Source: Clostridia bacterium | GTDB taxonomy: Bacteria; Bacillota; Clostridia; Christensenellales; Aristaeellaceae | Assembly (NCBI GenBank): GCA_017428385.1 | Contig: JAFRQX010000036.1 | Location: 7,325-71,324 of the forward strand | DNA: 64,000 nucleotides | Direction of reading: 5' to 3' | In this document: piece after piece, positions 1-64,000 of the stretch | Layout: each line of letters starts with the position of its first letter | Numbering within the stretch: the stretch's first letter is position 1 | Made by a program: the position numbers and the translations under genes | The notes under the pieces: generated by a model | What the model was told of the DNA's origin: nothing | The model's input: only the letters and a program-made list of their open reading frames with translations | Database searches by the model: none

Positions 1-1
1 A

Positions 2-739
2 ACCGCTGCCGGTTCTTCCTGCGTGTTTTTCATGAGGAAAAACCTGAAGCAGAATGTGCAGCGCGCACTGACCGGATTTGCGGGCGGAGTCATGGTCGCG
101 GCTTCCATATGGAGCCTGCTGATCCCGGCAATGCAGCAGTCCGAGGAGATGGGCCGCTGGGCTTTTTTGCCGGCAGCGGCCGGTTTCTGGATCGGCATTC
201 TGTTTCTCCTGCTGCTGGATAAAGTGATTCCGCACCTGCACATGTTCGCGGAAAAAGCGGAAGGCCCCAGGACACGCCTGGCCCGGACCAGCATGATGGT
301 GCTGGCTGTTACGCTGCACAACATTCCGGAAGGAATGGCAGTCGGCGTTGTTTACGCGGGAATGATCTCGGGCTCCGCGGAAATTACCGCAGGCGGCGCG
401 CTGGCACTGGCCCTGGGTATCGCAATCCAGAATTTCCCGGAGGGAGCGATTATTTCCATGCCCCTGCGGGCGGAAGGCAAGGATAAGGGGAAGGCTTTCC
501 TGGACGGTGTGCTGTCCGGAGCGGTGGAACCCATCGGCGCGGTGCTGACCATCCTGGCCGCGTCGCTGATCGTGCCGGCCATGCCTTACCTACTCAGCTT
601 CGCGGCGGGCGCCATGATCTATGTGGTGGTGGAAGAACTGATTCCGGAGATGTCCGCCGGGGAACACTCAGACATCGGGGTGCTGATGTTCTCCCTGGGC
701 TTTACGCTGATGATGGCGCTGGACGTGGCGCTCGGCTAA
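2..739 (+). CDS. zupT: ZIP family divalent metal (Zn/Fe) transporter, 5'-truncated by window edge
   Basis: Frame open from nt 2 (TAAGSSCVFFMRK). ZIP signatures LAVTLHNIPEGMAVG and IAIQNFPEG; multiple TM helices. Confidence 0.9.
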   Translation, partial: TAAGSSCVFFMRKNLKQNVQRALTGFAGGVMVAASIWSLLIPAMQQSEEMGRWAFLPAAAGFWIGILFLLLLDKVIPHLHMFAEKAEGPRTRLARTSMMVLAVTLHNIPEGMAVGVVYAGMISGSAEITAGGALALALGIAIQNFPEGAIISMPLRAEGKDKGKAFLDGVLSGAVEPIGAVLTILAASLIVPAMPYLLSFAAGAMIYVVVEELIPEMSAGEHSDIGVLMFSLGFTLMMALDVALG

Positions 740-930
740 TTCATAATTCTGTGATCGCCGTAACCCATTCTTGCTGCGCCTGCGGCTTGCAATAATGGAC
801 GGCTGTAACATGGGTGTCATTAGTCGCGCTTAAGCGCGAATGACTCCTCAACAATTCAGAATTAAATGTTGACGGCGGGGCTGTCTCTTCTGTCACACCC
901 CTGCCGCGTCGTCCTTTGTATGGATTAACG

Positions 931-965
931 AAAACGCCCGGATCCGTGATGGATCCGGGCGTTGA
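931..965. terminator. Bidirectional intrinsic terminator
   Basis: aaaacgcccggatcc-gtgat-ggatccgggcgtt hairpin between convergent genes. Confidence 0.75.
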
Positions 966-978
966 TTTATGATCAGGA

Positions 979-1524
979 TCAGCCGTGTACCGGCAGGATG
1001 TCCAGGGTGCGCATGAGGTTCAGGCAGTTGTTGATCTGCTCTTCCGTCAGGGCCAGGCCGGGGGCTTCGTCGCCGGCGGTCAGGGTCAGCTCGATTTCAT
1101 GGCCAAGGCATATGGTGTAGAAGTCCAGGAAGTCAGGATCATCACCGGTTTCCCGGACCAGCAGCAGGTCCACACCGGAATCGGTCTTGAACGTATCAAA
1201 GGTGACGGTGTTTTCCTCGCTGAAGCCCATCTTCAGGCGTTCCAGGCTTTCTGCGTCCAGGTCGGACAGCTGGTTCACGCTGGCATAACTTTCATTGAAG
1301 GAAACATAGATGTTCAGGCGGGGCGCAGCGGGGTTTTCACTGACCACAGCGCATTCCATGGTCAGTTCACTCTGGGAAAGGATGGAGAGGTGATAGCCTT
1401 CCGGCAGTACACCGCTGAACTGCATACGGTTCTGGAAATCAATTGAGGTTTTATCCTCCGCAAAGGCGGAAACACAGGTGAGCAGCAGGACTGCGCACAG
1501 CAGAAGGGAAAGCATCTTTTTCAT
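979..1524 (-). CDS. Secreted hypothetical protein
   Basis: ATG at 1524 preceded by AGGAGG. Signal peptide MKKMLSLLLCAVLLLTCVSAFA. Confidence 0.8.
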   Translation of the reverse strand: MKKMLSLLLCAVLLLTCVSAFAEDKTSIDFQNRMQFSGVLPEGYHLSILSQSELTMECAVVSENPAAPRLNIYVSFNESYASVNQLSDLDAESLERLKMGFSEENTVTFDTFKTDSGVDLLLVRETGDDPDFLDFYTICLGHEIELTLTAGDEAPGLALTEEQINNCLNLMRTLDILPVHG

Positions 1525-1555
1525 ACGGGTAATACCTCCTTTTGACGGGATCCGG

Positions 1556-2245
1556 TCAGTACTGACGGACCACATAGTTCTTCATGATGAAGCCGGTGGC
1601 TTCCGTGTTGGGATCCGCAACCTGGTACCAGCTCTGGGTTTCAGCAATGACAGTCAGCTGGGAGCCGGAACGGTAGGTTGCCAGCACTTCAGCATCCTTG
1701 CTGGGGGCCCAGCGCATGTTGACCCAGCCGCTGGCGCGGGAGGGACGAACCTGGACCACGAAGGGTGTGATCAGACGGGCGGTGCGGAATTCCTTGTTCA
1801 GCTCCGCCATGGTATCGGTATATGCGGGAAGAACATTCGGTCTTGCCGTAGGCGCAATTGTAGGAATGGCGGTGGGAATGGGCGTGGGCGTTACGACAAC
1901 CAGGGGAGCCGGCTCAAACCACTGCAGGAAACGGCTCTGGACGTAAGCTTCACCGATCTTATCCCACTTGATGCAGGCCCAGCCGTTATCCAGGAAGCGG
2001 ATAACGCTCAGCTTGGAACCGTAGGGAGCGAGGCCGATGATGTTTTCGCCGACATAGGGCGTACTCCGGACGTTCAGTCCCTGGCCGTTGTCCGTATAGA
2101 CATACATGGTCATGACGGATTGATCCAGATAAGTATAGCTGTTGGGGGAGGACGCGGCCGTACCGATGCCGGATTCAGCAACGGCGGCAGCAAGGCCCAG
2201 CAGCAGAGCCAGCGCAAGCACAAGAGACAGCAGCTTTCTGTTCAT
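1556..2245 (-). CDS. Secreted protein with two bacterial SH3 (SH3b) domains and a Pro/Thr linker
   Basis: Signal peptide; GLNVRSTP...IIG and WVNMRWAPS...GFIM SH3b-like motifs; PTPIPTAIPT linker. Confidence 0.8.
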   Translation of the reverse strand: MNRKLLSLVLALALLLGLAAAVAESGIGTAASSPNSYTYLDQSVMTMYVYTDNGQGLNVRSTPYVGENIIGLAPYGSKLSVIRFLDNGWACIKWDKIGEAYVQSRFLQWFEPAPLVVVTPTPIPTAIPTIAPTARPNVLPAYTDTMAELNKEFRTARLITPFVVQVRPSRASGWVNMRWAPSKDAEVLATYRSGSQLTVIAETQSWYQVADPNTEATGFIMKNYVVRQY

Positions 2246-2483
2246 AAGAAATACCCTCCTTCATGCGGACCGGTTGTCAGTGTTATCCGACAGGATTTGT
2301 ATCCTTCCGGATATACCGATTATACCAAAAAAACGCGGGAGGGGGGAATTTTATTCCCGGAATAAAATTTCAATTCACAATTCATAATTATATGGATCTT
2401 TCTACAGGAGTTGTTCCGGATAGGTTGAAGGTTAATGAGTGAAAAGTGAAGAGTTGCGGCTACGGCCGCGGAGCAATCCTGCG

Positions 2484-2513
2484 TTGACAAAACAGGGGGA
2501 ATTGGAATATAGT
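2484..2513 (+). promoter_or_regulatory. Sigma-A-like promoter of esterase gene
   Basis: TTGACA-18-TATAGT upstream of the AGGAGG RBS. Confidence 0.5.
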
Positions 2514-2584
2514 AGGAGCAACAAGTTGTCCGTACATATTTGGACGACAAAGCGCAAGCTCAACAGCATAAGGAGGGAAATTCC

Positions 2585-3670
2585 ATGGAACAGAAATGGC
2601 CGTTGGACGTAACGGTTTCATTCGATCCGTATTTCGGTGAACCCAGCCGGGACGGCATCCAGGGCGCGGAGGTCCTGCCGGACGGAAAGGTGCACTTCAG
2701 GGTTATCGCCAAGGACGCAAAAGAGGTTGTGATCGACCGGTTCGGAACCATTTTCCCGCTTTCCAAAGTGGAAGACGGGGCGTGGGAAGGAACCTTTGAT
2801 ATGGGAACCGGCTTCCTGTATTTCTTCCTGAAGGTGGACGGCGCGGACGTGTTGTGCCCCTACATGCCCATCGGATACGGCTGCTGCCGCCCGATGAACT
2901 TTGTGGACGTGCCCGTGGCCGATATGGAAGGCTGGGACGACCTGGAAGGTGTGGAACACGGCGCGGTGACCCGTCGCTACTTCTACTCTACGGTGACCGG
3001 CAAGACGGAAATCTGCCTGGTGTGGACGCCGCCGGCCTATGATCCCGCAAAGGCCTATCCGGTGCTGTACCTGCAGCACGGCTACGGCGAGAACGAGACC
3101 GGCTGGATCTACCAGGGACATGCCGGCCGGATCGCCGACAGGCTGCTGGCGGAAGGCAAGATGGAAGAGATGATCATCGTCATGGGCAACGGCATGGCAA
3201 AGCCCAAAGACGAAAGCCAGCCCCGGGATTTTGCCCTGTTCCCGAACATCGTGGTAAAGGACCTGATCCCCTACATTGAGAAGAACTACAAGGTGCTGAC
3301 GGACAAATGGCACCGGGCTATGGCCGGCCTGAGCATGGGCAGCTTCCACACCAGCGTGACCACGCTGACGAATCCGGACCTGTTCGGCTACGCGGGCCTG
3401 TTCAGCGGCTTCCTCCGGGCTCCGTGGAATCCGGATGAGGAAATGCCCCACATGAAACTGCTGCATGAAGCGGATAAGTTCAACGAGAGCTTCAAGGTGT
3501 TCTACCGCGCCATGGGCACGGAAGATACCTACTGGGAAGCCTTTGACAAGGACGACGCCTACCTGGCGGACAAGCCCCTGAACATTACCCGGGAAACCTT
3601 CCCCGGCGGACATGACTGGACGGTGTGGCGCCGCTGCATCCGCTCCTTCCTGCCCAGACTGTTCAAATAA
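2585..3670 (+). CDS. CE1-like esterase (alpha/beta hydrolase, N-terminal CBM48-like Ig domain; feruloyl/acetyl esterase family)
   Basis: YPVLYLQHG, RAMAGLSMG nucleophile elbow, GGHDW catalytic His. RBS AGGAGG before ATG 2585. Confidence 0.85.
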   Translation: MEQKWPLDVTVSFDPYFGEPSRDGIQGAEVLPDGKVHFRVIAKDAKEVVIDRFGTIFPLSKVEDGAWEGTFDMGTGFLYFFLKVDGADVLCPYMPIGYGCCRPMNFVDVPVADMEGWDDLEGVEHGAVTRRYFYSTVTGKTEICLVWTPPAYDPAKAYPVLYLQHGYGENETGWIYQGHAGRIADRLLAEGKMEEMIIVMGNGMAKPKDESQPRDFALFPNIVVKDLIPYIEKNYKVLTDKWHRAMAGLSMGSFHTSVTTLTNPDLFGYAGLFSGFLRAPWNPDEEMPHMKLLHEADKFNESFKVFYRAMGTEDTYWEAFDKDDAYLADKPLNITRETFPGGHDWTVWRRCIRSFLPRLFK

Positions 3671-3718
3671 GGCAATGCAAAAAGGAGCCAGAGCGGCTCC
3701 CGTATAAGCTGATTTCTG

Positions 3719-3752
3719 AAAAATGTCATGACCTTCAGGTCATGACATTTTT
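3719..3752. terminator. Bidirectional intrinsic terminator
   Basis: aaaaatgtcatgacc-ttca-ggtcatgacattttt perfect stem with A/T tails. Confidence 0.85.
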
Positions 3753-4628
3753 TCTGACGTATTGTGCACAGGCTTTATAGTTTTCCTTGTATTTTTCCGG
3801 GAGTTCTTCTTCAGAGATTTTTTCGACCAGCGGGGCAGGGACATGACGGTGCGCGTCGTAAATGTTGATATAATCATGATAGCGGACAGCGTTACTGTCC
3901 AGGGGAATGACATAGTATTCAGTGCAGGGCTGATCTTCGAACACAAAAACAATACCGAAGCATTCCTCTCCATCCCGGTATCTGACCCTGACTGCATCGC
4001 CGTGCCGGACAAACAAGGGAAACAGAACATCATAGCAGCGGACACAGAGCCGGTTGCATTCCGAACAGTCCCACTCGGGGCCGCAGCCTTCCGCCAGATG
4101 GGAATAATCATATAAATCCACCGAATCAACCTTCATTCCCGGAAGCAGGACAAGCTCACCGAGTTCATCCTCGGAAAACGTCATGTCTCCTGACATGACA
4201 CGGCGCTTGGCGATTGTATAGCATGTGGAGGCAGTCTCGTGGTCATTATACTGCTGATAAAACAGCGGAATGGTTCGGAGAGCGTCATCATAAGACCTGC
4301 AGAGATACCTTTCATCGTACGCATGCGGGGTTGTCTTGATATGCAATTCATATACCGCTTCTTCATCCGGCTTTATAAAGTTGTCCAGCATGAAACGCTG
4401 CGCATGAACGAGTTTGGAAGTATATTCCTTCAGTTCCCCGGAAAAACATTGCTCAAGCTCCTGAAGGAGCGCAATCCTTTCCTCGTAATCTGCTGCGTAC
4501 TTCCAGACGATCGCTAACAAATCCATATCAGAAAACCGGCAGTCTGACAGGCTGATCTGCTTTTTCAGTGTGGAGGACGGGAGAAGAGACAGGATTTTAT
4601 TCCGAAGCATATCAGTCACAGCAATCAC
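3735..4628 (-). CDS. Hypothetical protein with a Cys cluster (CxxxxxCxxCxxxCxxC)
   Basis: 297-aa ORF, GTG start after AGAGG; no family recognised. Confidence 0.7.
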   Translation of the reverse strand: MIAVTDMLRNKILSLLPSSTLKKQISLSDCRFSDMDLLAIVWKYAADYEERIALLQELEQCFSGELKEYTSKLVHAQRFMLDNFIKPDEEAVYELHIKTTPHAYDERYLCRSYDDALRTIPLFYQQYNDHETASTCYTIAKRRVMSGDMTFSEDELGELVLLPGMKVDSVDLYDYSHLAEGCGPEWDCSECNRLCVRCYDVLFPLFVRHGDAVRVRYRDGEECFGIVFVFEDQPCTEYYVIPLDSNAVRYHDYINIYDAHRHVPAPLVEKISEEELPEKYKENYKACAQYVRKNVMT

Positions 4629-4739
4629 CTCTTTGGGCAGAACAGCATTGATAGCTGCATTTTAGCATAAGGGACAGGGTTTTACAAAAATATCCCGTAC
4701 AGCTGTACAGCAGTACGGGATTGCTTGTCAGGATCAGCC

Positions 4740-5423
4740 TTAGTTGTTGCCCGGGTTGATGTAGATGACCTGGGGCGTGGCCTGCGGCGCGGCGGGGGCC
4801 GGTTCGGGCGTCACAAACACCAGGATCGGGGTGGGTGTCGGCTCCGCGGCGGGCTGCTGCATGATGTAGATCACCTGCGGGGTGGGAGCGGCTGCTTCCG
4901 GCGGGTTGATGATGTTGATCACATCGGAAGCCGACTCGGAAGCCGCGGCGGTGTGGGTGCTCACTTCCGCCTCGTAGGAATAGGGATCCTCATGCAGGAT
5001 CACATGATCCGTGTTGAGCAGATCGGAGCGGATGTAGCCCAGGGTGCCATTGGCCAGCTGGACAGCGTACCAGATTTCCCCGGAGCTGTTCTTGACCCGG
5101 GCGGTGACGGTGAATTCCGTGCCGGCAGATTTGATCCGCATGACCCGGGTAGCATGGATGCTGGGCTGCGAGCGGACATTGACCTGCTTGATGGCGGTAT
5201 AGCACCAGCCTTCCGCAGGCATGGACTCGATCATCGTTTCAGCCTGGCGGACCACCACGCGGGTTTTCGTAACCACCGGGGGATAAAGCTCCCACCAGGG
5301 ATAGTTTATACTGACCGGATCAGGTACGGTATAATCCTCCGAATCGGCAGAGGCAGGCAGGATGACCGCGGCTATTACCAGAACAGACAGGACAAGACAC
5401 AGCCGGAACAGGAAAGATTTCAT
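4740..5423 (-). CDS. Secreted SH3b-domain protein with Pro-rich tail
   Basis: Signal peptide; VNVRSQPS...WYAVQLANGTLGYIRSDLL SH3b motif. Confidence 0.8.
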   Translation of the reverse strand: MKSFLFRLCLVLSVLVIAAVILPASADSEDYTVPDPVSINYPWWELYPPVVTKTRVVVRQAETMIESMPAEGWCYTAIKQVNVRSQPSIHATRVMRIKSAGTEFTVTARVKNSSGEIWYAVQLANGTLGYIRSDLLNTDHVILHEDPYSYEAEVSTHTAAASESASDVINIINPPEAAAPTPQVIYIMQQPAAEPTPTPILVFVTPEPAPAAPQATPQVIYINPGNN

Positions 5424-5568
5424 GTTCACCGTCTCCAATTCTTTCTATTTCATGATGTACAGGCTCATCCTCTATTTTAAAATGCGGCGGTGACATCTGT
5501 CAACCGCCACATGTTGTGGGACAAGGGTTTGAGGGCTACACAGTCATGAAAAAAACGGAAATACGGGA

Positions 5569-5961
5569 TCAGAAGTTCACGGTCCGGGGAGCGGAAGTGA
5601 AGGAGGAGAAAGTAGCGGTCGCATCCTCGAAATACAGGACTTCCGTATTGTCATCCTCGGCGGAATACATGGCCTGCAGGGCAGGATACTGCTCCAGCAT
5701 GTGCTTTTTCGCTTCGATCCGGTCGTCACGGATCAGCTTGCCGGCCACGCGGACCCAGGTGCCATCCGCAAAGGCGCAGATTTCAGCCTTCGGATTGGCC
5801 TGGAGCTGCTTGGAGACGGGCTTGATTTTACCGGTCTGGATGTACAGTTTGCCTTCGAAAATATCCACGGTGCCGAAAGGACGAACGCGGGGCTGATCGC
5901 CTTCGACAGTCGCCAGGTAATAGGTACCGCACTTTTTCAGGAATTCATAGACTTCGTTCAT
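5569..5961 (-). CDS. Pyridoxamine 5'-phosphate oxidase-like (NimA/NimC-like) flavin-binding protein
   Basis: YYLATVEGDQPRVRPFG...KQLQANPKAEIC motif; AGGAGG RBS. Confidence 0.85.
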   Translation of the reverse strand: MNEVYEFLKKCGTYYLATVEGDQPRVRPFGTVDIFEGKLYIQTGKIKPVSKQLQANPKAEICAFADGTWVRVAGKLIRDDRIEAKKHMLEQYPALQAMYSAEDDNTEVLYFEDATATFSSFTSAPRTVNF

Positions 5962-6031
5962 AACAGTTTACCTCCTGTTCTTTGGTGAAAATATTATACG
6001 ATGAGGAAGAGGAAAAAGGCAATGAATAATC

Positions 6032-6330
6032 AAATTCACAATTCATAATTCATAATTCATAATGGCGGAGGAAATCCTTTCCGGATGGAAAGGGTTTCTT
6101 TTGAATGAAATGGATTGGACAGTGGAGGCTGAGGAGAGCAGGAACGTGACAAAGGGACAGACCAAACTGTCATCATTCCAAAGGAACGTGACAGTTGGTC
6201 TGTCCCTGTTGTCACATTCCGCCAGACTGGATGGTTTTTGCGCTTAACAGACAGTGGAGGCTGAGGTGAGCAGAAGACGATTGGCAGTTGAGTAAATCAT
6301 TATGAATTGTGAATTATGAATTATGAATTA
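6032..6330. repeat. Mosaic intergenic repeat (AATTCAT/ATGAATT heptamer arrays flanking a GGGACAG..CTGTCCC long hairpin)
   Basis: Inverted heptamer arrays at both ends. Hairpin 6146-6215 recurs at 16745-16812; 19 bp gagtaaatcattatgaatt recurs at 22178-22196. Confidence 0.85.
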
Positions 6331-6369
6331 AAAACCTCTCCGGGAAGGATCCCGAAGAGGTTGGTTTAT

Positions 6370-7365
6370 TTAGTTCTCAATCCGGACGTCGCCGGAGGTG
6401 GTATCAATACGCAGGCGGGCACTGCCGTCGCCGTAGACGTACTTGTCTTCGCTCTTGATTTCCATGGGCAGGCTGGTGTGGAGCCGGCTGGGCTTGGCGT
6501 CAAGGTCAAGGGTGAAACCGGGAGCGTTGGGCAGCTTCAGGGTGATGTTGCCGGAAGTGGCGTCCAGATCCAGGTCTTTGAAGGACTGCATGGTTACGGT
6601 CATGTCGCCGCTGGTGGAGTCGAACTCCGCATTGTCCGCGGAGGCCAGGTCCGCAAGGATCGTGCCGGAGGTGGAATCCAGATGGAGCTTTTTCACATCC
6701 CCGGAAAGGGTGATGTTAAGGCCGCCGGAAGTTGATTTCATATCAACGTTTTCAGCGGAGGCGGCGGTGAAGGTGATATTGCCGGAGGTGGAACCGAGGA
6801 CCGCGCTGCGGATATCTCCGTCCTGCCGGATTTCCATATCACCGGAGGTGGAGGAAGCGTCCAGCTTCTTAGTGCTGATTTCCGCTTTCACATTGCCGGA
6901 AGTAGTGTCGAAGCGGACTTCATCCGCATCCAGCTTCGGGACGTTCACATCGGCGGAGGTCACGTCGATATTCGATTTTTTCAGCGCGGTGCCTTCCGGC
7001 AGGGACACGGTCAGGACCTTGTTCAGGTTGAAGTGTATATTCAGGCCGGGTTTGCAGTAACGTACGCGCAGGGTGTTTCCGTCCATCCACCAGCGGAGTT
7101 TTTCATCTTCGGAAAGAGTCCGGTTGGCGGTTTCAGAGACGGTGACGCCGGAACCGGCATGATATTCCAGATTGACGGCGCCGGAGGTCCATTCAATATC
7201 CAGATTCTCCACAGCGGAGGAAATTTCGGTATCGCCGGCGGTATACTGGTCCGCGTTCGCGAAGGTGGACAGGCCGAGGCTGTCGCCGAAGACCAGGAAG
7301 CAGCTGCCGGCCAGCAGAACCAGGACAACGAACAGGGCACCGATCATCATTTTTGACTTATTCAT
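6370..7365 (-). CDS. DUF4097-type beta-strand repeat (adhesin-like) membrane-anchored protein
   Basis: N-terminal TM helix; many TTSG/STSG repeats. Confidence 0.85.
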   Translation of the reverse strand: MNKSKMMIGALFVVLVLLAGSCFLVFGDSLGLSTFANADQYTAGDTEISSAVENLDIEWTSGAVNLEYHAGSGVTVSETANRTLSEDEKLRWWMDGNTLRVRYCKPGLNIHFNLNKVLTVSLPEGTALKKSNIDVTSADVNVPKLDADEVRFDTTSGNVKAEISTKKLDASSTSGDMEIRQDGDIRSAVLGSTSGNITFTAASAENVDMKSTSGGLNITLSGDVKKLHLDSTSGTILADLASADNAEFDSTSGDMTVTMQSFKDLDLDATSGNITLKLPNAPGFTLDLDAKPSRLHTSLPMEIKSEDKYVYGDGSARLRIDTTSGDVRIEN

Positions 7366-7370
7366 GGTTA

Positions 7371-8114
7371 TTACTCCTCTTCTTTAAAAGACTTAATCGC
7401 GGAATACAGCAGCCAGGCACCGCCGACGCACAGGGCGCCCAGGGAAATGGTTGAGAAGATGCTTTTAGTCCGCAGGGTGATCATATTCATCATGTTGGCA
7501 AACAGGATCAGGTCCACAGCACCTACGATAATCCAGCGGTTGAAGCCGCCGATGAAAGCGCGGACCGGTTCGGCGCGGAGCATAAAGGGCAGGCCGACCA
7601 GCGCGGCGGCGAACAGGAACGAGGAGGCGGCCAGGAAGAACCAATCACCATGGGAATAGAAGCAGGAAACCGCCAGGGTAAACAGGATGCTGAGAACGAA
7701 AGCACAGAAGGACCAGAAGAGCTTGTTCTTCGGCACCATGAGGGGAACCAGGGTCCAGGAGGCCACGATGGCCAGGCCGCCGAGCACCAGGTAGAACCAG
7801 GACAGCGAACTGCCGGTGGCCATGTTGACAATAAAGCAGATGAGAATCGGAACCATAAACAGGCCGGAGACCACGGAGCCGACGGTGGCACTGCGGCGCT
7901 TGAAGCGTTTTGCCTGATATTCAATCACTTGATCTTTTTCCTCCTTCAGATTGTTTTCTATTTCATTTTTCCGGAGTTTTTCCAGGACGGCAGAGCACTC
8001 CGGACAATCGTGAAGGTGTTCCTCGATGAGTTCACGGCTGGTTTGGCTGCAGACATCATCAGCGTAAAGCGGAAGCAGATCACGGATTACTTCGCACTCT
8101 TTATTCATGTTCAT
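7371..8114 (-). CDS. zf-HC2 zinc-binding anti-sigma factor with multiple TM helices
   Basis: CEVIRDLLPLY...HLHDCPEC (HxxxCxxC) motif; downstream of ECF sigma. Confidence 0.9.
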   Translation of the reverse strand: MNMNKECEVIRDLLPLYADDVCSQTSRELIEEHLHDCPECSAVLEKLRKNEIENNLKEEKDQVIEYQAKRFKRRSATVGSVVSGLFMVPILICFIVNMATGSSLSWFYLVLGGLAIVASWTLVPLMVPKNKLFWSFCAFVLSILFTLAVSCFYSHGDWFFLAASSFLFAAALVGLPFMLRAEPVRAFIGGFNRWIIVGAVDLILFANMMNMITLRTKSIFSTISLGALCVGGAWLLYSAIKSFKEEE

Positions 8115-8589
8115 CCATCCTTTCCATCAGTTTCAGTTTGGCGCGATGATATGTGACCCGGGCCCAGTTTTCTGTCTTGCCGAAGATGGTACCGATCTGG
8201 CTGAAGGACAGTTCACCGAAGACCCGCAGCTCGAAGACTTCCCGGTAGGGCTCGTCCAGGGCGTGGAGCGCGGTGTGGATCCGGAAGGAAGAATCCTTGT
8301 CCGTGATCTGCTGCTCAATGCTCTTTCCCGCGGCGGGAAGCTCCTCGGGGATCGGAGCGGTTTTGTTCCGGCGGCGCGTCTCGTCCACGAAGCAGTTCTT
8401 CGCGATGGCGCACAGCCAGGTGACCTCGTCCGATTCATTCCGGAAGGAGGAAGCTTTTGAGAAGGCTTTGAAGAATGCTTCCTGGGTGATTTCCTCGGCC
8501 GTGTGCCGGTCGCCGGCCATCGTCATCACATAGGAGAAAACCCGCATGTAGTAAGTGTTGTAAAGCCTCTCGCAGGTTTCGTTGTTCAC
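8101..8589 (-). CDS. ECF RNA polymerase sigma factor
   Basis: AEEITQEAF region 2; TWLCAIAKN; region 4 ELSFSQIG...ARVTYHRAK. Confidence 0.93.
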   Translation of the reverse strand: MNNETCERLYNTYYMRVFSYVMTMAGDRHTAEEITQEAFFKAFSKASSFRNESDEVTWLCAIAKNCFVDETRRRNKTAPIPEELPAAGKSIEQQITDKDSSFRIHTALHALDEPYREVFELRVFGELSFSQIGTIFGKTENWARVTYHRAKLKLMERMDEHE

Positions 8590-8623
8590 ACATCATCACC
8601 TCCTTCCCGATTTTTTACATGGA

Positions 8624-8652
8624 TTAGACGGAGTAATCCGGATTTCGTTACA
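8624..8652 (-). promoter_or_regulatory. ECF-type autoregulatory promoter
   Basis: TGTAAC-N16-CGTCTAA on minus strand, upstream of the sigma gene. Confidence 0.7.
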
Positions 8653-8838
8653 GAAAAAAATAAAAAAATTTTCAGGAATTTTTTCGCCGGGAGAAACGCG
8701 GCCGGCGACCGTGTTTTCCGAGCGGTTCCGGGACGATTTTACCGCAGGATGAATACTGTGTCCATATGGGAAGATTTGCGATTCCTCCATCGTATGATAT
8801 GATAGTGAAAAACCCGATCCACGAAGGGAGACCGAGAA

Positions 8839-10137
8839 ATGAAGAGCCTGTTTCCTGCCATCCGCCGCTGGCACATTGCGGCGATCCTGACAGCAGTGCT
8901 GGTTTTGCTGGCCGGGGCCGCACTGGCGGACGGTCCGCATACGGTGATGCTGAAATGCGGCGGAAACGGCTTTGTGGGCACGGACAAAAAGGGAACCCAG
9001 AAAAGCATCGTGATCGATCCGGCCACCAGCGTCTCCACAGAGGATGATGAGGAGACCTATACGCTGGAGGAGCTGAAGAACCTGCCGGACTTCCGGCTGG
9101 AGGGCGCCGCGCTGCGCTTTACGGTCAGCAGCTTCTTTGGAGACGAGCTGAGCTACACGCTGGTATGCGGGAAAACCTTCGCTGAGCCCCAGAAGGTGAT
9201 GACCGGACGGAACCTGTGGGACGTGACGGACGTGATCTCCGCCTGGCTGGAAGAAGGAAAGACGGAACTGAAGATCAGCCCCGTATTCAAGCAGGGCCCC
9301 TGGGGAATGAGGATCCAGGACGGAACGGTTTACCTGCAGCTGTGCTTTACCACATCCGCAAAGCTGCCGGATTTCCCGCGGGACAAGGTGCAGACCGGCC
9401 TGATCTATGAATCCAGCCTGAGCATGCTGGAAGAAGGAAACACTTTCGTGGCGCACTATGACGAGACGGCGGGCAGCCTGATGCAGGTGTCCCTGCCGCT
9501 GGGTGTGCCATACTATTACGCCGGAGGCACCGAAGACAAGTTCCTCAGGCGCTTTTTCCCGAGCACAACCACGCGTTATTACCGGGAAGACCATATGTAC
9601 CTGTGCGGGCTGGACTGCGTGGGCATGACGCACCTGGTTTACGAAAAATGCGGGCTGGAGCGGCATCCGTCCATCTCAGACCTGCTGCGCCACGGCATCG
9701 GCCATGACCTGATGGTCAAAAATGACCCGATGAAATGGTCAGCGTTCCTGAAACCCGGGGATCTTGTCGCGGTGAAGCACGGTACCTTCCATATCATGAT
9801 GTACCTGGGGACACTCCGGCAGTTCGGCTGGACAGAAAAAACAGCAGGGGAAGCGCTTCCCCTGCTGGATGCTCCGCTGGTGATCCACTGCGGCGGAGAT
9901 CCGTTCTACTATGAACGGTATGAGAAGTTTATTGAGGAACAGGGCTACAGAAACACCCTGCCGCCGGACGGAGGCGTGACGGTTTCCGTGATCATGGAAA
10001 CAAACGCAGATGCCCCGCACAGCACGGACGTTTCCTGGGGAAAACACTTCGGCTGGTACATGATCGACAACCAGCCCCTGCTGGTTTTCCCGCTGGACGA
10101 CTGCACGGACATGGCCTGGTACGGACCGGAGAAATAA
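8839..10137 (+). CDS. Secreted protein with DNRLRE-like N-terminal region and NlpC/P60-like C-terminal domain
   Basis: Signal peptide; WDVTDVISAWL; YYYAGG...GLDCVG...PGDLV...HIMMYLG (catalytic Cys/His pattern). Confidence 0.65.
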   Translation: MKSLFPAIRRWHIAAILTAVLVLLAGAALADGPHTVMLKCGGNGFVGTDKKGTQKSIVIDPATSVSTEDDEETYTLEELKNLPDFRLEGAALRFTVSSFFGDELSYTLVCGKTFAEPQKVMTGRNLWDVTDVISAWLEEGKTELKISPVFKQGPWGMRIQDGTVYLQLCFTTSAKLPDFPRDKVQTGLIYESSLSMLEEGNTFVAHYDETAGSLMQVSLPLGVPYYYAGGTEDKFLRRFFPSTTTRYYREDHMYLCGLDCVGMTHLVYEKCGLERHPSISDLLRHGIGHDLMVKNDPMKWSAFLKPGDLVAVKHGTFHIMMYLGTLRQFGWTEKTAGEALPLLDAPLVIHCGGDPFYYERYEKFIEEQGYRNTLPPDGGVTVSVIMETNADAPHSTDVSWGKHFGWYMIDNQPLLVFPLDDCTDMAWYGPEK

Positions 10138-10141
10138 AAGC

Positions 10142-11923
10142 TTACCGGTAATACTGGGCCTGAGCTTCAAACATGGCGGCATAGAGGCCGTCCGGGATAT
10201 TCACCAGATCATCATGGGTGCCGTACTCCGCCACCCGGCCTTCCGAGAACACGGCGATGTGATCGCAGAAGCGGCAGGAAGAGAGCCGGTGGGAGATATA
10301 GAAGGCGGTTTTGTCCTGGATCAGGGAGTTGAACTGCTTATAGATCTCATACTCGGCTACGGGATCCAGGGCGGCGGTGGGCTCGTCCAGGATGATGACC
10401 GGCGCGTCCTTGTACAGGGCGCGGGCCAGGGCCATCTTCTGCTGTTCGCCGCCGGAGGGTTCAATGCCGTCTTCCTCCATATACTTGAAGAGCTTGGCGT
10501 CCTCGCCGCTTTCCAGCTTATCCGCAAACTTTTCCAGACCGGCCTGTTTCAGCAGATCTGAAACACGGAGCCGGTCTTTTTCGTCCATGTTTTCCCGGTC
10601 CTTCAGGGTGACGTTTTCGCTGACGGTGAAACCGAAGAGCCTGAAGTCCTGGAAGACGGGGGAGAACTGCTGCATATACTGGTCATAATCGTATTCCCGG
10701 ATATCGGTTCCATCCAGGAGGATCTGTCCATCCGTGGGGTCATAGAGCCGGCACAGGAGCTTGATGAGGGTGGTTTTGCCGGCACCGTTCAGACCGACGA
10801 TGGACAGGCGTTCGCCCTTTTCTACGGTCAGGTTGACGCCGTCGAGCACCTTTTTCTCCGTGCCCGGATAGGCGAAGGAGACATTCCGGAACTCGATCCG
10901 GTGTTCTCCTGTCGGAACGGGCTTATCGCCCTTGGGCATAGCCTGGGGGTAGTTCATGAAGATGACGTACTCATAAGCGTAATTTGCTTTCTTCAGGAGC
11001 TCGGTGATATTGGACGCAATACCGCCCAGTGTGTTGAACAGGGATTCGGCCGCGGAAACCATCTGGGTGAAGATGCCCAGGGAGAAGACACCGCCGATTG
11101 TTTTCAGCGCGGTATAGCCGTAGGTAAAGGCGGTCTGGAAGACCGAAAGGGCTGCCTGAATCAGGGCATATTTCCGGGTGGTATCAGCCTGCCATTTCCA
11201 GCCCTGAAAGCTTTCTTCGCTGAAACCGTCCCATTTGTTCAGCAGCATGCCGGAAGCGTCGTACAGGCGGATATCCTTGCCGTAGCGGAAATCCACCATT
11301 TCCCAGCCGTAATAACCGAACATACGGTTTACTTTGGAAAGCCTTTCAAAGGCCTTCAGTTCCACCTTGCTGCTCAGCCGCATCAGGAACGCGTTCAGGC
11401 AGACGCACAGCAGGATCACTGCCAGCAGCAGCGGCGCATGCAGTGCAATGACCGTGACCAGGCCGACGATTTTGATGGCATTGCCGACGAAGGTAAAGAT
11501 CTGCTCGGAGATGCCGTAAACACCTTCGGAATACCAGCTCATGCCGGTATTGGTCTTTTCCAGCTGGTCCAGGAGCTTCTTGTCTTCAGTCAGCTGGTAA
11601 TCGAGGCCCATGGCGTGTTCGCTGATCAGCTGGGTGAAATAGTTATCCAGCCGCTCCTTGTACTTGCCCAGCTGGTTGACGGAAAGCTGGCGGATGACGG
11701 TCAGCAGGCATTCGCCGAGGATGAGGATAGCCGCATAGACGTACAGGCGGGTCAGGTCTTTTCCGCCGACCAGCTCGTCGATAATCAGGGGGGTCACGAA
11801 GATGGCGATGAAGGGCATCAGGATATCACAAAGGGTTTTCAGTGCCTCCAGGGGGAAGAACAGCGGGAACCGCTTCGCGGCCACCGGGAACATGAGGCGG
11901 ATGATTTCTTTCAGCTTTTTCAT
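10142..11923 (-). CDS. ABC exporter, fused permease/ATPase (second subunit)
   Basis: GLNGAGKTT Walker A, SGGEQQK signature, ILDEPT Walker B; N-terminal TMD. Confidence 0.95.
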   Translation of the reverse strand: MKKLKEIIRLMFPVAAKRFPLFFPLEALKTLCDILMPFIAIFVTPLIIDELVGGKDLTRLYVYAAILILGECLLTVIRQLSVNQLGKYKERLDNYFTQLISEHAMGLDYQLTEDKKLLDQLEKTNTGMSWYSEGVYGISEQIFTFVGNAIKIVGLVTVIALHAPLLLAVILLCVCLNAFLMRLSSKVELKAFERLSKVNRMFGYYGWEMVDFRYGKDIRLYDASGMLLNKWDGFSEESFQGWKWQADTTRKYALIQAALSVFQTAFTYGYTALKTIGGVFSLGIFTQMVSAAESLFNTLGGIASNITELLKKANYAYEYVIFMNYPQAMPKGDKPVPTGEHRIEFRNVSFAYPGTEKKVLDGVNLTVEKGERLSIVGLNGAGKTTLIKLLCRLYDPTDGQILLDGTDIREYDYDQYMQQFSPVFQDFRLFGFTVSENVTLKDRENMDEKDRLRVSDLLKQAGLEKFADKLESGEDAKLFKYMEEDGIEPSGGEQQKMALARALYKDAPVIILDEPTAALDPVAEYEIYKQFNSLIQDKTAFYISHRLSSCRFCDHIAVFSEGRVAEYGTHDDLVNIPDGLYAAMFEAQAQYYR

Positions 11924-13791
11924 TCGGCATCCTCCTCTCCTTCGGGATGCTCCCGGTAATACTGGGCCTGCACATCAAAGAGATGGGCATATTCGCCGCC
12001 TTTGGCCACCAGCTCGTCGTGGGTGCCGTATTCCGCCATCCGGCCGTCCATAAACATGGCGATGCGGTCGCAGAAGCGGGTGGAAGCCAGGCGGTGGGAA
12101 ATATAGACAGCGCTCTTCTTTCCGATCATCCGGTCAAAACGTTCATAAAGCTGCTTTTCCGCCAGGGCGTCCAGGGCGGCGGTGGGCTCATCCAGCACCA
12201 CCACCGGCGCGCCTTTATACAGCGCCCGGGCCAGGGCGAGCTTCTGCTTTTCGCCGCCGGACAGGTCAATGCCCTCTTCGGAGGCAATCTTCAGCAGCTC
12301 CGTATCCAGACCATTGGGCAGCTCGTCCAGCCTGTCGCCGAGACCGGCTTCCCGCAGGCAGGCTGCGGCCTTTTCCCGGTCCGTTTCCTGCATGGGCAGC
12401 ATGGATACGTTTTCCGCCAGGGGCAGGGCAAAGAGTTCAACATTCTGGAAGACCGGGGAGAACAGCTGGTAGTAATCCTCCCGGCGGTATTTCCGGATAT
12501 CCGTCCCGTTCAGGGTAATATATCCTTCCGTGGGATCATACAGCCGGAGCAGGAGCTTGATCATGGTGGTTTTGCCGGCACCGTTCAGGCCGACCACCGC
12601 CAGCTTTTCCCCGGGATGCAGGGTCAGGTTGAGGTGGGAAAGGGCATCCTTGTCCGCCTCCGGATACCGGTAGGAAACGTCGTGGAACTGCAGCTCCAGG
12701 GAATCCGTCTCCGGCAGGGGAAGCAGGTTTTCACCTTCTTCACCGTTCAGCTCCAGGAAAGAGCGGAGGTCATCCACTTCCATGGAGGCGCGGTTGAAAT
12801 CGCCAAACCGCTGCAGCAGGTAAATCAGCGCACCGGAGAAGGCGTTGGCCAGGGCCAGGTACAGGGTGAAGCTGCCGATGGACATGGGGTTGATTTCACG
12901 GATGATTGCAAAGTAGAGAACGGTGTAGGTGAGAAACCGGCAGATGACGTTCATCAACTGGCCGAAGAGCATGTTCCGGTTCCAGAGGTCCTGGTGATAA
13001 TCTATCCGCTCCTCCCGGGTCTCAAAAACAGCCCGCTGTTTTTTGAGCAGGAAGGGGATCATGGAGAACAGGCGGATGTCCTTGGCATATTCCGGCTGCT
13101 GGGTGACGCGGGCCATGTAGCTGCTTTTGCGCCAGACGGGGGCCAGACGGTCCCAGACTTCCTTTTTATCCTTTTTCAGGATGACCCGGTAGTACAGGAA
13201 GGAGAGAACGCCCATCACCGTGAGGGCCAGGATCAGCCGGTAATCCAGCACGAGGACGGCGATGAAGGTGACAATGGTGGTGAACAGGTTTTTGCCCAGG
13301 TCCTGCATGAGGTGCATCATGCCTTCGAAACCGTTGCTGTTGCCGTCGGTAGAGTTCTGGGCGCGCTGGTGAAGATCCAGGGCTTCCGGCTTTTCCAGCA
13401 TCGCGTAATTCATGCGCATGGCTTTCGCCGCCCGCTCATGGATGACGTGCATGCGGACGTCGATATACCGGGGCCAGACCAGGCTGCCGGCGATGGTTCT
13501 GCCGAAGGAGAAGGCAAGGGCTATGAGCGCCGCGATGATGATGATCACGATCAGCCGGTGCTGCTTTTCCGCCATGGGCAGGTCGATTGTAATTGCGTCC
13601 ACGATGAACTTGGACAGAAAACCGCCGAGGTAACTCTGGACAGAAGCGCAGAACAGATCCGTGAAGGCCAGCAGGAACACAATGGGGCAGTACTTCCGGA
13701 TCCGGTTCAGTACAAAACGGGTATTGGACCAGAGACCGAAGTCCCGGTGCAGGGGATTGTCTTTGCTTTCTTTATAGGTCATTGGTATCAC
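11920..13791 (-). CDS. ABC exporter, fused permease/ATPase (first subunit)
   Basis: GLNGAGKTT, LSGGEKQK, VLDEPT. 4-nt overlap with the next gene suggests a heterodimer. Confidence 0.95.
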   Translation of the reverse strand: MIPMTYKESKDNPLHRDFGLWSNTRFVLNRIRKYCPIVFLLAFTDLFCASVQSYLGGFLSKFIVDAITIDLPMAEKQHRLIVIIIIAALIALAFSFGRTIAGSLVWPRYIDVRMHVIHERAAKAMRMNYAMLEKPEALDLHQRAQNSTDGNSNGFEGMMHLMQDLGKNLFTTIVTFIAVLVLDYRLILALTVMGVLSFLYYRVILKKDKKEVWDRLAPVWRKSSYMARVTQQPEYAKDIRLFSMIPFLLKKQRAVFETREERIDYHQDLWNRNMLFGQLMNVICRFLTYTVLYFAIIREINPMSIGSFTLYLALANAFSGALIYLLQRFGDFNRASMEVDDLRSFLELNGEEGENLLPLPETDSLELQFHDVSYRYPEADKDALSHLNLTLHPGEKLAVVGLNGAGKTTMIKLLLRLYDPTEGYITLNGTDIRKYRREDYYQLFSPVFQNVELFALPLAENVSMLPMQETDREKAAACLREAGLGDRLDELPNGLDTELLKIASEEGIDLSGGEKQKLALARALYKGAPVVVLDEPTAALDALAEKQLYERFDRMIGKKSAVYISHRLASTRFCDRIAMFMDGRMAEYGTHDELVAKGGEYAHLFDVQAQYYREHPEGEEDAE

Positions 13792-13813
13792 TCCCAGGAT
13801 GCTTTCTTACATG

Positions 13814-13843
13814 AAAAAACGCCCATTCCACAGGGAACGGGCG
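13814..13843 (-). terminator. Leader (attenuator) terminator upstream of ABC exporters
   Basis: Minus strand CGCCCGTTCC-CTGT-GGAATGGGCG-TTTTTT, about 25 nt before the ABC start. Confidence 0.85.
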
Positions 13844-13868
13844 GACAGTGTCAATCAAATCCGGATAA

Positions 13869-13943
13869 TCAGACAAGGCCAGATCCGGAAAAGGACGCCC
13901 GTAATTCCTGCGCGGTTCTAAAAGTTCTGAATATGCGATTCAT
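13869..13943 (-). CDS. Leader peptide MNRIFRTFRTAQELRASFSGSGLV (24 aa)
   Basis: AGGAGG RBS 7 nt before ATG; ends 25 nt before the terminator; contains the antiterminator complement. Confidence 0.75.
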   Translation of the reverse strand: MNRIFRTFRTAQELRASFSGSGLV

Positions 13944-14137
13944 TTCCGGACCTCCTTTCTTCAATTCATTCGACTTATTCAAACATAAAAAGCAGGCTGT
14001 GTCAACGGGTTGTCAGTACATTTTACAACTCTTTTACCTATACTGACAGTATGGGTTTTCAACGAAAAACCCGGCCTGCGCGAACAGACCGGGAAAAGGA
14101 GGCTGCACAGCGGACCTGTGCAGTGAACCACAAAGGA

Positions 14138-15730
14138 TTACCGCGTGAACCGGGAGATGAACTTCCAGGCGTTCTCGCAGCTGTGATGGCGGCATTCATG
14201 GATCTGGCCGCTGACGCTGGCAAAGGCGGTGCGGATGACGCCGTCCTCACTCTCGTAATAGTGGACGGTCAGGGTGCTGCCCCGGGAAGGATCATAGATC
14301 TTTTCCACCTTGTCGCCGGGGATGCCCCAGATGGGCTGCTCCCAGGAATCCTTCTGCTCAAAGGAGATGCCGTCGAACTTCTTTTTCAGCTGATTGACTT
14401 CCGCCACATACTGTACCCGCTCCAGGGCCGTGTCGGAGTGGAAAGGCAGCTCAGGCAGGTGGGATTCCTCGCCGCCGGAATAGAAGACGGGCACGGCCAC
14501 GGTCTTGTTCAGCCGCTCGGTGGGCGGGCCGCCCCAGAAGGTCTTGTAGACGGGGAAGAGGGCACTGGCGGGCATGATGCCGGCGAAGACGTCCGGATAC
14601 TCCTGGTAGCAGTCCCAGGTCTTGCCGCTGCCCATGGAGAAGCCGGTGGCGTAGATGCGGTGCTCATCGATGGGGTAGCGCTTCTTCAGGTCCTCAATGA
14701 CTTCCACCGCTTCGGTGGCGGTAACGTTCTGGTGGTTTTCCACGGAAACGAAGAGGAAGTTGTAGCGGTGGCAGATTTCCCACCAGCCGGCGACAAAGGT
14801 CAGGTACATGGAGGAGTCGCCGCCGCCGTGGAAGCCGAGCACCAGCGGGACGGGGCCGTTGTCGAACAGGCCGTTGTTGTAATAGGCGAAGTAGCCGACC
14901 TTATGGGTCTTGGCGTCCTTGATGATCCGGTTGTCGGAAGAGGTGTTGACGGTGACGCAGCCGGCGTCTTCCGTCATGTTCAGGGCCTTGAAGTCGGGCT
15001 CCAGCTCCACGTTGCCGCACCACATCTTGAAGTGCTTGACGAAGGCGTCAAAGTCCGCTTCATAATCGGCCTTGGCCTTGACGAGCAGATGCTCACAGCC
15101 GTCGAAGGCCTTGTTGATCTCTTCGCTGTTGCCGACGCTGAGGATCGGAATATCCTTGCGCTGTACGTCCGGCATTAGGCTCAGGCGCTCCATGGAGCAC
15201 ATGGCGGGGGTGATCTCGCCGGGACCCCAGAGATATTCACCCTGCAGGGAACGGAGGAGGTGCTTTGCCACATAGTCGGCGGAGGCACCGTAGCTGTAGA
15301 TGTCCGCGCGGAAGATAGCGCCGCGGACGAAATAGCCCTTGAAGGTCTGGGTGAAGAAGTCGAAGTTCTCCACGATACCGTCTTTATAAACCTGGATCAT
15401 TTTGATCTCGGCGATTACGGCAGCATAGAAGCTTTCATCCGCGCCGGCCCAGCCGCCTTCCGCGGTGGGATAGACAAAGAGCACGCTGGAATCAACGTTC
15501 GCGGCGATGTTCGCCAGGCCGGTTTCCCGGGCGAAGTCCACGGCGCTGTCCATGCTCTGCTTTTCTTCTTCGAAAACCAGCAGCAGCGGCGCGCGGAAGC
15601 CGTAGTTATTCGTCTGTCCGTCTATTTTATTATCCGGAACATATACCTTCAGAAAGAATTGATCAAAGGTATGCTCCCAGCATTTTCCTCCGGTGATGTC
15701 CCGGACCTGAGGTCTTTCCATCATGGCCAT
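14138..15730 (-). CDS. Cytoplasmic esterase (PHB-depolymerase/LpqC-like C-terminal domain; divergent N-terminal domain)
   Basis: PLVLGFHGGG, IYATGFSMG nucleophile motif, C-terminal His (GQIHE). Confidence 0.75.
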   Translation of the reverse strand: MAMMERPQVRDITGGKCWEHTFDQFFLKVYVPDNKIDGQTNNYGFRAPLLLVFEEEKQSMDSAVDFARETGLANIAANVDSSVLFVYPTAEGGWAGADESFYAAVIAEIKMIQVYKDGIVENFDFFTQTFKGYFVRGAIFRADIYSYGASADYVAKHLLRSLQGEYLWGPGEITPAMCSMERLSLMPDVQRKDIPILSVGNSEEINKAFDGCEHLLVKAKADYEADFDAFVKHFKMWCGNVELEPDFKALNMTEDAGCVTVNTSSDNRIIKDAKTHKVGYFAYYNNGLFDNGPVPLVLGFHGGGDSSMYLTFVAGWWEICHRYNFLFVSVENHQNVTATEAVEVIEDLKKRYPIDEHRIYATGFSMGSGKTWDCYQEYPDVFAGIMPASALFPVYKTFWGGPPTERLNKTVAVPVFYSGGEESHLPELPFHSDTALERVQYVAEVNQLKKKFDGISFEQKDSWEQPIWGIPGDKVEKIYDPSRGSTLTVHYYESEDGVIRTAFASVSGQIHECRHHSCENAWKFISRFTR

Positions 15731-15907
15731 GAGTATGTCCTCCTGAGATATGTTGTTTTCAATGTCTGGATTGAAACGATGAACAATCGGTCAGGTTATA
15801 TTGTATAAGGATGGGGAATAAAGGCGCAATACGCGGAAGGAAGAAGAAGAGGACAAAAAAAGCAAAAAAATGATACCGAGGGGAAGGCTCCCCCCTCGGT
15901 ATTAATG

Positions 15908-16100
15908 AATACTGAAAACTTAAAACTTAAGACTTAAAAATGGAGGATAAAACTGCTTCAGAAAGAAGCAGTTTTCAGTGTTTTAAGGCGGTGGGGAAGT
16001 TAAGAGCGTGGAAAAAGCGGCAAGAACAGTGACAGACAGTCAGTCCCCCTTGTCACATTCTTGCCGCAGTGTTGAGTGAAGAGTGTAGAGTGTAGAGTTG
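15908..16100. repeat. Mosaic intergenic repeat
   Basis: AAAACTT heptamers, aaaactgcttc..gaagcagtttt hairpin (also at 16601, 35293), GAGTG(A/T)A heptamers. Confidence 0.8.
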
Positions 16101-16205
16101 CCCTTTGGGCAGTGCAGTGTTGCATATAAGAGTCAATTTGGAATATGATATAAATACAGATAGATGAAGTGAACATATTCTGCTGTATCGAACGGAGGGT
16201 GAGAT

Positions 16206-16514
16206 ATGGGCTGGATTTCGTGGTTGATTATCGTACTGGCTGTGGGGATCCTGGCTTGTTTCGGCGTGGGGATATTCCGGAAAAAGCAGGGTTCTGATGT
16301 GCGTGATAACGGAGAACTGACAACGGGTGTCTCCTTTGATCCGGAGAAACAGGAGCCGGTGATCCGCAGTTCGATATGCACCGGAGAAAAAGTGGCGGGG
16401 TTCAAGAGTAAGGAAGACGGCCACTTTACAGAGGTGATGGTGCTCCGGACGCCGAAGGATGAGGAAAGGTTTAAGGAGATGTATCATCTGGATTCAGTGA
16501 AAACTGAATACTGA
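16206..16514 (+). CDS. Small membrane-anchored hypothetical protein
   Basis: GGAGG RBS; N-terminal TM; conserved-looking PVIRSSICTGEKVAGF segment. Confidence 0.75.
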   Translation: MGWISWLIIVLAVGILACFGVGIFRKKQGSDVRDNGELTTGVSFDPEKQEPVIRSSICTGEKVAGFKSKEDGHFTEVMVLRTPKDEERFKEMYHLDSVKTEY

Positions 16515-16539
16515 AGATGAAAAATAATGAATACTTAAG

Positions 16540-16880
16540 ACTAGATCCTTCGACTGCGCTCCCTTCGTACCGCTTGCTCAGGATGACATCTCATAAGGAA
16601 AAAACTGCTTCAGAAAGAAGCAGTTTTTTAGTATTTAAATGATTTTTTTGCTTCGCAAAAAAGAGAGGAACGAGATTTCTCCACGCGGCAGCAAGCAGGC
16701 TTGCGCAGAAGGACAGAGTGGGCACTGTGGAGAAGTGAATGGATGTGACAAAGGGACAGACCAACTATCATCATTCCAGAAGAACGTGACAGTTGGTCTG
16801 TCCCTTTGTCACATTGCGGTGTAGTGATGAGTGTAGAGTGATGAGTGAAGAGTGAAGAGTGAAGAGTGAAAAGTGTCCTC
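16540..16880. repeat. Mosaic intergenic repeat
   Basis: Contains the GATCCTTCGAC..GCTCAGGATGAC module, aaaactgcttc hairpin, GGGACAG long hairpin and GAGTGAA heptamer run. Confidence 0.85.
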
Positions 16881-16893
16881 GTTTCTTCCGCTG

Positions 16894-17844
16894 TTAGACA
16901 GCGGTTGAAATGAGGAAACGACCAAAGCCCTCAACGGAGACGTCCGGCAGGGCGGCAGGGAGAACAGCGGTTTGCCAGGGGAGAAGGGTTTCCCGGTGAT
17001 TCTCCCAGCAGAGGGTGCAGCCTTTGGCTGTGGCGGTCAGGAACTGCATTTTGCCCGTAGGCAGGGTCATCCTCCCGTCCAGGTCATAGGCATACAGCTG
17101 GAAATGAGGATCGCTGACCAGCAGCGTACGCCGACCGCCGGGCAGATCTTCGGTTTCGCTTGCCTGGCAGGGCGGCGTACCGGAGTTGGAAACGGAGATG
17201 GCCTGATCAATGTGCAGGGGCCTCGGCTTGCCATCCTTTCCGATCCGGCCCCAGTCCCAGAGACGGTAGGTGAGATCACTGGCCTGCTGGATTTCATAGC
17301 AACGGATGCCGGAACCCAGGGCATGGACGGTTCCGGCGGGAATATAGAACACGTCTCCTGCATGGACTTCCGTCCGGCAGAGGCTGCTTTCCAGCCTGCC
17401 CTCATCCAGGACAGAACGCAGGGACTGGCCATGGGTATCAATGCCGTAAACCAGCTGCGCTCCGGGAGCGGCGTCCAGGATATACCAGGCTTCGCTTTTG
17501 CCGGGCTTGCCTTCATGGGAGAGGGCATAGCTGTCATCCGGATGAACCTGGACGGACAGGGGCTGGCGGGTATCCAGCAGCTTCAGCAGGAGCGGGAAAC
17601 CGTTTTCTTCTCGGCCAGTTAAACACTTGCCCCAGAGCGGGAAGAGATCCCGCAGGGTTTTGCCGGCATATTCCCCGTTGGCAACCCGGCTTTCATGACC
17701 GGGCAGGGCGGAAACTTCCAGGCTTTCGCCGGTGATTTCATCCGGCGAGTTTTTGCCGAAAAGCTCCTTCAGCGCGTGACCGCCCCAGGGGGTCTCCGAT
17801 CCATGCCGGAAAGAGGGTACCATAACAAGCGGATAGACGTTCAT
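16894..17844 (-). CDS. manA: Class I mannose-6-phosphate isomerase
   Basis: PWGG, GESLE, FPLLLKLLD, LSVQVHP, GKSEAWYIL, GTVHA, EIQQ Zn-binding motifs. Confidence 0.92.
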   Translation of the reverse strand: MNVYPLVMVPSFRHGSETPWGGHALKELFGKNSPDEITGESLEVSALPGHESRVANGEYAGKTLRDLFPLWGKCLTGREENGFPLLLKLLDTRQPLSVQVHPDDSYALSHEGKPGKSEAWYILDAAPGAQLVYGIDTHGQSLRSVLDEGRLESSLCRTEVHAGDVFYIPAGTVHALGSGIRCYEIQQASDLTYRLWDWGRIGKDGKPRPLHIDQAISVSNSGTPPCQASETEDLPGGRRTLLVSDPHFQLYAYDLDGRMTLPTGKMQFLTATAKGCTLCWENHRETLLPWQTAVLPAALPDVSVEGFGRFLISTAV

Positions 17845-17948
17845 TTTCCTGTTCTCCTGTGTTCATTTGGGCAAAAGCAAGGCTCAGGCAGGCTGGTTCA
17901 GCCTGACAGCGGCTTTTTGCTTATGCGGTTGTCGTGTGTTAAAAACCT

Positions 17949-19451
17949 TTAGAAATCAAAGGGTTCAAGCGGCAGATTGTTCTCCCCGAAGAAGGGAACC
18001 TGCGCCGCGTAGTCTGTCCAGGCATACCGGGCATGCACCGGCTGTTTGACGCTGTCCGCACGGAGCAGCAGCCGGTCTCCTTGGAGTTCCGCCCGGGCGG
18101 GGACATAACAGCCGTCGGCACCCGCAATCTCCAGCAGGGCGGCAGTTTCACCGCGGAGTTGAACGGGCGCGGAAAGACGGATGGAAAGCGTATCTCCCTG
18201 CGGCGTCAGATCCAGTGCCCGGGGAGAAACTTCTCCGGCACCGTACAGCATGATACCGGCCAGATCCGCCAGGCGCTCGCCCACGGGGCGCTTCGCGGTG
18301 GGGTGGATATTGCCGTATTCCCCCTGGTCCAGCAGGCAGATCATCCCGGTGCCTGGTACGGCGTCCCGTACCGCGGCCTGGGCTTTGCGGAGCAGGGGCC
18401 AGCGGAAAGTTTCTATCCCGTTCTGGTCCACCCACATGGGAAGCTGCACAAACAGGAAGGGCAGAGCCTCATCCCGGAACAGTTTTCGCCAGGTGCGGAT
18501 CAGCAGGGTCAGCAGGGTATCATAGTGATCGGTTTTGCCGGTGTCCTCTTCACCCTGGTAGAACAGGATGCCGGTCAGCGTTACGGGCACAATCTCCCGC
18601 ACCATGGTGACGGCCAGCCCGGCAGGCCGGTAAGGAGAACCGGGCCCAGCCGGAGGATTCCAGGGAACAAACCCGCAGGCGGCTTCGATGTCCGCCCAGG
18701 GGGCTCCCGGATGGGACTGCTTGTACTCATCCACCTTGCTGCACCAGGCACCGAAGGTTTCCTGGAAGAGGTTCTCTTCCTCCTGCCAGGTTTCCATGCT
18801 TTTGCCGGCGGTGAGGGCTTCATATTCCTCCAAGTAGCGGACACCTTCCGGTTCGGTGCGAAGGACGTCTTCCTCCATCCAGCAGGTGACGGAGGTGCCG
18901 CCCCAGTAGCAGCCGATGATACCGACCGGGATCTCCGGCATGCGTTCCCGGAGCTTCGCGGCGAAGAAATAAGCCACCGCGCTGTTAACCCCGCCGGTTC
19001 CGGGAGAAACAGCCTGCCAGCGGGTTTCCGCCACAGCCTTTTGCTGGGCTGGGCCTTGCACGGACTGCTTCGGGACGTTGAAGAAACGCAGGAGCGGATC
19101 GTCATACTGCCGGATGATCTCCGGACCCTCGTCCGCGTTGCGCAGCTCCAGCTCCATATTGCTCTGGCCGCCGGCAAGGAAGACCTCGCCGATGGCCACG
19201 TCGTCCGCTTCGGCCTGCTCATCACCCGCCTGGATGACCAGGCGGCAGCCCGCCTGCGCTTCCTGCGGGGGCAGGGAAACCAGGAAACGGGTGCCTTCCG
19301 CCCGGGCGGAGCCTTCCCACAGGAGGGAACCCTCCCGGCTGAAAAGCCGGACGGTTACGGTCAGCCCTTCGGAGACATCCCCGAAGACCCGGATCTCTTT
19401 CCGTCTGCACAGCACTGCGCCGTCGGTGAACAGAGACGCCGGTTTCAGCAT
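17949..19451 (-). CDS. Sialate O-acetylesterase (SASA/SGNH) family carbohydrate esterase
   Basis: GEVFLAGGQSNME, LFYQGE, DxxxxxIHP motifs. Confidence 0.9.
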   Translation of the reverse strand: MLKPASLFTDGAVLCRRKEIRVFGDVSEGLTVTVRLFSREGSLLWEGSARAEGTRFLVSLPPQEAQAGCRLVIQAGDEQAEADDVAIGEVFLAGGQSNMELELRNADEGPEIIRQYDDPLLRFFNVPKQSVQGPAQQKAVAETRWQAVSPGTGGVNSAVAYFFAAKLRERMPEIPVGIIGCYWGGTSVTCWMEEDVLRTEPEGVRYLEEYEALTAGKSMETWQEEENLFQETFGAWCSKVDEYKQSHPGAPWADIEAACGFVPWNPPAGPGSPYRPAGLAVTMVREIVPVTLTGILFYQGEEDTGKTDHYDTLLTLLIRTWRKLFRDEALPFLFVQLPMWVDQNGIETFRWPLLRKAQAAVRDAVPGTGMICLLDQGEYGNIHPTAKRPVGERLADLAGIMLYGAGEVSPRALDLTPQGDTLSIRLSAPVQLRGETAALLEIAGADGCYVPARAELQGDRLLLRADSVKQPVHARYAWTDYAAQVPFFGENNLPLEPFDF

Positions 19452-19457
19452 GGGCCA

Positions 19458-20636
19458 TTACCTTCTTTCCTTCAGGTATTCCAGATTCCGGCGGATCAGG
19501 TCGGCCCGCTGGCGGACACAGTCCGCGCTGCGGAGCGGATCCTCCGGGGTATTGAACACATAGTCCTTGAGCCTCTCCAGATCCGTTTCCGCCACGTGCA
19601 TGCGGGTATCGGAAGAGGCATAGTAGATATAGACCCGGCCGTCATCATCCGCGATGGCGCCGTTGGTGAAGACAACGTTGCTCACATCGCCGGTGCGCTC
19701 CCGGCCGAGGGGACCGAGGAGCATGCCGGAGGGCTCCGCAATGATGCGGGAAGGATCATGGAGATCCGTTGCAAAGGCGTACAGCACATACCGTAGTCCG
19801 GCAGCGGTGTTCCGCACGCCGTGGGCGATGTGGATCCAGCCGCGGTCCGTCTTGATGGGCACGGCACCGGCACCGTTCTTGGACTCGGTCAGGGTGTGGT
19901 ACTTCCGGCGGGAAATGATCTTCTCCTCGCCGACGACCGGATGGGTGATATCCCCGCAAAGACCGAAACCGATGCCCCCGCCGGAGCCGGTCTCGATGAA
20001 GTCGTCCATGGGACGGGTATAGAAGGCATACTTGCCATCCACGAACTCCGGATGGAGTACCACGTTCCGCTGCTGGGGAGAATTCAGGGTAATCAGGTTC
20101 GGCAGGCGCTCCCAGGTTTCCAGGTCCTTTGTCCGGACGATGCCCGCCGCGGCAACGGCGGCGGAAAGATCGGCACTGCGGGTATCCTTGCTCTCGGAGC
20201 AGAAGACGCCGTAGATCCAGCCGTCCTCATGGGCAGTCAGGCGCATGTCATAGACGTTGGTTTCCTGCTTTTCCGTATCCGGCAGGATGACCGGATAATC
20301 CCGGAAACGGAAGCCTTCGGTAGGCTTGTCGCTTTCCGCCACGGCGAAGAAGCTTTTCCGGTCCATGCCTTCCACGCGAACCACCAGGCAATACTTTCCG
20401 TTCAGCTTGATGGCGCCGCTGTTCAGGGTGGCATTGACGCCCAGGCGCTGCATCATAAAGGGATTGGTGTCCGGATTCGCGTCATACATCCAGAAGGGAG
20501 GAATATGATCCCGGGTGAGGACAGGGTTGGCGTAGCGGGAAAAAAGGCCGTTGTAGAAGCGGGAATCAACGGGGTTGGGGAGGGAGATGAGTTGCTCATA
20601 GGATTCCATGAGGGAGGCAAAAGTGCGAGTGTTCAT
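19458..20636 (-). CDS. mgp: 4-O-beta-D-mannosyl-D-glucose phosphorylase (GH130_1)
   Basis: [63 protein letters not shown]. Confidence 0.93.
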
Positions 20637-20654
20637 AAAAACATCCTTACGTTT

Positions 20655-21010
20655 TTAGGTAGGAGGTAGGAAGTAGGAGAGAGGAGGTATTGTCTTTTGC
20701 TTCGCAAAAGAATGATATGTTGCTTCGCAACATGATATTTCGACTTAATGTCGAAATGATAGGTTCGACTGTGTCGAACATGATATGTTTGGCTTCGCCA
20801 AACGTGATTAGTTATTGACCGCCTCTGTCAGGGTGACCTTGTGGAGGAAGTGGTGTTCCGTATAGGTTGAAGGTCTATATCTCCGGAGGAGATTCTTCGA
20901 CGCGCCCGCAGGCGGGCTTGCTCAGAATGACAATCATTACGTTAGGGGTAATTCTGTAAGTTCACATTGTTCGTAATTATGAATTATGAATTGTGAATTA
21001 TGAATTATTA
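20655..21010. repeat. Mosaic intergenic repeat with five-hairpin TGATA array
   Basis: TAGGAGG-type heptamers, hairpin array 20694-20804, GATTCTTCGAC..GCTCAGAATGAC module, ATGAATT array. Confidence 0.85.
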
Positions 21011-22039
21011 ATAGTTGTGTTTTGCTTCGTCATCGCCGTAGTGGAGGACGCTGTGGGATTTGATGTAGCTGACGACGGAGTCCACGGTGGTGAAGGCCAG
21101 GCCGACATGGGTGTCGGCTGCGCCGTAGTAGATGGCGATGCGGCCGGTGTCTCCATCCTGCAGAGTAGCGCAGGGGAAGACCACATTGGGCACGAAGCCG
21201 CTGACTTCATAGGGTTCTTCCGGCGTCAGCAGGTAGTTGGCGCAGCGGTAGAGCACCTTGCTGGGCTCGTTGATATCCAGGATGGCGCCGCCCATGGAAT
21301 AGACGAAGCCGTTGCAGGTGGAGGAAACGCCGTGGTAGAAAAGCAGCCAGCCTTCAGTGGTTTCAATCGGGGCGGCGCCGGCGCCGATCTTGACGCCCTG
21401 CCACCATTCTCCGCCACTGCCCATCACATGGCGATGCTTGCCCCAGAACACCATGTCCGGGCTCTCGCTGAGGAAGATATCGCCGAAGGGTGTATGGCCG
21501 CTGTCGGAAGGCCGGGAGAAGAGACGGAAGGTTCCGTTGATCTTCCGGGGGAAGAGTACCGCGTTACGGTTGAAGGGGATAAAGGGATTCTCCAGGCGGG
21601 TGAAGGTTTTGAAGTCCTTCGTCTTCGCCATGCCGATGGAGGCGCCGTGGAAATCTCCGCACCAGATGATGTAATAGGTGTCTTCCACCTTCACGAGGCG
21701 GGGATCATAGGCGTAATGGGGCATCATGGGGTTGCCGTCTTCATCGGTGAAGGGAACCTTTTCCCGCTCCACATCCCAGTGGATGCCGTCTTTGGAATGA
21801 CCGAGGTAGACGTAGGGAACGCCGTTGACCTGCTCGCCGCGGAGCACCGCGATGTAGCCGTCTTCCCACGGCACGACGGCGCTGTTGAAAATCCGGGCGA
21901 TTTCCGGGGTGGGATTGCGGCCCAGCACCGGGTTCTCAGAGTAACGCCATACGGGAGTCTCGGTTTTCAGATCCGCAGGACGATCCTGCCAGGGGATATT
22001 GGGGAGAGAGGAGACGTTGAGCATTTTTACTTCAGGCAT
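21008..22039 (-). CDS. Beta-1,4-mannooligosaccharide phosphorylase (GH130_2)
   Basis: PVWRYSENPV, IFNSAVV, YAYDPRL, NRNAVLFPRKING, GFVPNVVFPCA. Confidence 0.92.
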   Translation of the reverse strand: MPEVKMLNVSSLPNIPWQDRPADLKTETPVWRYSENPVLGRNPTPEIARIFNSAVVPWEDGYIAVLRGEQVNGVPYVYLGHSKDGIHWDVEREKVPFTDEDGNPMMPHYAYDPRLVKVEDTYYIIWCGDFHGASIGMAKTKDFKTFTRLENPFIPFNRNAVLFPRKINGTFRLFSRPSDSGHTPFGDIFLSESPDMVFWGKHRHVMGSGGEWWQGVKIGAGAAPIETTEGWLLFYHGVSSTCNGFVYSMGGAILDINEPSKVLYRCANYLLTPEEPYEVSGFVPNVVFPCATLQDGDTGRIAIYYGAADTHVGLAFTTVDSVVSYIKSHSVLHYGDDEAKHNY

Positions 22040-22065
22040 ATGTCTTACTCCTTATTGTCGTTTTT

Positions 22066-22218
22066 AATTCATAATTAATAATTCACAATTCATAATTATG
22101 AGTTGCTGAACTATGGATATGAATGATTCGTGTGACGATCTTCATGCTTTGGCTTTTCGCAGCTGTTATGGGTTGGTGAGTAAATCATTATGAATTATGA
22201 ATTGTGAATTATGAATTC
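22066..22218. repeat. Mosaic intergenic repeat bounded by inverted AATTCAT/ATGAATT arrays
   Basis: Same terminal arrays and 19-bp junction as the 6032-6330 element. Confidence 0.8.
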
Positions 22219-23227
22219 AGATATTCCCATGGGGGATTTCCGATTCCCTGTAAACGGGCTGTCCGCCGACAACCAGGCGGCCGAAGGGCTTGCGTTCTCC
22301 GGCACAGCGCTCCAGCAGGGCTTTGACTGCCAGCTCGATCATGCCGTCGGTATCGATGCGGAAGGTGCTGAGCGGCACATCCCCGGGATTGCCCTGGGGG
22401 AAGTCATCAAAACCGGTGACGGAGATATCCTCCGGAACCCGGTAGCCCTTCTCCTTGAGGAGGCTGATCAGCATCCGGGCGGTGATATCGCAGTTGCAGA
22501 CGAAAGCGGTGGGAAGTTCATCTGGCAGAACCGGATCCACCAGGCCGCCGGTCAGCTCGCGGTCCGGAAGGATCCACTCCTCCCGCACCTGCAGGTCGTT
22601 GAGCAGCATCGCCCGGTAATAACCCAGGAAGCGGTCCATGATACTGCTGGTGGCTTTGATGTTGCCGACAAAGCCGATCTTTGTATGTCCCCGGCGGATC
22701 AGGTGGCTGGTCAGCCGGTAGGCGCCGTAGCTGTTATCCCCGGCGACCGCGTCGGCATTGGCCTGCTCATCATAGAAATCCAGGAACACGATGGGCACCC
22801 CGGCCTGCGCGACCTTGCGGTAATAAGCCTTGGCCGGCTCGCCCAGGAGGATCAGCCCGTCCGCGTGACCGGAGGTCATGAGGTTGGGAAGGACGCCTTC
22901 CTTTTCGTTCTCCGGGGTCAGGATCTCCAGCAGGCCGAAATGTCCCAGATCCGCCAGCTTCTTGATCAGCTGCTTGCAGAGGATGGCGTAATAGGAATCC
23001 GGCTCGAAGTATTTATCCGGGATCACGATCCCGATCTCCAGGTGATCGTGGAGGATGTTCCGGGTTCCCCGGGGATACGAATAACCCATCTCATCCGCTT
23101 TTTTGATAATCTTTGAGCGAAGCTTGTCGCTCATGCCGGATTTACCCGCCAGCGCCTTGGAAACCGTGACCGCACTGGTCCCCACGGCTTTGGCGATATC
23201 CCGCATCGTCGCTTTCTTTGCTGCCAA
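22217..23227 (-). CDS. LacI family transcriptional regulator
   Basis: HTH TMRDIAKAVGTSAVTVSKAL; sugar-binding domain (VPEDISVTGFDD). TTG start after GAAAGGA chosen; frame open to 23266. Confidence 0.93.
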   Translation of the reverse strand: MAAKKATMRDIAKAVGTSAVTVSKALAGKSGMSDKLRSKIIKKADEMGYSYPRGTRNILHDHLEIGIVIPDKYFEPDSYYAILCKQLIKKLADLGHFGLLEILTPENEKEGVLPNLMTSGHADGLILLGEPAKAYYRKVAQAGVPIVFLDFYDEQANADAVAGDNSYGAYRLTSHLIRRGHTKIGFVGNIKATSSIMDRFLGYYRAMLLNDLQVREEWILPDRELTGGLVDPVLPDELPTAFVCNCDITARMLISLLKEKGYRVPEDISVTGFDDFPQGNPGDVPLSTFRIDTDGMIELAVKALLERCAGERKPFGRLVVGGQPVYRESEIPHGNI

Positions 23228-24431
23228 TTGTTCCAGTCCTTTCTCCTGCTCCGGCGTATTCACCAATCAGCCGGAGGCACATTCTTCCGTTGTGGTACGG
23301 GCACTTCCACTCGTCCGCTTCGGGCTTGCCGAGGGAAATCCCGCTTTCATCCAGTTCGTTGAACCATTCGCCGCCGTTCCGGGGATCCACAAAGACCCTG
23401 CGGATATAGTCCCACTGCTGTTCCATCCGCTCCAGCCAGACTGGATCTCCCGTGAGCCGGAGGCCGAAGTCAAAGCCCAGCATGGTTTCCGCCTGGGGCC
23501 ACCAGGCCCGGTAGGTGCTGGCCTCACCGTTCACGCATTCATAGAGAAGCCCGCGGTCCGAGAGACCGCGTTCCGTGACGCTGCGCAGCAGCTCCAGACA
23601 CATGGCCCGGTAAGGGGCGCGATCTTCCGCCTTGAGGATCAGGGTTTCCGCAGCGTCCCAGAGCAGCCAGGAAGCTTCAATATCGTGGCCGTAGCTCTGC
23701 ATGTCCAGCAGGGGACGCCAGGCGGCGTCGAAAAACACCTCCAGGCGGCGCTTTACCGGATTCATGACCTGATTCAGGCATTGCCGGAGGCCGGCTTTGC
23801 CCGCAAGGCGGACCTGCTCATCCGGACGGGCACGGTACAGCTCCGCATAGGCTTCGATCACATGCAGGAGCGTGTTCATGGTCCGGGAGGCCAGCACGCC
23901 GTTCTCGCTCAGCTTTTCATTGCTTTCGGGCGTGAAGGCTGCCGTCTGCGCTTCCAGGTATCCGCCCGCGTCCCGGCATTTGGTTTCGATGACGCGAAAC
24001 AGGGAACGGGCCCTGTCCAGCGCGCCGGGATTGCCTGTGAGCCGGTAATAGGCCGCCAGTCCGTAAACGGCGAAGGCCTGACAGTAGGTATGCTTGGTGG
24101 TGTCCGCCGGCTTTCCGTCATAAGTGACAGACCAGAACAGGCCGCCGTTTTCCGGATCCCCGAAGCGGTCCAGGAAACGATAGGCATGATCCGCGTATAC
24201 CCGCAGGTCCGGCCGTTTCAGCACAGCGGCAGCCGTCGAAAAGAACCACAGGATACGGCTGTTCAGGATGCAGCCTTTGTCTGCTTCCCGGTTCAGCTGT
24301 AAATCACTGTCGACATATCCGTAATATCCGCCGTAAGTGTTGTCCAGCAAGGCTTCCCAGAACGGAAGGATTTTCTGTTCCAGGTGTTCGCAGACTTCGG
24401 ATATAAGCGCGGCCGGTTCTTTGTTAACCAT
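23142..24431 (-). CDS. Cellobiose 2-epimerase / mannobiose epimerase (AGE family)
   Basis: KGCILNSRILWFFS, TMNTLLHVIEAY, SYGHDIEASWLL, WKCPYHNGR catalytic His motifs. Confidence 0.93.
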   Translation of the reverse strand: MVNKEPAALISEVCEHLEQKILPFWEALLDNTYGGYYGYVDSDLQLNREADKGCILNSRILWFFSTAAAVLKRPDLRVYADHAYRFLDRFGDPENGGLFWSVTYDGKPADTTKHTYCQAFAVYGLAAYYRLTGNPGALDRARSLFRVIETKCRDAGGYLEAQTAAFTPESNEKLSENGVLASRTMNTLLHVIEAYAELYRARPDEQVRLAGKAGLRQCLNQVMNPVKRRLEVFFDAAWRPLLDMQSYGHDIEASWLLWDAAETLILKAEDRAPYRAMCLELLRSVTERGLSDRGLLYECVNGEASTYRAWWPQAETMLGFDFGLRLTGDPVWLERMEQQWDYIRRVFVDPRNGGEWFNELDESGISLGKPEADEWKCPYHNGRMCLRLIGEYAGAGERTGTIGSKESDDAGYRQSRGDQCGHGFQGAGG

Positions 24432-24478
24432 ACTGTTAACCTCACGATTCATTATAAGGAAAAGACGGCTTCTGTCAA
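24423..24478 (-). promoter_or_regulatory. Internal sigma-A promoter with overlapping GTTAAC-N6-GTTAAC operator
   Basis: TTGACA(24478-73)-16-TATAAT(24456-51); gttaac pair 24423-24440 over RBS/start. Confidence 0.75.
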
Positions 24479-24496
24479 TTGAAGCAGGGGCGGGAA

Positions 24497-25372
24497 TCAG
24501 CCCTTCACAGATCCGCTGGCCAGGCCGGCGTAAACCTGTTTCTGGAAGACCAGGAAGATAATGAGACTGGGGATCAGCGTCAGCAGGACGCCGGCGCAGA
24601 TGATGTTATAGGAGCTCTTGAAGGGACCGGAGAAGGAGTACAGGGCGGTGGAAATGGTGCGCCAGGAGTTGGACTGGAGATAAAGATTGGCGCTGTAGTA
24701 CTCATTGTAGACGCCCACACCCTTCAGCACGGCCACGGTGATGATGGCCGGTTTGGTCAGGGGCAGCAGGATTTTGAAAAACACCCCGAAGTAGGTGCAG
24801 CCTTCCAGCACGGCGGATTCATCCAGCGCCCCGTCCAGGTTTTCAAAATACTGGAGGAAGATATAGATGGAGATGACGTCCGTGCCGCTGAGCAGGATCA
24901 TGTAGCCGGTGATGGAATTCAGCAGCCCCAGGTTCTTCATGATCTGGTAGGTGGTGACCTGCATGGCGATGCCGGGAATCAGGGTGGCGATCATGAACAG
25001 GTTCCGGATCAGCCCGTTGCCGGGGAAACGGAAGCGGTTCAGGACGTAGGCCAGCATGGAGCCCATCATCACGGAGACGGCCACCACGACGATGACCACC
25101 GAGGCGGAGGTCAGGAAAGCCCGGAGCATATCGCCTTCCGTCCAGACCTGTACATAGTTGCCGAAGTTGAACCAGTTCCGTGGCAGGGCCATGGCGTTGG
25201 TGGAGGCGTACTCCTCTGCGCTTTTGAAGGACGTGGTGAAGGAGGACCAGATGGGCAGCAGCGCGATAAAGCAGGCCAGGAACAGCGAAAGATACTCCAG
25301 GGCCCGGATGACGGAACGCCTGATCCGGGCGCCGCGGTTGGATTCCCGGACGGCGTGGACTGCGATGGACAT
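24497..25372 (-). CDS. Carbohydrate ABC transporter permease (MalG-like)
   Basis: EAA-like loop LDESAVLEGCTYFGVFFKILLPL; TM helices. Confidence 0.93.
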   Translation of the reverse strand: MSIAVHAVRESNRGARIRRSVIRALEYLSLFLACFIALLPIWSSFTTSFKSAEEYASTNAMALPRNWFNFGNYVQVWTEGDMLRAFLTSASVVIVVVAVSVMMGSMLAYVLNRFRFPGNGLIRNLFMIATLIPGIAMQVTTYQIMKNLGLLNSITGYMILLSGTDVISIYIFLQYFENLDGALDESAVLEGCTYFGVFFKILLPLTKPAIITVAVLKGVGVYNEYYSANLYLQSNSWRTISTALYSFSGPFKSSYNIICAGVLLTLIPSLIIFLVFQKQVYAGLASGSVKG

Positions 25373-25391
25373 AAACCTGTTTCCTCCCTTC

Positions 25392-26354
25392 TCACCAGAG
25401 CGCCTTGGCCTTGTTGGCCTTGGCGTTGAAGGTGCTTTCGGAATCCTTCATCACATACCGGAAGAACAGGCGCTGCAGCACCGTGAACAGCAGGATCAGC
25501 GCCATGAGGACCATGGCCATGGCGCAGGCCTGGCCAACCTTCTGGGACACGTGAGCCATCTGGTGGATCTTGATAAAGAAGGTGGCGGTGCCATTGGCGC
25601 CCATGCTGCCCACGACGTAGGCAGGCTCGAAGGCGGACAGGGATCCGGTGATGGACAGGATGAGGTTGAGCATGAACACGGTTTTGATGCCCGGCAGGAT
25701 GATGGCTTTGAACTGCTGCCAGCGGTTTGCGCCGTCAATGGTGGCCGCCTCATAGAGGGTCGGATCGATGGAGGCGATGGCGCCGATAAACAGCACCATG
25801 TTCTGGCCGCAGTATTTCCAGACGGAGGTAAAGACCAGGGACCAGTTGTTGACACTCTGGTCCCGCAGCCAGTAGGGCAGCTTTTCCAGCGGGATGCCGA
25901 TGGCCTGCAGGACCGTGTCCAGCACGAAACCGTGAGTAAAGAAATACTTGAAGATATAACCGATGGCGATACCGTTTACCAGGAAGGGAAAGAAGAGCAC
26001 AGCCTTATAAATCCCCGATCCCCTGAGCCGCTCCAGGCTGAGGACGGAAGCGAAGAAGAGAGCCAGGGCCAGCTGAACCACGGCGCCGGCCATGTAGTAA
26101 AGGCTCAGCAGCATGGCGTCCACATACTCGGGCTTGGTGAAGATCTTCAGGTAGTTGTCAAAACCGACAAATCCCTTGTCCTTCGTGTAGCTCATGTTGT
26201 GGAAGCTGAACTGGATCATCTTCCCGAAGGGGATGTAGGTGAACAGGATCAGCAGGAACAGCGGGACGACCGCGAACAGAAAGATGACAAGCACTTTCTG
26301 CCAGTTGATTTTCCCTCGGCGCAGATCCGGCTGCACGGTACTGACGATACTCAC
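25392..26354 (-). CDS. Carbohydrate ABC transporter permease (MalF-like)
   Basis: LYEAATIDGANRWQQFKAIILP EAA motif. Confidence 0.93.
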   Translation of the reverse strand: MSIVSTVQPDLRRGKINWQKVLVIFLFAVVPLFLLILFTYIPFGKMIQFSFHNMSYTKDKGFVGFDNYLKIFTKPEYVDAMLLSLYYMAGAVVQLALALFFASVLSLERLRGSGIYKAVLFFPFLVNGIAIGYIFKYFFTHGFVLDTVLQAIGIPLEKLPYWLRDQSVNNWSLVFTSVWKYCGQNMVLFIGAIASIDPTLYEAATIDGANRWQQFKAIILPGIKTVFMLNLILSITGSLSAFEPAYVVGSMGANGTATFFIKIHQMAHVSQKVGQACAMAMVLMALILLFTVLQRLFFRYVMKDSESTFNAKANKAKALW

Positions 26355-26389
26355 GGGGGATGCACCTCCCTGGTGTTTGGATGAAAGAA

Positions 26390-26422
26390 GGCGGGTCCGG
26401 GGGAGTGTTTCCCGGACCCGCC
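26390..26422 (-). other. Strong GC stem-loop after substrate-binding gene (mRNA stabiliser or partial terminator)
   Basis: ggcgggtccggg / cccggacccgcc 12-bp perfect stem, weak U tail. Confidence 0.7.
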
Positions 26423-26472
26423 CGGAGGAGATGACGGCTATAGGGAAAGCCGCCCATTATGAAAAGCGATGA

Positions 26473-27807
26473 TTACTTGACTTCAACGTTCAGGGCAGCC
26501 TGCGCGTCGCTCCAGGCGGCGTTCCAGTCAGCCATGATTTCGTCAAAGGTCTTGTCGTGGTTGAAAGCGTGCTCGATGATTTCCTGCACCTTGGTGTTGC
26601 CGCCGGCGTTGAAGTTCAGTTCAGACTCGGCGTTCATCTCGTTCAGCAGGGTTTCCTCTCCGGGCAGGGAATCCGCGTCGGACAGCATATCGATGCCGTC
26701 GAAAGCAGCGTACAGGTCCGGATATTCGCCGCTCTTATCGATCGGGACGCCGCCTTCGCTGTAGGCGAAGCCGCTTTCGTGGGTCAGCCACTTCAGGTAG
26801 TACATGGAAGCCAGCTTCTCTTCATAGGAAGCCTGGACGTTGATGGCAAAGTTGTAGTCGCCGCCGGCGGGAGCATACTGCTTTCCGTCGATGGAGATGG
26901 GGAACGCCATGTAGCCGACGTCTTCCGGATGCTCGCCGCCTTCAGCGTCACGCATCTGGGTGAAAGCCCAGGAACCCAGCACCATGGAAGCGATCTGGCC
27001 GTTGTTCAGCATCGGCTTGCAGCCTTCCCAGTCGGTGGTGGTGTAGTCGTCTTCGATCAGGCCTTCAGCAGTCGCGTCGTACAGGATCTTATACACGGCG
27101 TAGGGGCCGGTGCCGTTGCCCTGATCCGCGAAGGGATCCTTGGCATGGGCCAGTTCCTGGTTCATGTAGGTGTCCTTGCCGGTGGCGGCGACGCCGATGT
27201 AAGCGTCCCAGGCACCCATGGTCCAGCCGGCAGCATAGTTGGTGTACAGCGGGATGGCGTCGGTTTTTTCCTTGACAGCCTTCAGGGCGGCGATGAACTC
27301 ATCGGGGGTCTTGGGCAGCTCGGTCACGCCGGCTTCCGCGAAGATCCGCTTGTTGTACAGGACGCCGTTGGCATTGCCGGTGGAAGGAATACCGTAGCAG
27401 ATGCCGTCAAAGGACCAGGAGCTCATGAAGTTGTACAGGCCGCTCAGGGTCTCCAGGGAGCCCAGCGGAACGAAGTACTTGGACAGCTCGTCCTTCTGCA
27501 CGGTGGGGATGCCCATGATGGTCCAGTCGGTGTTGCCGACGCGCATGAGGGCGTTTTCAGCATAGTCTGTGATCAGTTCGTACTCGATCTCCACGTTGGG
27601 GTAGATCTGACGGAACGCTTCCACATAGCCGTTCAGCTTGTCCGCGATATCGGTGCGGTGATAGGCAAAGTGGATCTTGGCAGTCAGGTCGGTGTTTTCG
27701 CCCAGGACGATCTGATCGAAGGTGGGCAGGGTTTCTTCCGCGGAGGCGAAAGAGGCCAGGCCGAGCATCAGGCAAACAGCCAGGACCAGGGACAGAATTT
27801 TCTTCAT
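26473..27807 (-). CDS. Carbohydrate ABC transporter substrate-binding protein (manno-oligosaccharide by context)
   Basis: Signal peptide; family-1 SBP motifs (GVLYNKRIF, LPKTPDEF). Confidence 0.92.
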   Translation of the reverse strand: MKKILSLVLAVCLMLGLASFASAEETLPTFDQIVLGENTDLTAKIHFAYHRTDIADKLNGYVEAFRQIYPNVEIEYELITDYAENALMRVGNTDWTIMGIPTVQKDELSKYFVPLGSLETLSGLYNFMSSWSFDGICYGIPSTGNANGVLYNKRIFAEAGVTELPKTPDEFIAALKAVKEKTDAIPLYTNYAAGWTMGAWDAYIGVAATGKDTYMNQELAHAKDPFADQGNGTGPYAVYKILYDATAEGLIEDDYTTTDWEGCKPMLNNGQIASMVLGSWAFTQMRDAEGGEHPEDVGYMAFPISIDGKQYAPAGGDYNFAINVQASYEEKLASMYYLKWLTHESGFAYSEGGVPIDKSGEYPDLYAAFDGIDMLSDADSLPGEETLLNEMNAESELNFNAGGNTKVQEIIEHAFNHDKTFDEIMADWNAAWSDAQAALNVEVK

Positions 27808-27844
27808 TGGGTGGTTCCTCCTCTTTTTGATTAATGAGTTTGTT

Positions 27845-27903
27845 AGGTTAACAAGTTAACCTTTGCTGTTTACATATTAACCATACAATGAGAATTTTGT
27901 CAA
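27845..27903 (-). promoter_or_regulatory. Mannan operon promoter and palindromic operator
   Basis: TTGACA-17-TTAATA; 18-bp palindrome aggttaac-aa-gttaacct just downstream. Confidence 0.75.
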
Positions 27904-28124
27904 CGTCCAGAAAAACGTTATGATTCTTGTAAACTATGATTTGTAAGCTTTTTGAAGAAAACAGAAAAACCTTGCTGAACAACTTAAAACAAGTTAACAA
28001 AATAGTTAACAAAGTACATTTTCAGAGCAAAAAAATTTTTGAATTTTATCTAAAAACAGGAAAACGAAGCGGAAATATCGGAAGGAGATCCGGGACGAAG
28101 AGCGGCAAGGACGGGGGAAAGCCC

Positions 28125-28154
28125 TTGACACTGTCTGTTGTCCCGTAGTATAGT
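28125..28154 (+). promoter_or_regulatory. Sigma-A-like promoter of the esterase/GNAT operon leader
   Basis: TTGACA-18-TATAGT. Confidence 0.6.
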
Positions 28155-28187
28155 CAATCCAATCTGAAAGAAAGGAATGCTCTACTG

Positions 28188-28307
28188 ATGCAGCGTAACG
28201 GATCCAAATACAGTGAATCTATTATGATCTCCGCGAATGGCATGATGCAGATTCGCATTATTTCCGTATACGGTCATACAGTCAGAGAAGAGCAGTCCGG
28301 CATATAA
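28188..28307 (+). CDS. Leader peptide MQRNGSKYSESIMISANGMMQIRIISVYGHTVREEQSGI (39 aa; true start could be a downstream Met)
   Basis: AAAGGA 11 nt upstream; stop 14 nt before terminator; 3' codons complementary to terminator 5' arm and loop. Confidence 0.55.
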   Translation: MQRNGSKYSESIMISANGMMQIRIISVYGHTVREEQSGI

Positions 28308-28321
28308 ACCAGGATTTATCC

Positions 28322-28355
28322 AGCCGCTTATCTCTGACAGATAAGCGGCTTTTTT
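28322..28355 (+). terminator. Leader (attenuator) terminator
   Basis: 12-bp perfect stem agccgcttatct/agataagcggct plus T-run, 39 nt before the esterase start. Confidence 0.88.
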
Positions 28356-28393
28356 GATACCCAAAGGCGGGATCAGAAACACGGGAGGGAAAA

Positions 28394-29311
28394 ATGATAA
28401 ACAGTCTGAAAAGATGCTGTGCCGTTCTGGCAGCGGTTCTGCTGGCAACAGCGGCGCCGGCTTTTGCGGAAGAAAAGACTGTGCGGACAGAAAGCTGGAG
28501 AATGGAAAACCGCAATGAGGTTTTTGCCTGGATTCCGGAGGGGCTTCCGGCAGAACCGGTTCCCATGGTGCTGGCGATGAACTGTACAAACGGCAATCCG
28601 CAGGCGGAAGTGAAAACCAACGGCTGGGACGTGCTGTGCGCGGAGGAGGGCTTCATTGTCATTGCGCCGGAATACAGGGACAGTGCATCCTATGAAGAAA
28701 CAGATTATCTCCGCATGGTGATTGAACAGGCGGTCAGCCGGTATCCGGTGGATCCGTCCAGGGTTTACGCCACGGGCTTTTCCAATGGCGGAGCGGCGGC
28801 GATTGCGCTGGCTTCGGAATATCCGGAACTGATCGCCGGGATTTCAGCGGCCGGGTGGCTGGTGGAAGTGAAAAACACGGAGGGGCTGCTGACGCCCTTC
28901 CAGGTGCTGAAGGGAACGGAAGAATTCACCGTCCGGAACGGGCAGGGCGATATGGAACTGATGGAAGATGAAAAGAACGCCCTGCGGACCCTGTTTGAAA
29001 TGAACCGAATGCCTTCGGGCGAAACAGATTATCACGCGGTGCCTTACTGGGGGTACAGGCCGGACCGGCAGGAAAGTATCTGGCCGGAATACAAGGACTA
29101 TCATTATTACGGCGGAAGCGGTATTCCGCAGAGCAACGTGGAGTGGCAGATCAGCGATTACTGCCTGGAAGGCTATGAAGCGCCTTTTGCCCAGCTGGTA
29201 CTGATTGAAGGCGCGGATCATACGCCGCATGATTATCATGCCAGGATTGCGTGGGATTTCTTCTCCCGCTTCAGCCGGAACACAGACGGAACGATAACTG
29301 AAAGGAAATAA
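28394..29311 (+). CDS. Secreted PHB-depolymerase/LpqC-family esterase
   Basis: Signal peptide; VYATGFSNGG nucleophile; GADHTPH. Confidence 0.85.
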   Translation: MINSLKRCCAVLAAVLLATAAPAFAEEKTVRTESWRMENRNEVFAWIPEGLPAEPVPMVLAMNCTNGNPQAEVKTNGWDVLCAEEGFIVIAPEYRDSASYEETDYLRMVIEQAVSRYPVDPSRVYATGFSNGGAAAIALASEYPELIAGISAAGWLVEVKNTEGLLTPFQVLKGTEEFTVRNGQGDMELMEDEKNALRTLFEMNRMPSGETDYHAVPYWGYRPDRQESIWPEYKDYHYYGGSGIPQSNVEWQISDYCLEGYEAPFAQLVLIEGADHTPHDYHARIAWDFFSRFSRNTDGTITERK

Positions 29312-29317
29312 AGAATA

Positions 29318-30790
29318 ATGATTATCAGAAAATTTACAGAGCAGGATGCGCAGGCCGTGTCCGAACTGATTATTACCACGATCCGGATTTCCAATACGAA
29401 GGATTATCCGGTGGAGCTGATGGAAGAACTGGTGAAGACGGAAACACCGGAGCATGTGCTGCAGCGGGCCTCCTGGACGCACTTCTATGTGGCGGAGGAA
29501 GCCGGGAAGATTATCGGCTGCGGCGCGATCGGCCCTTACTGGGGCAAAGAAGATGAAAGCAGCCTGTTCACGATCTTTGTGCACCCGGAATGGCAGGGCA
29601 AGGGAATCGGCCGGGCCATCGTGGAAACCCTGGAAAAGGATGAGTACGGCATACGGGCAAACCGGATCGAGATTCCGGCCTCCATTACCGGGCTGCCGTT
29701 CTACCGGAAGCTGGGATACGGCTTCAAGGACGGAAAGGATACCGTTGACGAGGAACACCTTTACCGGCTGGAAAAGCAGATTGAGGCTCCGGTCATCCGT
29801 CAGGTGGAGGATGCGGAGGAAAAATCCCGCATTTGCCGGGAGATCCTGGAAGCCCTGCCGGAGTGGTTTGAGGTTCCGGAATCCCGGGAACAGTATATCC
29901 GGGAATGCAGGAAATGGTTCTTTGCAGCGGCGGAACGGAATGGCAGGGCGGTGGGCTTCCTGTGCCTGAAGGAAACGGGAAAGGCTACCGTTGAACTGGC
30001 AGTGACCGGCGTACTGAAGGCGCTTCACCGCCGGGGAACCGGCCGGGCGCTGTTTGAAGCGGCAAAGGCATACGCGGTTGCCGCAGGATATGAATTCATG
30101 CAGGTCAAGACGGTGGCGGAGGGCCTCTATGAAGACTATGACCGGACCAACCGGTTCTACCAGGGGCTGGGCTTCCGGGAACTGGAAGTGATTCCGCAGG
30201 TATGGGATGAGGACAACCCCTGCCAGATCTATGTGATGTCCCTGAGGAAATCCCCGTGGGAGCAGATCATGACCCGCCGGAGCTACCGGGGCAAATACAA
30301 ACCGGACAGGATTCCGCGGGAAGACCTGAAGACGATCCTGGAGGCGGGGCTGGCGGCACCCTCCGGCTGCAACAAACAGACCACCAGCCTGGTGGCGGTG
30401 GACGATCCGGAGATCCTGAAGCAGATCAACGCGGTGATTGATCCGCCGGTCTGCGAGACGGCACCGGCCATGATCTGCGTCCTGTCCCAGCGGATTAACG
30501 CGTTCCGGGACCGGTGCTTTGCGACGCAGGACTATTCCGCGGCCATTGAAAACATGCTGCTGACGATTTCCTCCATTGGATACGGGAGCTGCTGGTTTGA
30601 AGGACATATTACAGATGAGGACCGGATCTGCGACCGGATCGCGGAAATCCTGAATGTGCCGGAGGGATACGACCTGGTCTGCATCCTGCCGGTCGGAAAA
30701 ATGGAAAGCGAACCGACTGTACCGAAGAAAAAGCCCTTTGCCGAACGGGCCTGGTTCAACGGATTCGGCAAAACGGAAGAAACGGAGTAA
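29318..30790 (+). CDS. Three-domain fusion GNAT-GNAT-nitroreductase
   Basis: Two acetyl-CoA motifs (VHPEWQGKGIG; LHRRGTGRAL), then TRRSYRGKY...AAPSGCNKQ nitroreductase. Confidence 0.9.
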   Translation: MIIRKFTEQDAQAVSELIITTIRISNTKDYPVELMEELVKTETPEHVLQRASWTHFYVAEEAGKIIGCGAIGPYWGKEDESSLFTIFVHPEWQGKGIGRAIVETLEKDEYGIRANRIEIPASITGLPFYRKLGYGFKDGKDTVDEEHLYRLEKQIEAPVIRQVEDAEEKSRICREILEALPEWFEVPESREQYIRECRKWFFAAAERNGRAVGFLCLKETGKATVELAVTGVLKALHRRGTGRALFEAAKAYAVAAGYEFMQVKTVAEGLYEDYDRTNRFYQGLGFRELEVIPQVWDEDNPCQIYVMSLRKSPWEQIMTRRSYRGKYKPDRIPREDLKTILEAGLAAPSGCNKQTTSLVAVDDPEILKQINAVIDPPVCETAPAMICVLSQRINAFRDRCFATQDYSAAIENMLLTISSIGYGSCWFEGHITDEDRICDRIAEILNVPEGYDLVCILPVGKMESEPTVPKKKPFAERAWFNGFGKTEETE

Positions 30791-30798
30791 TAAAGCCA

Positions 30799-31614
30799 AT
30801 GGATGCTTTTGTGAATGAGAAGGATTTCGAACTGCTGGCGAGAGATCGGTGTACCTTCCAGGTACTGGACAGGATCCTGAGGCAAGAATGTGAGCTGATC
30901 CGGACAGATCATGAACGCCTGATCCTGTGCCATTCCGCATCGCGCTATCCGGTCTGGATCTGGACGCCGGACGGCCTGACGGAGGCGGAGAAGGAAGCAG
31001 CCTGGAAACTGGCATCTGAGTTCCACCTGGTGGAAGAGGGCTTCGAGATCATCATGAAATACGAGCTGGCGGAATACTTCATGGCCCGCGCGGAAAAGGA
31101 GGGCATGAAGATGGGCTGCCAGATGGAGATGATGGCCTATGATTGCCCGGAACCCAAGGCGCCGGAATTTCCGGCGGACGGGGAACTGTACGAATGCACG
31201 CCGGAAGATACGGACGAGGTTGTGAAATTCCTGAGCGGATTCTTTATGGATTTAGACGGGGAACTGCCGCCGGATGAACGTATCCTGGCCAAAGCACAGG
31301 AATACATCGGCAACCAGGCGTTTTTCCAGTGGAAGACGGCGGAGGGCACGCCGGTTGCCTGCTGCTATTACAGGCCGAACCAGGATATGGCCTCCATCGG
31401 CGGCGTATGGACCGTACCGGAATACCGCAGGAAGCATTACGCGCAGCACATGGTGTATGCCGTGACAAAAAAGATCGCCGGCATGGGGTATCTGCCCATG
31501 CTGTATACGGACGCCAATTACGCGGCGTCCAATGCCTGCTATCAGAAGATCGGCTACACCCTGCGGGGCAGGCTGTGCACGATTAAACGCATGGAAGAAA
31601 AAAAGATGATATAA
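30799..31614 (+). CDS. GNAT acetyltransferase (C-terminal FR47-like domain)
   Basis: VWTVPEYRRKHYA; NAASNACYQKIGY-type motif B. Confidence 0.88.
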   Translation: MDAFVNEKDFELLARDRCTFQVLDRILRQECELIRTDHERLILCHSASRYPVWIWTPDGLTEAEKEAAWKLASEFHLVEEGFEIIMKYELAEYFMARAEKEGMKMGCQMEMMAYDCPEPKAPEFPADGELYECTPEDTDEVVKFLSGFFMDLDGELPPDERILAKAQEYIGNQAFFQWKTAEGTPVACCYYRPNQDMASIGGVWTVPEYRRKHYAQHMVYAVTKKIAGMGYLPMLYTDANYAASNACYQKIGYTLRGRLCTIKRMEEKKMI

Positions 31615-31630
31615 TCACGGAGGCAAAAAG

Positions 31631-32101
31631 ATGTTTTATGATACAGAGGATCTGCAGGACGGTGCAATCCGGCTGCAGCTGGAAAGAACCGCAGAGGGGT
31701 ATCCGGAGAAAGGCTGGGTGCCGGCTTACTACTTCGGAATCTGCCTTCCGGACGGAACGCGGATCGGGCAGTGCGACCTGCGGATCGGCCACAATGACCG
31801 GCTCTACATCGGCGGGAACATCGGCTATGGGATCGATGAAGCCTACCGGGGACACCATTACGCGGCAAAAGCCTGCGGGCTGCTGTTCCGGCAGGCCCGG
31901 AAGCATGATCTGGGGTATGTGATTATTACCTGCGATCCGACCAACACCGCTTCCTCGAGAACCTGCGAGCTGGCGGGCGGAGAGTATCTGGAAACGGCGG
32001 ATATTCCGGAAGACCACGATATGTATGAAAGGGGACTGCACCAGGTTATGGTTTACCGCTTTGACCTGGACTGCGGGGAAAACGAAGATGGAACGAACTG
32101 A
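31631..32101 (+). CDS. GNAT acetyltransferase
   Basis: GNIGYGIDEAYRGHHYA; NTASSRTCELAGG. Confidence 0.88.
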   Translation: MFYDTEDLQDGAIRLQLERTAEGYPEKGWVPAYYFGICLPDGTRIGQCDLRIGHNDRLYIGGNIGYGIDEAYRGHHYAAKACGLLFRQARKHDLGYVIITCDPTNTASSRTCELAGGEYLETADIPEDHDMYERGLHQVMVYRFDLDCGENEDGTN

Positions 32102-32537
32102 ACGGGTGATCCTGACCAACCTGTGTATGATCCAGGACGGCACAAAGGTGCTGGTACAGGAAAAGGTGGGCAAGGATGCCGGCGGGATTATTTTCCCCGG
32201 CGGCCATGTGGAGGAACATGAACCCATCGTGGACTCGGTGATCCGGGAAATGAAGGAAGAAACCGGACTGACGATTGAAAAGCCGCAGTTATGCGGCATC
32301 AAGGAATGGGTCAACGAGGACGGTACCCGGTACGTTGTCTTCCTGTTCAAGACCGACCGCTTTTCCGGGAAACTGACCTCCTCTGACGAAGGACGGGTGT
32401 TCTGGCTGGAGAAGGACGATGTGCTGAAGAGCAACTGGATCTGGCAGATGGACTGCCTGCTGAAGATCATGGCGGACGGGGAATATACGGAACTGTTTTT
32501 TGACCCGGCGGATGACTGGAAGCCGGTTCTCAAATAA
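32088..32537 (+). CDS. Nudix hydrolase (8-oxo-dGTP diphosphatase-like)
   Basis: PGGHVEEHEPIVDSVIREMKEETGL Nudix box; ATG 32088. Confidence 0.92.
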   Translation: MERTERVILTNLCMIQDGTKVLVQEKVGKDAGGIIFPGGHVEEHEPIVDSVIREMKEETGLTIEKPQLCGIKEWVNEDGTRYVVFLFKTDRFSGKLTSSDEGRVFWLEKDDVLKSNWIWQMDCLLKIMADGEYTELFFDPADDWKPVLK

Positions 32538-32554
32538 TACCGGAGGAAACAGAA

Positions 32555-33007
32555 ATGAGCATTTCCTACAGAAAACTGACAGAAAACGACCTGGAGACCT
32601 TCATCCGGATGCGGATTACGCAGCTCCGGGAGGAAGGCGCAACGGAGGACGTGGACCTGGTGCCGCCGCTGATGGATTACTATCACCGGCACCTGGCGGA
32701 CGGAACCTATGTGTCCTGGCTGGCACTGGACGGGGAGAAGATCGTCGGCACCAGCGGAATGTCCTTTGTGGAAAAGCCGCCGTACTTCAGCTGTCCCTCC
32801 GGGCGGATCGGCCTTTTGTCCAGCATGTACACCGATCCTGAATACCGGCGTATGGGCATCGCGAAGGAGCTGCTCCGGCGGGTAACGGAAGAAGCCCGGG
32901 CATACGGCTGCGGATGCGTGCAGATTACCGCCTCCGACATGGGCGTGCTGCTGTACACGGACTTCGGATTTAAGAAAAACGGAAACTTTATGCAATATAA
33001 CCTGTAA
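32555..33007 (+). CDS. GNAT acetyltransferase
   Basis: MYTDPEYRRMGIA; GVLLYTDFGF. Confidence 0.9.
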   Translation: MSISYRKLTENDLETFIRMRITQLREEGATEDVDLVPPLMDYYHRHLADGTYVSWLALDGEKIVGTSGMSFVEKPPYFSCPSGRIGLLSSMYTDPEYRRMGIAKELLRRVTEEARAYGCGCVQITASDMGVLLYTDFGFKKNGNFMQYNL

Positions 33008-33020
33008 GGAGGACCAGGAC

Positions 33021-33782
33021 ATGATCACCGAGTCTTTTGATAACCTTTCCCAGGCAATCATCAATCCGGTACGGAAGGAGAACGCCCCGGCGGTGGACGC
33101 CTGCATCGTGACGTTCTCCCATGAGATAGAGAAATATGTGGCGGAGAACTACGCCTCCGGGGAGATCACTTCCCTCTGGTGCGCCACAGGAAGGACGCCG
33201 GTTTACCTGATCGAGAAAAACGGCAAGCGGTTTGCCTTCTACAAAACCTATGTGGGCGCGCCGATCACCGTCGGCCTGATGGAGGACGCCGCGGCGGAGA
33301 TGGCCTGCGACAGGTTCATCCTCTTCGGCGGGGCAGGCTGCCTGAACAAGGAAATCGCCCACGGCAAGGTGATGGTCCCCACCGCTGCCTACCGGGATGA
33401 GGGTACGTCCTATCACTACGCCCCGGCGGCGGACTACGTGACCGTGGGAAAATCTGATACGGTGGCGGAATTCATGAAAACGAACGGTATTCCTTATGTG
33501 CTGGGGAAAACCTGGACTACGGATTCCTTTTACCGGGAGACGCGGAACAACTTTGAGAAGCGGAAGGCGGACGGCTGCATCTCCGTGGAGATGGAGTGCG
33601 CCGGCGCACAGGCGATGTGCGACTTCCGGGGACTGGAACTGTATCCCTTCTTCACAAGCGGCGACCTGCTGGACGCGCCGGAATGGGACGACCGGGGCAA
33701 GGATTACAAGGACGGCGGCCAGCATGACGTGGGCCACTTCAGCATCGCCCTGGCCCTGGCGGACTATATTTCACAAAAATAA
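33021..33782 (+). CDS. Nucleoside phosphorylase (PNP/UDP family)
   Basis: VGAP, FGGAG, RDEGTSYHY, WTTDSFYRET, VEMECA motifs. Confidence 0.9.
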   Translation: MITESFDNLSQAIINPVRKENAPAVDACIVTFSHEIEKYVAENYASGEITSLWCATGRTPVYLIEKNGKRFAFYKTYVGAPITVGLMEDAAAEMACDRFILFGGAGCLNKEIAHGKVMVPTAAYRDEGTSYHYAPAADYVTVGKSDTVAEFMKTNGIPYVLGKTWTTDSFYRETRNNFEKRKADGCISVEMECAGAQAMCDFRGLELYPFFTSGDLLDAPEWDDRGKDYKDGGQHDVGHFSIALALADYISQK

Positions 33783-33793
33783 TTTCCGCAGGG

Positions 33794-33822
33794 TGTAACA
33801 TTTACCGCTTTTCATTCGTAAT
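33794..33822 (+). promoter_or_regulatory. ECF-type promoter
   Basis: TGTAAC-N17-CGTAAT upstream of sigma gene. Confidence 0.6.
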
Positions 33823-33839
33823 ATCAGTGAAGAAGGCAG

Positions 33840-34379
33840 GTGGAAGGGATGACCGGGGAGCAGGAACTGGTAAGACTGCTGAAGACCGGCAGCGCGGACG
33901 CGTTTGAACAGATGATCACACGCTGTCGTGCCGGAGCAGAAGCCTATGCCTGCAGCCTCCTCCATGATTCCCAGGCCGCCGAAGACGCCGTACAGGAAGC
34001 TTTCTCCAGACTCTATGCCGTCCGGACAGACATCGATGAAAACCGTTCCTTCTCCGCTTATCTGTACACGATCGTAAAACGAATCTGTATAGACGAGCTG
34101 CGGAAAAAGAAACGGTTCCCGGATCTTCCGGGAGAGCTGCCCGATCCGCCGGTTCCCTCGGCGGAAGCGGAATACATCAGCCACTGGGACCGGCTGAACC
34201 GGATCCACATGCTGGCTGAACTGGATGAGACGGACAGGAGACTGCTGACAGCTTTCTCACTGGAAGGGAAGACCACGAAAGAGATCGCCGGGGAAATGAA
34301 CATGACCGACGGTCAGGTGCGGGTCCGGCTGCACAGGATCCGCAGAAGAATCAGGAAAGGAATGAAAGACGATGCGTGA
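33840..34379 (+). CDS. ECF RNA polymerase sigma factor
   Basis: AEDAVQEAF, FSAYLYTIVKR, region 4 TKEIA...VRVRLHRIR. Confidence 0.92.
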   Translation: MEGMTGEQELVRLLKTGSADAFEQMITRCRAGAEAYACSLLHDSQAAEDAVQEAFSRLYAVRTDIDENRSFSAYLYTIVKRICIDELRKKKRFPDLPGELPDPPVPSAEAEYISHWDRLNRIHMLAELDETDRRLLTAFSLEGKTTKEIAGEMNMTDGQVRVRLHRIRRRIRKGMKDDA

Positions 34380-34557
34380 TGAGTATCTGAACCAGATCAT
34401 CCGGCGCGGAAACGAACTGGCAGTGCTGGAACATGCCGCACTGTCTTATCCGAAAAACACCTCAGTAATCCGTTGGGCGGTGGCTGCCGCCTTCGGGATG
34501 CTGGTGACCTTTCTTCCTTCCGTCTGTACAGCACACGCCTTCTTCCAGATGATGTGA
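34372..34557 (+). CDS. 61-aa single-TM protein, putative mini anti-sigma factor
   Basis: Overlaps sigma stop; hydrophobic C-half ending in AHA-FFQMM. Confidence 0.6.
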   Translation: MRDEYLNQIIRRGNELAVLEHAALSYPKNTSVIRWAVAAAFGMLVTFLPSVCTAHAFFQMM

Positions 34558-34573
34558 AAGGCGGAAACCATCC

Positions 34574-35209
34574 ATGGAAGAAAAGCATAACAATAACGAA
34601 AAAAAGCAGGTAAAAAAGAAATCCCTGGCACGGGAAATCCTGGAATGGGTGCTGACCATTGTGCTGGCTGTCGTGATTGCACTGCCGATCCGGGCTTTTG
34701 CGTTTGAGATGGTCCGGGTGGACGGGGAATCCATGAACAGCACCCTGGCCAACGGGGAAATCATGTTTGTGTCCAAGTTTGACTACGCGACCACCTGGCT
34801 TTCCTTCCCGTGGCAGGATGACAGGAGCAAGGAGCAGGCAACACGCATCACCACCGGCGGCAATCCCCAGCGGTTTGACGTGGTGGTATGCCGGTATCCG
34901 GGACGGGGCGACACCAACTTTGTGAAGCGGGTGGTAGGCCTGCCGGGAGATACGGTGGAGGTTCGGGAAGGCTACCTGTACGTGAACGGCGAGAAGTTTG
35001 ACGAGCCGTATATCAAGGACGAATACCGGACCGGCCGGCTGAACAGCTTCGGCCCGTACGAGGTTCCGGAAGGCGAATACTTTGTAATGGGCGATCACCG
35101 GAACAACTCCAACGACAGCCGCATGCAGGGATCCCTGCCGCGAAACATGATCATCGGGCACGTGCGCACCGTGCTGTATCCCTTCGGCGAAATCCGGGGA
35201 ATAGAATAA
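34574..35209 (+). CDS. lepB: Signal peptidase I
   Basis: VDGESMNSTL (Ser), FVKRVVGLPGD (Lys), MGDHRNNSNDSR boxes. Confidence 0.95.
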   Translation: MEEKHNNNEKKQVKKKSLAREILEWVLTIVLAVVIALPIRAFAFEMVRVDGESMNSTLANGEIMFVSKFDYATTWLSFPWQDDRSKEQATRITTGGNPQRFDVVVCRYPGRGDTNFVKRVVGLPGDTVEVREGYLYVNGEKFDEPYIKDEYRTGRLNSFGPYEVPEGEYFVMGDHRNNSNDSRMQGSLPRNMIIGHVRTVLYPFGEIRGIE

Positions 35210-35245
35210 AAAAAGGGCATCGCTTTGAGGCGATGCCACTTTTTT
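35209..35245. terminator. Bidirectional terminator
   Basis: ggcatcgc/gcgatgcc stem with A and T tails between convergent genes. Confidence 0.75.
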
Positions 35246-35249
35246 AAAT

Positions 35250-35328
35250 TAATACTGAAAACTTAAAACTTAAAACCTAAAAATGGTGGAACAAACTGCT
35301 TCCGGAAGGAAGCAGTTTTCAGTATTTA
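35250..35328. repeat. Short mosaic repeat (AAAACTT heptamers plus aaactgcttc..gaagcagtttt hairpin)
   Basis: Near-identical to 15908-15980. Confidence 0.8.
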
Positions 35329-35329
35329 A

Positions 35330-35860
35330 TCAGAAGAATTTAACGGTTTCTTCCAGGGGCTTCCGGGGCGGCGTGGCGGGAGCGGCGTCGCTCTTGCCGA
35401 CGGCGATGACGGAGATCAGCTCCTCGTTTTCCGGAATGCCGAGTTTGTCCCGGAGCAGTTCCACGTCCCGCAGGCCCATGATCAGGGTATCATAGCCCAG
35501 GTCCTTGGCCGCGAGGATCAGGTAGGCGTCATGCAGGCCCAGGTCATAAATGCCCCAGCCGTTGCCGATATCATCCACGGGCTGGCCGTCCGGGCCGAAA
35601 CCGACGATGCCTTTGACGAAGGTGGTGACGATGAGGGCCGCGTTGGCGGAGCTTTTTTTGTTAAAACCGGGAAGGGCGGCATCCCGCAGGGTTTCCAGAA
35701 CCTCCGGTGTTTCCAGCACGTAGCAGCGGGCAGTCTGCTGGTTCATCCAGGAGGGAGCCTGCTGGGCAGCTTTGCAGATGGCTTCCAGGTCTTTGTGGCA
35801 GGCGCCGGACTGATAGCTCCGGACGCTGCGGCGGGCGGCGATCAGGTCTTTGAATTCCAT
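35330..35860 (-). CDS. Nitroreductase family protein
   Basis: ARRSVRSY, QAPSWMNQQ, LGYDTLIMG, RKPLEE. Confidence 0.92.
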   Translation of the reverse strand: MEFKDLIAARRSVRSYQSGACHKDLEAICKAAQQAPSWMNQQTARCYVLETPEVLETLRDAALPGFNKKSSANAALIVTTFVKGIVGFGPDGQPVDDIGNGWGIYDLGLHDAYLILAAKDLGYDTLIMGLRDVELLRDKLGIPENEELISVIAVGKSDAAPATPPRKPLEETVKFF

Positions 35861-35936
35861 GAAAATATCCTCCTTTATGAATATGATTTATCTGATTTCC
35901 TGAACAGGATTGACAAACAAGGTTTATCAGAAACGG

Positions 35937-37244
35937 TTACCGGCAGGCTTTCCGCACTGCTTCCCGGACGGCTTCCAGGGGAAGGTTGAGCTCCTTCGCC
36001 AGGGCGGCGATCTCCTCATACTCAGCCTTGACTCGTTCGGCGCCCATGCCGGAGGCCCGCTTAAGCCGGACGGGACCGTATTCCGTGGAGACGGTTTCCT
36101 CATGGCGGTCCAGTACATACCGGCTCATGTCCTGGCGGCGGATGCCCAGGGTGGTGGTGTGCTTCATCATAACTTCCGCCAGTTTGTCCGCGTCCTGCGC
36201 CAGGCAGATAACCGACAGCAGGATGCCCGGGCGGCTCTTCTTCATGCCGATGGGCTGGGTGTAGACGTCCCGGGCGCCGGCGGCGAAAAGCTGCTCCATG
36301 GCAAAGGCGATATCCTCGCCGGTCATGTCATCCAGGTTGCACTCGAGGCGGGTGATGGTTTCCAGCTCTCCTTCGCTTTGGCCCAGGAATGCACGGATAC
36401 AGTTGGCCTGTTCAAAATCCTTTTTGCCCATGCCGTAGCCGATGGCTTCCACAGCCATGACGGGGCGGTCGCCGAAACGGGAGACAAAGTGCTTCAGCAG
36501 GGCGGCGCCTGTGGGCGTGCAGAGCTCGCCCCTGATTTCTCCGCCATAGGAGGGAATGCCCTCCAGGATCAGCGCGGTGGCCGGGGCGGGAACGGGCAGG
36601 ATGCCGTGGGCGCAGTGGACATGGCCGCTGCCGGTATGAACAGGAGAAGCAATAACCTGATCCGGGAAAAGCTGTTCCATCAGCAGGCATACGCCCACCA
36701 CGTCCGCCACCGCGTCCAGGGTACCCACCTCATGGAAATGGATCTCCGTGACCGGACGGCCGTGAACCCGGCTTTCCGCATTGGCAATCAGGGCATACAC
36801 AGCCTTGGCGTCGGCCTTGACCCGGTCGGACACATCCAGGCCGTTGATCAGCGCTTCAATATCCGCCACGGAGGCATGGTGATGATGCCCGTGGTCATGA
36901 TCGTGGTGATGATCATGTTCTTCTTCATGGTGATCATGGTCATGCTCGTGATGATGATCATGATCATGGTGGTGATGCTCATGGTCATGATCATGGTGCT
37001 CGTGATCATGATGGTGGTCATGGGCGTCTCCGGCTTCTTCCTCCACGCCGTCCACGGTAACCTTCACATGCGTTCCGGTGATACCGCACTTGACCGATCC
37101 TTCAGCGGCAACCGTAACGCCGGGCAGGCCAATGACGTTCATTTTGTCAATGAAAGCCTGGCGGTCGCCGGTCAGCTCCAGCAGGGCCGCGGTCAGCATA
37201 TCCCCGGCAGCGCCCATGGCGCATTCCAGATACAGTGTCTTCAT
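35937..37244 (-). CDS. larC: Nickel pincer cofactor biosynthesis protein LarC (nickel insertase)
   Basis: CAMGAAGDM, IHFHEVGTLD, CAHGILPVPAPAT, ELCTPTGAA, ECNLDDMTGE; long His-rich insert. Confidence 0.95.
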   Translation of the reverse strand: MKTLYLECAMGAAGDMLTAALLELTGDRQAFIDKMNVIGLPGVTVAAEGSVKCGITGTHVKVTVDGVEEEAGDAHDHHHDHEHHDHDHEHHHHDHDHHHEHDHDHHEEEHDHHHDHDHGHHHHASVADIEALINGLDVSDRVKADAKAVYALIANAESRVHGRPVTEIHFHEVGTLDAVADVVGVCLLMEQLFPDQVIASPVHTGSGHVHCAHGILPVPAPATALILEGIPSYGGEIRGELCTPTGAALLKHFVSRFGDRPVMAVEAIGYGMGKKDFEQANCIRAFLGQSEGELETITRLECNLDDMTGEDIAFAMEQLFAAGARDVYTQPIGMKKSRPGILLSVICLAQDADKLAEVMMKHTTTLGIRRQDMSRYVLDRHEETVSTEYGPVRLKRASGMGAERVKAEYEEIAALAKELNLPLEAVREAVRKACR

Positions 37245-37798
37245 TTGACTGTTCTCCTGTTATTCAGAATCAGGCGGCCCCGTTCCAGGGCTATAACGAG
37301 CAAGGGAACCAGAACGATCTGCAGGATAATCCCGAGGACAGGCTTGGCAAACGCCCTGACCCAGACAAAGGCCAGCAGGGCGTCATTGATCTTTACCAGA
37401 CCCAGGCTGGTCAGGAGAAGGTATACGATGCCGTATACAATACGGCCCGCAAGCATGGCGACGATCAGGGAAACGTAGATGCTCCATTTCTTTTTCGGCA
37501 GCAGCATATACAGCAGTCCGGACAGGGCGCCGTATGTGGCCAGCTCAAAGGCCATTACCGTGGCGTCGGGGAAAATGCCGGGCATACCGTTCAGCAGCGA
37601 ACTGAGCAGCGGAGCTGTAAAGCCAACCACGAGGCCCCAGGACCAGCCGCACAGGAAACCACACAGCAGCACAGGAATATGCATCAGATTCAGGGTTTTA
37701 CCGATATCCGGAATGAGTCCGGCAACTCTTGGCATCATGACAGCCAAAGCCAGCAGTAAAGCGGCATAGGTCAGTTTGCGAACTTTCAGGGAAGACAA
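37241..37798 (-). CDS. ECF transporter S component (substrate unknown)
   Basis: Six TM helices, LMHIPVLL motif; TTG start after AGGAG; 4-nt overlap with larC. Confidence 0.85.
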   Translation of the reverse strand: MSSLKVRKLTYAALLLALAVMMPRVAGLIPDIGKTLNLMHIPVLLCGFLCGWSWGLVVGFTAPLLSSLLNGMPGIFPDATVMAFELATYGALSGLLYMLLPKKKWSIYVSLIVAMLAGRIVYGIVYLLLTSLGLVKINDALLAFVWVRAFAKPVLGIILQIVLVPLLVIALERGRLILNNRRTVK

Positions 37799-37850
37799 GG
37801 GCAGTTCTCCTCTCATATATCGTTGGCAGTGATCTGCTTCAAGTATACTT

Positions 37851-37881
37851 ATGTTAAACCTTAAAGTAAACTCCAAGTCAA
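37851..37881 (-). promoter_or_regulatory. MerR-type promoter with dyad operator
   Basis: TTGACT-19-TAACAT with CTTGGAGT-N2-ACTTTAAG dyad in the spacer. Confidence 0.75.
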
Positions 37882-38094
37882 GAGTCTGGATGCAATAAAT
37901 GAAAAAACAGGCGGGAAAAGGTATTCTATTTTTCCGATTTCATCCTTTATTCATATGGCTGACGCCTGTATGATAAACGGCGAACACAGCTGATTCCCGG
38001 AATCCCGGCAGAAACGGACGGAAAGAAACAGAGCGGGAGGAAAGGAAACGCAGCACAGAAGCGTATCGGACAAGGCAAAACAAATCAGACAGAA

Positions 38095-39069
38095 ATGAGA
38101 GCATCAGTAATGAATAAAGTGCAAAAGACCGGGATCCTGCTGCTGGTATTGGTTCTGGCACTGACTGCGTGCACATCCTTTGCCGACACGGGAGAGAGAG
38201 GAAACACCATGAACAACATCGACGTCAGACAACAGACAGAATTCCGGTATAACCGGTTCGCGGATCTGTACTACTACCTGCTGGCACATATGCCCATTGA
38301 TTATGCAGCGGACGTATCAGATCCTGAATATACGGCGGAAATGGCAGGCAAACTGGGCATTTTTCCGGGTATTCCTCCCAAACTGACGGAGTATTATGAA
38401 GAGAATTTTGACCGGCTGGCGATTACCGGCTTTATTCCGCTGGCAGTGAAGAACACCCAGCAGTTCAGGGAAGCGCTGGTTTCCTGCGGCCAGCTGACAG
38501 ACCGGGATATGGAAGCCTTTGTGGATCCGATGATTGAAATCTGTGACAGGGTCTCCGAAAGGTTTTATGATTGGTGGACAGCGCATCATGAAGAGGTGGC
38601 GCCGCAGACGGATAAGGTATACGACCGTTTCCGGACGCTCACAGACCGGCTTGACGCTTTTTTCAACAACCTGGAGATGAAACCTTCCGTGCTCTTTTCA
38701 TACAGCCTGCGGAAGAACGGCCGGGCATTTTTCCAGCCGGGAGAAATCATCGTCTATCTGACCTACCCGGAAAAACCGGAGGAGATTACGGGCTGCTTCC
38801 TGCAGTACCTGCATGAATGCACCCATTCTGTCACGGATCCGCTGATGAACCGGAGAATCCTTATGGCGGACGGATCCCATGACATTGCAGAATACCAGGT
38901 GCTGGTTTTTGACGAGTACCTGCTGGACGCCCTTTATCCGGAGATGACTGAAACCTACCGTGAATGGATCGGGCAGGAATACCTGGACTATTCCCACAAA
39001 GCGCTGGGGGAAGAGGGAGAAGCAAGGCTCAGGGAACGCCTGGAGGCAATGCTGACGGAGGATAAATGA
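38095..39069 (+). CDS. Hypothetical protein with signal peptide (HExxH-like LHECTH)
   Basis: 324-aa ORF; possible second start at ATG 38209. Confidence 0.7.
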   Translation: MRASVMNKVQKTGILLLVLVLALTACTSFADTGERGNTMNNIDVRQQTEFRYNRFADLYYYLLAHMPIDYAADVSDPEYTAEMAGKLGIFPGIPPKLTEYYEENFDRLAITGFIPLAVKNTQQFREALVSCGQLTDRDMEAFVDPMIEICDRVSERFYDWWTAHHEEVAPQTDKVYDRFRTLTDRLDAFFNNLEMKPSVLFSYSLRKNGRAFFQPGEIIVYLTYPEKPEEITGCFLQYLHECTHSVTDPLMNRRILMADGSHDIAEYQVLVFDEYLLDALYPEMTETYREWIGQEYLDYSHKALGEEGEARLRERLEAMLTEDK

Positions 39070-39070
39070 G

Positions 39071-39697
39071 ATGCCTGCGATGAAGAATATCACGACGATC
39101 CTGCTGGATATGTATGGCGTGATCCTGGAGGAAAGCAAGGGATATTTCATTCCCTATACATTCGGTTCCTTTGACCAGGCGGAGTATGACCGTCTGACAA
39201 GGCAGTTCAAGGAAGAAAAACTGTTTACCAGGGCGGCGAACGGGGAAATGACCTCGGACGAGTTCCTGACGCAGCTTGGATTTCAGGATCCGCAGTACCA
39301 CATGGTCAACTATATTGACAACTTTCTGCACCTGGACCAGGGCTTCAGGGAGTTCGCTGAAAGGTATTCCACGAAGTATGATTTTGTGCTGCTTTCCAAT
39401 GACGTGTCCGAGTGGAGCGCCTGGATTACAAAGCATCATGACCTGGATCAGTATTTCACCCATAAGATCGTCAGCGGGGATGTAAAATGCCGCAAGCCGG
39501 ACCGCAGAATCTATGAGATTGCGCTGGAAAGAACAGGGAAGAAGCCGGAGGAATGCTGCTTTGTGGACAACAGCGTGAAGAACCTGATCACAGCGGCTGA
39601 ACTGGGCATTGAACCGATCCTGTTCAACCGGGACGGGGAAGAGTATACCGGCACCATCGTCAATTCCTTCGCGGAGCTGGCGGATCTGCTGGGATGA
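39071..39697 (+). CDS. HAD-superfamily phosphatase
   Basis: ILLDMYGVI motif I, LSND, KCRKPD, FVDNSVKN. Confidence 0.9.
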   Translation: MPAMKNITTILLDMYGVILEESKGYFIPYTFGSFDQAEYDRLTRQFKEEKLFTRAANGEMTSDEFLTQLGFQDPQYHMVNYIDNFLHLDQGFREFAERYSTKYDFVLLSNDVSEWSAWITKHHDLDQYFTHKIVSGDVKCRKPDRRIYEIALERTGKKPEECCFVDNSVKNLITAAELGIEPILFNRDGEEYTGTIVNSFAELADLLG

Positions 39698-39885
39698 GAA
39701 AGCGTTCGTGGAAACAGGGCAAAGCTGCCGGCAGATAAACGATACGGCTGTCCCGAGAAGGCCTGAAAAGACCGGCGGGGCAGCTGTTTTTTCATTCCGG
39801 AAATAAAAATGTTGATGGGGCGTGCAGATTCGCCCTTCTCATTCGTCTAATGTATGTAACGTTACAAAACCGGAGGCATGATACT

Positions 39886-40347
39886 GTGGACAAGGGATTC
39901 TTCATCGCGGAGATCGAAGCCTGCTCGGAAACGATGTACCGGGTAGCCTGGTCGATCCTGCGGAACGAGACCGATGTGCAGGACGCGTTGCAGGACGCGG
40001 CACTCAAAGCCTGGGAAAAGCGGAGCAAGGTGCGGGAGGAAAAGTATTTCCGCACGTGGCTGATCCGCATATTGATCAACGTATGCTACGACATACAAAG
40101 AAAGCACCGGAATGTCGTTCCACTGGAGAAGATTCCCGCCCAGACCTATGCGAAAGCACCGGATCCGGAACTGGCCATAGCGCTGAGAGCTGTTCCGGAA
40201 AAGCTTCGGCTGCCCCTTGTGCTGTGCTACTGCGAAGGCATGAGCTATGAGGAAGCCGCGGACGTGCTGCGGATTCCCATGACCACCCTGCGGGGCCGGC
40301 TCAACCGGGGGAAAGACGTATTGAGAAAGGAGCTGAAAGCGGAATGA
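39886..40347 (+). CDS. ECF RNA polymerase sigma factor
   Basis: DVQDALQDA, FRTWLIRILIN, MSYEEAADVL. GTG start after GGAGG; CGTCTAA at 39844. Confidence 0.92.
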   Translation: MDKGFFIAEIEACSETMYRVAWSILRNETDVQDALQDAALKAWEKRSKVREEKYFRTWLIRILINVCYDIQRKHRNVVPLEKIPAQTYAKAPDPELAIALRAVPEKLRLPLVLCYCEGMSYEEAADVLRIPMTTLRGRLNRGKDVLRKELKAE

Positions 40348-41471
40348 AGCGCGACATGAAAGATATCAATCTGCAGAATGCCTTCTGGCCGATGACAGAA
40401 GAATGTCACGACAGGCTGAACACTGCTCTCAGCGGCCTGAGGGAGGAACAACCTGTGAAACGATTTACTGCAAGAACAGTTTTAATAGCAGCCTGTATTA
40501 TTGTTGCCCTGATGGCGGTGGCACTTGCTGCCGGACAAATCCTGGGATGGACAGATTTCTACTCAAATTTTTATAACACATTTGTACCGGACGGAGCCCA
40601 GCAAATTATGCGGGATAATGGTGAGGTGACCTATACAGTCGGTCCGGTAACCTTTACTGTGGGCGGGTTGTATTTCGACGGTCATATCGCGACAGCTTCG
40701 ACGAATGCCAGACTGGCGGAGGGAATAAATGCGCTACTGACCGGAAACGATCCGTATGATGCAATCGGCGCCAATGGAGAGAATGGGGAGCTGGTCGCAA
40801 AAAAGCTCGGGGTGGATCCGGAACTCTCCTGGGCAGACGCGGCAAAAGAACTGAAGCTTCCGCTGTACAGCGTACGGGCAATCCTGGAAGCACCTGAGGA
40901 GTATTCCGGGGAAGCAATGGAAGATCCGATGTTCAATGATGATGGCAGCCTGACATACTTCTCCATGCCGCTGCTTAACGGGAAATTTCATGGTGAAGCA
41001 ATGGAGTTTGGACTCTATCTGAGGGTTCAGGAAATCAATGTGGAAGATCCGGCGCAACAAGCTGAAGCATTGAAAGAACATAAAACCATCAGCATTCCTT
41101 TGGAGGCACCGGATGATACCAAAGAATATACTGTGCCGACGAATATGATTGTGGAGGATACAGTACGGCTGGATTCTGTTAGGGGCGATCTCTTCTCCGG
41201 AGGCTTGTACCTGACCGCCTCCTATACGGTGCTGAAGGAGGATACTTCAGAGGATGATGCTGTGGATGTCCTGTACAGCCTGGAATATGTCCAGCCCAAT
41301 GGAGAACCTTTCCCGACAGGAATGAGTCTTTCTGGCGGCGTTAAGGATTTTGACACGTGGCCTGTGGTTGAAACTGAAGACATGATTTCTGCGAATCAAT
41401 TCCCGGAAAAGATCGGATTGATGATTAATGGGGACGAGGCTTCGATCGTGATACTGGAACTGAAGAAGTAA
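40344..41471 (+). CDS. Anti-sigma-like membrane protein (DUF4179-like)
   Basis: 4-nt overlap with sigma; short cytoplasmic N-terminus, TM ending AVALAAG, large extracellular beta-rich domain. Confidence 0.7.
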   Translation: MKRDMKDINLQNAFWPMTEECHDRLNTALSGLREEQPVKRFTARTVLIAACIIVALMAVALAAGQILGWTDFYSNFYNTFVPDGAQQIMRDNGEVTYTVGPVTFTVGGLYFDGHIATASTNARLAEGINALLTGNDPYDAIGANGENGELVAKKLGVDPELSWADAAKELKLPLYSVRAILEAPEEYSGEAMEDPMFNDDGSLTYFSMPLLNGKFHGEAMEFGLYLRVQEINVEDPAQQAEALKEHKTISIPLEAPDDTKEYTVPTNMIVEDTVRLDSVRGDLFSGGLYLTASYTVLKEDTSEDDAVDVLYSLEYVQPNGEPFPTGMSLSGGVKDFDTWPVVETEDMISANQFPEKIGLMINGDEASIVILELKK

Positions 41472-41477
41472 AATACC

Positions 41478-41514
41478 GGGGCGCCGCCGGACAATAGGGC
41501 GTCGCCCCTTTTTT
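41478..41514 (+). terminator. Intrinsic terminator
   Basis: ggggcgccgcc/ggcgtcgcccc stem plus TTTTTT. Confidence 0.7.
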
Positions 41515-41525
41515 GAGGAAACAAG

Positions 41526-42773
41526 ATGAAACGATTGATTTGCATCCTGCTGGCGGTTATGGCGCTGATTCTGTCAGGAATTGTCTGCGCTCAGGCTAAG
41601 ACGCTTCGTGTGGTTGGAGAGTTTTATGACTTGCCTAAAGCTATGCAATGGTATAAGGACTGGATCAAGATTCATCCCAGGGACGAATTGAAGGTGAATA
41701 CAAGTATTTATTCTGCCTATGAAACTACAGCGGACCTGATTAAAGCGCTGGAGGCGAAAAAAGGAAAATACAGCGTTATGAGAATACAGTCGGCCTATGC
41801 GGACTGGGAACAGGTGCGGGATTCCGGACTGCTGGTTGATCTGTCCGGATCAGAGCAGTTGACATCTTACGTTGGGCGGATGTATCCGGTTTTTCAGGAA
41901 ATGGTTTACAAAGATGGGAAACTGACGGGTATTCCCTGCGCTTCGTGTGTGGACTGGGCAGGATTATGCTGCAATCCGGAATGCTGGGAAAAAGCAGGCT
42001 ATGGAACAGAGGATGTTCCGACGTGCTTCCTGGATTTGCTTGATTTCCTGGAAAAATGGGCAGAAAGGAATGAAGCAGAACCGACAGGGATCAGCCTGAT
42101 GCAGACATACATGTTTGTCAATTTTGCCAGGGACAGCTATACAGACTGGCTGAGCAGGTTTTATGTGGATCAGTATGTCAATCAGTGCCTGAGGCAGGGC
42201 GAAAGACCTGTTTTCAATACACCTGAAGCGATAACCATACTGAAGAAGATCGCCTGGATTGGTGAGGCATTGTATGAATGTGATTCAAAGGTTCCGCGTA
42301 CGGAAATTCAATGGGACACCGAAGGCGAGTACGGATTCCATACCTCCTGGCTTCTGGAAGATGGAATGTACGGGTCATATATCATACCATGCAGGGTTAC
42401 GAAAGATGCCCCGGAGATCTATCCGGTGCATATGGAGATACTTTGCATTCCGCAGAACGCCCCGGAACGGGAGCAAGCACTGGAGTTTGTGGAACACTAT
42501 ATCCAGCATGTAAATGACGCGGTACCGTCAGATGATATGTCATATGAAACAAGAGACTATCTTGAGTGGAAATCACAGCTGCTGACAGATGCGGAAGCAA
42601 CAGATTCCTACCGGGAAATGGTCAGCCATATGGAGTATTCACACTGGAATTATGAAATCCCTTTCGCTCAAAAGATTCAGAAAGCTATCAGCAAATTTGC
42701 CGCAGGCAGCATAAGCGCTGAAGAGCTTGTTGTGATCATTGACGAGAGTATCACCGCAGACCTTGGGAAGTGA
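41526..42773 (+). CDS. Secreted extracellular solute-binding-like protein
   Basis: Signal peptide; YKDGKLTGIP...LCCNPECW..AG family-1 SBP-like motif. Confidence 0.65.
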   Translation: MKRLICILLAVMALILSGIVCAQAKTLRVVGEFYDLPKAMQWYKDWIKIHPRDELKVNTSIYSAYETTADLIKALEAKKGKYSVMRIQSAYADWEQVRDSGLLVDLSGSEQLTSYVGRMYPVFQEMVYKDGKLTGIPCASCVDWAGLCCNPECWEKAGYGTEDVPTCFLDLLDFLEKWAERNEAEPTGISLMQTYMFVNFARDSYTDWLSRFYVDQYVNQCLRQGERPVFNTPEAITILKKIAWIGEALYECDSKVPRTEIQWDTEGEYGFHTSWLLEDGMYGSYIIPCRVTKDAPEIYPVHMEILCIPQNAPEREQALEFVEHYIQHVNDAVPSDDMSYETRDYLEWKSQLLTDAEATDSYREMVSHMEYSHWNYEIPFAQKIQKAISKFAAGSISAEELVVIIDESITADLGK

Positions 42774-42783
42774 TCCCAGTCGG

Positions 42784-42809
42784 AAAAACTGCCGAAAGGC
42801 AGTTTTTTT
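42784..42809 (+). terminator. Intrinsic terminator
   Basis: aaaaactgcc-gaaa-ggcagttttt. Confidence 0.85.
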
Positions 42810-42819
42810 CTTTTATCTC

Positions 42820-42866
42820 TTGACGGAATGAAAGAAACATTTTATTATATCGAACGAACGTTCGAT
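42820..42866 (+). promoter_or_regulatory. Promoter with TetR-type palindromic operator
   Basis: TTGACG-17-TATTAT followed by ATCGAACG-AA-CGTTCGAT. Confidence 0.8.
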
Positions 42867-42891
42867 TTAGTTTTAAATACAGGAGGATACT

Positions 42892-43467
42892 ATGCCGAGA
42901 GAAAACAGAAAGGAACTGATTATCCGGGAAACGCTGAAGCTGTTTTCCGAAAAGGGATTCGCGGCCGTCTCCATGCGGGATCTGGCGGAATCCGTCGGCA
43001 TCAGTGTAAGCACGATCTACCATTATTACCCGAGCAAACAAGACCTGGCCCAGGATATGATTGCCCGGGCGAACGAACTGACCGCGAAAGCCCGTGACTC
43101 CTTTTTCCGAATCCTGAGCGGCACGGAGAAGGTGGAATGCGAGCCTTTTGTGCGCGCGGGAGTCATGTATGTGACAGCCTATCTGCGGCATGAGCAGATC
43201 GATCCCCTGCTGCGGATGCTGGAGAGCGAGCGGTTTCATGAGCCTGCCGCGGAGGAAGCCTGGCAGAGGATGATGTTCACCGATCCGATCGCGCACGAGG
43301 CAAAGGTATTTGAACTGCTGGCCGCCCGGGGGGAAATCAAGGAAACAGACGCGGACCGGCTGGCCGGGGAGTATCACGGGATTGTTATGCTGGGCTATTT
43401 TACCGGGGATACGGACAGGATGGCCCGGGAACTGACGGCGTTTTACAACAGAGTATTTAACAGATAA
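42892..43467 (+). CDS. TetR/AcrR family regulator
   Basis: LFSEKGFAAVSMRDLAESVGISVSTIYHYYPSKQDL HTH. Confidence 0.93.
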   Translation: MPRENRKELIIRETLKLFSEKGFAAVSMRDLAESVGISVSTIYHYYPSKQDLAQDMIARANELTAKARDSFFRILSGTEKVECEPFVRAGVMYVTAYLRHEQIDPLLRMLESERFHEPAAEEAWQRMMFTDPIAHEAKVFELLAARGEIKETDADRLAGEYHGIVMLGYFTGDTDRMARELTAFYNRVFNR

Positions 43468-43479
43468 GGGAGACAGGAC

Positions 43480-44367
43480 ATGAAGAAGTACAGAAGTGAA
43501 AAGAGCGGACAGGCCATCCTGGAGACCTATGACCGGATCCTGTCCACCTGGCAGTGTGAGACAAAGGAAAGGGACGTGGAGACAGAATACGGAACCACCC
43601 ATGTGATCGAATGCGGGGCGGAGGAAGGTCCGGCGCTGGTACTTTTCCACGGAGTGGGGGACGACTCGGCGCTGATGTGGATCTACAACGCGCCGGAACT
43701 GGGAAAGCATTTCCACCTTTACGCCATCGACACGATGGGCGGCCCGGGGAAGAGTGTGCCCAACGAGAACTACAACAAGGAATTTGACGACGTGCGCTGG
43801 ATCGACGGGGTGCTGGATGCGCTGGGCATCGGGAAGGCCTTCTTCGCGGGCGTATCTATGGGCGGATACCTGGTGCAGATTTATACGCTGATGCACCCGG
43901 AACGGGTGATGAAAACCATCAGCATCTCCGGCACGGTACCGGTGGGCGGAAAGAAGAACTCCATGTCGGCAATGATGAAGATCTTCCTGCCGGAGGCGCT
44001 GTTCCCGACGGATAAAAACGTGACAAAACTGCTCAAGAAACTGAGCGGGGAGAACTATGCGGTCTTTACGGAAAACAAGGAGATCATGGCCCATTACAAA
44101 AGCCTGCTGAAGGGCTTCAACAACATGGCCATGGGCTACCACAGGCTCCACGCGTTCACCCCGGAAGAGGTGAACCGGATCCGGGACAAGGTGACCTACC
44201 TGGTGGGAACGGAGGATCCGTTTGAGAAAATTGGCGGACGGGAAGTCCTGGAGCAGAATCACATGGACGCGGTATTCTATGAAAAAGCCGGACATGGGCT
44301 GAACCATGAGCGAGCGGAGGAGATCAACCGGAAGATGATCAGTGTTCTCCAGGGAGCGGCGGAATAA
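43480..44367 (+). CDS. Alpha/beta hydrolase (carboxylesterase-like)
   Basis: LVLFHG, AGVSMGG, GTEDP, AGHGLNHE catalytic triad. Confidence 0.92.
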   Translation: MKKYRSEKSGQAILETYDRILSTWQCETKERDVETEYGTTHVIECGAEEGPALVLFHGVGDDSALMWIYNAPELGKHFHLYAIDTMGGPGKSVPNENYNKEFDDVRWIDGVLDALGIGKAFFAGVSMGGYLVQIYTLMHPERVMKTISISGTVPVGGKKNSMSAMMKIFLPEALFPTDKNVTKLLKKLSGENYAVFTENKEIMAHYKSLLKGFNNMAMGYHRLHAFTPEEVNRIRDKVTYLVGTEDPFEKIGGREVLEQNHMDAVFYEKAGHGLNHERAEEINRKMISVLQGAAE

Positions 44368-44817
44368 CCAGTTCAGCTTTATCTATCAGCGGCACAATCC
44401 TATATCACCTGTAGGAGCGAAAACGGAAGTCGATTGTGATAAGCCGGCAATAAGCATCATGGAACCGGGAGTGTCATGACAGACCATTGGTATGATTTGT
44501 GCATGTACGATTAATACCGTTGGTAACTTCATTAAAGACGGGATTTTTATATAATTGAATTGTTTCAATCATGCAGCGACACATTATGGGCAGCCATACC
44601 AAGTGATATTCCAGAAAGCGGAGTAAGCAGCATATACTTTGGATATAACGCCGCCACAGGATACAGCATTACCAATCTGGGGAGAATTACGAGCGAATGT
44701 ATTTCTACAGCATATTTTATCCCGCCGGTGAATCCGGCTATGAAGAAAACACAGGGAATCTTGAACGTAAACGGCATTATGACCGTGTGCACCGGAGAAA
44801 GATAAAGAGGGAATTAT

Positions 44818-45471
44818 ATGAACAAAAAACGCCTGAACCGGGACAAATGGGGGTTCCAGTATTACCCGTATTACCAGATGAGGATTGACCATGAACTGTT
44901 TCACGGAATGGTCTGCCTGATCCGGTTTACGGACGGGGAAAAGAATTACTGGGAAACGCCGAAAGCCGGCAGGATCCAGGTGACCGGTGAAGGGATGACC
45001 TGGCTGGAGTTGATTCCGGATGATACCCGCCGGGTGATCACCGCCATGTATTTTCCGGACGGAACCCATGGACCGGAACGGGAAAGCTATCCGGTGACCG
45101 CAAATGAACAATACCAGCCGTCCATCTGGTATATTGATATCATTGAGGGCACCGAGTATGATGAAGACGGCGTTGCAGCGTTTATCGACAAATATCTTGA
45201 CGTGATCATAACGCCGGAAGGCGACGTGAAGGTAGACGACCGGGATGAACTGGACGCGGCGTACGCTTCCGGAGAACTGACCAAAGAGCAGTACGACGCG
45301 GCCCTGGCGGAGGGCGAAGACATCCTGAAGGCATACGGCGACGATATCCGCGAGCTGGACGCGTGGTGCGCGGCAGTCCGGCAGCTGGCGGAGGACCGGA
45401 TCGCGGCGAGGGAGCCCATTACCATGTGCCGGGAAGTCCGGGAGTGGAGAAAAACACAGGGAGAATCCTGA
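44818..45471 (+). CDS. DUF402-domain protein
   Basis: WYIDII, FIDKYLDVIITPEG, VDDRDELDAAY pattern. Confidence 0.75.
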   Translation: MNKKRLNRDKWGFQYYPYYQMRIDHELFHGMVCLIRFTDGEKNYWETPKAGRIQVTGEGMTWLELIPDDTRRVITAMYFPDGTHGPERESYPVTANEQYQPSIWYIDIIEGTEYDEDGVAAFIDKYLDVIITPEGDVKVDDRDELDAAYASGELTKEQYDAALAEGEDILKAYGDDIRELDAWCAAVRQLAEDRIAAREPITMCREVREWRKTQGES

Positions 45472-45494
45472 TACGGAAAGGCTGGAGAACCGTT

Positions 45495-46730
45495 ATGAAT
45501 CAGACAGAGAAGGCACTGGCTCTCGCGAAAAGCGATAGGCTGAACTGCATCGCGGAACTGGATGAAACCGCACTGGAACAGGCAAAAGCACAGGAAGCGG
45601 GCAAACAGGACAAGCCGCTGGCCGGGATACCGGTGCTGGTGAAAGACAATATTGACGTGAAGGGCCTGCATACCACGGCAGGCAGCCTGGCACTGGCGGA
45701 CAATATTGCCCGGGAGGACGCACCGGTGATCCGGAACCTGCGCAGGAACGGCGCGGTGATCCTGGGAAAAACCAATATGACGGAGTTTGCCAATTATACA
45801 ACCGATGGTATGCCGGGTGGATACAGTTCCCGCGGCGGGCAGGTGATTCACGCGGTGAATCCGAAGCTTTCACCCACCGGTTCTTCCTCCGGATCGGCGG
45901 TGGCGGTTGCAGCGGGAATTGTACCGATGGCTGTGGGAACAGATACCTCCCACTCCGTGACCGGCTGCGCGATGTTCAACGGGATCTGCGGGCTGAAACC
46001 GCCAGCGGGCACACTGTCGGCGGAAGGGATCATTCCCATTGCCAGGACGCTGGACAGCGCAGGGGCGATGGCGCGGAACCTGACCGACGCACTGAAACTG
46101 TATTCCGCCATGCGGGACGAACCGCTGCCGGAACTGAAGCCCCTCAGGATGGACAAGCTTCGCATTGCGGTGAACCGGGCAAACAGGGAGCATCTTCAGT
46201 GCCAGGAACAGTTCCTGAACAGCCTGCTGAGGAAGCTGAAAACAGGCGGGGCCGTGATCGGAGAAGTGGATCAGGGAGCGGCGCCTGAAATGGTGACGAT
46301 CATGCAGTGGGAATTCGGGCCGATGCTGGAAGACTATCTGGCAAAATCCACGGCGGAACGGAAAACCCTGGCGGAGATTGTCGCGTACTATGAAGCCAAT
46401 CCGGATACCATGATGAAGTACGGGGACAAATTGCTGCGGGCAGCGCTGGATGAAACGCCCGGCGGACTCGAGGGGAAACCCTATCTGGACGCCCTGGAAG
46501 CACGTAAAGAAGCTATTTCAAAGGTTACGGCGGAGATCGGGGATTATGACGCTGTCCTGATGACGGGACCGACAAGCATTATGCATTACTGCGGTCTGCC
46601 GACGGTTACGGTGGCGGGAGAAAAGAAGAATCCCGACGGTGTGAATGAGGCAGTGATCCTGTACGGAAAGGATGAGTACAGGCTGTATGAAGCCGCCCTG
46701 GCGATTGAACAGGTGATGCTGAAGATATAG
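45495..46730 (+). CDS. Amidase signature family protein
   Basis: GIPVLVKDNI (Lys), GSSSGSAVAVAA, GTDTSHS; ATG 45495 after GGAG. Confidence 0.9.
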   Translation: MNQTEKALALAKSDRLNCIAELDETALEQAKAQEAGKQDKPLAGIPVLVKDNIDVKGLHTTAGSLALADNIAREDAPVIRNLRRNGAVILGKTNMTEFANYTTDGMPGGYSSRGGQVIHAVNPKLSPTGSSSGSAVAVAAGIVPMAVGTDTSHSVTGCAMFNGICGLKPPAGTLSAEGIIPIARTLDSAGAMARNLTDALKLYSAMRDEPLPELKPLRMDKLRIAVNRANREHLQCQEQFLNSLLRKLKTGGAVIGEVDQGAAPEMVTIMQWEFGPMLEDYLAKSTAERKTLAEIVAYYEANPDTMMKYGDKLLRAALDETPGGLEGKPYLDALEARKEAISKVTAEIGDYDAVLMTGPTSIMHYCGLPTVTVAGEKKNPDGVNEAVILYGKDEYRLYEAALAIEQVMLKI

Positions 46731-46776
46731 GGCATCCGGGAGCCCCCCCGGGCTTTTGAAAACGGCAATTTCCGGG

Positions 46777-46805
46777 TTGACAAGGGACAGGACTTCTGGT
46801 GTAAT
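46777..46805 (+). promoter_or_regulatory. Sigma-A promoter of GNAT leader
   Basis: TTGACA-17-TGTAAT with extended TGn. Confidence 0.7.
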
Positions 46806-46836
46806 AAGATTAATCTTTGAAAGGCAGGTGAGTGAC

Positions 46837-46893
46837 ATGGTTTACCAGGCATACCGGATTGAGAACTTCTGTCATTCACCCAAAGCCGCCTGA
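46837..46893 (+). CDS. Leader peptide MVYQAYRIENFCHSPKAA (18 aa)
   Basis: GCAGGTG RBS; lies between promoter and terminator; codons 7-12 complementary to terminator 5' arm. Confidence 0.7.
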   Translation: MVYQAYRIENFCHSPKAA

Positions 46894-46928
46894 AGCAGTC
46901 AGCGGCCATTGGTCAATACGGAAAGTAC

Positions 46929-46957
46929 AGTGTTCTCGATTTCGGGAACACTTTTTT
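46929..46957 (+). terminator. Leader (attenuator) terminator
   Basis: agtgttctcga-tt-tcgggaacact plus TTTTT, 28 nt before the GNAT start. Confidence 0.8.
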
Positions 46958-46985
46958 GTTTGACTGCGGAAGGAGCATAAAACAG

Positions 46986-47936
46986 ATGACATTTGAATCA
47001 GTGAGGAACAATCCGGAGCTCTGTGAACAGGTGAAGGACTACTGCCGGGAAAAGTGGGAGAAGGTCAGCGGCATCTTTGCCCAAACGGCGGACAGGAGCG
47101 TCAGCGCGGAACAGTTTCCGCAGACGTGGGTGATGCTGGTGACGAGTCCGGAAGGAACCAGGGTGAAGGGGTTTTACCAGCTGGAGGAAAAGGACAGGCT
47201 GACCATCCATACCGGACTGACGCCTTTCATCACCACGCTGTTTGTGGATCCCGGGATGCGCGGCGGAAAAGGTTTCGGGGAAATGATCCTGAACCACGCA
47301 CGGGGCGTGCTGGGAAGCATGGGATACGATACCGCCTACCTCTGCACGGACCACATCGGATACTATGAACAGTATGGCTTTGAAGAGATCGCGCTGGACA
47401 TCACCGACTACGGGCAGCCGACGAAGGTGTATGTGACGGACACGCTGGGCGAGAACCGGTATGAGGTCTTTGACCGGAAGCATCCGATGCCGGATCATAC
47501 GCGGCTGGCGGTTTACGGACTGCAGCACGAAATGCAGGATAACCCGGCCTTCCTGCTGTGGTTCCTGAAGAACGCGACGGTGACAGGACAGTATCCGAAG
47601 TTTTTTACGGTGACCGCTTTCCGAGAGGAACGGGTCGTCGGCGCGGTGAACGCGATGTGCAGCCCGGAGGATCCGCAGAGCTGGTACATCGGGGACCTGA
47701 TCGTGGCGGAAGACTGCCGCGGGCAGGGAATCGCGGATAAAATGATCCGCAAGGCGCTGACCCGGATCGGCCGGTGCGCCGCGGGCGGGGAAACGGTCTG
47801 CTCCTATATTGAGAAAGACAATGAGGCCTCCGGGAACCTGCACCGGAAGCTTGGATTTGAGGACACCGGAGAGCTGAAATCTTTCGGGGATTTATGCTTC
47901 AGGGAAAACATGACCACATGGATCAGGAAGATATAA
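46986..47936 (+). CDS. Tandem two-domain GNAT acetyltransferase
   Basis: LFVDPGMRGGKGFG and LIVAEDCRGQGIA motif A; NEASGNLHRKLGF; AAGGAG RBS. Confidence 0.9.
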   Translation: MTFESVRNNPELCEQVKDYCREKWEKVSGIFAQTADRSVSAEQFPQTWVMLVTSPEGTRVKGFYQLEEKDRLTIHTGLTPFITTLFVDPGMRGGKGFGEMILNHARGVLGSMGYDTAYLCTDHIGYYEQYGFEEIALDITDYGQPTKVYVTDTLGENRYEVFDRKHPMPDHTRLAVYGLQHEMQDNPAFLLWFLKNATVTGQYPKFFTVTAFREERVVGAVNAMCSPEDPQSWYIGDLIVAEDCRGQGIADKMIRKALTRIGRCAAGGETVCSYIEKDNEASGNLHRKLGFEDTGELKSFGDLCFRENMTTWIRKI

Positions 47937-48011
47937 CAGGAAAAAGAAGTGGGCTGCCTCTGAATGAGGCAGCCCGTTTTATGGATAGGATTGGAGATCC
48001 CTGTCAGTCAT

Positions 48012-48773
48012 TTACTTTTTGTCGTAGGTATAACGGATTCCGTTGTCCTTGCAGTACTTGTGCGCATAGGAACCAAAGGTGACCCTGCAGGTCAGGTTGT
48101 CGCAGTTGACGAACGCCATGTTTTCGATCTTCTTCACGGTGCTCGGGATGGTGAGGACAGTCATGCCGTTCTGTCCCTGGAAGGCAACACTGGCAATTTC
48201 CTTGATGCCGTGGGGAATGGTGTATTCGCCGTTAATGGTGCCGAAGGAGCTGACGATCCGCTTGGTTTTCTTTTCAATCAGCAGCTTGCCTTTGACCTCA
48301 TAGTAGTTATTGCCGCGGGAAATCTTGACATACTTCAGCTGATCGCAGTAATTGAATACACCGTCGCCAATCTTTCTCACGGTGCTGGGGATGGAGATGG
48401 ACCGCATATCAACATTGAGCATGAAGGCCTGACCCTTAATGGTTGTGACACCGTGAGGGATCGTAAGATCCTTCAGGCGGTAGCATCCGGCTATTGCACA
48501 GACACCCAGTTCTTTAACGGTGAAAGGGATAACAACTTTTTTCAGGTTTACACAGTTCCAGAACGCGTCTTCAGCAAGGGAAGTGATCCAGTATCCGTCG
48601 ATCTGCGCCGGGATGATGGCAGTCTCAATGTTCTCGTCCACACAGCGGAGCTCCGCGGTATGGGCGCTCTTTACCGTGTACGTATACGGGCTTTGTTCCT
48701 CCGCAGCGGCTCCGGCAAGGATTGTTCCGCAGGCGAGCAGCAGCGCCAGCAGCATGACCAGTAGTTTTTTCAT
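48012..48773 (-). CDS. Secreted leucine-rich repeat (BspA/TpLRR-type) protein
   Basis: Signal peptide; repeated L..l.IP.gv..I...aF..C units. Confidence 0.88.
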   Translation of the reverse strand: MKKLLVMLLALLLACGTILAGAAAEEQSPYTYTVKSAHTAELRCVDENIETAIIPAQIDGYWITSLAEDAFWNCVNLKKVVIPFTVKELGVCAIAGCYRLKDLTIPHGVTTIKGQAFMLNVDMRSISIPSTVRKIGDGVFNYCDQLKYVKISRGNNYYEVKGKLLIEKKTKRIVSSFGTINGEYTIPHGIKEIASVAFQGQNGMTVLTIPSTVKKIENMAFVNCDNLTCRVTFGSYAHKYCKDNGIRYTYDKK

Positions 48774-48824
48774 AACAATATCCCCCTTTTTTATTTTTGG
48801 CCAGCCTCACAGGACGGGCCTGTC

Positions 48825-48888
48825 TGTAAGCTGACTGTAACATGAGGCGTGTTACAGTGTATTCACAGCGGTGTAACGATGATGTAAA
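48825..48888. promoter_or_regulatory. Two OmpR/WalR-like direct-repeat boxes plus an 8-bp inverted repeat
   Basis: TGTAAG-N5-TGTAAC (48825), TGTAAC-N5-TGTAAA (48872), ctgtaaca-N7-tgttacag (48835-57). Confidence 0.5.
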
Positions 48889-49044
48889 CAATGCAAAAAG
48901 TATGCAAACAGAAAAGGAATTGCAAAATAGAAATAGAAAAAGGAAATGAAGTGCCCGGCGGCAGAGAATCGTGTATAATATAAAGCGAATGTGATACGGC
49001 ACGAATATAATCAGATGAATATAAATGCTGAAGGAGGAATAAAG

Positions 49045-50127
49045 ATGTCTTTTGATCCTGAAAGGTATACGCATGATTCCGACAGGTCAGCCCTGAAGGC
49101 TTTGCAGGCCATCCCGGGCTTTTCCCTGCTGACCAAGGGATTCATGAATCTATGGAATGAACCCCAGGAGAAGATCCTGAACATGTCCACCCGGATTAAG
49201 CTGGGGGACAACCAGATGAAGAAGTACTACGATATGCTGCCGCCGATCTGCGAGAAGCTGGGTATTCGGGTACCGGATCTGTACCTGGAACTGGATGTGA
49301 AGCCCAACGCGTACACATACGGCGATTCCAACCCCTTCATTGTGCTTACTTCCGGACTGCTGAAGGCACTGCCGGAAGACCTGATCCCGACGATCCTGGC
49401 CCATGAATGCGGGCATATTGCCTGCCATCACGCACTGTACAGGACCATGGGACGGCTGGTGCTCAGCGGAGCGTCCACGGCCATATCCTCGCTGGTGAAG
49501 CTGGGCGGACTTCTGACAGTACCGCTGCAGGTGGCTTTTTATTACTGGATGCGGTGCAGTGAGTTTTCCGCGGACCGGGCGGCGGTGCTCTGCGACGGAA
49601 CGGCAAGCAAAATGCAGGAGGTCTGCATGCGCCTGGCCGGCTGGGACAAGGACATCATGGCCGACGCGAATATCGACGCCTTCCTGCAGCAGGCGGCGGA
49701 CTACAAGGAAATGATTAACGATAACGCCTGGAACAAGACGCTGGAGTTTATGATCATGAGCCGGATCAGTCATCCGCTGACAGCGGTCCGGGCGGTGGAG
49801 TGCGGCGAGTGGGCAAAGAGTGACCTGTTCAACCGGATCCTGAACGGTATTCCGGATCCGGTCGAAGCAAAGCCCGCGGAGGAAGCACCGGTGAATGATG
49901 CGGCAGCCTCGCCTGCTGAACCGCAGAAGACGGAACCGTTTGATATCCTCGGACTGCTGGGCCTGAAGAAGCAGGATGAAGCCGAACCGGAGCAGCCGGC
50001 AGTACAGGCCGCTCCCGTGGAAACGGAAGCAGAGAAGGAACTGCGCTGGTACCGGAAGATGGCGGAGGAAGGCCTGATCACCTGGGATCAGTATGAACAG
50101 AAGAGAAAAGAACTGCTGGGTGAATAA
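49045..50127 (+). CDS. M48 family zinc metallopeptidase with C-terminal SHOCT-like domain
   Basis: PNAYTYG, LAHECGH, EFSADRAA, SHP; GLITWDQYEQKRKELL tail; AGGAGG RBS. Confidence 0.9.
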   Translation: MSFDPERYTHDSDRSALKALQAIPGFSLLTKGFMNLWNEPQEKILNMSTRIKLGDNQMKKYYDMLPPICEKLGIRVPDLYLELDVKPNAYTYGDSNPFIVLTSGLLKALPEDLIPTILAHECGHIACHHALYRTMGRLVLSGASTAISSLVKLGGLLTVPLQVAFYYWMRCSEFSADRAAVLCDGTASKMQEVCMRLAGWDKDIMADANIDAFLQQAADYKEMINDNAWNKTLEFMIMSRISHPLTAVRAVECGEWAKSDLFNRILNGIPDPVEAKPAEEAPVNDAAASPAEPQKTEPFDILGLLGLKKQDEAEPEQPAVQAAPVETEAEKELRWYRKMAEEGLITWDQYEQKRKELLGE

Positions 50128-50189
50128 TCCAATGGAATAAATTTAGCCGCCGGTTGAACGCCGGCGGCTGTTTCTGTGTCGGGATGATA

Positions 50190-50507
50190 TTACCGGGATA
50201 AGACAGGGGCGAGGCTGCCGGGAGCCCGCTCGGGAACGGCAGCCCGGAAGGACGCTTCAGGAGAATCCTCCCAGAGGGCCCGGCAGGCAAGCCCATCCCG
50301 GATCAGCAGGGTGATGACCTTTTCCAGATCTTTTTTCCGGATCAGAATACCAAATCGCTTCTCTTCTGAAGGCATATGGAAGCTGTTGGCAAAGAAGACA
50401 TCGTAGAAAGGCATTTTGAAAGGAATGTGTTCGTCCCTCAGGATCTCCCGGATGCGGAAGATGTCAGCCGTTTTCCATTCGGGGCCTAAAGATGTCCAAC
50501 GTTTCAT
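50190..50507 (-). CDS. Hypothetical protein
   Basis: AGGAGG RBS; 105-aa ORF at the end of the minus-strand operon. Confidence 0.65.
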   Translation of the reverse strand: MKRWTSLGPEWKTADIFRIREILRDEHIPFKMPFYDVFFANSFHMPSEEKRFGILIRKKDLEKVITLLIRDGLACRALWEDSPEASFRAAVPERAPGSLAPVLSR

Positions 50508-50545
50508 GATGATCCCTCCTTTGTGCGGGATTATCGTAACAGGTT

Positions 50546-51310
50546 TCAGGAAATGTTTCTTGTCATTTCTTGTGGACTTTTGTCGGCTGATTTAATGAAC
50601 ACCAGATGATTGAAGAAGGCGATCTTCCGGTATTCGTCCATGGAGGCGGCTTTTGTTTCCAGGTCAAGCATGGACTGATACCATTCATCGGTAAACTTGA
50701 TCTCGCTGTTGGAAGACAGCCCGTAGAATGCACGGATTCCGAAGACGTCCCGAAGCATCATCTGATCCGCCAGGAAATCTGTGATGTATTCGTTCGTGTA
50801 GACGTCCCGGCTTCCAAACATGCTGTCTTCCGCCTGATCCCCGGTGAGCAGGTCCAGGGCAGCCTTCGGGTTATCATTCAGTACCGCATAAGCCATGGCC
50901 CGGCCCAGGTCGTTATGCTTCACAACCGACAGGATTCCGCCGGGTTTCAGGATCCTTTCCAGCTGCTTCAGGACAGCATCCATGTCATCCACATACTCCA
51001 GCACATTGTGGCAGATGACAACGTCACAGGTGTTGTCAGCGACCGCGGATAAATATTCGGCACCCTGCGGAACCAGGGTATAGTCATGATTCGTGACTCG
51101 CAGGCGGGTCATTTCCTCATTGGGCTCCACGGCTGTGACATCGTGGTGTTCCGCGTAGTGATCCGCTGTCAGGCAGAAACCCGCGCCGAAGTCCAGGATC
51201 TTCATCCTCCTGTCGCATGAAAGATTCAACTGCCTGAAAATCAGGTCATAGAACATTCTCCCCCAGGGCTGATCCACAACGTTTCTGTAATTCTGAATCG
51301 GATTGGTCAT
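50546..51310 (-). CDS. Class I SAM-dependent methyltransferase
   Basis: ILDFGAGFC motif I; DVVICHNVLEYV; LKPGG. Confidence 0.9.
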   Translation of the reverse strand: MTNPIQNYRNVVDQPWGRMFYDLIFRQLNLSCDRRMKILDFGAGFCLTADHYAEHHDVTAVEPNEEMTRLRVTNHDYTLVPQGAEYLSAVADNTCDVVICHNVLEYVDDMDAVLKQLERILKPGGILSVVKHNDLGRAMAYAVLNDNPKAALDLLTGDQAEDSMFGSRDVYTNEYITDFLADQMMLRDVFGIRAFYGLSSNSEIKFTDEWYQSMLDLETKAASMDEYRKIAFFNHLVFIKSADKSPQEMTRNIS

Positions 51311-51330
51311 ATGAATACCTCAAAATACCA

Positions 51331-52089
51331 TTATTGTTTCTGCGCGATGATCCGGTACCAGTCGATTTTCTCAAAATCCGTTTCGGGGAAATTGCAGGGA
51401 ACCGGACGCAGGGTGACTGAACCGTAACCCAGCTCGGCCAGCTTCTTCTCAATGATGGCCAGGGGAAAGGGATTGTAATGCTCCTCAAAGATTTCCTTCT
51501 GCACAATCTTATTCTCCTGCTCGAAGGTGTACAGCAGGTTGAAGGTGATGGAGCCGTCCGGATTGTGATCCCAGACCTGGACCAGATTGACCCTGGTTCC
51601 GTCATGAAAGAAGGGATTGTACAGATAGAACCGCTGCTTTTCCCGCTGGATCTTTTCCCAGTTCCGTGAATCGAAACAGAGGTATCCGCCGGGCTTTACG
51701 TGGGCGTCCATGGCTTCAAGGGCTTTCAGGACGTCTTCGTTGGACACATAGCCAAGGGCGTTTCCTGTGCTGGCGACGCAGTCAAAAGTTCTGCCTTCCC
51801 AGGGAGAAAGATCCCTGAAATCGCTGCACTTCAGCTCAATAGGCTTTTGCTTTGCGGCGGCCTTTTTTTCACACCGGGACAGCATGGCTTCGCTCAGGTC
51901 GGAACCGCATATCTCAATGCCGAGTTCCAGCAGAGGCAGGGTCATGCTGCCTGTGCCGATGCTGACGTCGAGCAGGGTATGAATGGGCCTGCCGCCCAGG
52001 AATTCCTTCCAGTCATTCCGGATGATTTCAGCCCGCTTTTCGTTTTCGATCAGGTCATAGATATCCGCCCGATCATAAAGTTGACTCAT
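51331..52089 (-). CDS. Class I SAM-dependent methyltransferase
   Basis: LLDVSIGTG, GSDLSEAML, VKPGGYL. Confidence 0.9.
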   Translation of the reverse strand: MSQLYDRADIYDLIENEKRAEIIRNDWKEFLGGRPIHTLLDVSIGTGSMTLPLLELGIEICGSDLSEAMLSRCEKKAAAKQKPIELKCSDFRDLSPWEGRTFDCVASTGNALGYVSNEDVLKALEAMDAHVKPGGYLCFDSRNWEKIQREKQRFYLYNPFFHDGTRVNLVQVWDHNPDGSITFNLLYTFEQENKIVQKEIFEEHYNPFPLAIIEKKLAELGYGSVTLRPVPCNFPETDFEKIDWYRIIAQKQ

Positions 52090-52123
52090 GGGGATTTATC
52101 CTCCAAAGCATTTGTCAGGATAA

Positions 52124-52756
52124 TCAGAACAGCCCGTTTTTGGTCGGTTTTCCGTGACCGTAGTAAACCGTCCGGTCACCCAGCGCCCGGATCTTTTCGG
52201 CGCTCCGCTCCAGGGCGTCCCGATCATAGAAGAGGTGTCCCACTCCGGGACGGATCCAGTTATCCAGGGCATCGCCGACGAGCAGGTGCTTCTCCTCCAC
52301 ATCCACGCCGACGGAACCCAGGGTGTGGCCGGGAAGCTCGATCACTTTTGCGTCAAAGCCATAAGCGCTCAGGTCATCTCCGTCCGTGACGAAGATCAGG
52401 TTATCCGGCTTCTCTACGGGGGTGTTTCTCAGCACCTTGAGGGACATGCCAAGGACCACACTCCCGACCAGGCCGGAAGACTTCAAGGGCTGTTTGTCAA
52501 AGCTTTCAAAAAGCTCCTCATCCTTCGGGTGGACGGCTACTGGGACACCGTACTTTCTGGACAGTTCCGCCGCGTTTTCCGCATGGTCAAAATGAACATG
52601 CGTCAGCACGATCAGTTTCATTTCATACTTGTCGCATTCCGCAACAACCTGATCCAGACACTGTTTGCTGGCGGTATCCACGAGGATGGCTTTGGTGCCG
52701 TCTGTAATCAGGTAGCAGTTATCTGTGCCGCCTTTGATACGTTTGATCTCAGTCAT
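52124..52756 (-). CDS. Metallo-beta-lactamase-fold hydrolase
   Basis: THVHFDH, PGHTLGS, GDAL, YGHG metal ligands. Confidence 0.92.
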   Translation of the reverse strand: MTEIKRIKGGTDNCYLITDGTKAILVDTASKQCLDQVVAECDKYEMKLIVLTHVHFDHAENAAELSRKYGVPVAVHPKDEELFESFDKQPLKSSGLVGSVVLGMSLKVLRNTPVEKPDNLIFVTDGDDLSAYGFDAKVIELPGHTLGSVGVDVEEKHLLVGDALDNWIRPGVGHLFYDRDALERSAEKIRALGDRTVYYGHGKPTKNGLF

Positions 52757-53028
52757 ATGGTTTACTCCAATGAAATATTATTTTTACAGCCGCTTTCCGG
52801 CATCTGAAGAAGATGGTATGAAGTGATTTGGTGGGTTTGCAGATGAACGTTTTCGATTGTACCATATATGCGGTGGAAGCAAAAGAAGAATACCATTACT
52901 TCTCATATTCATGATATGATTATAGCGGAACAGGACTGCGGATACATGTTTATGGAGAGAACGAAATGTGAATCTTTCCTGAAATAGTTGTAAAGAGCTG
53001 AACAATTTGTTCGGAAAGGAAATAACCA

Positions 53029-53778
53029 ATGAGGGATCTGTATATCCGGAGCATGGGCCTGCTGGAACCGCTACCCCGGGAAAGCTACCTGGCGAAGCTG
53101 CCGGTGGTGAAATACCTGGCGGACAACGGGATCACATTCCATAAGCAGGTGACCTTCTTTGTAGGGGAGAACGGTTCCGGGAAATCCACACTGATTGAGG
53201 CACTGGCCATATCACAGGGCTTCAATCCGGAAGGCGGAACAAAGAACTTCAGTTTCTCCACGGAGAACTCCCATTCGGAACTGTGTGATTACCTGCGGGT
53301 GGCACGGGGATTCCTTTATCCGCGGGATGGTTTTTTTCTGCGGGCGGAGAGCTTCTATAACGTGGCGTCCAACATTGACCAGATGGACCGGGAAGGCGGA
53401 TGCGGGGCTCCGGTGATTGCCAGTTACGGCGGCGTATCCCTGCACAAGCAGTCCCATGGAGAAAGCTTCCTGGCCCTGGTGGAGAACCGGTTCGGCGGCC
53501 AGGGCCTGTATATCCTGGATGAGCCGGAGGCGGCCATGTCGCCCCGGGGAATTATCCGGCTGATGCAGAACATGGATGAGCTGGTCCGGAAGGATTCCCA
53601 GTTTATTATCGCGACCCATTCCCCGATGCTGATGGCATTCCCGGACGCGGAGGTCTACCAGATCAAAGAAGACGGGATTGACAGCGTACGCTTCCAGGAC
53701 ACGGATCACTACAGGACAGCGGTCCGGTTCCTGCAGAACCCGGAAAGCGCAGTAGACGAAATCCTGGGAAGGGAATAG
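53029..53778 (+). CDS. Standalone ABC/AAA-type ATPase (COG3910-like)
   Basis: GENGSGKST, SHGESF, ILDEPE, IATHSP. Confidence 0.9.
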   Translation: MRDLYIRSMGLLEPLPRESYLAKLPVVKYLADNGITFHKQVTFFVGENGSGKSTLIEALAISQGFNPEGGTKNFSFSTENSHSELCDYLRVARGFLYPRDGFFLRAESFYNVASNIDQMDREGGCGAPVIASYGGVSLHKQSHGESFLALVENRFGGQGLYILDEPEAAMSPRGIIRLMQNMDELVRKDSQFIIATHSPMLMAFPDAEVYQIKEDGIDSVRFQDTDHYRTAVRFLQNPESAVDEILGRE

Positions 53779-53789
53779 AGACAGGTAGG

Positions 53790-54210
53790 AGGCGGTGTCA
53801 TCGCTTTGCGATGACAAATGCTGTGATCGCTGTATTCCGCAATCTCAATGGTCGCAACTCCACACTGTGGAGTTTGCTCCCTTTCGATTGACCTTAGACC
53901 CGATGAGATTTCCGCCACTGGCGGTCATCGGTTCTTCGCCCAAAGCCGCTGTGCGCCTTTGACAGCTGTAGCATGGGAGTTGTTACCCAAATCATAGATT
54001 TGGACAACTCCTCAACAATTAAGAATGAAGAATGCAGAATGATCCGCTGCGGCGGGAATGACAACGTGGGCGCTGCGAGTTATTCAATGCGCTTTGGGTG
54101 TCATCTTGAGCAAGTGAGCGTAGCGAACGCGTCGAAAGATCTCCCAGCCCGTTTGCAATCGGGAACGCAATCTGAACATCAGAGTGATGAGTGAAGAGAG
54201 AAGAGCGTGC
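53790..54210. repeat. Mosaic intergenic repeat
   Basis: Reverse copy of the GATCCTTCGAC..GCTCAGGATGAC module at 54100-54142, GTCAT..ATGAC hairpin near 53797, GAGTGAA heptamers. Confidence 0.65.
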
Positions 54211-54265
54211 CGCTGCACGGAAGGTAAATAAAAAAGTACACCTATCAAGATTGATGGAGAGAAAA

Positions 54266-54458
54266 ATGGATATCAGGCAACAGGACTATGATGAATATAA
54301 ATGGCCGTGCATGAGACCCAGAGTTTTATTACAAGGCAATATCCTTTTATAAGAAGAACGGTTTCCAGGTCATCGGTTTTGACAGATATGCCTACTCAAA
54401 CCATGACCCGGAGAAAAATAATATGCGGATTGAAATGGGCAAAATGCTGGACCGGTAA
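54266..54458 (+). pseudogene. Degraded GNAT (streptothricin-acetyltransferase-like) remnant
   Basis: Fragments in three frames: MDIRQQDYDEYK / VHETQS / YYKAISFYKKNGFQVIGFDRYAYSN..MRIEMGK-stop; central domain missing. Confidence 0.7.
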
Positions 54459-54501
54459 ACCGGATGAGACCGGCATTGAAAAATATACAGGAGGAAGAAA
54501 T

Positions 54502-55299
54502 ATGCAGATTGGAAGCTCCAATAATACCGAAGCGGTGAAGGAACAGTATAAAACATCCAATGGACTGGATACCAGGATTTCGTTCCATGACAAGTATTCA
54601 ACCAACAAACTTGGATATGGAAACTGGATTGTTTCAAATTACCAGATCAGCGCAGGAATGAAGGTCCTGGAACTGGGATGCGGTACGGGAAGCCTGTGGA
54701 TCGGAAGGGATGAACTGATCAGTCAGTTTGGAAAACTTGTGCTCACGGACTTTTCGGAGGGAATGCTCGAAACTGCGAGGAAGAACCTGGGAGAAAAGGA
54801 TCAGATTGAGTATCAGGTGGCGGATATCCAGGACCTGCCGTTTGAGGACAACACCTTTGACGTGGTGATTGCCAATTCCATGCTTTATCATGTTCCCGAC
54901 ATCAATAAAGGAATCGGCGAAGTCAGAAGAGTACTGAAGGACGACGGAACGTTCTATTGCGCGACCCTGGGAGAGAATAACTTTGTTGAGCAGCTTGCCG
55001 AATGGTTTAAGCTCAGCGGGGAGAACTTCAATCCCAACCATAATTTCACGATGCAGAATGGAGCACAGAAATTAAAGACTGCTTTTTCAGAGGTTGAGGC
55101 ACGGATCTATAAGGATTCCCTTCACATAACGGATATTGACGATCTTGTAAGCTATCTGACCAGTCTGGCTTCGCTCAAGGCTTTGAATGACGTTCCGGTG
55201 GAACGGCTGAAGGAAATCATAGCGGGGCATGCCGTAAACGGTGTAGTGGACCTGCCCAAAGAGTACGGAATGTTTATTGCCCGGGGATATGCGGGATAA
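54502..55299 (+). CDS. Class I SAM-dependent methyltransferase
   Basis: VLELGCGTG, TDFSEGML, FDVVIANSMLYHV; AGGAGG RBS before ATG 54502. Confidence 0.92.
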   Translation: MQIGSSNNTEAVKEQYKTSNGLDTRISFHDKYSTNKLGYGNWIVSNYQISAGMKVLELGCGTGSLWIGRDELISQFGKLVLTDFSEGMLETARKNLGEKDQIEYQVADIQDLPFEDNTFDVVIANSMLYHVPDINKGIGEVRRVLKDDGTFYCATLGENNFVEQLAEWFKLSGENFNPNHNFTMQNGAQKLKTAFSEVEARIYKDSLHITDIDDLVSYLTSLASLKALNDVPVERLKEIIAGHAVNGVVDLPKEYGMFIARGYAG

Positions 55300-55336
55300 T
55301 ATGGGGAGGGGGGGAACACCCCCGACAGGCCCGCAT

Positions 55337-55374
55337 AAAAAAAGAATCCGAACCTTTTATGGGTTCGGATTTTC
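55337..55374. terminator. Bidirectional terminator
   Basis: aaagaatccgaacc/ggttcggattttc stem. Confidence 0.75.
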
Positions 55375-55520
55375 TGTTTGCCTCATTTGACAGCCCACCA
55401 GGCTGATATTTGGCCCATTGAAAACTGCAACAATGAATGCCTGCGGGCACTATGAGTTGAGCATCGATCATCAATGTGTCCGGGAATCCGGGCATATATC
55501 AGGATGAAGCTGCTGTGCGT

Positions 55521-56075
55521 TTAGTGGGGATTGGTGAAGAAGTTGATGATGCTGTCTATACCCTGAAGGGCATTTGCGTCGTCTGCGGCAGGTGTTACAT
55601 TGGTGTTGTGACTGGAAACCAGGTCGTGAATGGATTGACAGTTCATATGGTGTAAAAGGATACGGGCTGTGCTGTATGCCTTTTCCATACGGCCGTCCCC
55701 GCCGCCAACCAGGATCACAGCGCCTTTTTTTTCTTTAGGGATGGGCTCTTCTTTCCGAAAGAACGCGGCGCAGTAATAGGTCTGGAGCCTGCTTCCCAGA
55801 TCCAGCAGTTTGCCGGTCAGCTCTGAAAAATACACCGGGGAAGCGATCAGGATGTTGTCGCATTCCTGGATGTAGGCATAGATCTCCTGCATCTCATCGG
55901 CGATGGCGCAGCCGGGGTGCTCCCAGCAGTACCGGCAGTCAACGCAGGGAGAAACATCGCAGTGATAGGCGTTTACGATTTTATATTCTCCAGGCAGTTT
56001 CTTCGTCAGCTCTTTGATCAGGCTGACGGTGTCGCCGTTTGCCCTGGGAGAACCGTTCAGTATCAGTGTTTTCAT
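55521..56075 (-). CDS. Flavodoxin-fold NADPH-dependent FMN reductase / iron-sulfur flavoprotein
   Basis: NGSPRANGDT, CVDCRYC..C, IASPVYF. Confidence 0.9.
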   Translation of the reverse strand: MKTLILNGSPRANGDTVSLIKELTKKLPGEYKIVNAYHCDVSPCVDCRYCWEHPGCAIADEMQEIYAYIQECDNILIASPVYFSELTGKLLDLGSRLQTYYCAAFFRKEEPIPKEKKGAVILVGGGDGRMEKAYSTARILLHHMNCQSIHDLVSSHNTNVTPAADDANALQGIDSIINFFTNPH

Positions 56076-56086
56076 TGTGCTCCTGC

Positions 56087-57616
56087 TTATTTATGCCATA
56101 CTTCGTTCATGAATTTGATCCGTCTTTCAAGCCACGTTGCAAGCTGTTCGGCAGACTCCTCTTCGTTTTTGCAGGCATAGGCCTGCCGGTTCAGTTCATA
56201 ATCGATGGGAGACTTGTCTCTCATATTGCTCCAGCGTTTATAGTTTTTCGTAAATGCAGATTTGTACTTCTGGCTGTCAGAACGGACTGACTCAATGGTT
56301 TCGGTGAACACGCCCCGGTCATAAAGATCTGTCCACTTCCGGGCGATGATATCTGTGAACCATTCCTGCCTCATCAGTACGTTGAGCCACGGGTTGATTG
56401 CCTTGTACACATGATCCACATCATCCACCACATTGGCCGCGTGGTACCCGCGACCATACTCGACGACATAACGGTTTCCCATGGCTGAATCAAAGTCCCA
56501 GGGGGCTTCAAACCGCAGCTTTTTGTCACCGTCGGGACTGAGATCAGCGCTCATGAAAAAGCTGGAATAGTAAATATCCGGGTCACAGGTGATTTCACTG
56601 AGAATATACATATCCGCCAGGGACTGAACGTCGACGACAGTTTCGACAGCCTCCCGGGGCGTCTTGGAAGACGGTGCGGTATTCCTGAAATCGGCGGTCA
56701 TCTCCAGTGCTTTATCATCATAGGAGGCTGAATACATGATGTCGTAGGTGTTGGAAATAAAGTTCCGGATCGTGATGCGCTGGGTTTCGGAGCGGATATT
56801 GCTCTTGATTGTGAAACCCACAAGATCCTGCTTGCGCTGGGGATCCGTGCAAAGTGGTGTGAAAGGGTTTGCATTGGGATAACCGTTAAACGGAATCAGC
56901 GGCGCAAAATTGTTGTAATTGATGGTGAAGGAGTGCAGGCGGTCTTCCAGCGTGTAATATGCGTCATATTCCACAAAATATCCCACGTTCGGGCCGTTTT
57001 CTCCTTCTTTGGGTTCAGGTACGTTTACGCGGCCCTTGGCTACTTCCTGCTGTTCCGCGAGGAGGTATACGCCCCAGTACTTACCGTTGATCTCCACCTC
57101 AACCAGTTCGCAGTCGGAACAGTAAAGGTCTTCTCTCAGGATTTTGTGTGCCAGTTCAAAGGCTGTTTTGTTCCGCAGCATGGAAAGGTCCTTGTATTCC
57201 GCCAACAGAAGCCAGTTTTTGAACGGCTGTCCTTCGTTAAGATCGCCAAAGGACTGCTTTTCCGTGAATTTGATCCGCAGCGGCTTTTTCTCATAGCTGG
57301 TGGTCCAGTTGCCCCTGACTTTGACCTGCGCCGGTTGCTTGCTGACGGTGGTTTTACCGTCGGTTCCGGTGTAGGAGACGGTGCATTCGACATAATAAGG
57401 TTCAGGGGGGATTTTATAATCGGGCGTCCAAGAGGCGATAGCCGCGGAGACGTTGCCCTTCACGGGTTCGGTCACGAAGCGGGTGCCTTCTCCCTTGGTA
57501 ACGGTTTTGATGGAAATCAGGGGCATCAACCGTTTGCCGGCTGCCTGTGCACCGGCACAGCAAAGAAGAGCCATTGCGATAAGCAGTGCGGCAAGGAATG
57601 CTTTTGTATGTTTCAT
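56087..57616 (-). CDS. Secreted CotH-family atypical kinase
   Basis: KVRGNWT, LRIKF, WLLLAEYKD..LRN, YWGVYLLAEQ, PWDFDSAMG; signal peptide. Confidence 0.88.
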   Translation of the reverse strand: MKHTKAFLAALLIAMALLCCAGAQAAGKRLMPLISIKTVTKGEGTRFVTEPVKGNVSAAIASWTPDYKIPPEPYYVECTVSYTGTDGKTTVSKQPAQVKVRGNWTTSYEKKPLRIKFTEKQSFGDLNEGQPFKNWLLLAEYKDLSMLRNKTAFELAHKILREDLYCSDCELVEVEINGKYWGVYLLAEQQEVAKGRVNVPEPKEGENGPNVGYFVEYDAYYTLEDRLHSFTINYNNFAPLIPFNGYPNANPFTPLCTDPQRKQDLVGFTIKSNIRSETQRITIRNFISNTYDIMYSASYDDKALEMTADFRNTAPSSKTPREAVETVVDVQSLADMYILSEITCDPDIYYSSFFMSADLSPDGDKKLRFEAPWDFDSAMGNRYVVEYGRGYHAANVVDDVDHVYKAINPWLNVLMRQEWFTDIIARKWTDLYDRGVFTETIESVRSDSQKYKSAFTKNYKRWSNMRDKSPIDYELNRQAYACKNEEESAEQLATWLERRIKFMNEVWHK

Positions 57617-57761
57617 ACTGCAGGTCCCTCCCTGTAGATAGGTATGGAAAAAGGAACTGAAAAGGTGTGGGGCTTTGGAAGCTATGGGTTCATTCTACAG
57701 AAGGGGGAGGGGAAAGTCAAATAAAGGGAATGAATACTGAAAACTGATGGGGACGGGGGAG

Positions 57762-58086
57762 GGAGCATAGGGGAGTCGATTCCGTTCGCTCAATGGTCGT
57801 TCAAGTCCCTTGGAGCGGGAGATGTGTGCCCGGGGAGTCGAACCCCGTCTCGCTGCGCTGCGCTTGCTCGGTCAGGTTCGCAATAGTCGTCCGCCTTCTC
57901 TGCCGTTCGGCAGACTCCTTTGCTCACCAGGCTTCCACATCGCTTTCGCCTGCGGCGAGCAGCCCACTGGGCTGCCGCTCTGTTCCGCCCCTCTCCAATG
58001 CTTCGCGTTGTCGAGACAGGGGTCGACTTCCCCTTGCACACATAAACGAAAATCACCACCCATGAAGGGTGGTGATTTTGTTTTGT
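57762..58086. mobile_element. tRNA-derived non-autonomous mini-element bounded by an 18-bp duplication of the tRNA-Ala 3' end
   Basis: ggagcataggggagtcga at 57762-57779 and 58087-58104; internal T-arm copies at 57832-57846 and inverted at about 58000-58042. Confidence 0.6.
58049..58079. terminator. Strong bidirectional terminator downstream of tRNA
   Basis: aaaatcaccaccc-atgaa-gggtggtgatttt. Confidence 0.9.
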
Positions 58087-58141
58087 GGAGCATAGGGGAG
58101 TCGAACCCCTGACCTCGACAATGCGAATGTCGCGCGCTACC
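58086..58141 (-). pseudogene. tRNA-Ala(CGC) 3' portion with non-canonical 5' end (att-like junction)
   Basis: Intact anticodon arm CGACA-TTCGCAT-TGTCG, T-arm AGGGG-TTCGACT-CCCCT and 3' acceptor strand ATGCTCC-A. Expected GGGGCAT/D-stem 5' part absent. Confidence 0.8.
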
Positions 58142-58187
58142 GGGTATGCTTAAACTCACCACAAGCTCCTCAAGCTCTGTGAGCCTT

Positions 58188-58216
58188 ATAATACAACGTT
58201 TTCCGGTTTTTGTCAA
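58188..58216 (-). promoter_or_regulatory. Consensus sigma-A promoter pointing into the tRNA fragment
   Basis: TTGACA-17-TATTAT. Confidence 0.8.
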
Positions 58217-58342
58217 TTTGCTCAAAAACCCTGATTTTCCTATCAGATATGCACTTACTCACTGTAAAAATGGGCGTTTTTTTCGTTTTTAGGCGGTAAC
58301 ACGAATATGAAACTTCTCACCATTTAACAAAATAGACACAAT

Positions 58343-59983
58343 TTACAATGCCATCGTGAAAAAGGTTCTCTGAGCTTCAGAAATCTGGGTTTTCCCATCC
58401 GCAGTTTCTCTTCGAAAATCCTCCAGCGCAACATAAAATGTTACGGAGAGGTAGTAGTCGCGCCTGACCTCTATCCTTTCAATTAGGTGAGCAAGAACCA
58501 TTTTCTTTTCATCCCGTTGCATTAAATCATAAGTATCTGCCCACTCCATGATGCTCTGATACTGACTCGAGAGGAACTTAACATGGTTTTCTTCGTTGTC
58601 CTTTTGCTTTTGAAGATCGGCAATTACTTTCTCCATTGTTGTAATTCGATCGCGAATATCATTCAGCATCGGATTCAACACATCAGCAGTTAGTTTGCTT
58701 TCGCCCATAAGACAGTTGATTATCTCTTTTTCGATAGCCTCACGTTTTGCTTGGAGCTGTTTTAGTTCTCCCTCGCACCTCTTTATCATGCTTAAGGTTG
58801 AGCTTTCTTTTTGCCTCCTGGCTTGTTCTTTCCAGATAGAATCAACTGTAGACTTAACGCTTTCAAAGTACTGATGAACAACACGATCAATCTCATCTTC
58901 AATGATTCTTGCTGAATAGACGGTTTGTCCATCACATTCTCTGGCATCTATTGCTCCATTATAGCAACGATAGATCGGACGGAAGTAAGTGTGGTTTTTT
59001 CGATTTCTTACACAATAGCTTCCAACAAGTTTTTTGTGGCAATGACCGCAATAAAGAATACCCGAAAGCAATGTGGCGCCATAGACTGATGTCTTTGTTC
59101 TTCCCTCTTCAATGATACCATTCTCCAATTCCCTACGGCTGTCATACCGGTGAAGAATACGATCCTTGAGAGCATGCTGGACGAATTCAAACTCAGCATC
59201 TGATATCAAGCGAAGGTCCTCAATAGGTTCTGATACCACATCGTTCATATGCATCCTGCCAGTATACACAATATTCTTTAGTATTGTCATAACTGTCGGC
59301 CGTGTCCAGACTTTCTTGTCGTCTGGGTATTTTTTGTTAAGATGATTACAAATCTGCCATGCACCACAATCGTGTTTTCCAGCCAGATTAAAGATTTCCT
59401 GAATGATCGGGCCTGTCTTTTCATCAATTTCCAAATCATATAGCGGACGATTTTTCTTTCCAATCCGGCCCTTATGCACCAGTTTGTATCCATAAGGGCA
59501 AGTGCCACCTCGCCAGATCCCATCTGCTGTCATTTGAGAATGAGCAGCCTTCACACGTATAGAAGTTTTTTCACTTTCACCACCGGCTTGCCAGTAACGG
59601 ATATAATTGATCAACTTATCTGCCCTGTTCTCAATTCGCTGCTGACCCTCCCTCGTGCTCCAGACTTCAATCCCATGTTCGACAAACCATTGAACCAAAA
59701 AAGGCGTTTCATCTTCTCGTCGTCCAAGTCGGTCAAACATAAAGACCAGGAGAATATCGAACTCCCTGCGCTCAGCTTTTGATCTTATCTCTTGGATAGC
59801 ATCTCGTTTGCTCGCGGAAATCTTATACCCTGAAACGCCTTTTTCCATCAGTTCACCAGTAAACTTCCATTCCGGTTGTCTGCTAATAAAATCCAGACAT
59901 TCACGGCGTTGCATAGGAATGTCATCTTGTGGGTCAACCTGCCCTTTGGTGGATACTCTGTATAAACACATTACTCTTTTCAT
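58343..59983 (-). CDS. Large serine recombinase (resolvase + recombinase + Zn-ribbon/coiled coil)
   Basis: CLYRVST catalytic Ser, FMFDRLGR, GGTCPYGY, LSGILYCGHC...YRC; RBS before ATG 59983. Confidence 0.95.
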   Translation of the reverse strand: MKRVMCLYRVSTKGQVDPQDDIPMQRRECLDFISRQPEWKFTGELMEKGVSGYKISASKRDAIQEIRSKAERREFDILLVFMFDRLGRREDETPFLVQWFVEHGIEVWSTREGQQRIENRADKLINYIRYWQAGGESEKTSIRVKAAHSQMTADGIWRGGTCPYGYKLVHKGRIGKKNRPLYDLEIDEKTGPIIQEIFNLAGKHDCGAWQICNHLNKKYPDDKKVWTRPTVMTILKNIVYTGRMHMNDVVSEPIEDLRLISDAEFEFVQHALKDRILHRYDSRRELENGIIEEGRTKTSVYGATLLSGILYCGHCHKKLVGSYCVRNRKNHTYFRPIYRCYNGAIDARECDGQTVYSARIIEDEIDRVVHQYFESVKSTVDSIWKEQARRQKESSTLSMIKRCEGELKQLQAKREAIEKEIINCLMGESKLTADVLNPMLNDIRDRITTMEKVIADLQKQKDNEENHVKFLSSQYQSIMEWADTYDLMQRDEKKMVLAHLIERIEVRRDYYLSVTFYVALEDFRRETADGKTQISEAQRTFFTMAL

Positions 59984-60552
59984 ACTGCAACCCTCTTTCC
60001 TTTGAGGGCTATAGCATGGAAGCGCGCAGCATTCAGTTTTCAAGGTGCGTTTTATGTACAGTCACAGATTAGTTTTAGGAATTAAAAGTGTCAAGGATAT
60101 CATTTCGCTCACTCGTCTGAGTTCGAACTCGTGTCCTACCTCTTAGGAGATCGAAAAAGTGTTCGCCTTTGCTGTTCCCTGAAGTGCCTTTAAGCCTTGC
60201 CATTGCTGGGTTTCTAACGTTTTTCACAGTTCGCATTTTCCTTCAAAATACCCCCGTTTTCCCCCAGTGCTGTTAGCTGGGTGTTAGCACAGCTAACAAA
60301 GGCGGCGTGTTCGACTTTCACATCTACCGCCAAATCGTTAGCTGGACGTGATGAAATCATCATCATTTATCCCCGTAATGCGTCAAATGACTGCCCAGTC
60401 ATGAATGAATATTCATTGCATATTTTCCAAGACGCTTCCAGTATTCCAGATCTGTGTTTTGTCCCTCCATAAAGCGGATCGCGGCATAAGGGCCGGGAAA
60501 TGCACGAACTCCCACGGGGTATGTGCCTCGTGGGAGTTTTTTTTCGTCTTTT

Positions 60553-61728
60553 TTACTCGATTTCGAGAGTGATTGCTTCCTCCATGTGCGGCTGCTGGTT
60601 CTGGTAAACGGGCACTAAGGAGATGCCAGTCAAATCATTCATGGCATCAAATAATACTTCATATACAAGCTGGTTTTCTCCGCTTATTCCGACACCTTGC
60701 ACTCCGTTCTCTGAAATTATTTCACCATTGACATATAGGTACCAATCCTCGATCATGTCAATATGATCCGGATTCTCCCATGTCTTCCAGACTTGAATCC
60801 ACGCATCCGGGCAGGTGATCATGATTTTTCCACGCAAATCGATATGTCCTGCCGTCAGTTCAGCCATAGCCGTATAATTCGAGCCACTTATGCTGCCTTT
60901 CAGCCGTGTCAGATCGGTGTTCTGATTCAAAGTGAATTCAAAGAAGGTGTTTTCGCCTCTCTCCGTCGACTGCCGATACGTGGTTCCGTCTTGATACATG
61001 ATGCTGTGAATACGATAAAGTTTTGCCTGGAAAGTCAAGGTTTCCTCAAGACGATCATCAGGAATTTCACACTCTTTCCATCCGATGACGCTACCATCTT
61101 CCTGGACGATATTGTCCCCGCCAATAATATCAAGATAGGTTCCGTCCGCTAAACTCAGACCATCATGCAATCCTTTTTCTGTGCTTTCAATCCATCGCTG
61201 GCTTTGACCATCAAGCTGCAGGATTGCCTGCTGACGTTCAGGCTCGTCGCTGATCATAGTTTGGGAGACAATCATGTTTTCTTCAACCCAATCCCAATTG
61301 ATTTCACCATCCGGGCTGCCTTCATGGAGAACGGTTGAAGTCCAGTCGCCGCTCATCCGATATGAAATAAACACTCGGTTTCCTTCATAATATGCCTGCT
61401 CGATACGGATGGTGATACCATCATCTGTTGTCCATTCACGTTCAATAGGATCGGCGACTTTATCTACTTCTGAAAGTCTGCTGTCCCCACGCGGATTCTG
61501 CGCCAGTTCGCCGAAGAGCCCAAGCCCGGCTGCAAGTGCGGCGGTCATGGAAATAATAACAAGAGCAATAACAAGAATGGCAGATGTAGAAAGCTTTTTG
61601 ACCACAGGTTCTTCTCCTTTCGCTTTTCGTGCAATCTGGTAATGCAGCGAAGGCGCTTCGTCAATCCCGCGAGTACAATCGTCAATCGCAGCGCGGATGC
61701 TGTTCATGATTTCCTGATCAGTTTTCAT
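60553..61728 (-). CDS. Anti-sigma-like membrane protein (DUF4179-like)
   Basis: Overlaps sigma stop; TM ending TAALAAG; GITIRIEQAYYEG beta segment resembles 40344-41471. Confidence 0.7.
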   Translation of the reverse strand: MKTDQEIMNSIRAAIDDCTRGIDEAPSLHYQIARKAKGEEPVVKKLSTSAILVIALVIISMTAALAAGLGLFGELAQNPRGDSRLSEVDKVADPIEREWTTDDGITIRIEQAYYEGNRVFISYRMSGDWTSTVLHEGSPDGEINWDWVEENMIVSQTMISDEPERQQAILQLDGQSQRWIESTEKGLHDGLSLADGTYLDIIGGDNIVQEDGSVIGWKECEIPDDRLEETLTFQAKLYRIHSIMYQDGTTYRQSTERGENTFFEFTLNQNTDLTRLKGSISGSNYTAMAELTAGHIDLRGKIMITCPDAWIQVWKTWENPDHIDMIEDWYLYVNGEIISENGVQGVGISGENQLVYEVLFDAMNDLTGISLVPVYQNQQPHMEEAITLEIE

Positions 61729-62242
61729 CGTCTTCGCCTCCTTCCAGTTCGGTTCTCAGTTTCTGCTTTGCCTTATGGATTCTGCTGGAAACAGCTGCTT
61801 CCGTCAGGTTCAGCATTTTTGCGATTTCTTTGATGGGATAGCCCTCATAGAAATACAGCAGAACGACTTCCATGTATTTGGGCTTCAACTTCATGATCGC
61901 CATGGTCAGAGCAATATGATCATCGCTTGGTGGCGCAGATGACAGGAAGGGCAGCTGGTCGACGGAAACACGAAAATCAATGTATCGATACCATGCACTT
62001 CGTCTGTAATCCCGACAGCAATTGATTGCGATCCGGATCAGCCAGGTCTTTTCACTGCTTTCCCCACGAAAAGAATCCATGCTCCTGAAAGCCTTCAGAA
62101 AGGTTTCCTGTACCACATCCTCCGCAGCAGTACGATCTCTCAGGTATATGCAGCAGATTCGGAGCAGATCCTTTTCATATTGCTGCACCATTTGATCAAG
62201 TCGGTCTGCCGGGGTTTGATTCGGCGCCTGAATCATTCCCAC
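61718..62242 (-). CDS. ECF RNA polymerase sigma factor
   Basis: AEDVVQETF, KTWLIRIAIN, YPIKEIAKML; CGTCTAA at 62265-62271. Confidence 0.93.
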   Translation of the reverse strand: MGMIQAPNQTPADRLDQMVQQYEKDLLRICCIYLRDRTAAEDVVQETFLKAFRSMDSFRGESSEKTWLIRIAINCCRDYRRSAWYRYIDFRVSVDQLPFLSSAPPSDDHIALTMAIMKLKPKYMEVVLLYFYEGYPIKEIAKMLNLTEAAVSSRIHKAKQKLRTELEGGEDDEN

Positions 62243-62515
62243 CGTTGATCACCTCCTCAATCATTTAGACGATGGGCAAGCCCAAAACTTAAATTTTTCA
62301 GAAAATGTTTTTCGAGGTGGCTTTTTCGATGCCACCCCATTGTTATACACGATTTCCGGCCCTTAAGCCACACCGATTTCTGTTTTTATAGAAAGAGTGC
62401 CTGTCCGGCAAAACGTTCACATCGAGCAGTACATGCAGATCACAACATAAGAGCAGTTAAAGAGACTCCCGCAGGATGCTGGGCCTTGCATTTTCTATTA
62501 TTACTCATCGTTATT

Positions 62516-62848
62516 CTATATGCCCTTGTCTTTCATTCTTTTCAGAGCCTCTTCCGCACCTTTGACTGCGGTCATCTCAACAAGCACATCCTTAAGTTCT
62601 GTCTCCAGTTCACGCATTCTTTTTTCTTTTCTCCAGGAAAGTCTAGGCAAATTGATTCCCCATTCTATCTGAGTTTCTGTCGCTCCTGCGTCTTTGAGTA
62701 TTTCTTTCATTTCCTTCAATAGTTTTTCTCCTCTTTTATCCAGCTCACTCCAGTTTGATATCAATTTATTTTTTAATTCTTCCTTGTCAATGCGTCTTGA
62801 AGCAATCATTTCCATTACATGTTCTACGAATTGATCTATTTCATTCAT
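62516..62848 (-). CDS. Hypothetical charged helical protein
   Basis: 110-aa AT-rich ORF with Glu/Lys-rich composition; start overlaps an upstream stop (ATGA). Confidence 0.6.
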   Translation of the reverse strand: MNEIDQFVEHVMEMIASRRIDKEELKNKLISNWSELDKRGEKLLKEMKEILKDAGATETQIEWGINLPRLSWRKEKRMRELETELKDVLVEMTAVKGAEEALKRMKDKGI

Positions 62849-63159
62849 TTTGCCTTACCCGCTTTTCTCCGTAGGTCATTCTCGATACTTTTCCACATTG
62901 AATCTGATGTAACAAGATAAGATTCTTATATTGACGCTTCGGTGTACTTTCTTTCCTTCTTAACGTTGAAGTCCTTGCAAAATTGTCTGCGATCGGATAC
63001 ACCCCCCAAAAAAACAAATATCACAGACTTGCCTGTGATACCTGATAGCAGGTTCATCAGTGCATGCCTATGATATTTATATTTTATCACACAGTATTCT
63101 GTTGTCAATTTTATGGGCCAATCAGCATACACCGCCAGAGTCATCATGAGAGTATGCAC
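62845..63159 (-). pseudogene. Possible degraded gene with internal stop
   Basis: Frame of ORF 62926-63159 continues past TAA as ESYLVTSDSMWKSIENDLRRKAGKAK-TGA, coupled to the next ATG. Confidence 0.35.
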
Positions 63160-63263
63160 GGTAGAATAACTCGACTGTTTATCCTACCATGCATGAGCTA
63201 TTGTTGAAAAACTAAACCGGGGATGCGCTCCCCGGCCCTCATGTCGCGATCTGCTTATAGCTC

Positions 63264-64000
63264 TCAGTTTATCAGTTCCAGATTCCCTTGTTCGTCGATG
63301 CTGTAATCAAATACATCCAGAACAGCGCCTGTCGGCACAAATTCATTCCGTACTTCATCGAATACCAACGGCGAAAGCTGGCGGAAAATGTGCACACCGT
63401 CTCTGCCATAGCAGGCCGAGCCGTATGCCTGGATGCCTGAATCCTGGTAAACTTCGTATCCGTAGGTTGTATAACTCGCCTCGATTTTTCGCGTTTGCAA
63501 ATGATACACATCAATGTACCGGACATAGCATCCCGTCCCATGTCCGATCACACTGAACTCCAGATAAACGCTTGTTCCATGATCGGTGCCGCACACACGG
63601 AAGTCCTCGCACGCAAAGGGGATGTAGTCCCACAGATACCAATCGGGCCACTGCTCCACAAAGATCAGGGTTCCTTCTTCACCCCAGCCCCATCCGGAAA
63701 AACTGATGACCTGCACCAACGGCACATTCTCGGTTGAAATATCTGAATTCCCATGATGCTGAAGGTCTGCCTGGCTGATAAGCTCCCGAAGCACAGGCGC
63801 TCCGCAGGGCTCCATTTCGATTCCCCAGGATTGAAGCAGCTCGCGTGTTGCTTCGTCCTGACCCCGGTCATAGGCGTCCCGCAGACGCTGACAGGCCTCC
63901 TCCGGATCCATGGCAAGTGGCTGAAACCCCCGCTCCTCTGCTCCGTTATAGCGTGGGATTTCTTCACGCCAAACATAGCCGCTGTGTTCTCGCACGTTTT
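63264..64000 (-). CDS. Hypothetical protein, 5' end beyond window
   Basis: 243+ aa open frame running to window edge. Confidence 0.7.
   Translation of the reverse strand, partial: NVREHSGYVWREEIPRYNGAEERGFQPLAMDPEEACQRLRDAYDRGQDEATRELLQSWGIEMEPCGAPVLRELISQADLQHHGNSDISTENVPLVQVISFSGWGWGEEGTLIFVEQWPDWYLWDYIPFACEDFRVCGTDHGTSVYLEFSVIGHGTGCYVRYIDVYHLQTRKIEASYTTYGYEVYQDSGIQAYGSACYGRDGVHIFRQLSPLVFDEVRNEFVPTGAVLDVFDYSIDEQGNLELIN

Follow-up and report, generated by a model that had tools for sequence, protein, structure and literature searches.

A conserved leader of ruminant-gut Clostridia with the layout of a ribosome-mediated transcription attenuator

Leader-peptide attenuators are known as a kind, and few families of them have been defined outside model organisms. 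In the erm and cat systems, and in the ARE-ABCF attenuators vmlR and lmo0919, a ribosome that a drug has stalled on a leader ORF changes the fold of the RNA, and a resistance enzyme is induced; intrinsic terminators are part of the ABCF leaders. Among the products of the Escherichia coli operon topAI-yjhQP, which is preceded by the toiL uORF, are a GNAT (YjhQ) and a methyltransferase (YjhP). The bmrB (yheJ) leader of Bacillus subtilis bmrCD was characterized as a ribosome-mediated transcription attenuator; its leader ORF, which must be translated, is combined with an intrinsic terminator and three alternative stem-loops, and antibiotics targeting protein synthesis act as inducers (Reilman et al. 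2014, PMC4191407). The toiL uORF senses ribosomes stalled at the start or early codons, a stalling caused by several drug classes, and frees the downstream RBS, so that Rho-dependent termination is prevented (Baniulyte & Wade 2025, PMC12121999).

We analyzed a window of 64,000 nucleotides, the whole stretch of DNA under study, whose source is an uncultured ruminant-gut bacterium of the Clostridia. In this window, a leader precedes a seven-gene operon that starts with a secreted esterase (Table 1). The closest match in logic is bmrB, which also belongs to Firmicutes and also joins a short leader ORF to alternative stem-loops and an intrinsic terminator. However, bmrB is single-copy, controls an ABC transporter, has its terminator inside the ORF and shows no sequence similarity to the present leader, which has the terminator 14-24 nt past its stop codon, occurs in several copies per genome and would control modifying enzymes. 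The toiL uORF is a functional analogue, although it is very short, proteobacterial, single-copy, unrelated in sequence and devoid of an intrinsic terminator or antiterminator. With the trp, his, leu and pheA attenuators of Proteobacteria, the leader shares a four-segment logic (anti-antiterminator, antiterminator and terminator) in which the ribosome's place on the ORF is read out. Those attenuators have runs of regulatory codons and biosynthetic operons, whereas the leader has neither: no tandem run of one regulatory codon was found in about 105 peptide variants, and the genes behind are not biosynthetic. Lacking such a run, it does not belong to the classical amino-acid attenuators. The erm and cat leaders mostly unmask the RBS of the resistance gene, whereas the SD of the esterase is not sequestered in a leader hairpin. 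Moreover, erm, cat and ABCF leaders work with specific arrest peptides or very short uORFs, in contrast to the 31-40 codons without peptide-level selection found here.

The leader does present a short ORF with its own SD and start codon behind the only promoter of the operon, and an intrinsic terminator between this ORF and the first gene with no promoter after it. In all 21 members folded, a predicted antiterminator helix is mutually exclusive with the terminator; the 5' strand of a predicted anti-antiterminator lies where a ribosome at the start codon would cover it, except in the subgroup formed by L035, L049 and L054. Judging from its sequence, the leader would best be called a new, widespread ribosome-mediated transcription attenuator of the bmrB, trp and toiL type, and we consider it likely that read-through by RNA polymerase is set by the position of the ribosome.

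Table 1. Coordinates of the leader and operon features in the window
Feature	Coordinates	Strand	Remarks
Sigma-70-type promoter, TTGACA / 18-nt spacer / TATAGT	28125-28154	+	11/12 consensus matches
uORF Shine-Dalgarno, AGAAAGGAA	28169-28177	+	ends 10 nt before the AUG
Segment A: SD-AUG spacer and start codon, predicted 5' strand of the anti-antiterminator	28174-28190	+	pairs with 28286-28298
Long imperfect hairpin P1: base helix A:B, middle helix, apical helix	28174-28298	+	folding and covariation
MLY mini-ORF, ATG CTC TAC TGA	28177-28188	+	sequence reading
Leader ORF, MQRNGSKYSESIMISANGMMQIRIISVYGHTVREEQSGI	28188-28307	+	39 codons, then stop; ORF scan; annotated as a gene on public contigs
Segment B, GUCAGAGAAGAGC: predicted switch strand near the 3' end of the uORF	28281-28293	+	near-invariant block
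Intrinsic terminator	28322-28355	+	perfect 12-bp stem 28322-28350, 5-nt CUGAC loop, U6
Segment C, GCUUAUCUCUGAC: terminator 5' arm and loop, predicted 3' strand of the antiterminator	28326-28338	+	invariant in all copies
Segment D: 3' arm of the terminator	28339-28350	+	
Seven-gene operon	28394-33782	+	intergenic gaps of 17 nt or less
Operon gene 1: secreted alpha/beta esterase, PHB-depolymerase-like	ATG 28394	+	signal peptide
Operon genes 2-4: GNAT-GNAT-nitroreductase fusion, GNAT, GNAT		+	
Operon genes 5-7: Nudix, GNAT, PNP_UDP_1 phosphorylase		+	

The original prediction, made on this DNA from its letters, had placed a promoter, a 39-codon uORF and a 12-bp terminator in the leader, and all three were found in place. 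The promoter is the top-scoring site of a scan of 9.5 kb (27000-36500), and transcription of the leader probably starts near 28160. An esterase promoter downstream of the terminator, which the prediction had named as evidence against itself, was looked for, and the scan returned no second promoter-like site on the + strand in 28155-28393, before the esterase start codon. The terminator is the strongest of the terminator scan, and its exact sequence is expected 0.00 times in shuffles of the window. As predicted, GTCAGAGA (28281-28288) is exactly complementary to TCTCTGAC (28331-28338), and the imperfect extension of this pairing, between 28281-28293 and 28326-28338, covers 13 nt at 85%. A search of the window with an nhmmer leader profile gave this single copy and no second one. 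The SD of the esterase (28383-28389) is found 28 nt past the terminator, and folding of 28300-28420 leaves it unpaired. Since there is no other promoter and this SD is free, control must run through read-through of the terminator, and would be transcriptional rather than exerted by masking of the RBS. The MLY mini-ORF had also been pointed out; it is present but not conserved, being absent from the wider family. We regard it as a chance feature, because its ATG is ACG in L020 and L034.

We then considered the leader in related genomes. Contigs carrying esterase orthologues (77-87% identity) all have a 39- or 40-codon ORF about 88 nt upstream. In these relatives the leader is 94-96% identical, versus 84-86% for the esterase CDS and about 51% for the upstream spacer; by these values selection on the leader is strong, and the gene behind it is less conserved. 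Among these relatives, the ORF has two indels of 3 nt apiece. An esterase-based scan of genome contigs gave no relative. Searching species-representative genomes with the exact terminator pattern gave 23 loci, in rumen or gut MAGs; these carry the labels Christensenellales, Oscillospiraceae, Eubacteriales or Clostridia, and two or three leader copies occur in several of them. Metagenome contigs were scanned with a loose pattern (AGAAG, a gap, CTTATCTCTGAC) whose matches were mostly chance; real members among the matches listed are L055, L094, L103 and L130. The search for the leader peptide upstream of GNAT genes in other Clostridia, which the original prediction had proposed, thus brought at least 32 distinct DNA copies (31 leaders and L103) in MAGs and metagenomes of ruminant-gut Clostridia, and a profile search of a protein database gave about 105 peptide clusters at 90% identity, all unnamed or “hypothetical” in the source databases. 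Conservation counts below refer to the 31 aligned leaders, L103 being an additional copy. In L024 and L025-L027 the same leader stands in front of different genes, so that it forms a portable module. The literature search found no paper in which it is described.

Nearly all loci share one plan, with a TTGAC(A/T) ... TAGTATAGT promoter, an SD, an AUG and a 31-40-codon ORF, one example of the encoded peptides being MNRFEFVAVLPANTVEHVRTIVVSDCRKFREE. Both promoter hexamers are kept in all family members and their flanks diverge. The SD reads GGAAAGGAG in most members, and its AAAGG is invariant across the 31 aligned leaders. Conserved nucleotide blocks recur across the loci (GCGAAC, GUCCGC, GUAUCCG and UCAGAGAAGAG); the first three would also suit a ligand- or protein-binding RNA. 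In the shared plan, a spacer of about 25 nt separates the stop codon from the invariant terminator, which stands between the leader ORF and the first gene in every member. Contigs assembled from RNA runs pile up on the terminator only (depth 68 versus about 7); many different flanks join the terminator in them, and the downstream flanks end in an RBS and an ATG. The contig breaks and depth spike at 28320-28354 were considered as transcript ends and rejected, being explained by repetition of the terminator across loci. For the same reason, these contigs are silent on termination.

Several features indicate that the uORF is probably translated. The start codon is AUG in 30 of the 31 leaders and GUG in the remaining one. 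Between the start codon and the UCAGAGAAGAG block, no stop interrupts frame 0 in 31/31 leaders, whereas frame +1 is open in 1/31 and frame +2 in 8/31. The distance from AUG to GCGAAC is 11, 12, 13, 14 or 15 whole codons among the aligned leaders, and AGAGAAG follows GCGAAC at 17-18 codons; every one of the five or more independent length changes counted in the leader ORF is a multiple of three. The stop codon comes 0-5 codons past the UCAGAGAAGAG block, directly in most members and after 2-5 codons in the others. Exceptions to the frame are L039, which is shifted ahead of block B, L053 and a few peptides that continue into the terminator, and clusters P0165-P0175, which read block B in another frame.

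The peptide itself shows another pattern. Within subfamilies, variable sites at codon positions 1:2:3 are in the ratio 26:18:33, and among the varying codons 44 have an amino-acid change versus 12 with synonymous changes only, which is close to the neutral expectation. The hydrophobicity and physico-chemical character of the peptide vary across clusters. Where residues look conserved, the codons are frozen: GCG is the only codon for Ala and GAA the only one for Glu, and AGA, AGG or GGA stands at the Arg position. The reading frame therefore appears to matter and the amino-acid sequence mostly not; by these counts the leader peptide is without peptide-level selection, and its conservation comes from constraints on the RNA. 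The “IRIISV..EEQ” motif on which the original prediction had drawn is a trace of RNA constraint: its GCG, GAA and AGA codons are frozen, changes are at the neutral level, and the block is read in a different frame by one subfamily. An arrest peptide or a functional small protein was rejected as the role of this peptide for want of peptide-level selection, and no arrest motif is recognisable in it.

The 201-nt leader has a minimum free energy of -64.6 kcal/mol, compared with -44.6 +/- 3.9 for shuffled sequences (z = -5.1). In this fold, nearly the whole uORF lies inside one hairpin (28174-28298), followed by the terminator. The base of the hairpin pairs the SD-AUG region with the GAGAAGAGC block and would act as an anti-antiterminator, and the apical helix joins GCGAAU (28233-28238) to AUUCGC (28251-28256). 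The anti-antiterminator, an essential third element, had not been part of the original prediction. In single-sequence folds of most members, GCUCUUCUC.AUG pairs with CAGAGAAGAG(U) at the hairpin base, and compensating A:B changes are seen in L032 (CCC/GGG), in L048 and L103 (GCGCUUCU/AGAAGCGU), in L045 (CCCUUC/GAAGGG) and in L053 (CUCCU/AGGAG). A good A:B helix is absent from the L035/L049/L054 subgroup.

RNAalifold on a MAFFT alignment recovered the apical helix and the terminator only; it missed the other helices because helix registers shift between subfamilies. For this reason, covariation was assessed by permutation: the duplex between the 5' and 3' segments of one leader was compared with duplexes that pair segments of different leaders. 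The base helix A:B had a cognate energy of -14.2 kcal/mol versus -12.0 kcal/mol for non-cognate pairs (p < 5e-5). The middle helix (p = 6.5e-4) and the apical helix (p = 4.7e-3) also covaried, and a negative control with an unrelated segment pair gave p = 0.99. On a fixed-column alignment, 87.9% of cells were paired, versus at most 48% with slid partners; the terminator stem was paired in 98.7% of cells and the A:B helix in 75%. Double-sided changes were modest (21 cells, a number reached in 22/500 shuffles). The A:B helix and the upper helices of the hairpin are thus supported by covariation in these comparisons. For the inner stem of the antiterminator, p was about 0.05-0.1; this helix is without covariation support because B and C are both invariant.

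Taken together, these elements suggest how the leader would switch. Transcription would start at the promoter in front of the leader. With no ribosome on the RNA, the A:B base of the hairpin and the C:D terminator would form, transcription would stop at 28355 and the operon would be off. A ribosome at the end of the uORF would sit on B or between B and C, again leaving the terminator to form and the operon off. In the window, where the stop codon lies four codons past the block, the terminating ribosome would stand between B and C and keep them apart, its edge being about 3-5 nt before the terminator stem. A ribosome held at the start codon or on the first few codons would cover A and leave B free; B would then pair with C before D is made, and RNA polymerase would read into the esterase-GNAT-Nudix operon. 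We infer that the terminator works and that the position of the ribosome decides the outcome.

This scheme was examined by folding transcripts cut just before the 3' arm of the terminator (segment D). With a 29-nt footprint on AUG to codon 5, B:C (10-14 pairs) was predicted in 21/21 members, and with a footprint on the end of the uORF in 0/21; for the transcript of the window cut before the 3' arm, 10-12 B:C pairs were predicted. These folds agree with the earlier proposal that a ribosome near the uORF stop blocks the pairing and that one stalled earlier allows it. A footprint at codons 10-20 freed B in only part of the family. In truncated RNA without a mask, B:C was already preferred in about half of the members, including the window, so the off state without a ribosome needs A:B to be formed first. 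Even with A masked, folds of the full-length leader favour the terminator at equilibrium, which means that the model needs kinetic, co-transcriptional control. Kinetically controlled attenuators commonly show such a preference. When ribosome masks were applied to equilibrium folds of the full leader, the terminator almost always persisted; these folds were set aside as a test, the decision being co-transcriptional. Several classes of antibiotics arrest ribosomes at or near the start codon, and in these folds the geometry favours ribosomes arrested there. Our preferred guess, which is speculative, is that the signal is general translation stress, for example antibiotics that arrest initiating or early-elongating ribosomes. 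The translation-sensing control of the downstream operon, as first put forward, is supported by the comparison of leaders, and those of its sequence-level predictions that could be tested held.

The genes behind the family leaders are varied. First genes encode several GNAT types, three kinds of class I SAM methyltransferase, a HAD hydrolase, a 2H phosphoesterase, a type I phosphodiesterase or an esterase, and many of the downstream enzymes are RimL/MccE-like Acetyltransf_3 GNATs. A copy reduced to the terminator lies in front of an S66 (MccF-family) peptidase. No downstream enzyme reaches a curated NCBIfam cutoff; weak matches to Erm, BlmB/TlmB, ArsN and ileS_w_GNAT fall below it and were not taken as evidence of function.

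Other readings of the leader have to be weighed against ribosome-mediated attenuation. The hairpin, with its conserved GCGAAC/GUCCGC apical helix and its GUAUCCG block, could bind a metabolite or a dedicated antiterminator protein and thereby stabilize or disrupt A:B, the ORF being incidental or secondary. A riboswitch or protein-binding leader of this kind would fit the frozen codon choice, the invariant nucleotide blocks, the peptide devoid of purifying selection and the several copies per genome, which form a regulon as for one shared factor or ligand. B and C, which are invariant and do not covary, suggest an extra sequence-specific constraint. However, structure alone leaves the SD and AUG, the frame open in 31/31 leaders, the whole-codon indels and the stop just after B unexplained. 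Aptamers typically have a multi-helix junction, whereas the hairpin is a simple imperfect stem. Covariance models of Rfam 15 gave nothing in the leader region at gathering score, and even at E up to 10 no family was matched other than on the terminator alone (trpB motif, 25.7 bits for a threshold of 59; BcKCsr2, 19.1 for a threshold of 40). A likeness of the UCAGAGAAGAG block to PyrR, TRAP or T-box elements was rejected for lack of Rfam support and because the downstream genes are unrelated. Beside the leader copies, whose neighbourhoods differ, no conserved candidate gene for an RNA-binding regulator was found. Binding of a ligand or protein as the primary switch is, on balance, unlikely.

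Sensing of an amino acid is a less probable explanation still. Stalling at the invariant Asn codon or in the Ile/Val-rich stretch would turn the operon on, and the cause could be starvation or an inhibitor of an aminoacyl-tRNA synthetase that the GNATs detoxify. The 1:2 / 2:3 / 3:4 scheme is the same as in the trp attenuator, and the Ala-Asn and Val-Arg codons are near-invariant. The class of RimL/MccE-like GNATs, so frequent behind the leader, includes enzymes that acetylate aminoacyl-nucleotide antibiotics, and the terminator-only copy before the MccF-family peptidase points the same way. Nevertheless, the invariant codons lie in the apical helix and are already explained by RNA pairing, a footprint at codons 10-20 frees B only in some members, and the codon run and biosynthetic genes of such attenuators are missing, as noted above. 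An independent small gene, producing a 32-40-aa peptide or a trans-acting, terminated sRNA, with the downstream genes expressed by leaky read-through, seems very improbable. The unit is indeed complete from promoter and SD to ORF and terminator, its ORF is picked up by gene callers, and some peptide variants are hydrophobic (e.g., MKYGYLALALLLANTLKLVRAILLC). Yet the character of the peptide is not conserved and its amino-acid changes are at the neutral expectation; the unit is always directed into a close gene without a promoter of its own, and the conserved B:C pairing would be without a role.

Under ribosome-mediated attenuation, the leader could have a broader meaning. It is almost always attached to small-molecule-modifying enzymes without an assigned substrate, in Clostridia of the ruminant gut, and ruminants are animals routinely given ribosome-targeting drugs. 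It is conceivable, if doubtful, that one regulon of many genes and leader copies in uncultured rumen Christensenellales/Oscillospirales shares the leader as its sensor, through which stalled ribosomes switch on uncharacterised drug-modifying enzymes. Stalling would be caused by feed or natural antibiotics or by inhibitors of aminoacyl-tRNA synthetases, and the battery of enzymes would comprise GNATs, SAM methyltransferases, esterases, the nitroreductase fusion, HAD enzymes, 2H phosphoesterases and a nucleotide pyrophosphatase. If so, this would be an inducible, largely unannotated resistome, and new genes for resistance or detoxification could be found by using the leader as a sequence tag. 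On the same reading, the invariant B and C sequences could also be recognized by a shared trans-acting factor. If translation stress is what is sensed, dozens of candidate inducible antibiotic-modifying or detoxifying genes would be marked, by a compact and portable stress-responsive switch of about 200 nt. In annotations, the 31-40-aa “genes” ought to carry the label of leader peptides, and the element belongs in libraries of RNA and cis-regulatory elements.

Behind the seven genes, an ECF sigma factor, a 61-aa ORF and a signal peptidase may also belong to the operon, which would then end at the terminator at 35216-35237. On the upstream side of the leader, a divergent operon encodes a sugar ABC transporter, a GlcNAc 2-epimerase and a LacI-type regulator.

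In peptide clusters P0165-P0175, which belong to the leader-peptide clusters retrieved by the protein-database profile search, the C-terminus reads ...LLCQYRDKGRVIR in place of ...LLCRHREIREE. Judged from the peptides, this ending would fit translation of the conserved GGGAAGAG block, near the 3' end of the uORF, in a different frame. If this reading is true, the use of an alternate frame would mean that conservation of the GGGAAGAG block acts on the RNA rather than on the peptide. A further stretch conserved in the leaders of the family, CAAUCUUUUU, precedes the uORF start by some 10-25 nt (approximately 28160-28177 in the window). It is able to pair with GAAAGG in the Shine-Dalgarno sequence of that same uORF, and many minimum free energy (MFE) folds show the resulting small 5' hairpin; in the window copy this pairing is weak. 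The predicted hairpin may add a further layer restricting initiation at the uORF.

Incomplete copies of the leader element were found in two contigs, L037 and L050. Contig L037 carries a full leader in front of a truncated methyltransferase ORF of 98 aa, together with a second copy, in front of an intact methyltransferase gene, that retains just the 3'-terminal 65 nt comprising spacer and terminator. In L050, an S66 LD-carboxypeptidase (MccF-family) gene is preceded by the terminator alone. Such arrangements suggest that the module has undergone duplication and decay. Identical 199-nt leaders, each followed by a methyltransferase gene, were also observed in three loci (L033, L040 and L044), so that one leader and methyltransferase sequence is shared by MAGs labelled as Eubacteriales, Clostridiales SIG364 and Flexilinea (Chloroflexota). 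The shared cassette is due either to an error in binning or to horizontal transfer in the recent past.

Downstream from the operon, across a 66-nt gap, are genes encoding an ECF sigma factor, a 61-aa ORF and a type I signal peptidase (33849-35237), which could be either part of the leader-controlled transcript or separate from it. The 61-aa ORF overlaps the sigma factor gene, has no match in Pfam and is a possible anti-sigma factor. At the gathering threshold, Rfam gave no match in the whole window other than one tRNA gene.

Coordinates of element copies (contig positions) and of other features (window positions)
Feature	Position	Strand	Remark
L037 element copies	720-784 and 4827-5025		
L050 element copy	1887-1933		
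GTTAAC half-site pair GTTAACCATACTGTTAAC	24423-24440		
GTTAAC half-site pair GGTTAACAAGTTAACC	27846-27861		Near-perfect 16-bp palindrome
GTTAAC half-site pair GTTAACAAAATAGTTAAC	27993-28010		
Bidirectional terminator	35216-35237		Closes ECF sigma factor/61-aa ORF/signal peptidase group
tRNA gene	58086-58158	-	Rfam, 38.6 bits

On the upstream side, a single contig assembled from RNA run X25 fuses position 27880 directly to 28125, omitting the 244-nt AT-rich region that directly precedes the leader promoter, which shows that there is a strain variant lacking this spacer. Paired GTTAAC half-sites occur at three places within and around the divergent sugar ABC/GlcNAc-2-epimerase/LacI-type operon, and the related loci L025-L027 have conserved sites of this kind ahead of the leader. 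These pairs are probably operators for the LacI-family regulator, separate from the attenuator.

Follow-up and report, generated by a model that had tools for sequence, protein, structure and literature searches.

Introduction

Signal peptidase I (SPase) is essential and a drug target. It also acts as the site-1 protease of the anti-sigma factors RsiV and RsiP (PMC4183432, PMC8844934). In the SigV–RsiV systems of Bacillus subtilis, Clostridioides difficile and Enterococcus, RsiV has a short cytoplasmic N-terminus that binds the sigma factor and, immediately beyond the membrane, a signal peptidase I site at which SPase cuts as the site-1 protease before the site-2 protease (S2P) RasP acts on the remnant (PMC4183432, PMC6066255, PMC9044953). 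Residues past the cleavage site protect RsiV against cleavage (PMC6066255), and S2P enzymes clear remnant signal peptides and small membrane proteins (PMC10470546). How the level of SPase is matched to the secretory load is understood in one system only, AyrRA of S. aureus (PMC5727409). A search of the literature turned up no account of an SPase gene within an ECF sigma operon.

Here we describe a three-gene operon that is conserved in uncultured rumen and gut Clostridia and encodes an ECF sigma factor, a 61-residue membrane protein and signal peptidase I, so that transcription of the peptidase gene is probably tied to peptidase activity. As in SigV–RsiV, the gene for a putative single-pass anti-sigma factor lies directly downstream of an ECF sigma gene. 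By analogy with RsiV and RsiP, the small protein may be a minimal anti-sigma factor and SPase substrate that lacks a sensor domain and shares its operon with the peptidase, a reading to which we give about an even chance (roughly 0.5). All positions refer to the window, which is the whole 64-kb stretch of DNA that was analyzed.

Operon Layout and Promoter

The promoter, the ECF sigma gene, the overlapping 61-codon gene and lepB were each found where a first-pass annotation of this DNA had placed them (Table 1). The sigma gene was called from the ATG at 33849, with a GTG also present at 33840, and its stop overlaps the start of the small ORF by 8 nt (ATGCGTGA). An overlap of 4–11 nt recurs in 16 of 17 loci, and both other ECF sigma genes of the window are followed by an anti-sigma gene that overlaps them in the same way. 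A Shine-Dalgarno sequence stands directly 3' of the stop codon of the small gene, with lepB 9–30 nt away in the loci compared, and the fold of the RNA between the small ORF and lepB (34500–34610) does not differ significantly from shuffled sequences (z = −0.68); an RNA attenuator or arrest mechanism ahead of lepB is thus not supported. The terminator hairpin, which in a narrower delimitation spans 35216–35237, is common to the operon and a convergent nitroreductase gene. Metatranscriptome contigs cover the operon, one of them spanning the sigma gene, the small gene and part of lepB (33822–34851); no transcription start was obtainable from these contigs, and some run through the promoter, reflecting either read-through or DNA carry-over.

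TABLE 1. Features of the sigma/small protein/signal peptidase operon, in window coordinates.
Feature	Position	Strand	Details and basis
ECF-type promoter, predicted to be autoregulatory	33794..33822	+	−35 TGTAAC 33794-33799, 17-nt spacer, −10 CGTAAT 33817-33822
ECF (group 4) sigma gene, 176 aa	33849..34379	+	Pfam Sigma70_r2, Sigma70_r4_2; TIGR02937
61-aa small membrane protein, putative minimal anti-sigma	34372..34557	+	~145 relatives, dN/dS
Residues 1-25, conserved amphipathic helix, proposed sigma-binding part	34372..34446	+	Conservation, AF2
Residues W35-L48, 14-residue hydrophobic h-region after R34	34474..34515	+	Family spacing
Residues P49-S-V-C52-T-A54, c-region with SPase I-type site, predicted cut after A54	34516..34533	+	Conservation
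Residues H55-M61 (HAFFQMM), short hydrophobic extracytoplasmic tail	34534..34554	+	Family tail lengths
Signal peptidase of type I (211 aa) with a single TM segment at the N-terminus	34574..35209	+	Peptidase_S26, TIGR02227
Intrinsic terminator hairpin, T-runs on both sides	35216..35247	.	Operon end

The pattern TGTAAC-N15-18-CGTA has a single match in the 64 kb (TGTAAC-N17-CGTAAT), where 0.09 would be expected. Among 15 related loci with upstream sequence, 14 carry TGTAAC-N16/17-CGT(A/G)TA at the same distance from the sigma gene, the sole exception (L003) having CGTT instead of CGTA. The motif is present once in each related locus, of which some 5 kb of flank was covered, while the sequence beyond the motif varies from locus to locus and the flanks are not conserved. 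A promoter of the AAC...CGT type ahead of its own sigma gene points to ECF autoregulation. No sigma-70-type promoter was found for lepB, which thus seems to depend on the sigma circuit.

The sigma factor consists of sigma-2 and sigma-4 domains only (Sigma70_r2, 2.7e-15; Sigma70_r4_2, 6.5e-12), and its 176 residues fall within the 170–200 or so typical of ECF (group 4) sigma factors, to which it belongs. It matches TIGR02937 at 1.1e-26 (93 bits against a cut-off of 42.9), while its matches to NCBIfam equivalog models all stay below the cut-off. Nearly all of its 239 homologues are 172–180 aa long.

The Signal Peptidase and Its Genomic Linkage

The third gene encodes a type I (S26A) signal peptidase (Peptidase_S26, E = 3.7e-50; TIGR02227, 9.3e-48), with an N-terminal anchor, the Ser-Lys dyad made of Ser53 (34730–34732, GESM) and Lys118 (34925–34927, VKRV), and box E (GDHRNNSNDSR). 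It aligns to the structures of E. coli LepB and S. aureus SpsB and is predicted to be catalytically intact; all 14 SPases compared from related loci have kept the Ser, the Lys and box E. Other SPase paralogues are absent from the window.

The linkage to lepB, on which the first-pass annotation had made its proposal depend, holds in every locus with enough sequence: in 22 of 22 the small gene is flanked by an ECF sigma gene on one side and an SPase gene on the other, and the trio persists down to 28–36% identity, in the most distant relatives included. Apart from these three genes, no neighbor is conserved in the related loci. At the same chromosomal site, relatives have either TPR-lepB or TPR-sigma-small-lepB, and one locus (L018) retains the relic of a deletion there. 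Since the SPase clade also occurs without the sigma gene and the small gene, whereas every small gene is accompanied by the SPase, the sigma/small pair can be regarded as a regulatory cassette that was added to a resident lepB.

The Small Protein and Its Relatives

Two profile searches, the first of them exhaustive, yielded about 145 distinct relatives of the small protein, with lengths of 54–65 aa apart from five sequences that are aberrant or look frameshifted and three matches in giant proteins that are spurious. This conserved length, together with a median dN/dS of 0.18 over 28 pairs, establishes the small ORF as a real gene: the dN/dS rules out a chance ORF, and the length rules out a truncated pseudogene of a long anti-sigma factor. 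Long anti-sigma orthologues, which the first-pass annotation had named as the sign of such a truncation, are absent among the relatives, so that its reading stands on this point.

The family is without annotation in every library searched. Neither Pfam and NCBIfam (E ≤ 0.1) nor a PDB sequence profile search gave a match to an anti-sigma domain or a solved structure, and hhalign of the small protein against the window's own DUF4179 anti-sigma returned a probability of only 0.4%. Its best-conserved part is the cytoplasmic N-terminal helix, in which the conserved residues Y5, R12, E15, L16, L19, A22 and A23 share one helical face (the observed moment was reached in 192 of 5000 shuffles). Two known anti-sigma architectures were rejected. 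Class I anti-sigma factors (ASD or zf-HC2, about 80 residues in four helices, often with HxxxCxxC) do not fit a protein that has no domain match, a cytoplasmic part of 33 residues and no Cys/His motif, and the RsiV type does not fit either, since there is no match to DUF4179 and every relative terminates 3–8 residues past the predicted cleavage site. The small protein is quite probably the cognate anti-sigma factor of the neighboring sigma.

A Predicted Signal Peptidase Site

The C-terminus reads ...LPSVCTAHAFFQMM, in agreement with the first-pass annotation, which had placed an AxA site for SPase within it, with the cut after A56 (A54-H55-A56|F57). An AxA within one Ala-rich hydrophobic segment carries little weight alone, and the motif is not conserved as the trio is: only 84 of 145 members have Ala at position 56, and distant ones do not keep it. 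An SPase I-type site is present, but two residues upstream. P49 (−6) is found in 145 of 145 family members, position 52 (−3) is Cys or Ser in 142, and position 54 (−1) is Ala in 140 and Gly in the other 5, so that C52-T53-A54|H55 is the predicted site. Position +1 is Gln or His across the family, never Pro, and in 134 of 137 members exactly 14 residues lie between the last charged residue and Pro49. The tail that follows the site comprises 3–8 residues (mode 7) and ends in I, M, L or F in 135 of 137. A lipoprotein was ruled out, as Val precedes Cys52 and Ser replaces Cys in 62 members. The n-region is unusual in that it carries a 33-residue domain.

In terms of sequence geometry only, the family, compared over 137–145 members, has the build of a Sec-type signal peptide that ends in an SPase I site: a positive n-region (R34), a 14-residue h-region within the usual 7–15 or so, a helix breaker near −6, small residues at −3 and −1, and no Pro at +1. 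The C-terminal half therefore appears to match a cleavable SPase I site better than could be seen in the first-pass annotation, and we regard it as somewhat probable that the small protein is an SPase substrate. The AF2 monomer, which has moderate confidence overall and low confidence at the C-terminus, consists of two helices (residues 2–25, and 28–60 without interruption); the second helix would also be expected of a tail-anchored, uncleaved protein, so that the model fits a cleavable and an anchored segment alike.

Proposed Mechanism and Alternative Readings

In the proposed mechanism the ECF sigma factor would drive its own promoter and thereby the signal peptidase I gene as well. The small protein, made by translational coupling to sigma, would keep the latter at the membrane through its N-terminal amphipathic helix of about 25 residues, and its C-terminal half would serve as a cleavable signal peptide composed of Arg34, a 14-residue h-region, P-S-V-C-T-A|H and a 7-residue hydrophobic tail. 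A cut after A54 by signal peptidase I, be it the co-encoded enzyme or a paralogue, would leave a product resembling a remnant signal peptide, which a site-2 protease or a signal-peptide peptidase would clear, and the freed sigma would then transcribe the genes of sigma, anti-sigma and lepB. No ORF with the site-2 protease motifs HExxH and NxxPxxxxDG is found in the window. The hydrophobic tail could act as a latch, in that residues 35–61 make up one uninterrupted 27-residue hydrophobic segment and could bury the site, comparable to the amphipathic helix that shields RsiV from cleavage. With the peptidase gene in the operon, an activating cleavage would result in positive feedback, which would be of doubtful use to a resident lepB. 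Within this scheme the activation of sigma by cleavage is a tentative step, drawn from the analogy with RsiV and RsiP. Furthermore, with only 3–8 residues outside the membrane, S2P might cut without a site-1 step, and cleavage by SPase would then be needless (PMC10470546). Of the minimal SPase-gated ECF switch put forward in the first-pass annotation, the linkage and the short orthologues have thus been borne out, whereas the site after A56 and the idea of a pentapeptide have not.

That annotation had also suggested that the switch monitors SPase capacity and induces lepB, a logic which requires the sign opposite to that of RsiV and RsiP, where cleavage activates sigma. In such an SPase homeostat the uncleaved small protein would be unstable or inactive, for instance through an S2P or PDZ protease that recognizes its hydrophobic C-terminus, leaving sigma free and lepB transcribed, until trimming by SPase yields a stable, active anti-sigma factor and turns the operon off. 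The small protein would be a decoy preprotein whose processing state reports SPase relative to demand, with negative feedback on lepB. Several observations favor this circuit: lepB alone is conserved as cargo and is the sole local target of the promoter, the sigma/small pair behaves as a cassette directly ahead of a resident and highly conserved SPase gene, which itself has no recognizable sigma-70-type promoter, and the C-terminal residue is almost always hydrophobic, of the type favored by PDZ and tail-specific proteases. A positive loop, moreover, would be hazardous for lepB, and monitoring of SPase sufficiency is known, in the single case of AyrRA (PMC5727409). However, both known experimental cases, RsiV and RsiP, run in the opposite direction (PMC4183432, PMC8844934), and remnants cut by SPase are usually less stable, not more (PMC10470546). 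We therefore consider this inverted circuit unlikely, and a reverse effect of cleavage on sigma is in itself equally doubtful.

Another improbable reading is that SPase never cuts the small protein, which would be a tail-anchored anti-sigma factor with residues 35–61 as its single transmembrane helix; Pro49 and the small residues around it would then serve intramembrane cleavage by S2P or helix packing, and lepB would merely be regulated by sigma upon some membrane or envelope signal. Residues 35–61 are indeed continuous and uncharged over 27 positions and lie within one helix of the AF2 model, and AxA is frequent by chance in Ala-rich transmembrane segments. In addition, S2P substrates require helix-destabilizing residues, and RseP cuts small membrane proteins directly (PMC10470546). 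A simple anchor, however, leaves unexplained the fixed 14-residue spacing between Arg34 and Pro49, the small residues at −3 and −1 without Pro at +1, and the invariable position of the small gene beside an SPase gene.

Very improbable, finally, is a precursor role, in which a hydrophobic peptide signal (HAFFQMM or FFQMM) would be secreted after release by a dedicated SPase, with sigma in the producer circuit: C-terminal hydrophobic peptides do serve as pheromones in SHP/Rgg and ComS/ComR, and the tail is kept within the close family (AFFQMI, with F57 invariant in the close-family alignment), but it shrinks to 3–4 residues in some relatives (AML, QMIL) and is not conserved in sequence family-wide, the related loci share no neighboring gene for a receptor, oligopeptide permease or exporter, and conservation of the protein is highest in its cytoplasmic helix. 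The variable tail and the lack of a linked receptor or transporter also led us to reject the peptide pheromone precursor class (Phr, SHP, ComS), and the release of a pentapeptide signal, as first proposed, is weakened by a product that would be a heptapeptide here and shorter still in those relatives.

Comparison With Known Systems

A small SPase-substrate anti-sigma factor, as favored here, would differ from RsiV in what lies outside the membrane. RsiV has about 285 aa and a lysozyme-binding DUF4179 ectodomain that gates cleavage, whereas the small protein ends 7 residues past the site; likewise, the sigV operon has no SPase gene, while here the SPase is the conserved cargo. In SigP–RsiP–SipP of Bacillus thuringiensis, sipP is not assigned to the sigP-rsiP operon by the published description. 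Here the SPase gene lies in the operon, so that cleavage would feed back on SPase synthesis. If the favored reading is correct, the module of a sigma factor, a 61-residue helix-plus-signal-peptide protein and a peptidase would be the simplest SPase-linked regulatory switch so far. As the mechanism of RsiV and RsiP reduced to its core, without a ligand-binding domain, it would be a clean system for asking what destines a membrane segment to be cut by SPase or to stay as a stable anchor, and how cleavage at site 1 permits cleavage at site 2. It could further be turned into a compact reporter that responds to SPase activity or to inhibitors of the enzyme.

Among short anti-sigma factors, those of Class II (CnrY, NepR type) bind sigma through very short peptides of one or two helices that embrace sigma-2 and sigma-4, and not through a four-helix domain, and CnrY is a small single-pass membrane protein as well. 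The small protein, for its part, is modelled with a helix at residues 2–25. CnrY, however, is controlled by its partner sensor CnrX, and not by proteolysis at an SPase site.

AyrRABC of S. aureus is a transcriptional circuit that answers insufficient SPase and senses uncleaved preproteins or stable signal peptides (PMC5727409). Its parts are unrelated to those described here (the repressor AyrR, the membrane protein AyrA and an ABC transporter), and its output is a bypass, not SPase. SecM, MifM and VemP are encoded by small ORFs just upstream of a gene for the secretion machinery, and their products are substrates of that machinery which report its capacity. They act by translation arrest and unfolding of the mRNA, the stalled ribosome opening a hairpin that otherwise masks the downstream Shine-Dalgarno sequence, whereas regulation in the present operon would go through a sigma factor; in contrast to arrest peptides, the hydrophobic segment of the small protein is located at the extreme C-terminus and would still be inside the ribosome tunnel at termination. 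Should the small protein after all report SPase sufficiency with the inverted sign, the operon would represent a proteolysis-based counterpart of SecM, MifM and VemP, with the smallest known membrane anti-sigma factor.

Operon Layout and Promoter

The sigma gene, the small gene and the gene for the type I signal peptidase (SPase, lepB) form a compact operon, in which the stop codon of the small ORF is followed by 16 bases with a Shine-Dalgarno sequence before the SPase start, while the upstream neighbour of the operon is a PNP_UDP_1 phosphorylase gene. The sigma factor matches no NCBIfam equivalog at its cut-off. AAC and CGT elements are the usual signature of ECF promoters, and TGTAAC-N15-18-CGTA has a single match across the 64-kb window, compared with 0.09 expected from shuffles. 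Both elements are found at equal distance from the sigma start in nine species-level relatives out of ten and likewise in five loci that are far more distant; the remaining relative, L003, carries CGTT in place of CGTA. Since the elements are conserved at a fixed distance, while the sequence further upstream is unrelated in all compared loci, the promoter supports a putative autoregulation of the sigma factor. No sigma-70-type promoter was found within 33000-35300. Assembled metatranscriptomic libraries of cattle rumen or gut and of anaerobic digesters contain the operon; one RNA-library contig starts at 33822, where the -10 element ends, covers sigma and the small gene and stops within lepB at 34851. 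Other RNA-library contigs span the promoter, for which read-through or DNA carry-over is possible.

Coordinates of the operon and of further features in the window
Feature	Position	Strand	Remarks
Compact operon	33794-35247	+	sigma, small ORF, SPase, hairpin
Promoter TGTAAC-N17-CGTAAT	33794-33822	+	motif match
ECF sigma gene, 176 aa	33849-34379	+	Pfam Sigma70_r2, Sigma70_r4_2; TIGR02937
Small ORF, 61 codons	34372-34557	+	start within sigma stop region, 8-nt overlap (ATGCGTGA)
Type I signal peptidase gene	34574-35209	+	Peptidase_S26 E=3.7e-50; TIGR02227
Strong hairpin, T-runs either side	35216-35247		operon end; common to convergent nitroreductase gene
LarC-type nickel insertion protein, then ECF-transporter S component	35937-37876	-	long His/Asp-rich insert (HDHHHDHEHH...) in the LarC-type protein
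Second ECF sigma gene	61718-62242	-	overlaps the DUF4179 anti-sigma gene
DUF4179 anti-sigma gene, 391 aa	60553-61728	-	single-pass
Third ECF sigma gene	8101-8589	-	overlaps the zf-HC2 anti-sigma gene
zf-HC2 (zinc-binding) anti-sigma gene, 247 aa	7371-8114	-	multi-pass
Large serine recombinase	58343-60043	-	Resolvase, Recombinase, Zn_ribbon_recom domains

The Small Protein and Its Predicted Cleavage Site

Sequence comparison shows the small ORF to be a genuine gene, conserved and not truncated. Orthologues in the form of long anti-sigmas, which the first-pass annotation had named as a sign of truncation, did not appear in the databases searched by word-based, HMM or profile methods. The word-based search gave 57 clusters, every one of 61-63 aa, and 1.84 billion representatives, searched exhaustively with an HMM, gave 20 credible relatives, of which 15 have 57-63 aa and five are aberrant or frameshift-looking (three of 59-62 aa whose C-terminus diverges, one of 37 aa and one of 75 aa); three further matches in giant repeat proteins were rejected as spurious. 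Another profile search yielded 120 relatives, which measure 54-65 aa. For eight orthologues of 61 codons the median dN/dS is 0.18, and the protein has no match in Pfam, NCBIfam or PDB sequences.

Among 137-145 distinct sequences, residues 1-25 are the most conserved region, with Y5, R12, E15, L16, L19, A22 and A23 near invariant. They form a helix in the AF2 model, with the conserved residues on one face (the observed moment is reached by 192 of 5000 shuffles), and are followed by a variable linker that contains Pro27 and ends at R34 (Arg or Lys in 144/145). From the last charged residue to the invariant P49 the hydrophobic stretch measures exactly 14 residues in 134/137; thereafter come Ser or Ala at position 50, Val or Ile at 51, Cys (80) or Ser (62) at 52, Ala, Thr or Ser at 53, Ala (140) or Gly (5) at 54, and Gln or His, never Pro, at 55. 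The tail has 3-8 residues (mode 7), the last being I, M, L or F in 135/137. Signal peptides have a positive n-region and an h-region of 7-15 residues; a helix breaker stands near -6, positions -3 and -1 hold small residues, and Pro is avoided at +1. By this geometry the small protein is, in sequence, a textbook SPase I substrate with predicted cleavage after A54. The first-pass annotation had placed the cut at A54-H55-A56|F57, a site that is present in the window and close relatives but not family-wide, since A56 is Ala in just 84/145 sequences and M, V, T, S or I in distant members, so that C52-T53-A54|H55 is preferred as the family-wide site. At residue 52 (-3; window 34525-34527) close relatives without exception have Cys, distant ones Ser; a lipobox at this residue was rejected.

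Conservation of the Trio and the Resident SPase

The sigma-small-SPase order is identical in all ten species-representative genomes having the small gene, all from uncultured Clostridia of rumen and gut (one bears the label Christensenellales). These loci have differing flanks, and clustering of all flanking ORFs revealed no further shared neighbour. Contigs were located for six distant small-protein relatives at 28-45% identity, giving seven loci with an overlapping ECF sigma gene before and a Peptidase_S26 gene after, as far as the contig extends, and a metagenome scan added five trios. All sources summed, the trio is kept in 22/22 loci with the small gene, distant relatives included, which upholds the lepB linkage proposed at first pass; an overlap of 4-11 nt between sigma and small gene is preserved in 16/17 loci.

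Structures of E. coli LepB and S. aureus SpsB align with the SPase, in which catalytic Ser (GES53M), catalytic Lys (VK118RV) and box E (GDHRNNSNDSR) are all retained. Scanning metagenomes with the aligned trio SPases shows a sharp break, with 11 loci at 56-80% identity and all others at <=42%. Between boxes B and C, at SPase residues about 73-97 (window 34790-34870), the cassette-linked clade has a conserved insertion (TWLSFPWQDDxSKEQAxRITTGG) that is distinctive for the close clade, all but one of whose members have it. Neither L014 nor the solved SPases alignable to that of the window contain it. SPases without the cassette have longer N-terminal extensions (221-322 aa).

The cassette of sigma and small gene is found in five loci of the close SPase clade, whereby the L019 contig begins at the SPase gene and is not judgeable. 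In L024, L025, L027 and L028 the SPase gene directly follows a TPR gene, and L025 (433-3169) and L028 (3-2437), which reach further upstream, read RNaseH-like, TPR, lepB. In L014 and L012 this TPR gene is followed by sigma, small gene and lepB, and L014 (145-3571) too has the RNaseH-like gene upstream. Presence or absence of the cassette thus concerns exactly one position. L018, with an SPase 77% identical to that of the window and no sigma gene, keeps a relic of the last ~27 nt of the small ORF before lepB (860-975; CTTCTTCCAATCGATCTGAAAGGCGG; 92.6% identity to L001, E=5e-6) and TGTAAC about 90 nt upstream; it looks as if derived from the cassette by deletion, with the caution needed for a single 1.9-kb metagenome contig. 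On this comparison of loci, the SPase is the resident gene and sigma plus small gene the add-on. The dependence is one-sided, the small gene never occurring without the SPase gene, whereas the SPase does occur without the cassette, which points to lepB as the likely target of the sigma/small pair. Two loci, L001 (5998-6486) and L017 (5321-5752), have an extra ECF sigma-like gene just 3' of lepB, with about 25% identity to the trio sigma.

Proposed Mechanism

Position, translational coupling, N-in topology and the one-sided conservation of the N-terminal helix suggest that the small protein is an anti-sigma, and signal-peptide geometry together with the obligate linkage to an SPase gene suggests that SPase I cuts it after A54. 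Cleavage would leave a product resembling a remnant signal peptide, and its removal by a site-2 protease (S2P) or signal-peptide peptidase would free the sigma factor. This clearance step is proposed because SPase-gated proteolysis of RsiV and RsiP provides a precedent for sigma release (PMC4183432; PMC8844934) and S2P is able to clear small membrane proteins as well as remnant signal peptides (PMC10470546). The cleavage site may lie concealed by the hydrophobic tail, as residues just after the site in RsiV shield it from SPase (PMC6066255); residues 35-61, including the tail, are one uncharged 27-residue segment and a single helix in the AF2 model. We give this RsiV-like sign, in which cleavage activates sigma, a probability of about 0.35-0.4; its weak point is the feedback, which would be positive with the peptidase inside the operon.

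For a lepB gene that seemingly depends on this promoter, negative feedback would be the better arrangement, with the small protein as an SPase-monitoring substrate in a homeostat, as the first-pass annotation had also suggested; however, this requires the cleaved form to be a stable inhibitor, for which there is no precedent, and we regard it as unlikely. A tail-anchored anti-sigma that is not cleaved is likewise unlikely. The predicted cut would release HAFFQMM here and only 3-4 residues in some relatives (AML, QMIL), and a peptide-signal precursor is very improbable. An arrest-peptide monitor was rejected because there is no significant RNA structure from the small ORF to lepB.

Comparison With Known Systems

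The window's two other ECF sigma genes likewise have anti-sigma genes overlapping downstream. The 391-aa DUF4179 protein shows RsiV-type architecture, where the DUF4179 region protects the SPase site, so that the source genome also has a conventional candidate for an SPase-gated anti-sigma. The large serine recombinase gene adjoins the DUF4179 sigma/anti-sigma pair and may indicate where an integrated element ends.

Functionally, SigV-RsiV and SigP-RsiP-SipP are closest to the trio. The small protein itself is outside the RsiV and RsiP families, as it has neither DUF4179 nor an ectodomain and no profile similarity; it fails the test for a class I anti-sigma domain and may work like a class II anti-sigma of the CnrY type. 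A literature search found neither an ECF operon with an SPase gene nor an anti-sigma of ~60 residues with an SPase site. The operon would represent SPase-gated regulated proteolysis of an anti-sigma, a kind already known, and would be set apart by an anti-sigma that is minimal and lacks a sensor domain, and by having the peptidase gene as conserved output.

Follow-up and report, generated by a model that had tools for sequence, protein, structure and literature searches.

Among described regulatory leaders, the closest to the one reported here is that of Bacillus subtilis vmlR, for which an anti-antiterminator holding the upstream open reading frame (uORF), an apical antiterminator hairpin, a terminator and an element sequestering the Shine–Dalgarno (SD) sequence have been shown experimentally (PMC9226507). 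The vmlR switch turns ON when a ribosome is held at, or close to, the start of the uORF, and is OFF both without translation and under normal translation (PMC9226507). A like architecture has been described for bmrCD, tlrB and ytbDE (bioRxiv 10.1101/2025.01.13.632840).

Here we describe a leader upstream of a GNAT acetyltransferase gene in the window, by which we mean the whole 64,000-nucleotide stretch of DNA analysed. In predicted folds it has a uORF with an SD, an intrinsic terminator, a shared-strand antiterminator and an anti-antiterminator that a ribosome would disrupt, as do leaders of the vmlR, bmrCD and tlrB type. As in vmlR, an ABCF resistance factor (PMC9226507), the uORF lies in the anti-antiterminator, an apical hairpin and a terminator are present and the SD of the main gene is sequestered; by analogy, the GNAT leader may also be induced by a ribosome at or near the uORF start and be OFF without translation and under normal translation. 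The two nevertheless have no sequence similarity and no Rfam or covariance-model relation. They differ in the length of the uORF (17-22 codons versus 3 in vmlR), in that the SD and AUG of the GNAT leader uORF themselves form the 5′ arm of the anti-antiterminator, in the sequestration of the main-gene SD by a long-range helix with the uORF stop region versus a local hairpin in vmlR, and in the regulated genes (GNAT acetyltransferases versus ABCF proteins). A NusG-dependent pause (TTNTTT) that keeps RNA polymerase and ribosome in step has been described for vmlR and need not define the type; we saw no conserved motif of this kind in the GNAT leaders.

With bmrB-bmrCD, tlrB (yxjB/rlmAII) and ytbDE the GNAT leader shares leader-ORF-dependent attenuation with three alternative elements (bioRxiv 10.1101/2025.01.13.632840; PMC9226507) and the use of one logic by several unrelated genes in one genome, whereas gene class and host (Oscillospiraceae/Ruminococcaceae) differ. 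In addition, tlrB needs the peptide motif RYR with tylosin, whereas the GNAT leaders have no conserved motif and use three frames. In the translational attenuators of erm, cat and cmlA (ErmCL, CatA86L and CmlAL), a ribosome on the leader frees the SD, a logic like that of the helix described below that covers the GNAT ribosome-binding region (the anti-RBS helix), but those systems combine a conserved arrest peptide with a drug and act on translation only, whereas in the GNAT leader termination comes first and the peptide is not conserved. The trp, his, leu, thr and ilv leaders resemble it in their leader ORF, alternative 1:2, 2:3 and 3:4 hairpins and terminator, but carry regulatory codon runs that GNAT leaders lack, and the genes downstream of the latter are not biosynthetic. 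The aac/aad aminoglycoside-modifying genes of integrons have a proposed ‘aminoglycoside riboswitch’ leader with a short ORF and no known relation to the GNAT leader in sequence, structure or host. The mycobacterial whiB7 uORF, unrelated in all three respects, controls the GNAT gene eis through a transcription factor and not directly (PMC10274678), and the two systems may be alike in placing acetyltransferase or resistance genes under a leader responsive to translation-targeting drugs. We found no described GNAT leader peptide or attenuator in the literature.

Organization of the leader and its gene

The locus comprises a promoter, a short leader ORF with an unusually long SD, and the regulated gene:

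46777-46805, forward strand: promoter, with -35 TTGACA at 46777-82, a 17-nt spacer and an extended -10 TGgTGTAAT at 46797-46805, from the sequence
46819-46831, forward strand: extended Shine–Dalgarno of the leader ORF, GAAAGGcAGGUGA, from the sequence and relatives
46837-46893, forward strand: leader ORF of 18 codons plus TGA, MVYQAYRIENFCHSPKAA, with ATG at 46837-39 and TGA at 46891-93
46986-47936, forward strand: regulated gene for a 316-aa two-domain GNAT, from Pfam, PDB and homologues P0001-P0009

The -10 element is TGTAAT (46800-05) with TG just 5′ of it at 46797-98, and the predicted transcript start lies at about 46811-13. Owing to the G as second base of its -10, this promoter is missing from the list of a consensus promoter scanner. 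In relatives, TTGACA-17-TATAAT/TATGAT/TAAAAT stands equally far from the leader, with 11-13 nt between the -10 and GAAAGG. The promoter and the 18-codon ORF proposed in the initial annotation of this DNA are thus both present, the former with equivalent, equally spaced counterparts in relatives.

The leader SD comprises 12 nt complementary to the conserved 16S 3′ tail, with one bulged C; the mRNA complement of this tail is AGAAAGGAGGUGAUC. An extended SD occurs in all leaders retrieved via protein homology (the version in L012 is AAAGGUGGUGA), the SD-to-AUG gap is 5 nt, and the AUG is invariant in the nine protein-retrieved lineages that have the leader 5′ end in the contig. Since metagenome leaders were collected with a pattern fixing the SD, the AUG and the anti-SD, the invariance of these bases is informative only in those roughly nine lineages. 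The GAAAGG part of the SD is conserved with no constant pairing partner, and the U and G of the leader AUG are unpaired in both RNA states.

Downstream, residues 4-150 of the window GNAT match GNAT chain 9y12_A in the PDB (E = 3e-11) and residues 200-305 match Pfam Acetyltransf_1 (PF00583; 4e-18), confirming the tandem GNAT named previously in its N- and C-terminal domains, respectively. NCBIfam gave no specific subfamily, with matches to AAC, RimI, EctA, ArsN and MshD all far below curated cut-offs, and an AlphaFold (AF2) model based on an alignment of 10 sequences was of poor quality (pLDDT 58.7).

A leader family associated with GNAT genes

A leader of about 150 bases lies 5′ of every GNAT relative that was retrieved by protein homology and has upstream DNA in its contig, including two (L001 and L011) in which it precedes the first gene of a two-GNAT operon. 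A pattern scan of gut and rumen metagenomes revealed at least 120 copies, representing 76 unique leaders in about 20 sequence clusters, with Oscillospiraceae/Ruminococcaceae of gut and rumen as hosts. The association with GNATs is exclusive: every readable ORF downstream of a leader is GNAT-like, with about seven sequence families and single, tandem and triple domains represented, and representatives of six of these families matched generic GNAT models only. Neighbouring genes vary, for example an amidase in the window, hrcA-grpE in L006, SurE in L018 and tRNAs elsewhere. Many copies lie directly 3′ of tRNA genes and several are driven by tRNA promoters. Because several contigs contain two copies, a genome can carry more than one.

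Searching positions 46000-48000 against Rfam 15 at E <= 10 yielded chance matches elsewhere and none on the leader. A covariance model of the leader (R1), run over 862 kb of loci, found no further divergent copies, and its weak matches (L041 9532-9686 and L117 6677-6826) were an ordinary terminator and a doubtful remnant; the test of SD and AUG variation is therefore confined to the protein-retrieved loci.

Mutually exclusive helices in the leader RNA

Between the leader SD and the GNAT start codon, the RNA contains strands that can pair in alternative ways:

46827-46837, forward strand: 5′ arm of P2, the anti-antiterminator, GGUGAGUGACA, including the SD core and the A of AUG (MFE, RNAalifold)
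46870-46880, forward strand: 3′ arm of P2, UGUCAUUCACC, the anti-SD in leader codons 12-15 (MFE folds, pair counts, RNAalifold)
46856-46872, forward strand: antiterminator 5′ strand in leader codons 7-12, GGAUUGAGAAC plus CUGU (duplex energy, covariation)
46927-46942, forward strand: antiterminator 3′ strand, formed by the terminator 5′ arm and loop, ACAG and GUUCUCGAUUU (duplex, pair counts)
46911-46917, forward strand: weak SD mimic of the upper antiterminator, GGUCAAU, pairing with AUUCACC at 46874-80 (constrained folds)
46885-46906, forward strand: hairpin P3 at the antiterminator apex, containing the leader stop codon (folds)
46929-46957, forward strand: intrinsic terminator, with a 10-bp stem 46929-38/46943-52, a 4-nt loop and a U-tract at 46952-57 (scanner)
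46886-46902, forward strand: anti-RBS segment within P3, CCGCCUGAAGCAGUCAG, complementary to the GNAT ribosome-binding region
46960-46976, forward strand: GNAT ribosome-binding region, UUGACUGCGGAAGGAGC, which the anti-RBS segment targets, with SD AAGGAG at 46970-75

The terminator reads AGTGTTCTCG-ATTT-CGGGAACACT at 46929-52, followed by TTTTTT. It is 100% paired in 20 leaders, with changes mostly via G-U, and also appears in the RNAalifold consensus. The 5′ strand of the antiterminator mimics the terminator 3′ arm: GGATTGAGAAC (46856-66) and GTTCTCGATTT (46932-42) form 11 pairs, three of them G-U, and CTGT (46869-72) pairs with ACAG (46927-30). Pairing of the ORF with the terminator 5′ arm was estimated by RNAduplex at -16.8 kcal/mol, compared to -7.4 +/- 2.2 kcal/mol for 1000 shuffles, none of which was as good (0/1000). 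In the antiterminator core, pairing across the 20 leaders is approximately 100%; two positions alternate among AU, GC and GU (variants CGAGAA:UUCUCG, CGGGAA:UUCCCG and CGAAAA:UUUUCG), and doubly changed cells number 13 versus 5.7 +/- 1.9 in shuffles. The initial annotation had described both the terminator and this alternative pairing, and both stand: the former coincides with a scanner match, and the latter consists of the exact pairs proposed, beats 1000/1000 shuffles and shows compensatory changes in 20 divergent relatives. Neither the pairing nor the leader is a product of chance. In the upper antiterminator, the SD mimic is clearer in relatives than in the window, appearing there as GUGAAUAAU or GGUGAAAU (by eye; the stretch aligns poorly).

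P2 uses as its 3′ arm part of what is the antiterminator 5′ strand in the ON state, and the terminator shares its 5′ arm with the antiterminator 3′ strand, making these helices mutually exclusive. P2 is 99.5% paired among the leaders, with one pair (columns 20-58) seen as UA, UG, CG and AU; P2 and the terminator together are 99.8% paired versus 35-52% in slid controls, and the RNAalifold consensus finds both unaided. The whole window leader folds with z = -3.8.

For the anti-RBS helix, RNAduplex gives -18.5 kcal/mol for the window leader and values from -21 to -29.5 kcal/mol among relatives. The helix is 88.5% paired, slid controls reach 20-47%, and two of its pairs show AU/GC swaps. Its complementarity is retained even in L047, a leader with otherwise unrelated letters. 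Because covariation supports P2, the antiterminator, the terminator and the anti-RBS helix, we regard all four conserved helices as real.

The initial annotation lacks three elements: the hairpin that buries the SD and AUG (46827-37/46870-80), the antiterminator's upper half, and the anti-RBS helix. A further helix in the first MFE fold, P1 (46808-14/46908-14), was discarded: it lies partly 5′ of the likely transcript start, is not conserved and is missing in tRNA-adjacent copies. We saw no conserved NusG-type pause motif (TTNTTT) in the window leader; T-rich stretches occur 3′ of P2 in AT-rich relatives, but the window, L001 and L024 lack them (by eye). Simultaneous formation of P2 and the antiterminator, as a pseudoknot, is conceivable in principle, a state beyond what folding tools evaluate. 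Burial of the leader SD and AUG would restrict ribosome loading to a short co-transcriptional window, which is unusual and unproven.

The leader ORF is maintained, its peptide is not

The ORF is open in 20/20 cluster representatives, running through the antiterminator and anti-SD strands, compared to a chance expectation of 0.41 per independent sequence; the other two frames are broken by stops in 6/20 and 9/20 representatives. It spans 17-22 codons across the 20 clusters, with one 36-codon exception, and its stop codon is always 9-22 nt beyond P2 and 5′ of the terminator. Over the conserved 3′ half of the leader RNA, three different frames are used across lineages, and the ORF stays open despite frame-changing indels, with AUG-to-TCATTCAC distances of 31, 33, 34, 35, 36 and 37 nt. 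Codons 2-7 show no codon periodicity (entropy 1.11, 1.30 and 1.28 at codon positions 1, 2 and 3). Since the ORF is always open, in three frames and with no such periodicity, these sequence patterns indicate that translation of the leader matters and that the peptide sequence does not.

Altogether there are 45 different leader peptides and no conserved arrest peptide, unlike in leaders of the ErmCL, CatA86L, TnaC or SecM type. An apparent motif, R-x-E/G-N-x-C/Y-H-S, was rejected because its residues come from translation of the antiterminator strand (CGAGAA) and of the anti-SD strand (UCAUUCAC), and in lineages with a shifted frame the RNA is retained but the peptide is not. Macrolide +x+ or RYR-like motifs (RNR, RIR, KTR and AYR) occur in some leaders and not in all. 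We also rejected amino-acid attenuation, as the leaders have no codon runs or repeated codons and the genes downstream are always GNATs. As the leaders have neither a codon run nor a conserved arrest peptide, the sequence does not name the inducer. The proposal of an attenuator with a translated leader is thus supported by conserved, covarying helices, an open ORF and a long SD, but its MVYQ peptide is not conserved, and the peptide itself is for this reason unlikely to be the sensor.

Ribosome-footprint masking and metatranscriptomes

We folded 21 full-length leaders at equilibrium with the positions of a ribosome footprint masked. In the free full-length RNA, the terminator formed with a probability of ~1.0 in 20/21 leaders. 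Masking with the P-site at codon 1-2 raised the antiterminator to 0.3-0.98 in 8/21 leaders, and masking at codons 17-18 (the stop codon) did so in about 9/21, whereas with masks at codons 3-15 the terminator persisted in nearly all. For the window leader, masking at the AUG made the antiterminator the full-length MFE structure (-34.6 kcal/mol). The earlier suggestion that a stall in the first codons frees the antiterminator therefore holds in the masked fold of the window and of part of the relatives, but the start is not the sole such site, the stop codon being a second permissive position. Roughly half of the leaders, among them L020, L011, L024, L047, L092 and L094, kept the terminator under any mask, so the switch is either kinetic in these or incompletely modelled. 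The folding model thus suggests thermodynamic switching for only part of the family, and we make no claim for all members.

In four metatranscriptome runs, available as assembled contigs only, the region is present with contig starts at 46791-46804, and one contig (46804-47360) crosses the terminator; such contigs do not define transcript ends (5′ or 3′) or ratios, may reflect DNA carry-over, and prove neither the start site nor regulated read-through. A search with the human-gut copy L035 yielded nothing usable.

A proposed two-layer switch and its alternatives

We consider the leader to be probably a transcription attenuator that senses ribosome position or stalling on the leader ORF and has a second, translational lock. 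The leader RNA would start a few bases 5′ of its very long SD. With the start region free of ribosomes, the SD and AUG (46827-37) would pair with codons 12-15 (46870-80) as P2, the terminator (46929-52) would form and transcription would stop short of the GNAT gene. A ribosome on the SD and first codons, or one held at the stop codon, would block P2, and codons 7-15 (46856-80) could then pair with 46911-42, comprising the SD mimic and the terminator 5′ arm; the resulting long antiterminator, with P3 at its tip, would let RNA polymerase read through. Normal translation would end in termination too, because the antiterminator strand is hidden under the ribosome as it passes through the middle codons. 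Once RNA polymerase has read through, the GNAT ribosome-binding region (46960-76) of the transcript would be paired with the leader stop-codon segment (46886-46902), so that GNAT translation would also need a ribosome at the end of the leader ORF. We infer that stalling is the signal, most likely caused by translation stress such as ribosome-targeting compounds, by analogy with vmlR, bmrCD and tlrB; induction, the position of the stall, what the GNATs acetylate and any link between inducer and substrate are likewise inferred.

A reading in which translation matters without any sensing of stalls is unlikely. The leader would then be a constitutive damper or a gauge of growth rate or ribosome availability, with read-through scaling with 30S capture before P2 folds and the ORF mainly opening the GNAT ribosome-binding site. 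This would account for the extraordinarily long SD in direct competition with P2, for an anti-RBS segment that includes the leader stop codon, as in translational coupling, for the copies under tRNA promoters, which track growth rate, and for the lack of a conserved arrest peptide or codon run. However, the ORF contains the antiterminator strand, at just the place where ribosomes would cover it during elongation; this placement is typical of stall sensors and needless for a gauge, and the architecture matches that of antibiotic-induced leaders (PMC9226507). Control by a trans-acting factor appears very improbable. In that case the balance between P2 and the antiterminator would depend on binding of the GAAAGGCAGGUGAAUGAUAUG box or P3 by a regulator such as the product of the GNAT gene, a tRNA or an antiterminator protein that binds RNA, with the ORF incidental. 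Conservation of the 5′ box is indeed very high and its length exceeds that of ordinary SDs, many copies directly follow tRNA genes, and the occurrence of several copies per genome is regulon-like, but the box has the sequence complementary to the 16S 3′ tail and is properly spaced from the AUG, neighbours differ and no candidate regulator gene is conserved beside the leaders, and there is no T-box-like specifier, T-box sequence or Rfam match. Maintenance of the ORF would also be left unexplained.

It is similarly hard to see the leader as a riboswitch or other ligand-binding RNA, which we judge improbable. In such an RNA the SD-like box and AUG would be aptamer parts, and a metabolite, perhaps the GNAT substrate, would decide without translation. 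The strongly structured fold (z = -3.8), the exclusive association with one enzyme class, the leader SD buried in the default fold and a possible H-type pseudoknot, suggested by the geometry of the alignment, in which the terminator 5′ arm would pair with the P2 loop across short linkers, would fit. Yet the leader has no Rfam match at E <= 10, and each conserved base is explained by the SD, the AUG or one of the four helices. Variation is greatest where the RNA is unpaired, in codons 2-7 and between P2 and the terminator, and affects sequence, length and even the presence of P3, leaving no candidate binding pocket. An ORF open in all lineages and in all three frames, and conservation of the U and G of the AUG and of GAAAGG without constant partners, also argue against this reading. 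Finally, because the regulated GNATs span about seven families, a single shared substrate is less likely as the ligand.

Discussion

The GNAT leader represents an undescribed family, most likely of a well-known kind of switch, and the advance lies in a new family and its regulon, not in a new principle. What the family adds is a leader ribosome-binding site inside the anti-antiterminator and a leader stop region that acts as anti-RBS for the main gene, making two regulatory layers on one ribosome testable. If the stall-sensing model holds, one short RNA element would single out a set of acetyltransferase genes as responsive to translation stress in anaerobes that are abundant in gut and rumen yet little studied. 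The leader would also provide a handle on GNATs that annotation cannot name, by finding the inducer and seeing whether the enzyme acetylates it, and could uncover inducible drug-modifying enzymes in commensals.

More tentatively, and with considerable doubt, gut and rumen Oscillospiraceae/Ruminococcaceae may possess a multi-copy ‘stalled-ribosome regulon’ in which one leader family controls GNATs that have diversified into single-, tandem- and triple-domain forms. These enzymes would inactivate ribosome-targeting natural products or drugs, or relieve stalling by acetylating part of the translation machinery, and the leader would unite two sensors in one ORF. If so, a stall near the start would be sensed for transcription and arrival at the stop codon for translation, and the regulon would represent unrecognised inducible acetyltransferases, possibly a hidden part of the gut resistome.

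Architecture of the leader

The GNAT acetyltransferase gene (46986-47936) is preceded by a ~150-base leader with a short ORF. The initial annotation had described a promoter, an 18-codon ORF and a terminator ahead of a tandem GNAT gene; these elements were confirmed in the sequence at 46777-46990, and the downstream 316-aa protein contains two GNAT domains.

Features of the leader and its surroundings
46733-46757: G+C-rich hairpin GGGAGCCCCCCCGGGCTTTT then TTTT, directly 3' of the amidase gene (45495-46730)
46777-82 and 46800-05, + strand: promoter, −35 TTGACA and −10 TGTAAT, 17-nt spacer, TG upstream of the −10 (sequence)
46819-31, + strand: leader Shine-Dalgarno (SD) GAAAGGCAGGTGA, 5 nt upstream of ATG 46837
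46837 (ATG) to 46891-93 (TGA), + strand: leader ORF MVYQAYRIENFCHSPKAA, 18 codons (sequence)
46827-37 with 46870-80, + strand: P2, GGUGAGUGACA with UGUCAUUCACC (MFE fold of free leader)
46885-46906, + strand: P3, leader stop codon in loop (MFE fold)
46929-52, + strand: intrinsic terminator AGTGTTCTCG-ATTT-CGGGAACACT, then TTTTTT (terminator scanner)
46970-75 and 46986, + strand: GNAT start, SD AAGGAG and ATG (sequence)
47951-47975: strong hairpin GGGCTGCCTC-ATTCA-GAGGCAGCCC, minus-strand terminator (scanner)

The hairpin at 46733-46757 is probably the amidase gene terminator, so that leader and GNAT would form a separate transcription unit. The hairpin at 47951-47975 lies between GNAT and a convergent BspA-type leucine-rich-repeat gene (48012-48773, minus strand), and may terminate both. 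The region is present in RNA libraries as assembled metatranscriptome contigs, which end at 46791-46804, with one spanning 46804-47360 across the terminator; DNA carry-over is possible.

The MFE fold of the free leader consists of three hairpins, P2, P3 and the terminator (whole-leader z-score, −3.8), of which P2, burying the SD and AUG, and P3, at the stop codon, were absent from the initial annotation. The 5' arm of P2 comprises the SD core and the A of AUG, and its 3' arm (the anti-SD strand) codons 12-15. The antiterminator pairing proposed initially, 46856-66 with 46932-42 plus 46869-72 with 46927-30, is present and excludes the terminator, with an RNAduplex energy of −16.8 kcal/mol versus −7.4 ± 2.2 in 1000 shuffled ORFs, none of which equalled it. 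Because the antiterminator strand is located in its upper part, P2 is an anti-antiterminator, and in the modelled fold it additionally hides the leader's own ribosome-binding site.

Relatives and genomic setting

We compared nine GNAT homologues (53-91% identity) and four GTDB loci, from Ruminococcaceae/Oscillospiraceae MAGs and gut and rumen assemblies; the same leader precedes all of these relatives whose contig includes upstream DNA. In two loci (L001, L011) a pair of GNAT genes forms an operon, and the leader stands ahead of the first one. A pattern built from conserved parts (GGCAGGTGARTGAYATG, N20-44, TCATTCAC) matched at least 120 metagenome stretches; among the matches listed were 76 unique leaders in ~20 clusters (<88% identity) from human gut, rumen and digesters, and all readable downstream ORFs were GNAT-like, in about seven sequence families. 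Their architectures were tandem (315-331 aa), triple-domain (468 aa) and single-domain (152-178 aa), and an NCBIfam scan of representatives of six families returned generic GNAT models only, far below curated cut-offs.

Several contigs carried two leader copies, 2-8 kb apart (L020/L105, L093/L097, L067/L085, L077/L106, L072/L112, L032/L054), belonging to different sequence clusters and each ahead of a GNAT paralogue, which suggests a multi-copy regulon inside one genome. In the commonest human-gut cluster (L022, L031, L061, L063, L118, L127), the GNAT ORF was often truncated (90, 130, 194 or 232 aa versus 326) and in L063 continued after '...GDVVGS' into an unrelated downstream frame. Pseudogenes, deletions or misassembly may account for these cases. 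At L059 (5836-6100), leader and terminator are intact and followed by GACCGCA, with unrelated sequence in place of the RBS and GNAT start and a called ORF of 179 aa that begins GNAT-like and then diverges, possibly an insertion or rearrangement. A weak covariance-model match (18.5 bits) at L117 6677-6826 (minus strand; GAATGATATATATT ... GAGAATACAATATCTATCATTTGC, different terminator) may represent a leader that has decayed or diverged strongly.

Many lineages have a tRNA gene ending 5-10 nt upstream of the leader start, either tRNA-Leu(UAG), tRNA-Thr(CGU) or a Lys-Glu-Met-Trp array (L002 552-636, L006 2741-2816, L027 6521-6605, L035 10403-10485, L038 519-979, L051, L058 and L040), with no promoter visible between the two. 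In this layout the tRNAs, the leader and GNAT would share a transcript, with tRNA processing producing the mRNA 5' end. Promoter-driven copies likewise begin only ~5 nt ahead of GAAAGG.

Conserved helices

RNAalifold on an alignment of 20 representatives (A2) independently predicted P2 and the terminator, whose 20 pairs were 99.8% paired versus 35-52% with slid partners; the sole P2 position left free by the search pattern occurred as UA, UG, CG and AU. The antiterminator core was ~100% paired and varied in concert (CGAGAA/UUCUCG, CGGGAA/UUCCCG, CGAAAA/UUUUCG), with 13 doubly changed cells versus 5.7 ± 1.9 in shuffles. Most lineages also carry an SD-box copy (GUGAAUAAU or GGUGAAAU) immediately 5' of the terminator, weaker in the window (GGUCAAU, 46911-17). 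Since this copy can pair with the anti-SD strand, the ON structure is predicted to be a single extended hairpin (46856-80 with 46911-42) capped by P3; the upper helix was seen in folds, the alignment of this stretch being too poor for a formal pair count.

A second layer lies in the leader stop-codon segment, which can base-pair with the GNAT ribosome-binding region (46886-46902 with 46960-76 in the window, −18.5 kcal/mol). The equivalent pairs are CCUUGAUGCGGUC with GACCGCAUUAAGG in L003, L004 and L012 (13 bp), GAUGCAGCC with GGCUGCAU in L001 and, in unrelated letters, CUUGUG..AUAGCC with GGCUAUCACAAG in L047. Across 11 distinct sequences this anti-RBS helix was 88.5% paired versus 20-47% in slid controls, and two pairs were found both as AU and GC, with GU intermediates.

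The ORF is maintained, the peptide is not

The leader SD can pair with the conserved 16S 3' tail over 12 nt with one bulged C (a mismatch in L012), and SD and AUG are invariant in the nine protein-retrieved lineages with the leader 5' end in the contig, where GAAAGG and the U and G of AUG have no constant pairing partner. Between codon 2 and the end of P2 the ORF was open in all 20 representatives (base composition expects 0.41 per independent sequence); stops interrupted the other two frames in 6 and 9 of the 20. The spacing from AUG to TCATTCAC is 31, 33, 34, 35, 36 or 37 nt, so any of the three frames may be used over the conserved 3' half, depending on the lineage, and despite these changes ORFs remain 17-22 codons long with the stop 9-22 nt past P2. 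The exception is L034 (2269-2400), a variant of the L004 leader and the sole long ORF, in which TGA has become CGA and 36 codons run through P3. In codons 2-7, entropy is equal at codon positions 1, 2 and 3 (1.11, 1.30, 1.28), and the ORFs contain no codon run. A candidate conserved peptide, R-x-E/G-N-x-C/Y-H-S, was rejected, as its residues merely translate the antiterminator and anti-SD strands. From these sequence patterns we conclude that selection acts on an ORF spanning both strands, and not on the peptide.

Ribosome position and the proposed switch

We simulated ribosomes by masking a 28-nt footprint along the ORF in 21 leaders. The free full-length RNA formed the terminator in 20 of 21. 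With the P site at codon 1-2, antiterminator probability reached 0.3-0.98 in 8 of 21 (window, 0.35; L019, 0.95; L001, 0.98), and masking codons 17-18 gave a comparable rise in ~9; masking codons 3-15 kept the terminator in nearly all, because the footprint covers the antiterminator strand. The initial proposal that stalling at the start frees the antiterminator agrees with the window, where masking the AUG made it the full-length MFE fold (−34.6 kcal/mol), and a ribosome held at the stop codon would be a second permissive position; the attenuator interpretation is supported. About half of the leaders did not flip at equilibrium; there the decision would be kinetic, with the antiterminator made ahead of the terminator 3' arm.

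In the proposed mechanism, the leader would be OFF without a ribosome, P2 letting the terminator form, and OFF during normal elongation, which would mask the antiterminator strand; a ribosome held at the start region or stop codon would turn it ON. GNAT translation would additionally require a ribosome at, or arriving on, the leader stop codon to open the anti-RBS helix and free the GNAT SD. The architecture is near-identical to that of experimentally studied B. subtilis leaders, vmlR (PMC9226507) and bmrCD, tlrB and ytbDE (bioRxiv 10.1101/2025.01.13.632840), and the anti-RBS layer is comparable to the hairpin that sequesters the SD in vmlR and tlrB (PMC9226507). The helices and the way they exclude one another, the upkeep of the ORF and the tie to GNAT genes are shown here, and we infer the stalling signal, the stall position and the link to GNAT substrates mainly by analogy with these four leader systems.

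Termination decided by a riboswitch is unlikely: Rfam 15 gave no match on the leader, its unpaired regions vary and offer no pocket, lineages keep the ORF open, and several different GNAT families are regulated. A switch set by a protein or tRNA factor is improbable; it has no conserved candidate gene and leaves the ORF unexplained. As regards the signal, a real alternative to stalling is a 'ribosome capture' gauge combined with translational coupling.

Our literature searches found no description of this leader; the kind of switch is well known, the family undescribed. It is of interest chiefly for the GNAT regulon that it marks among anaerobes of the gut and rumen.
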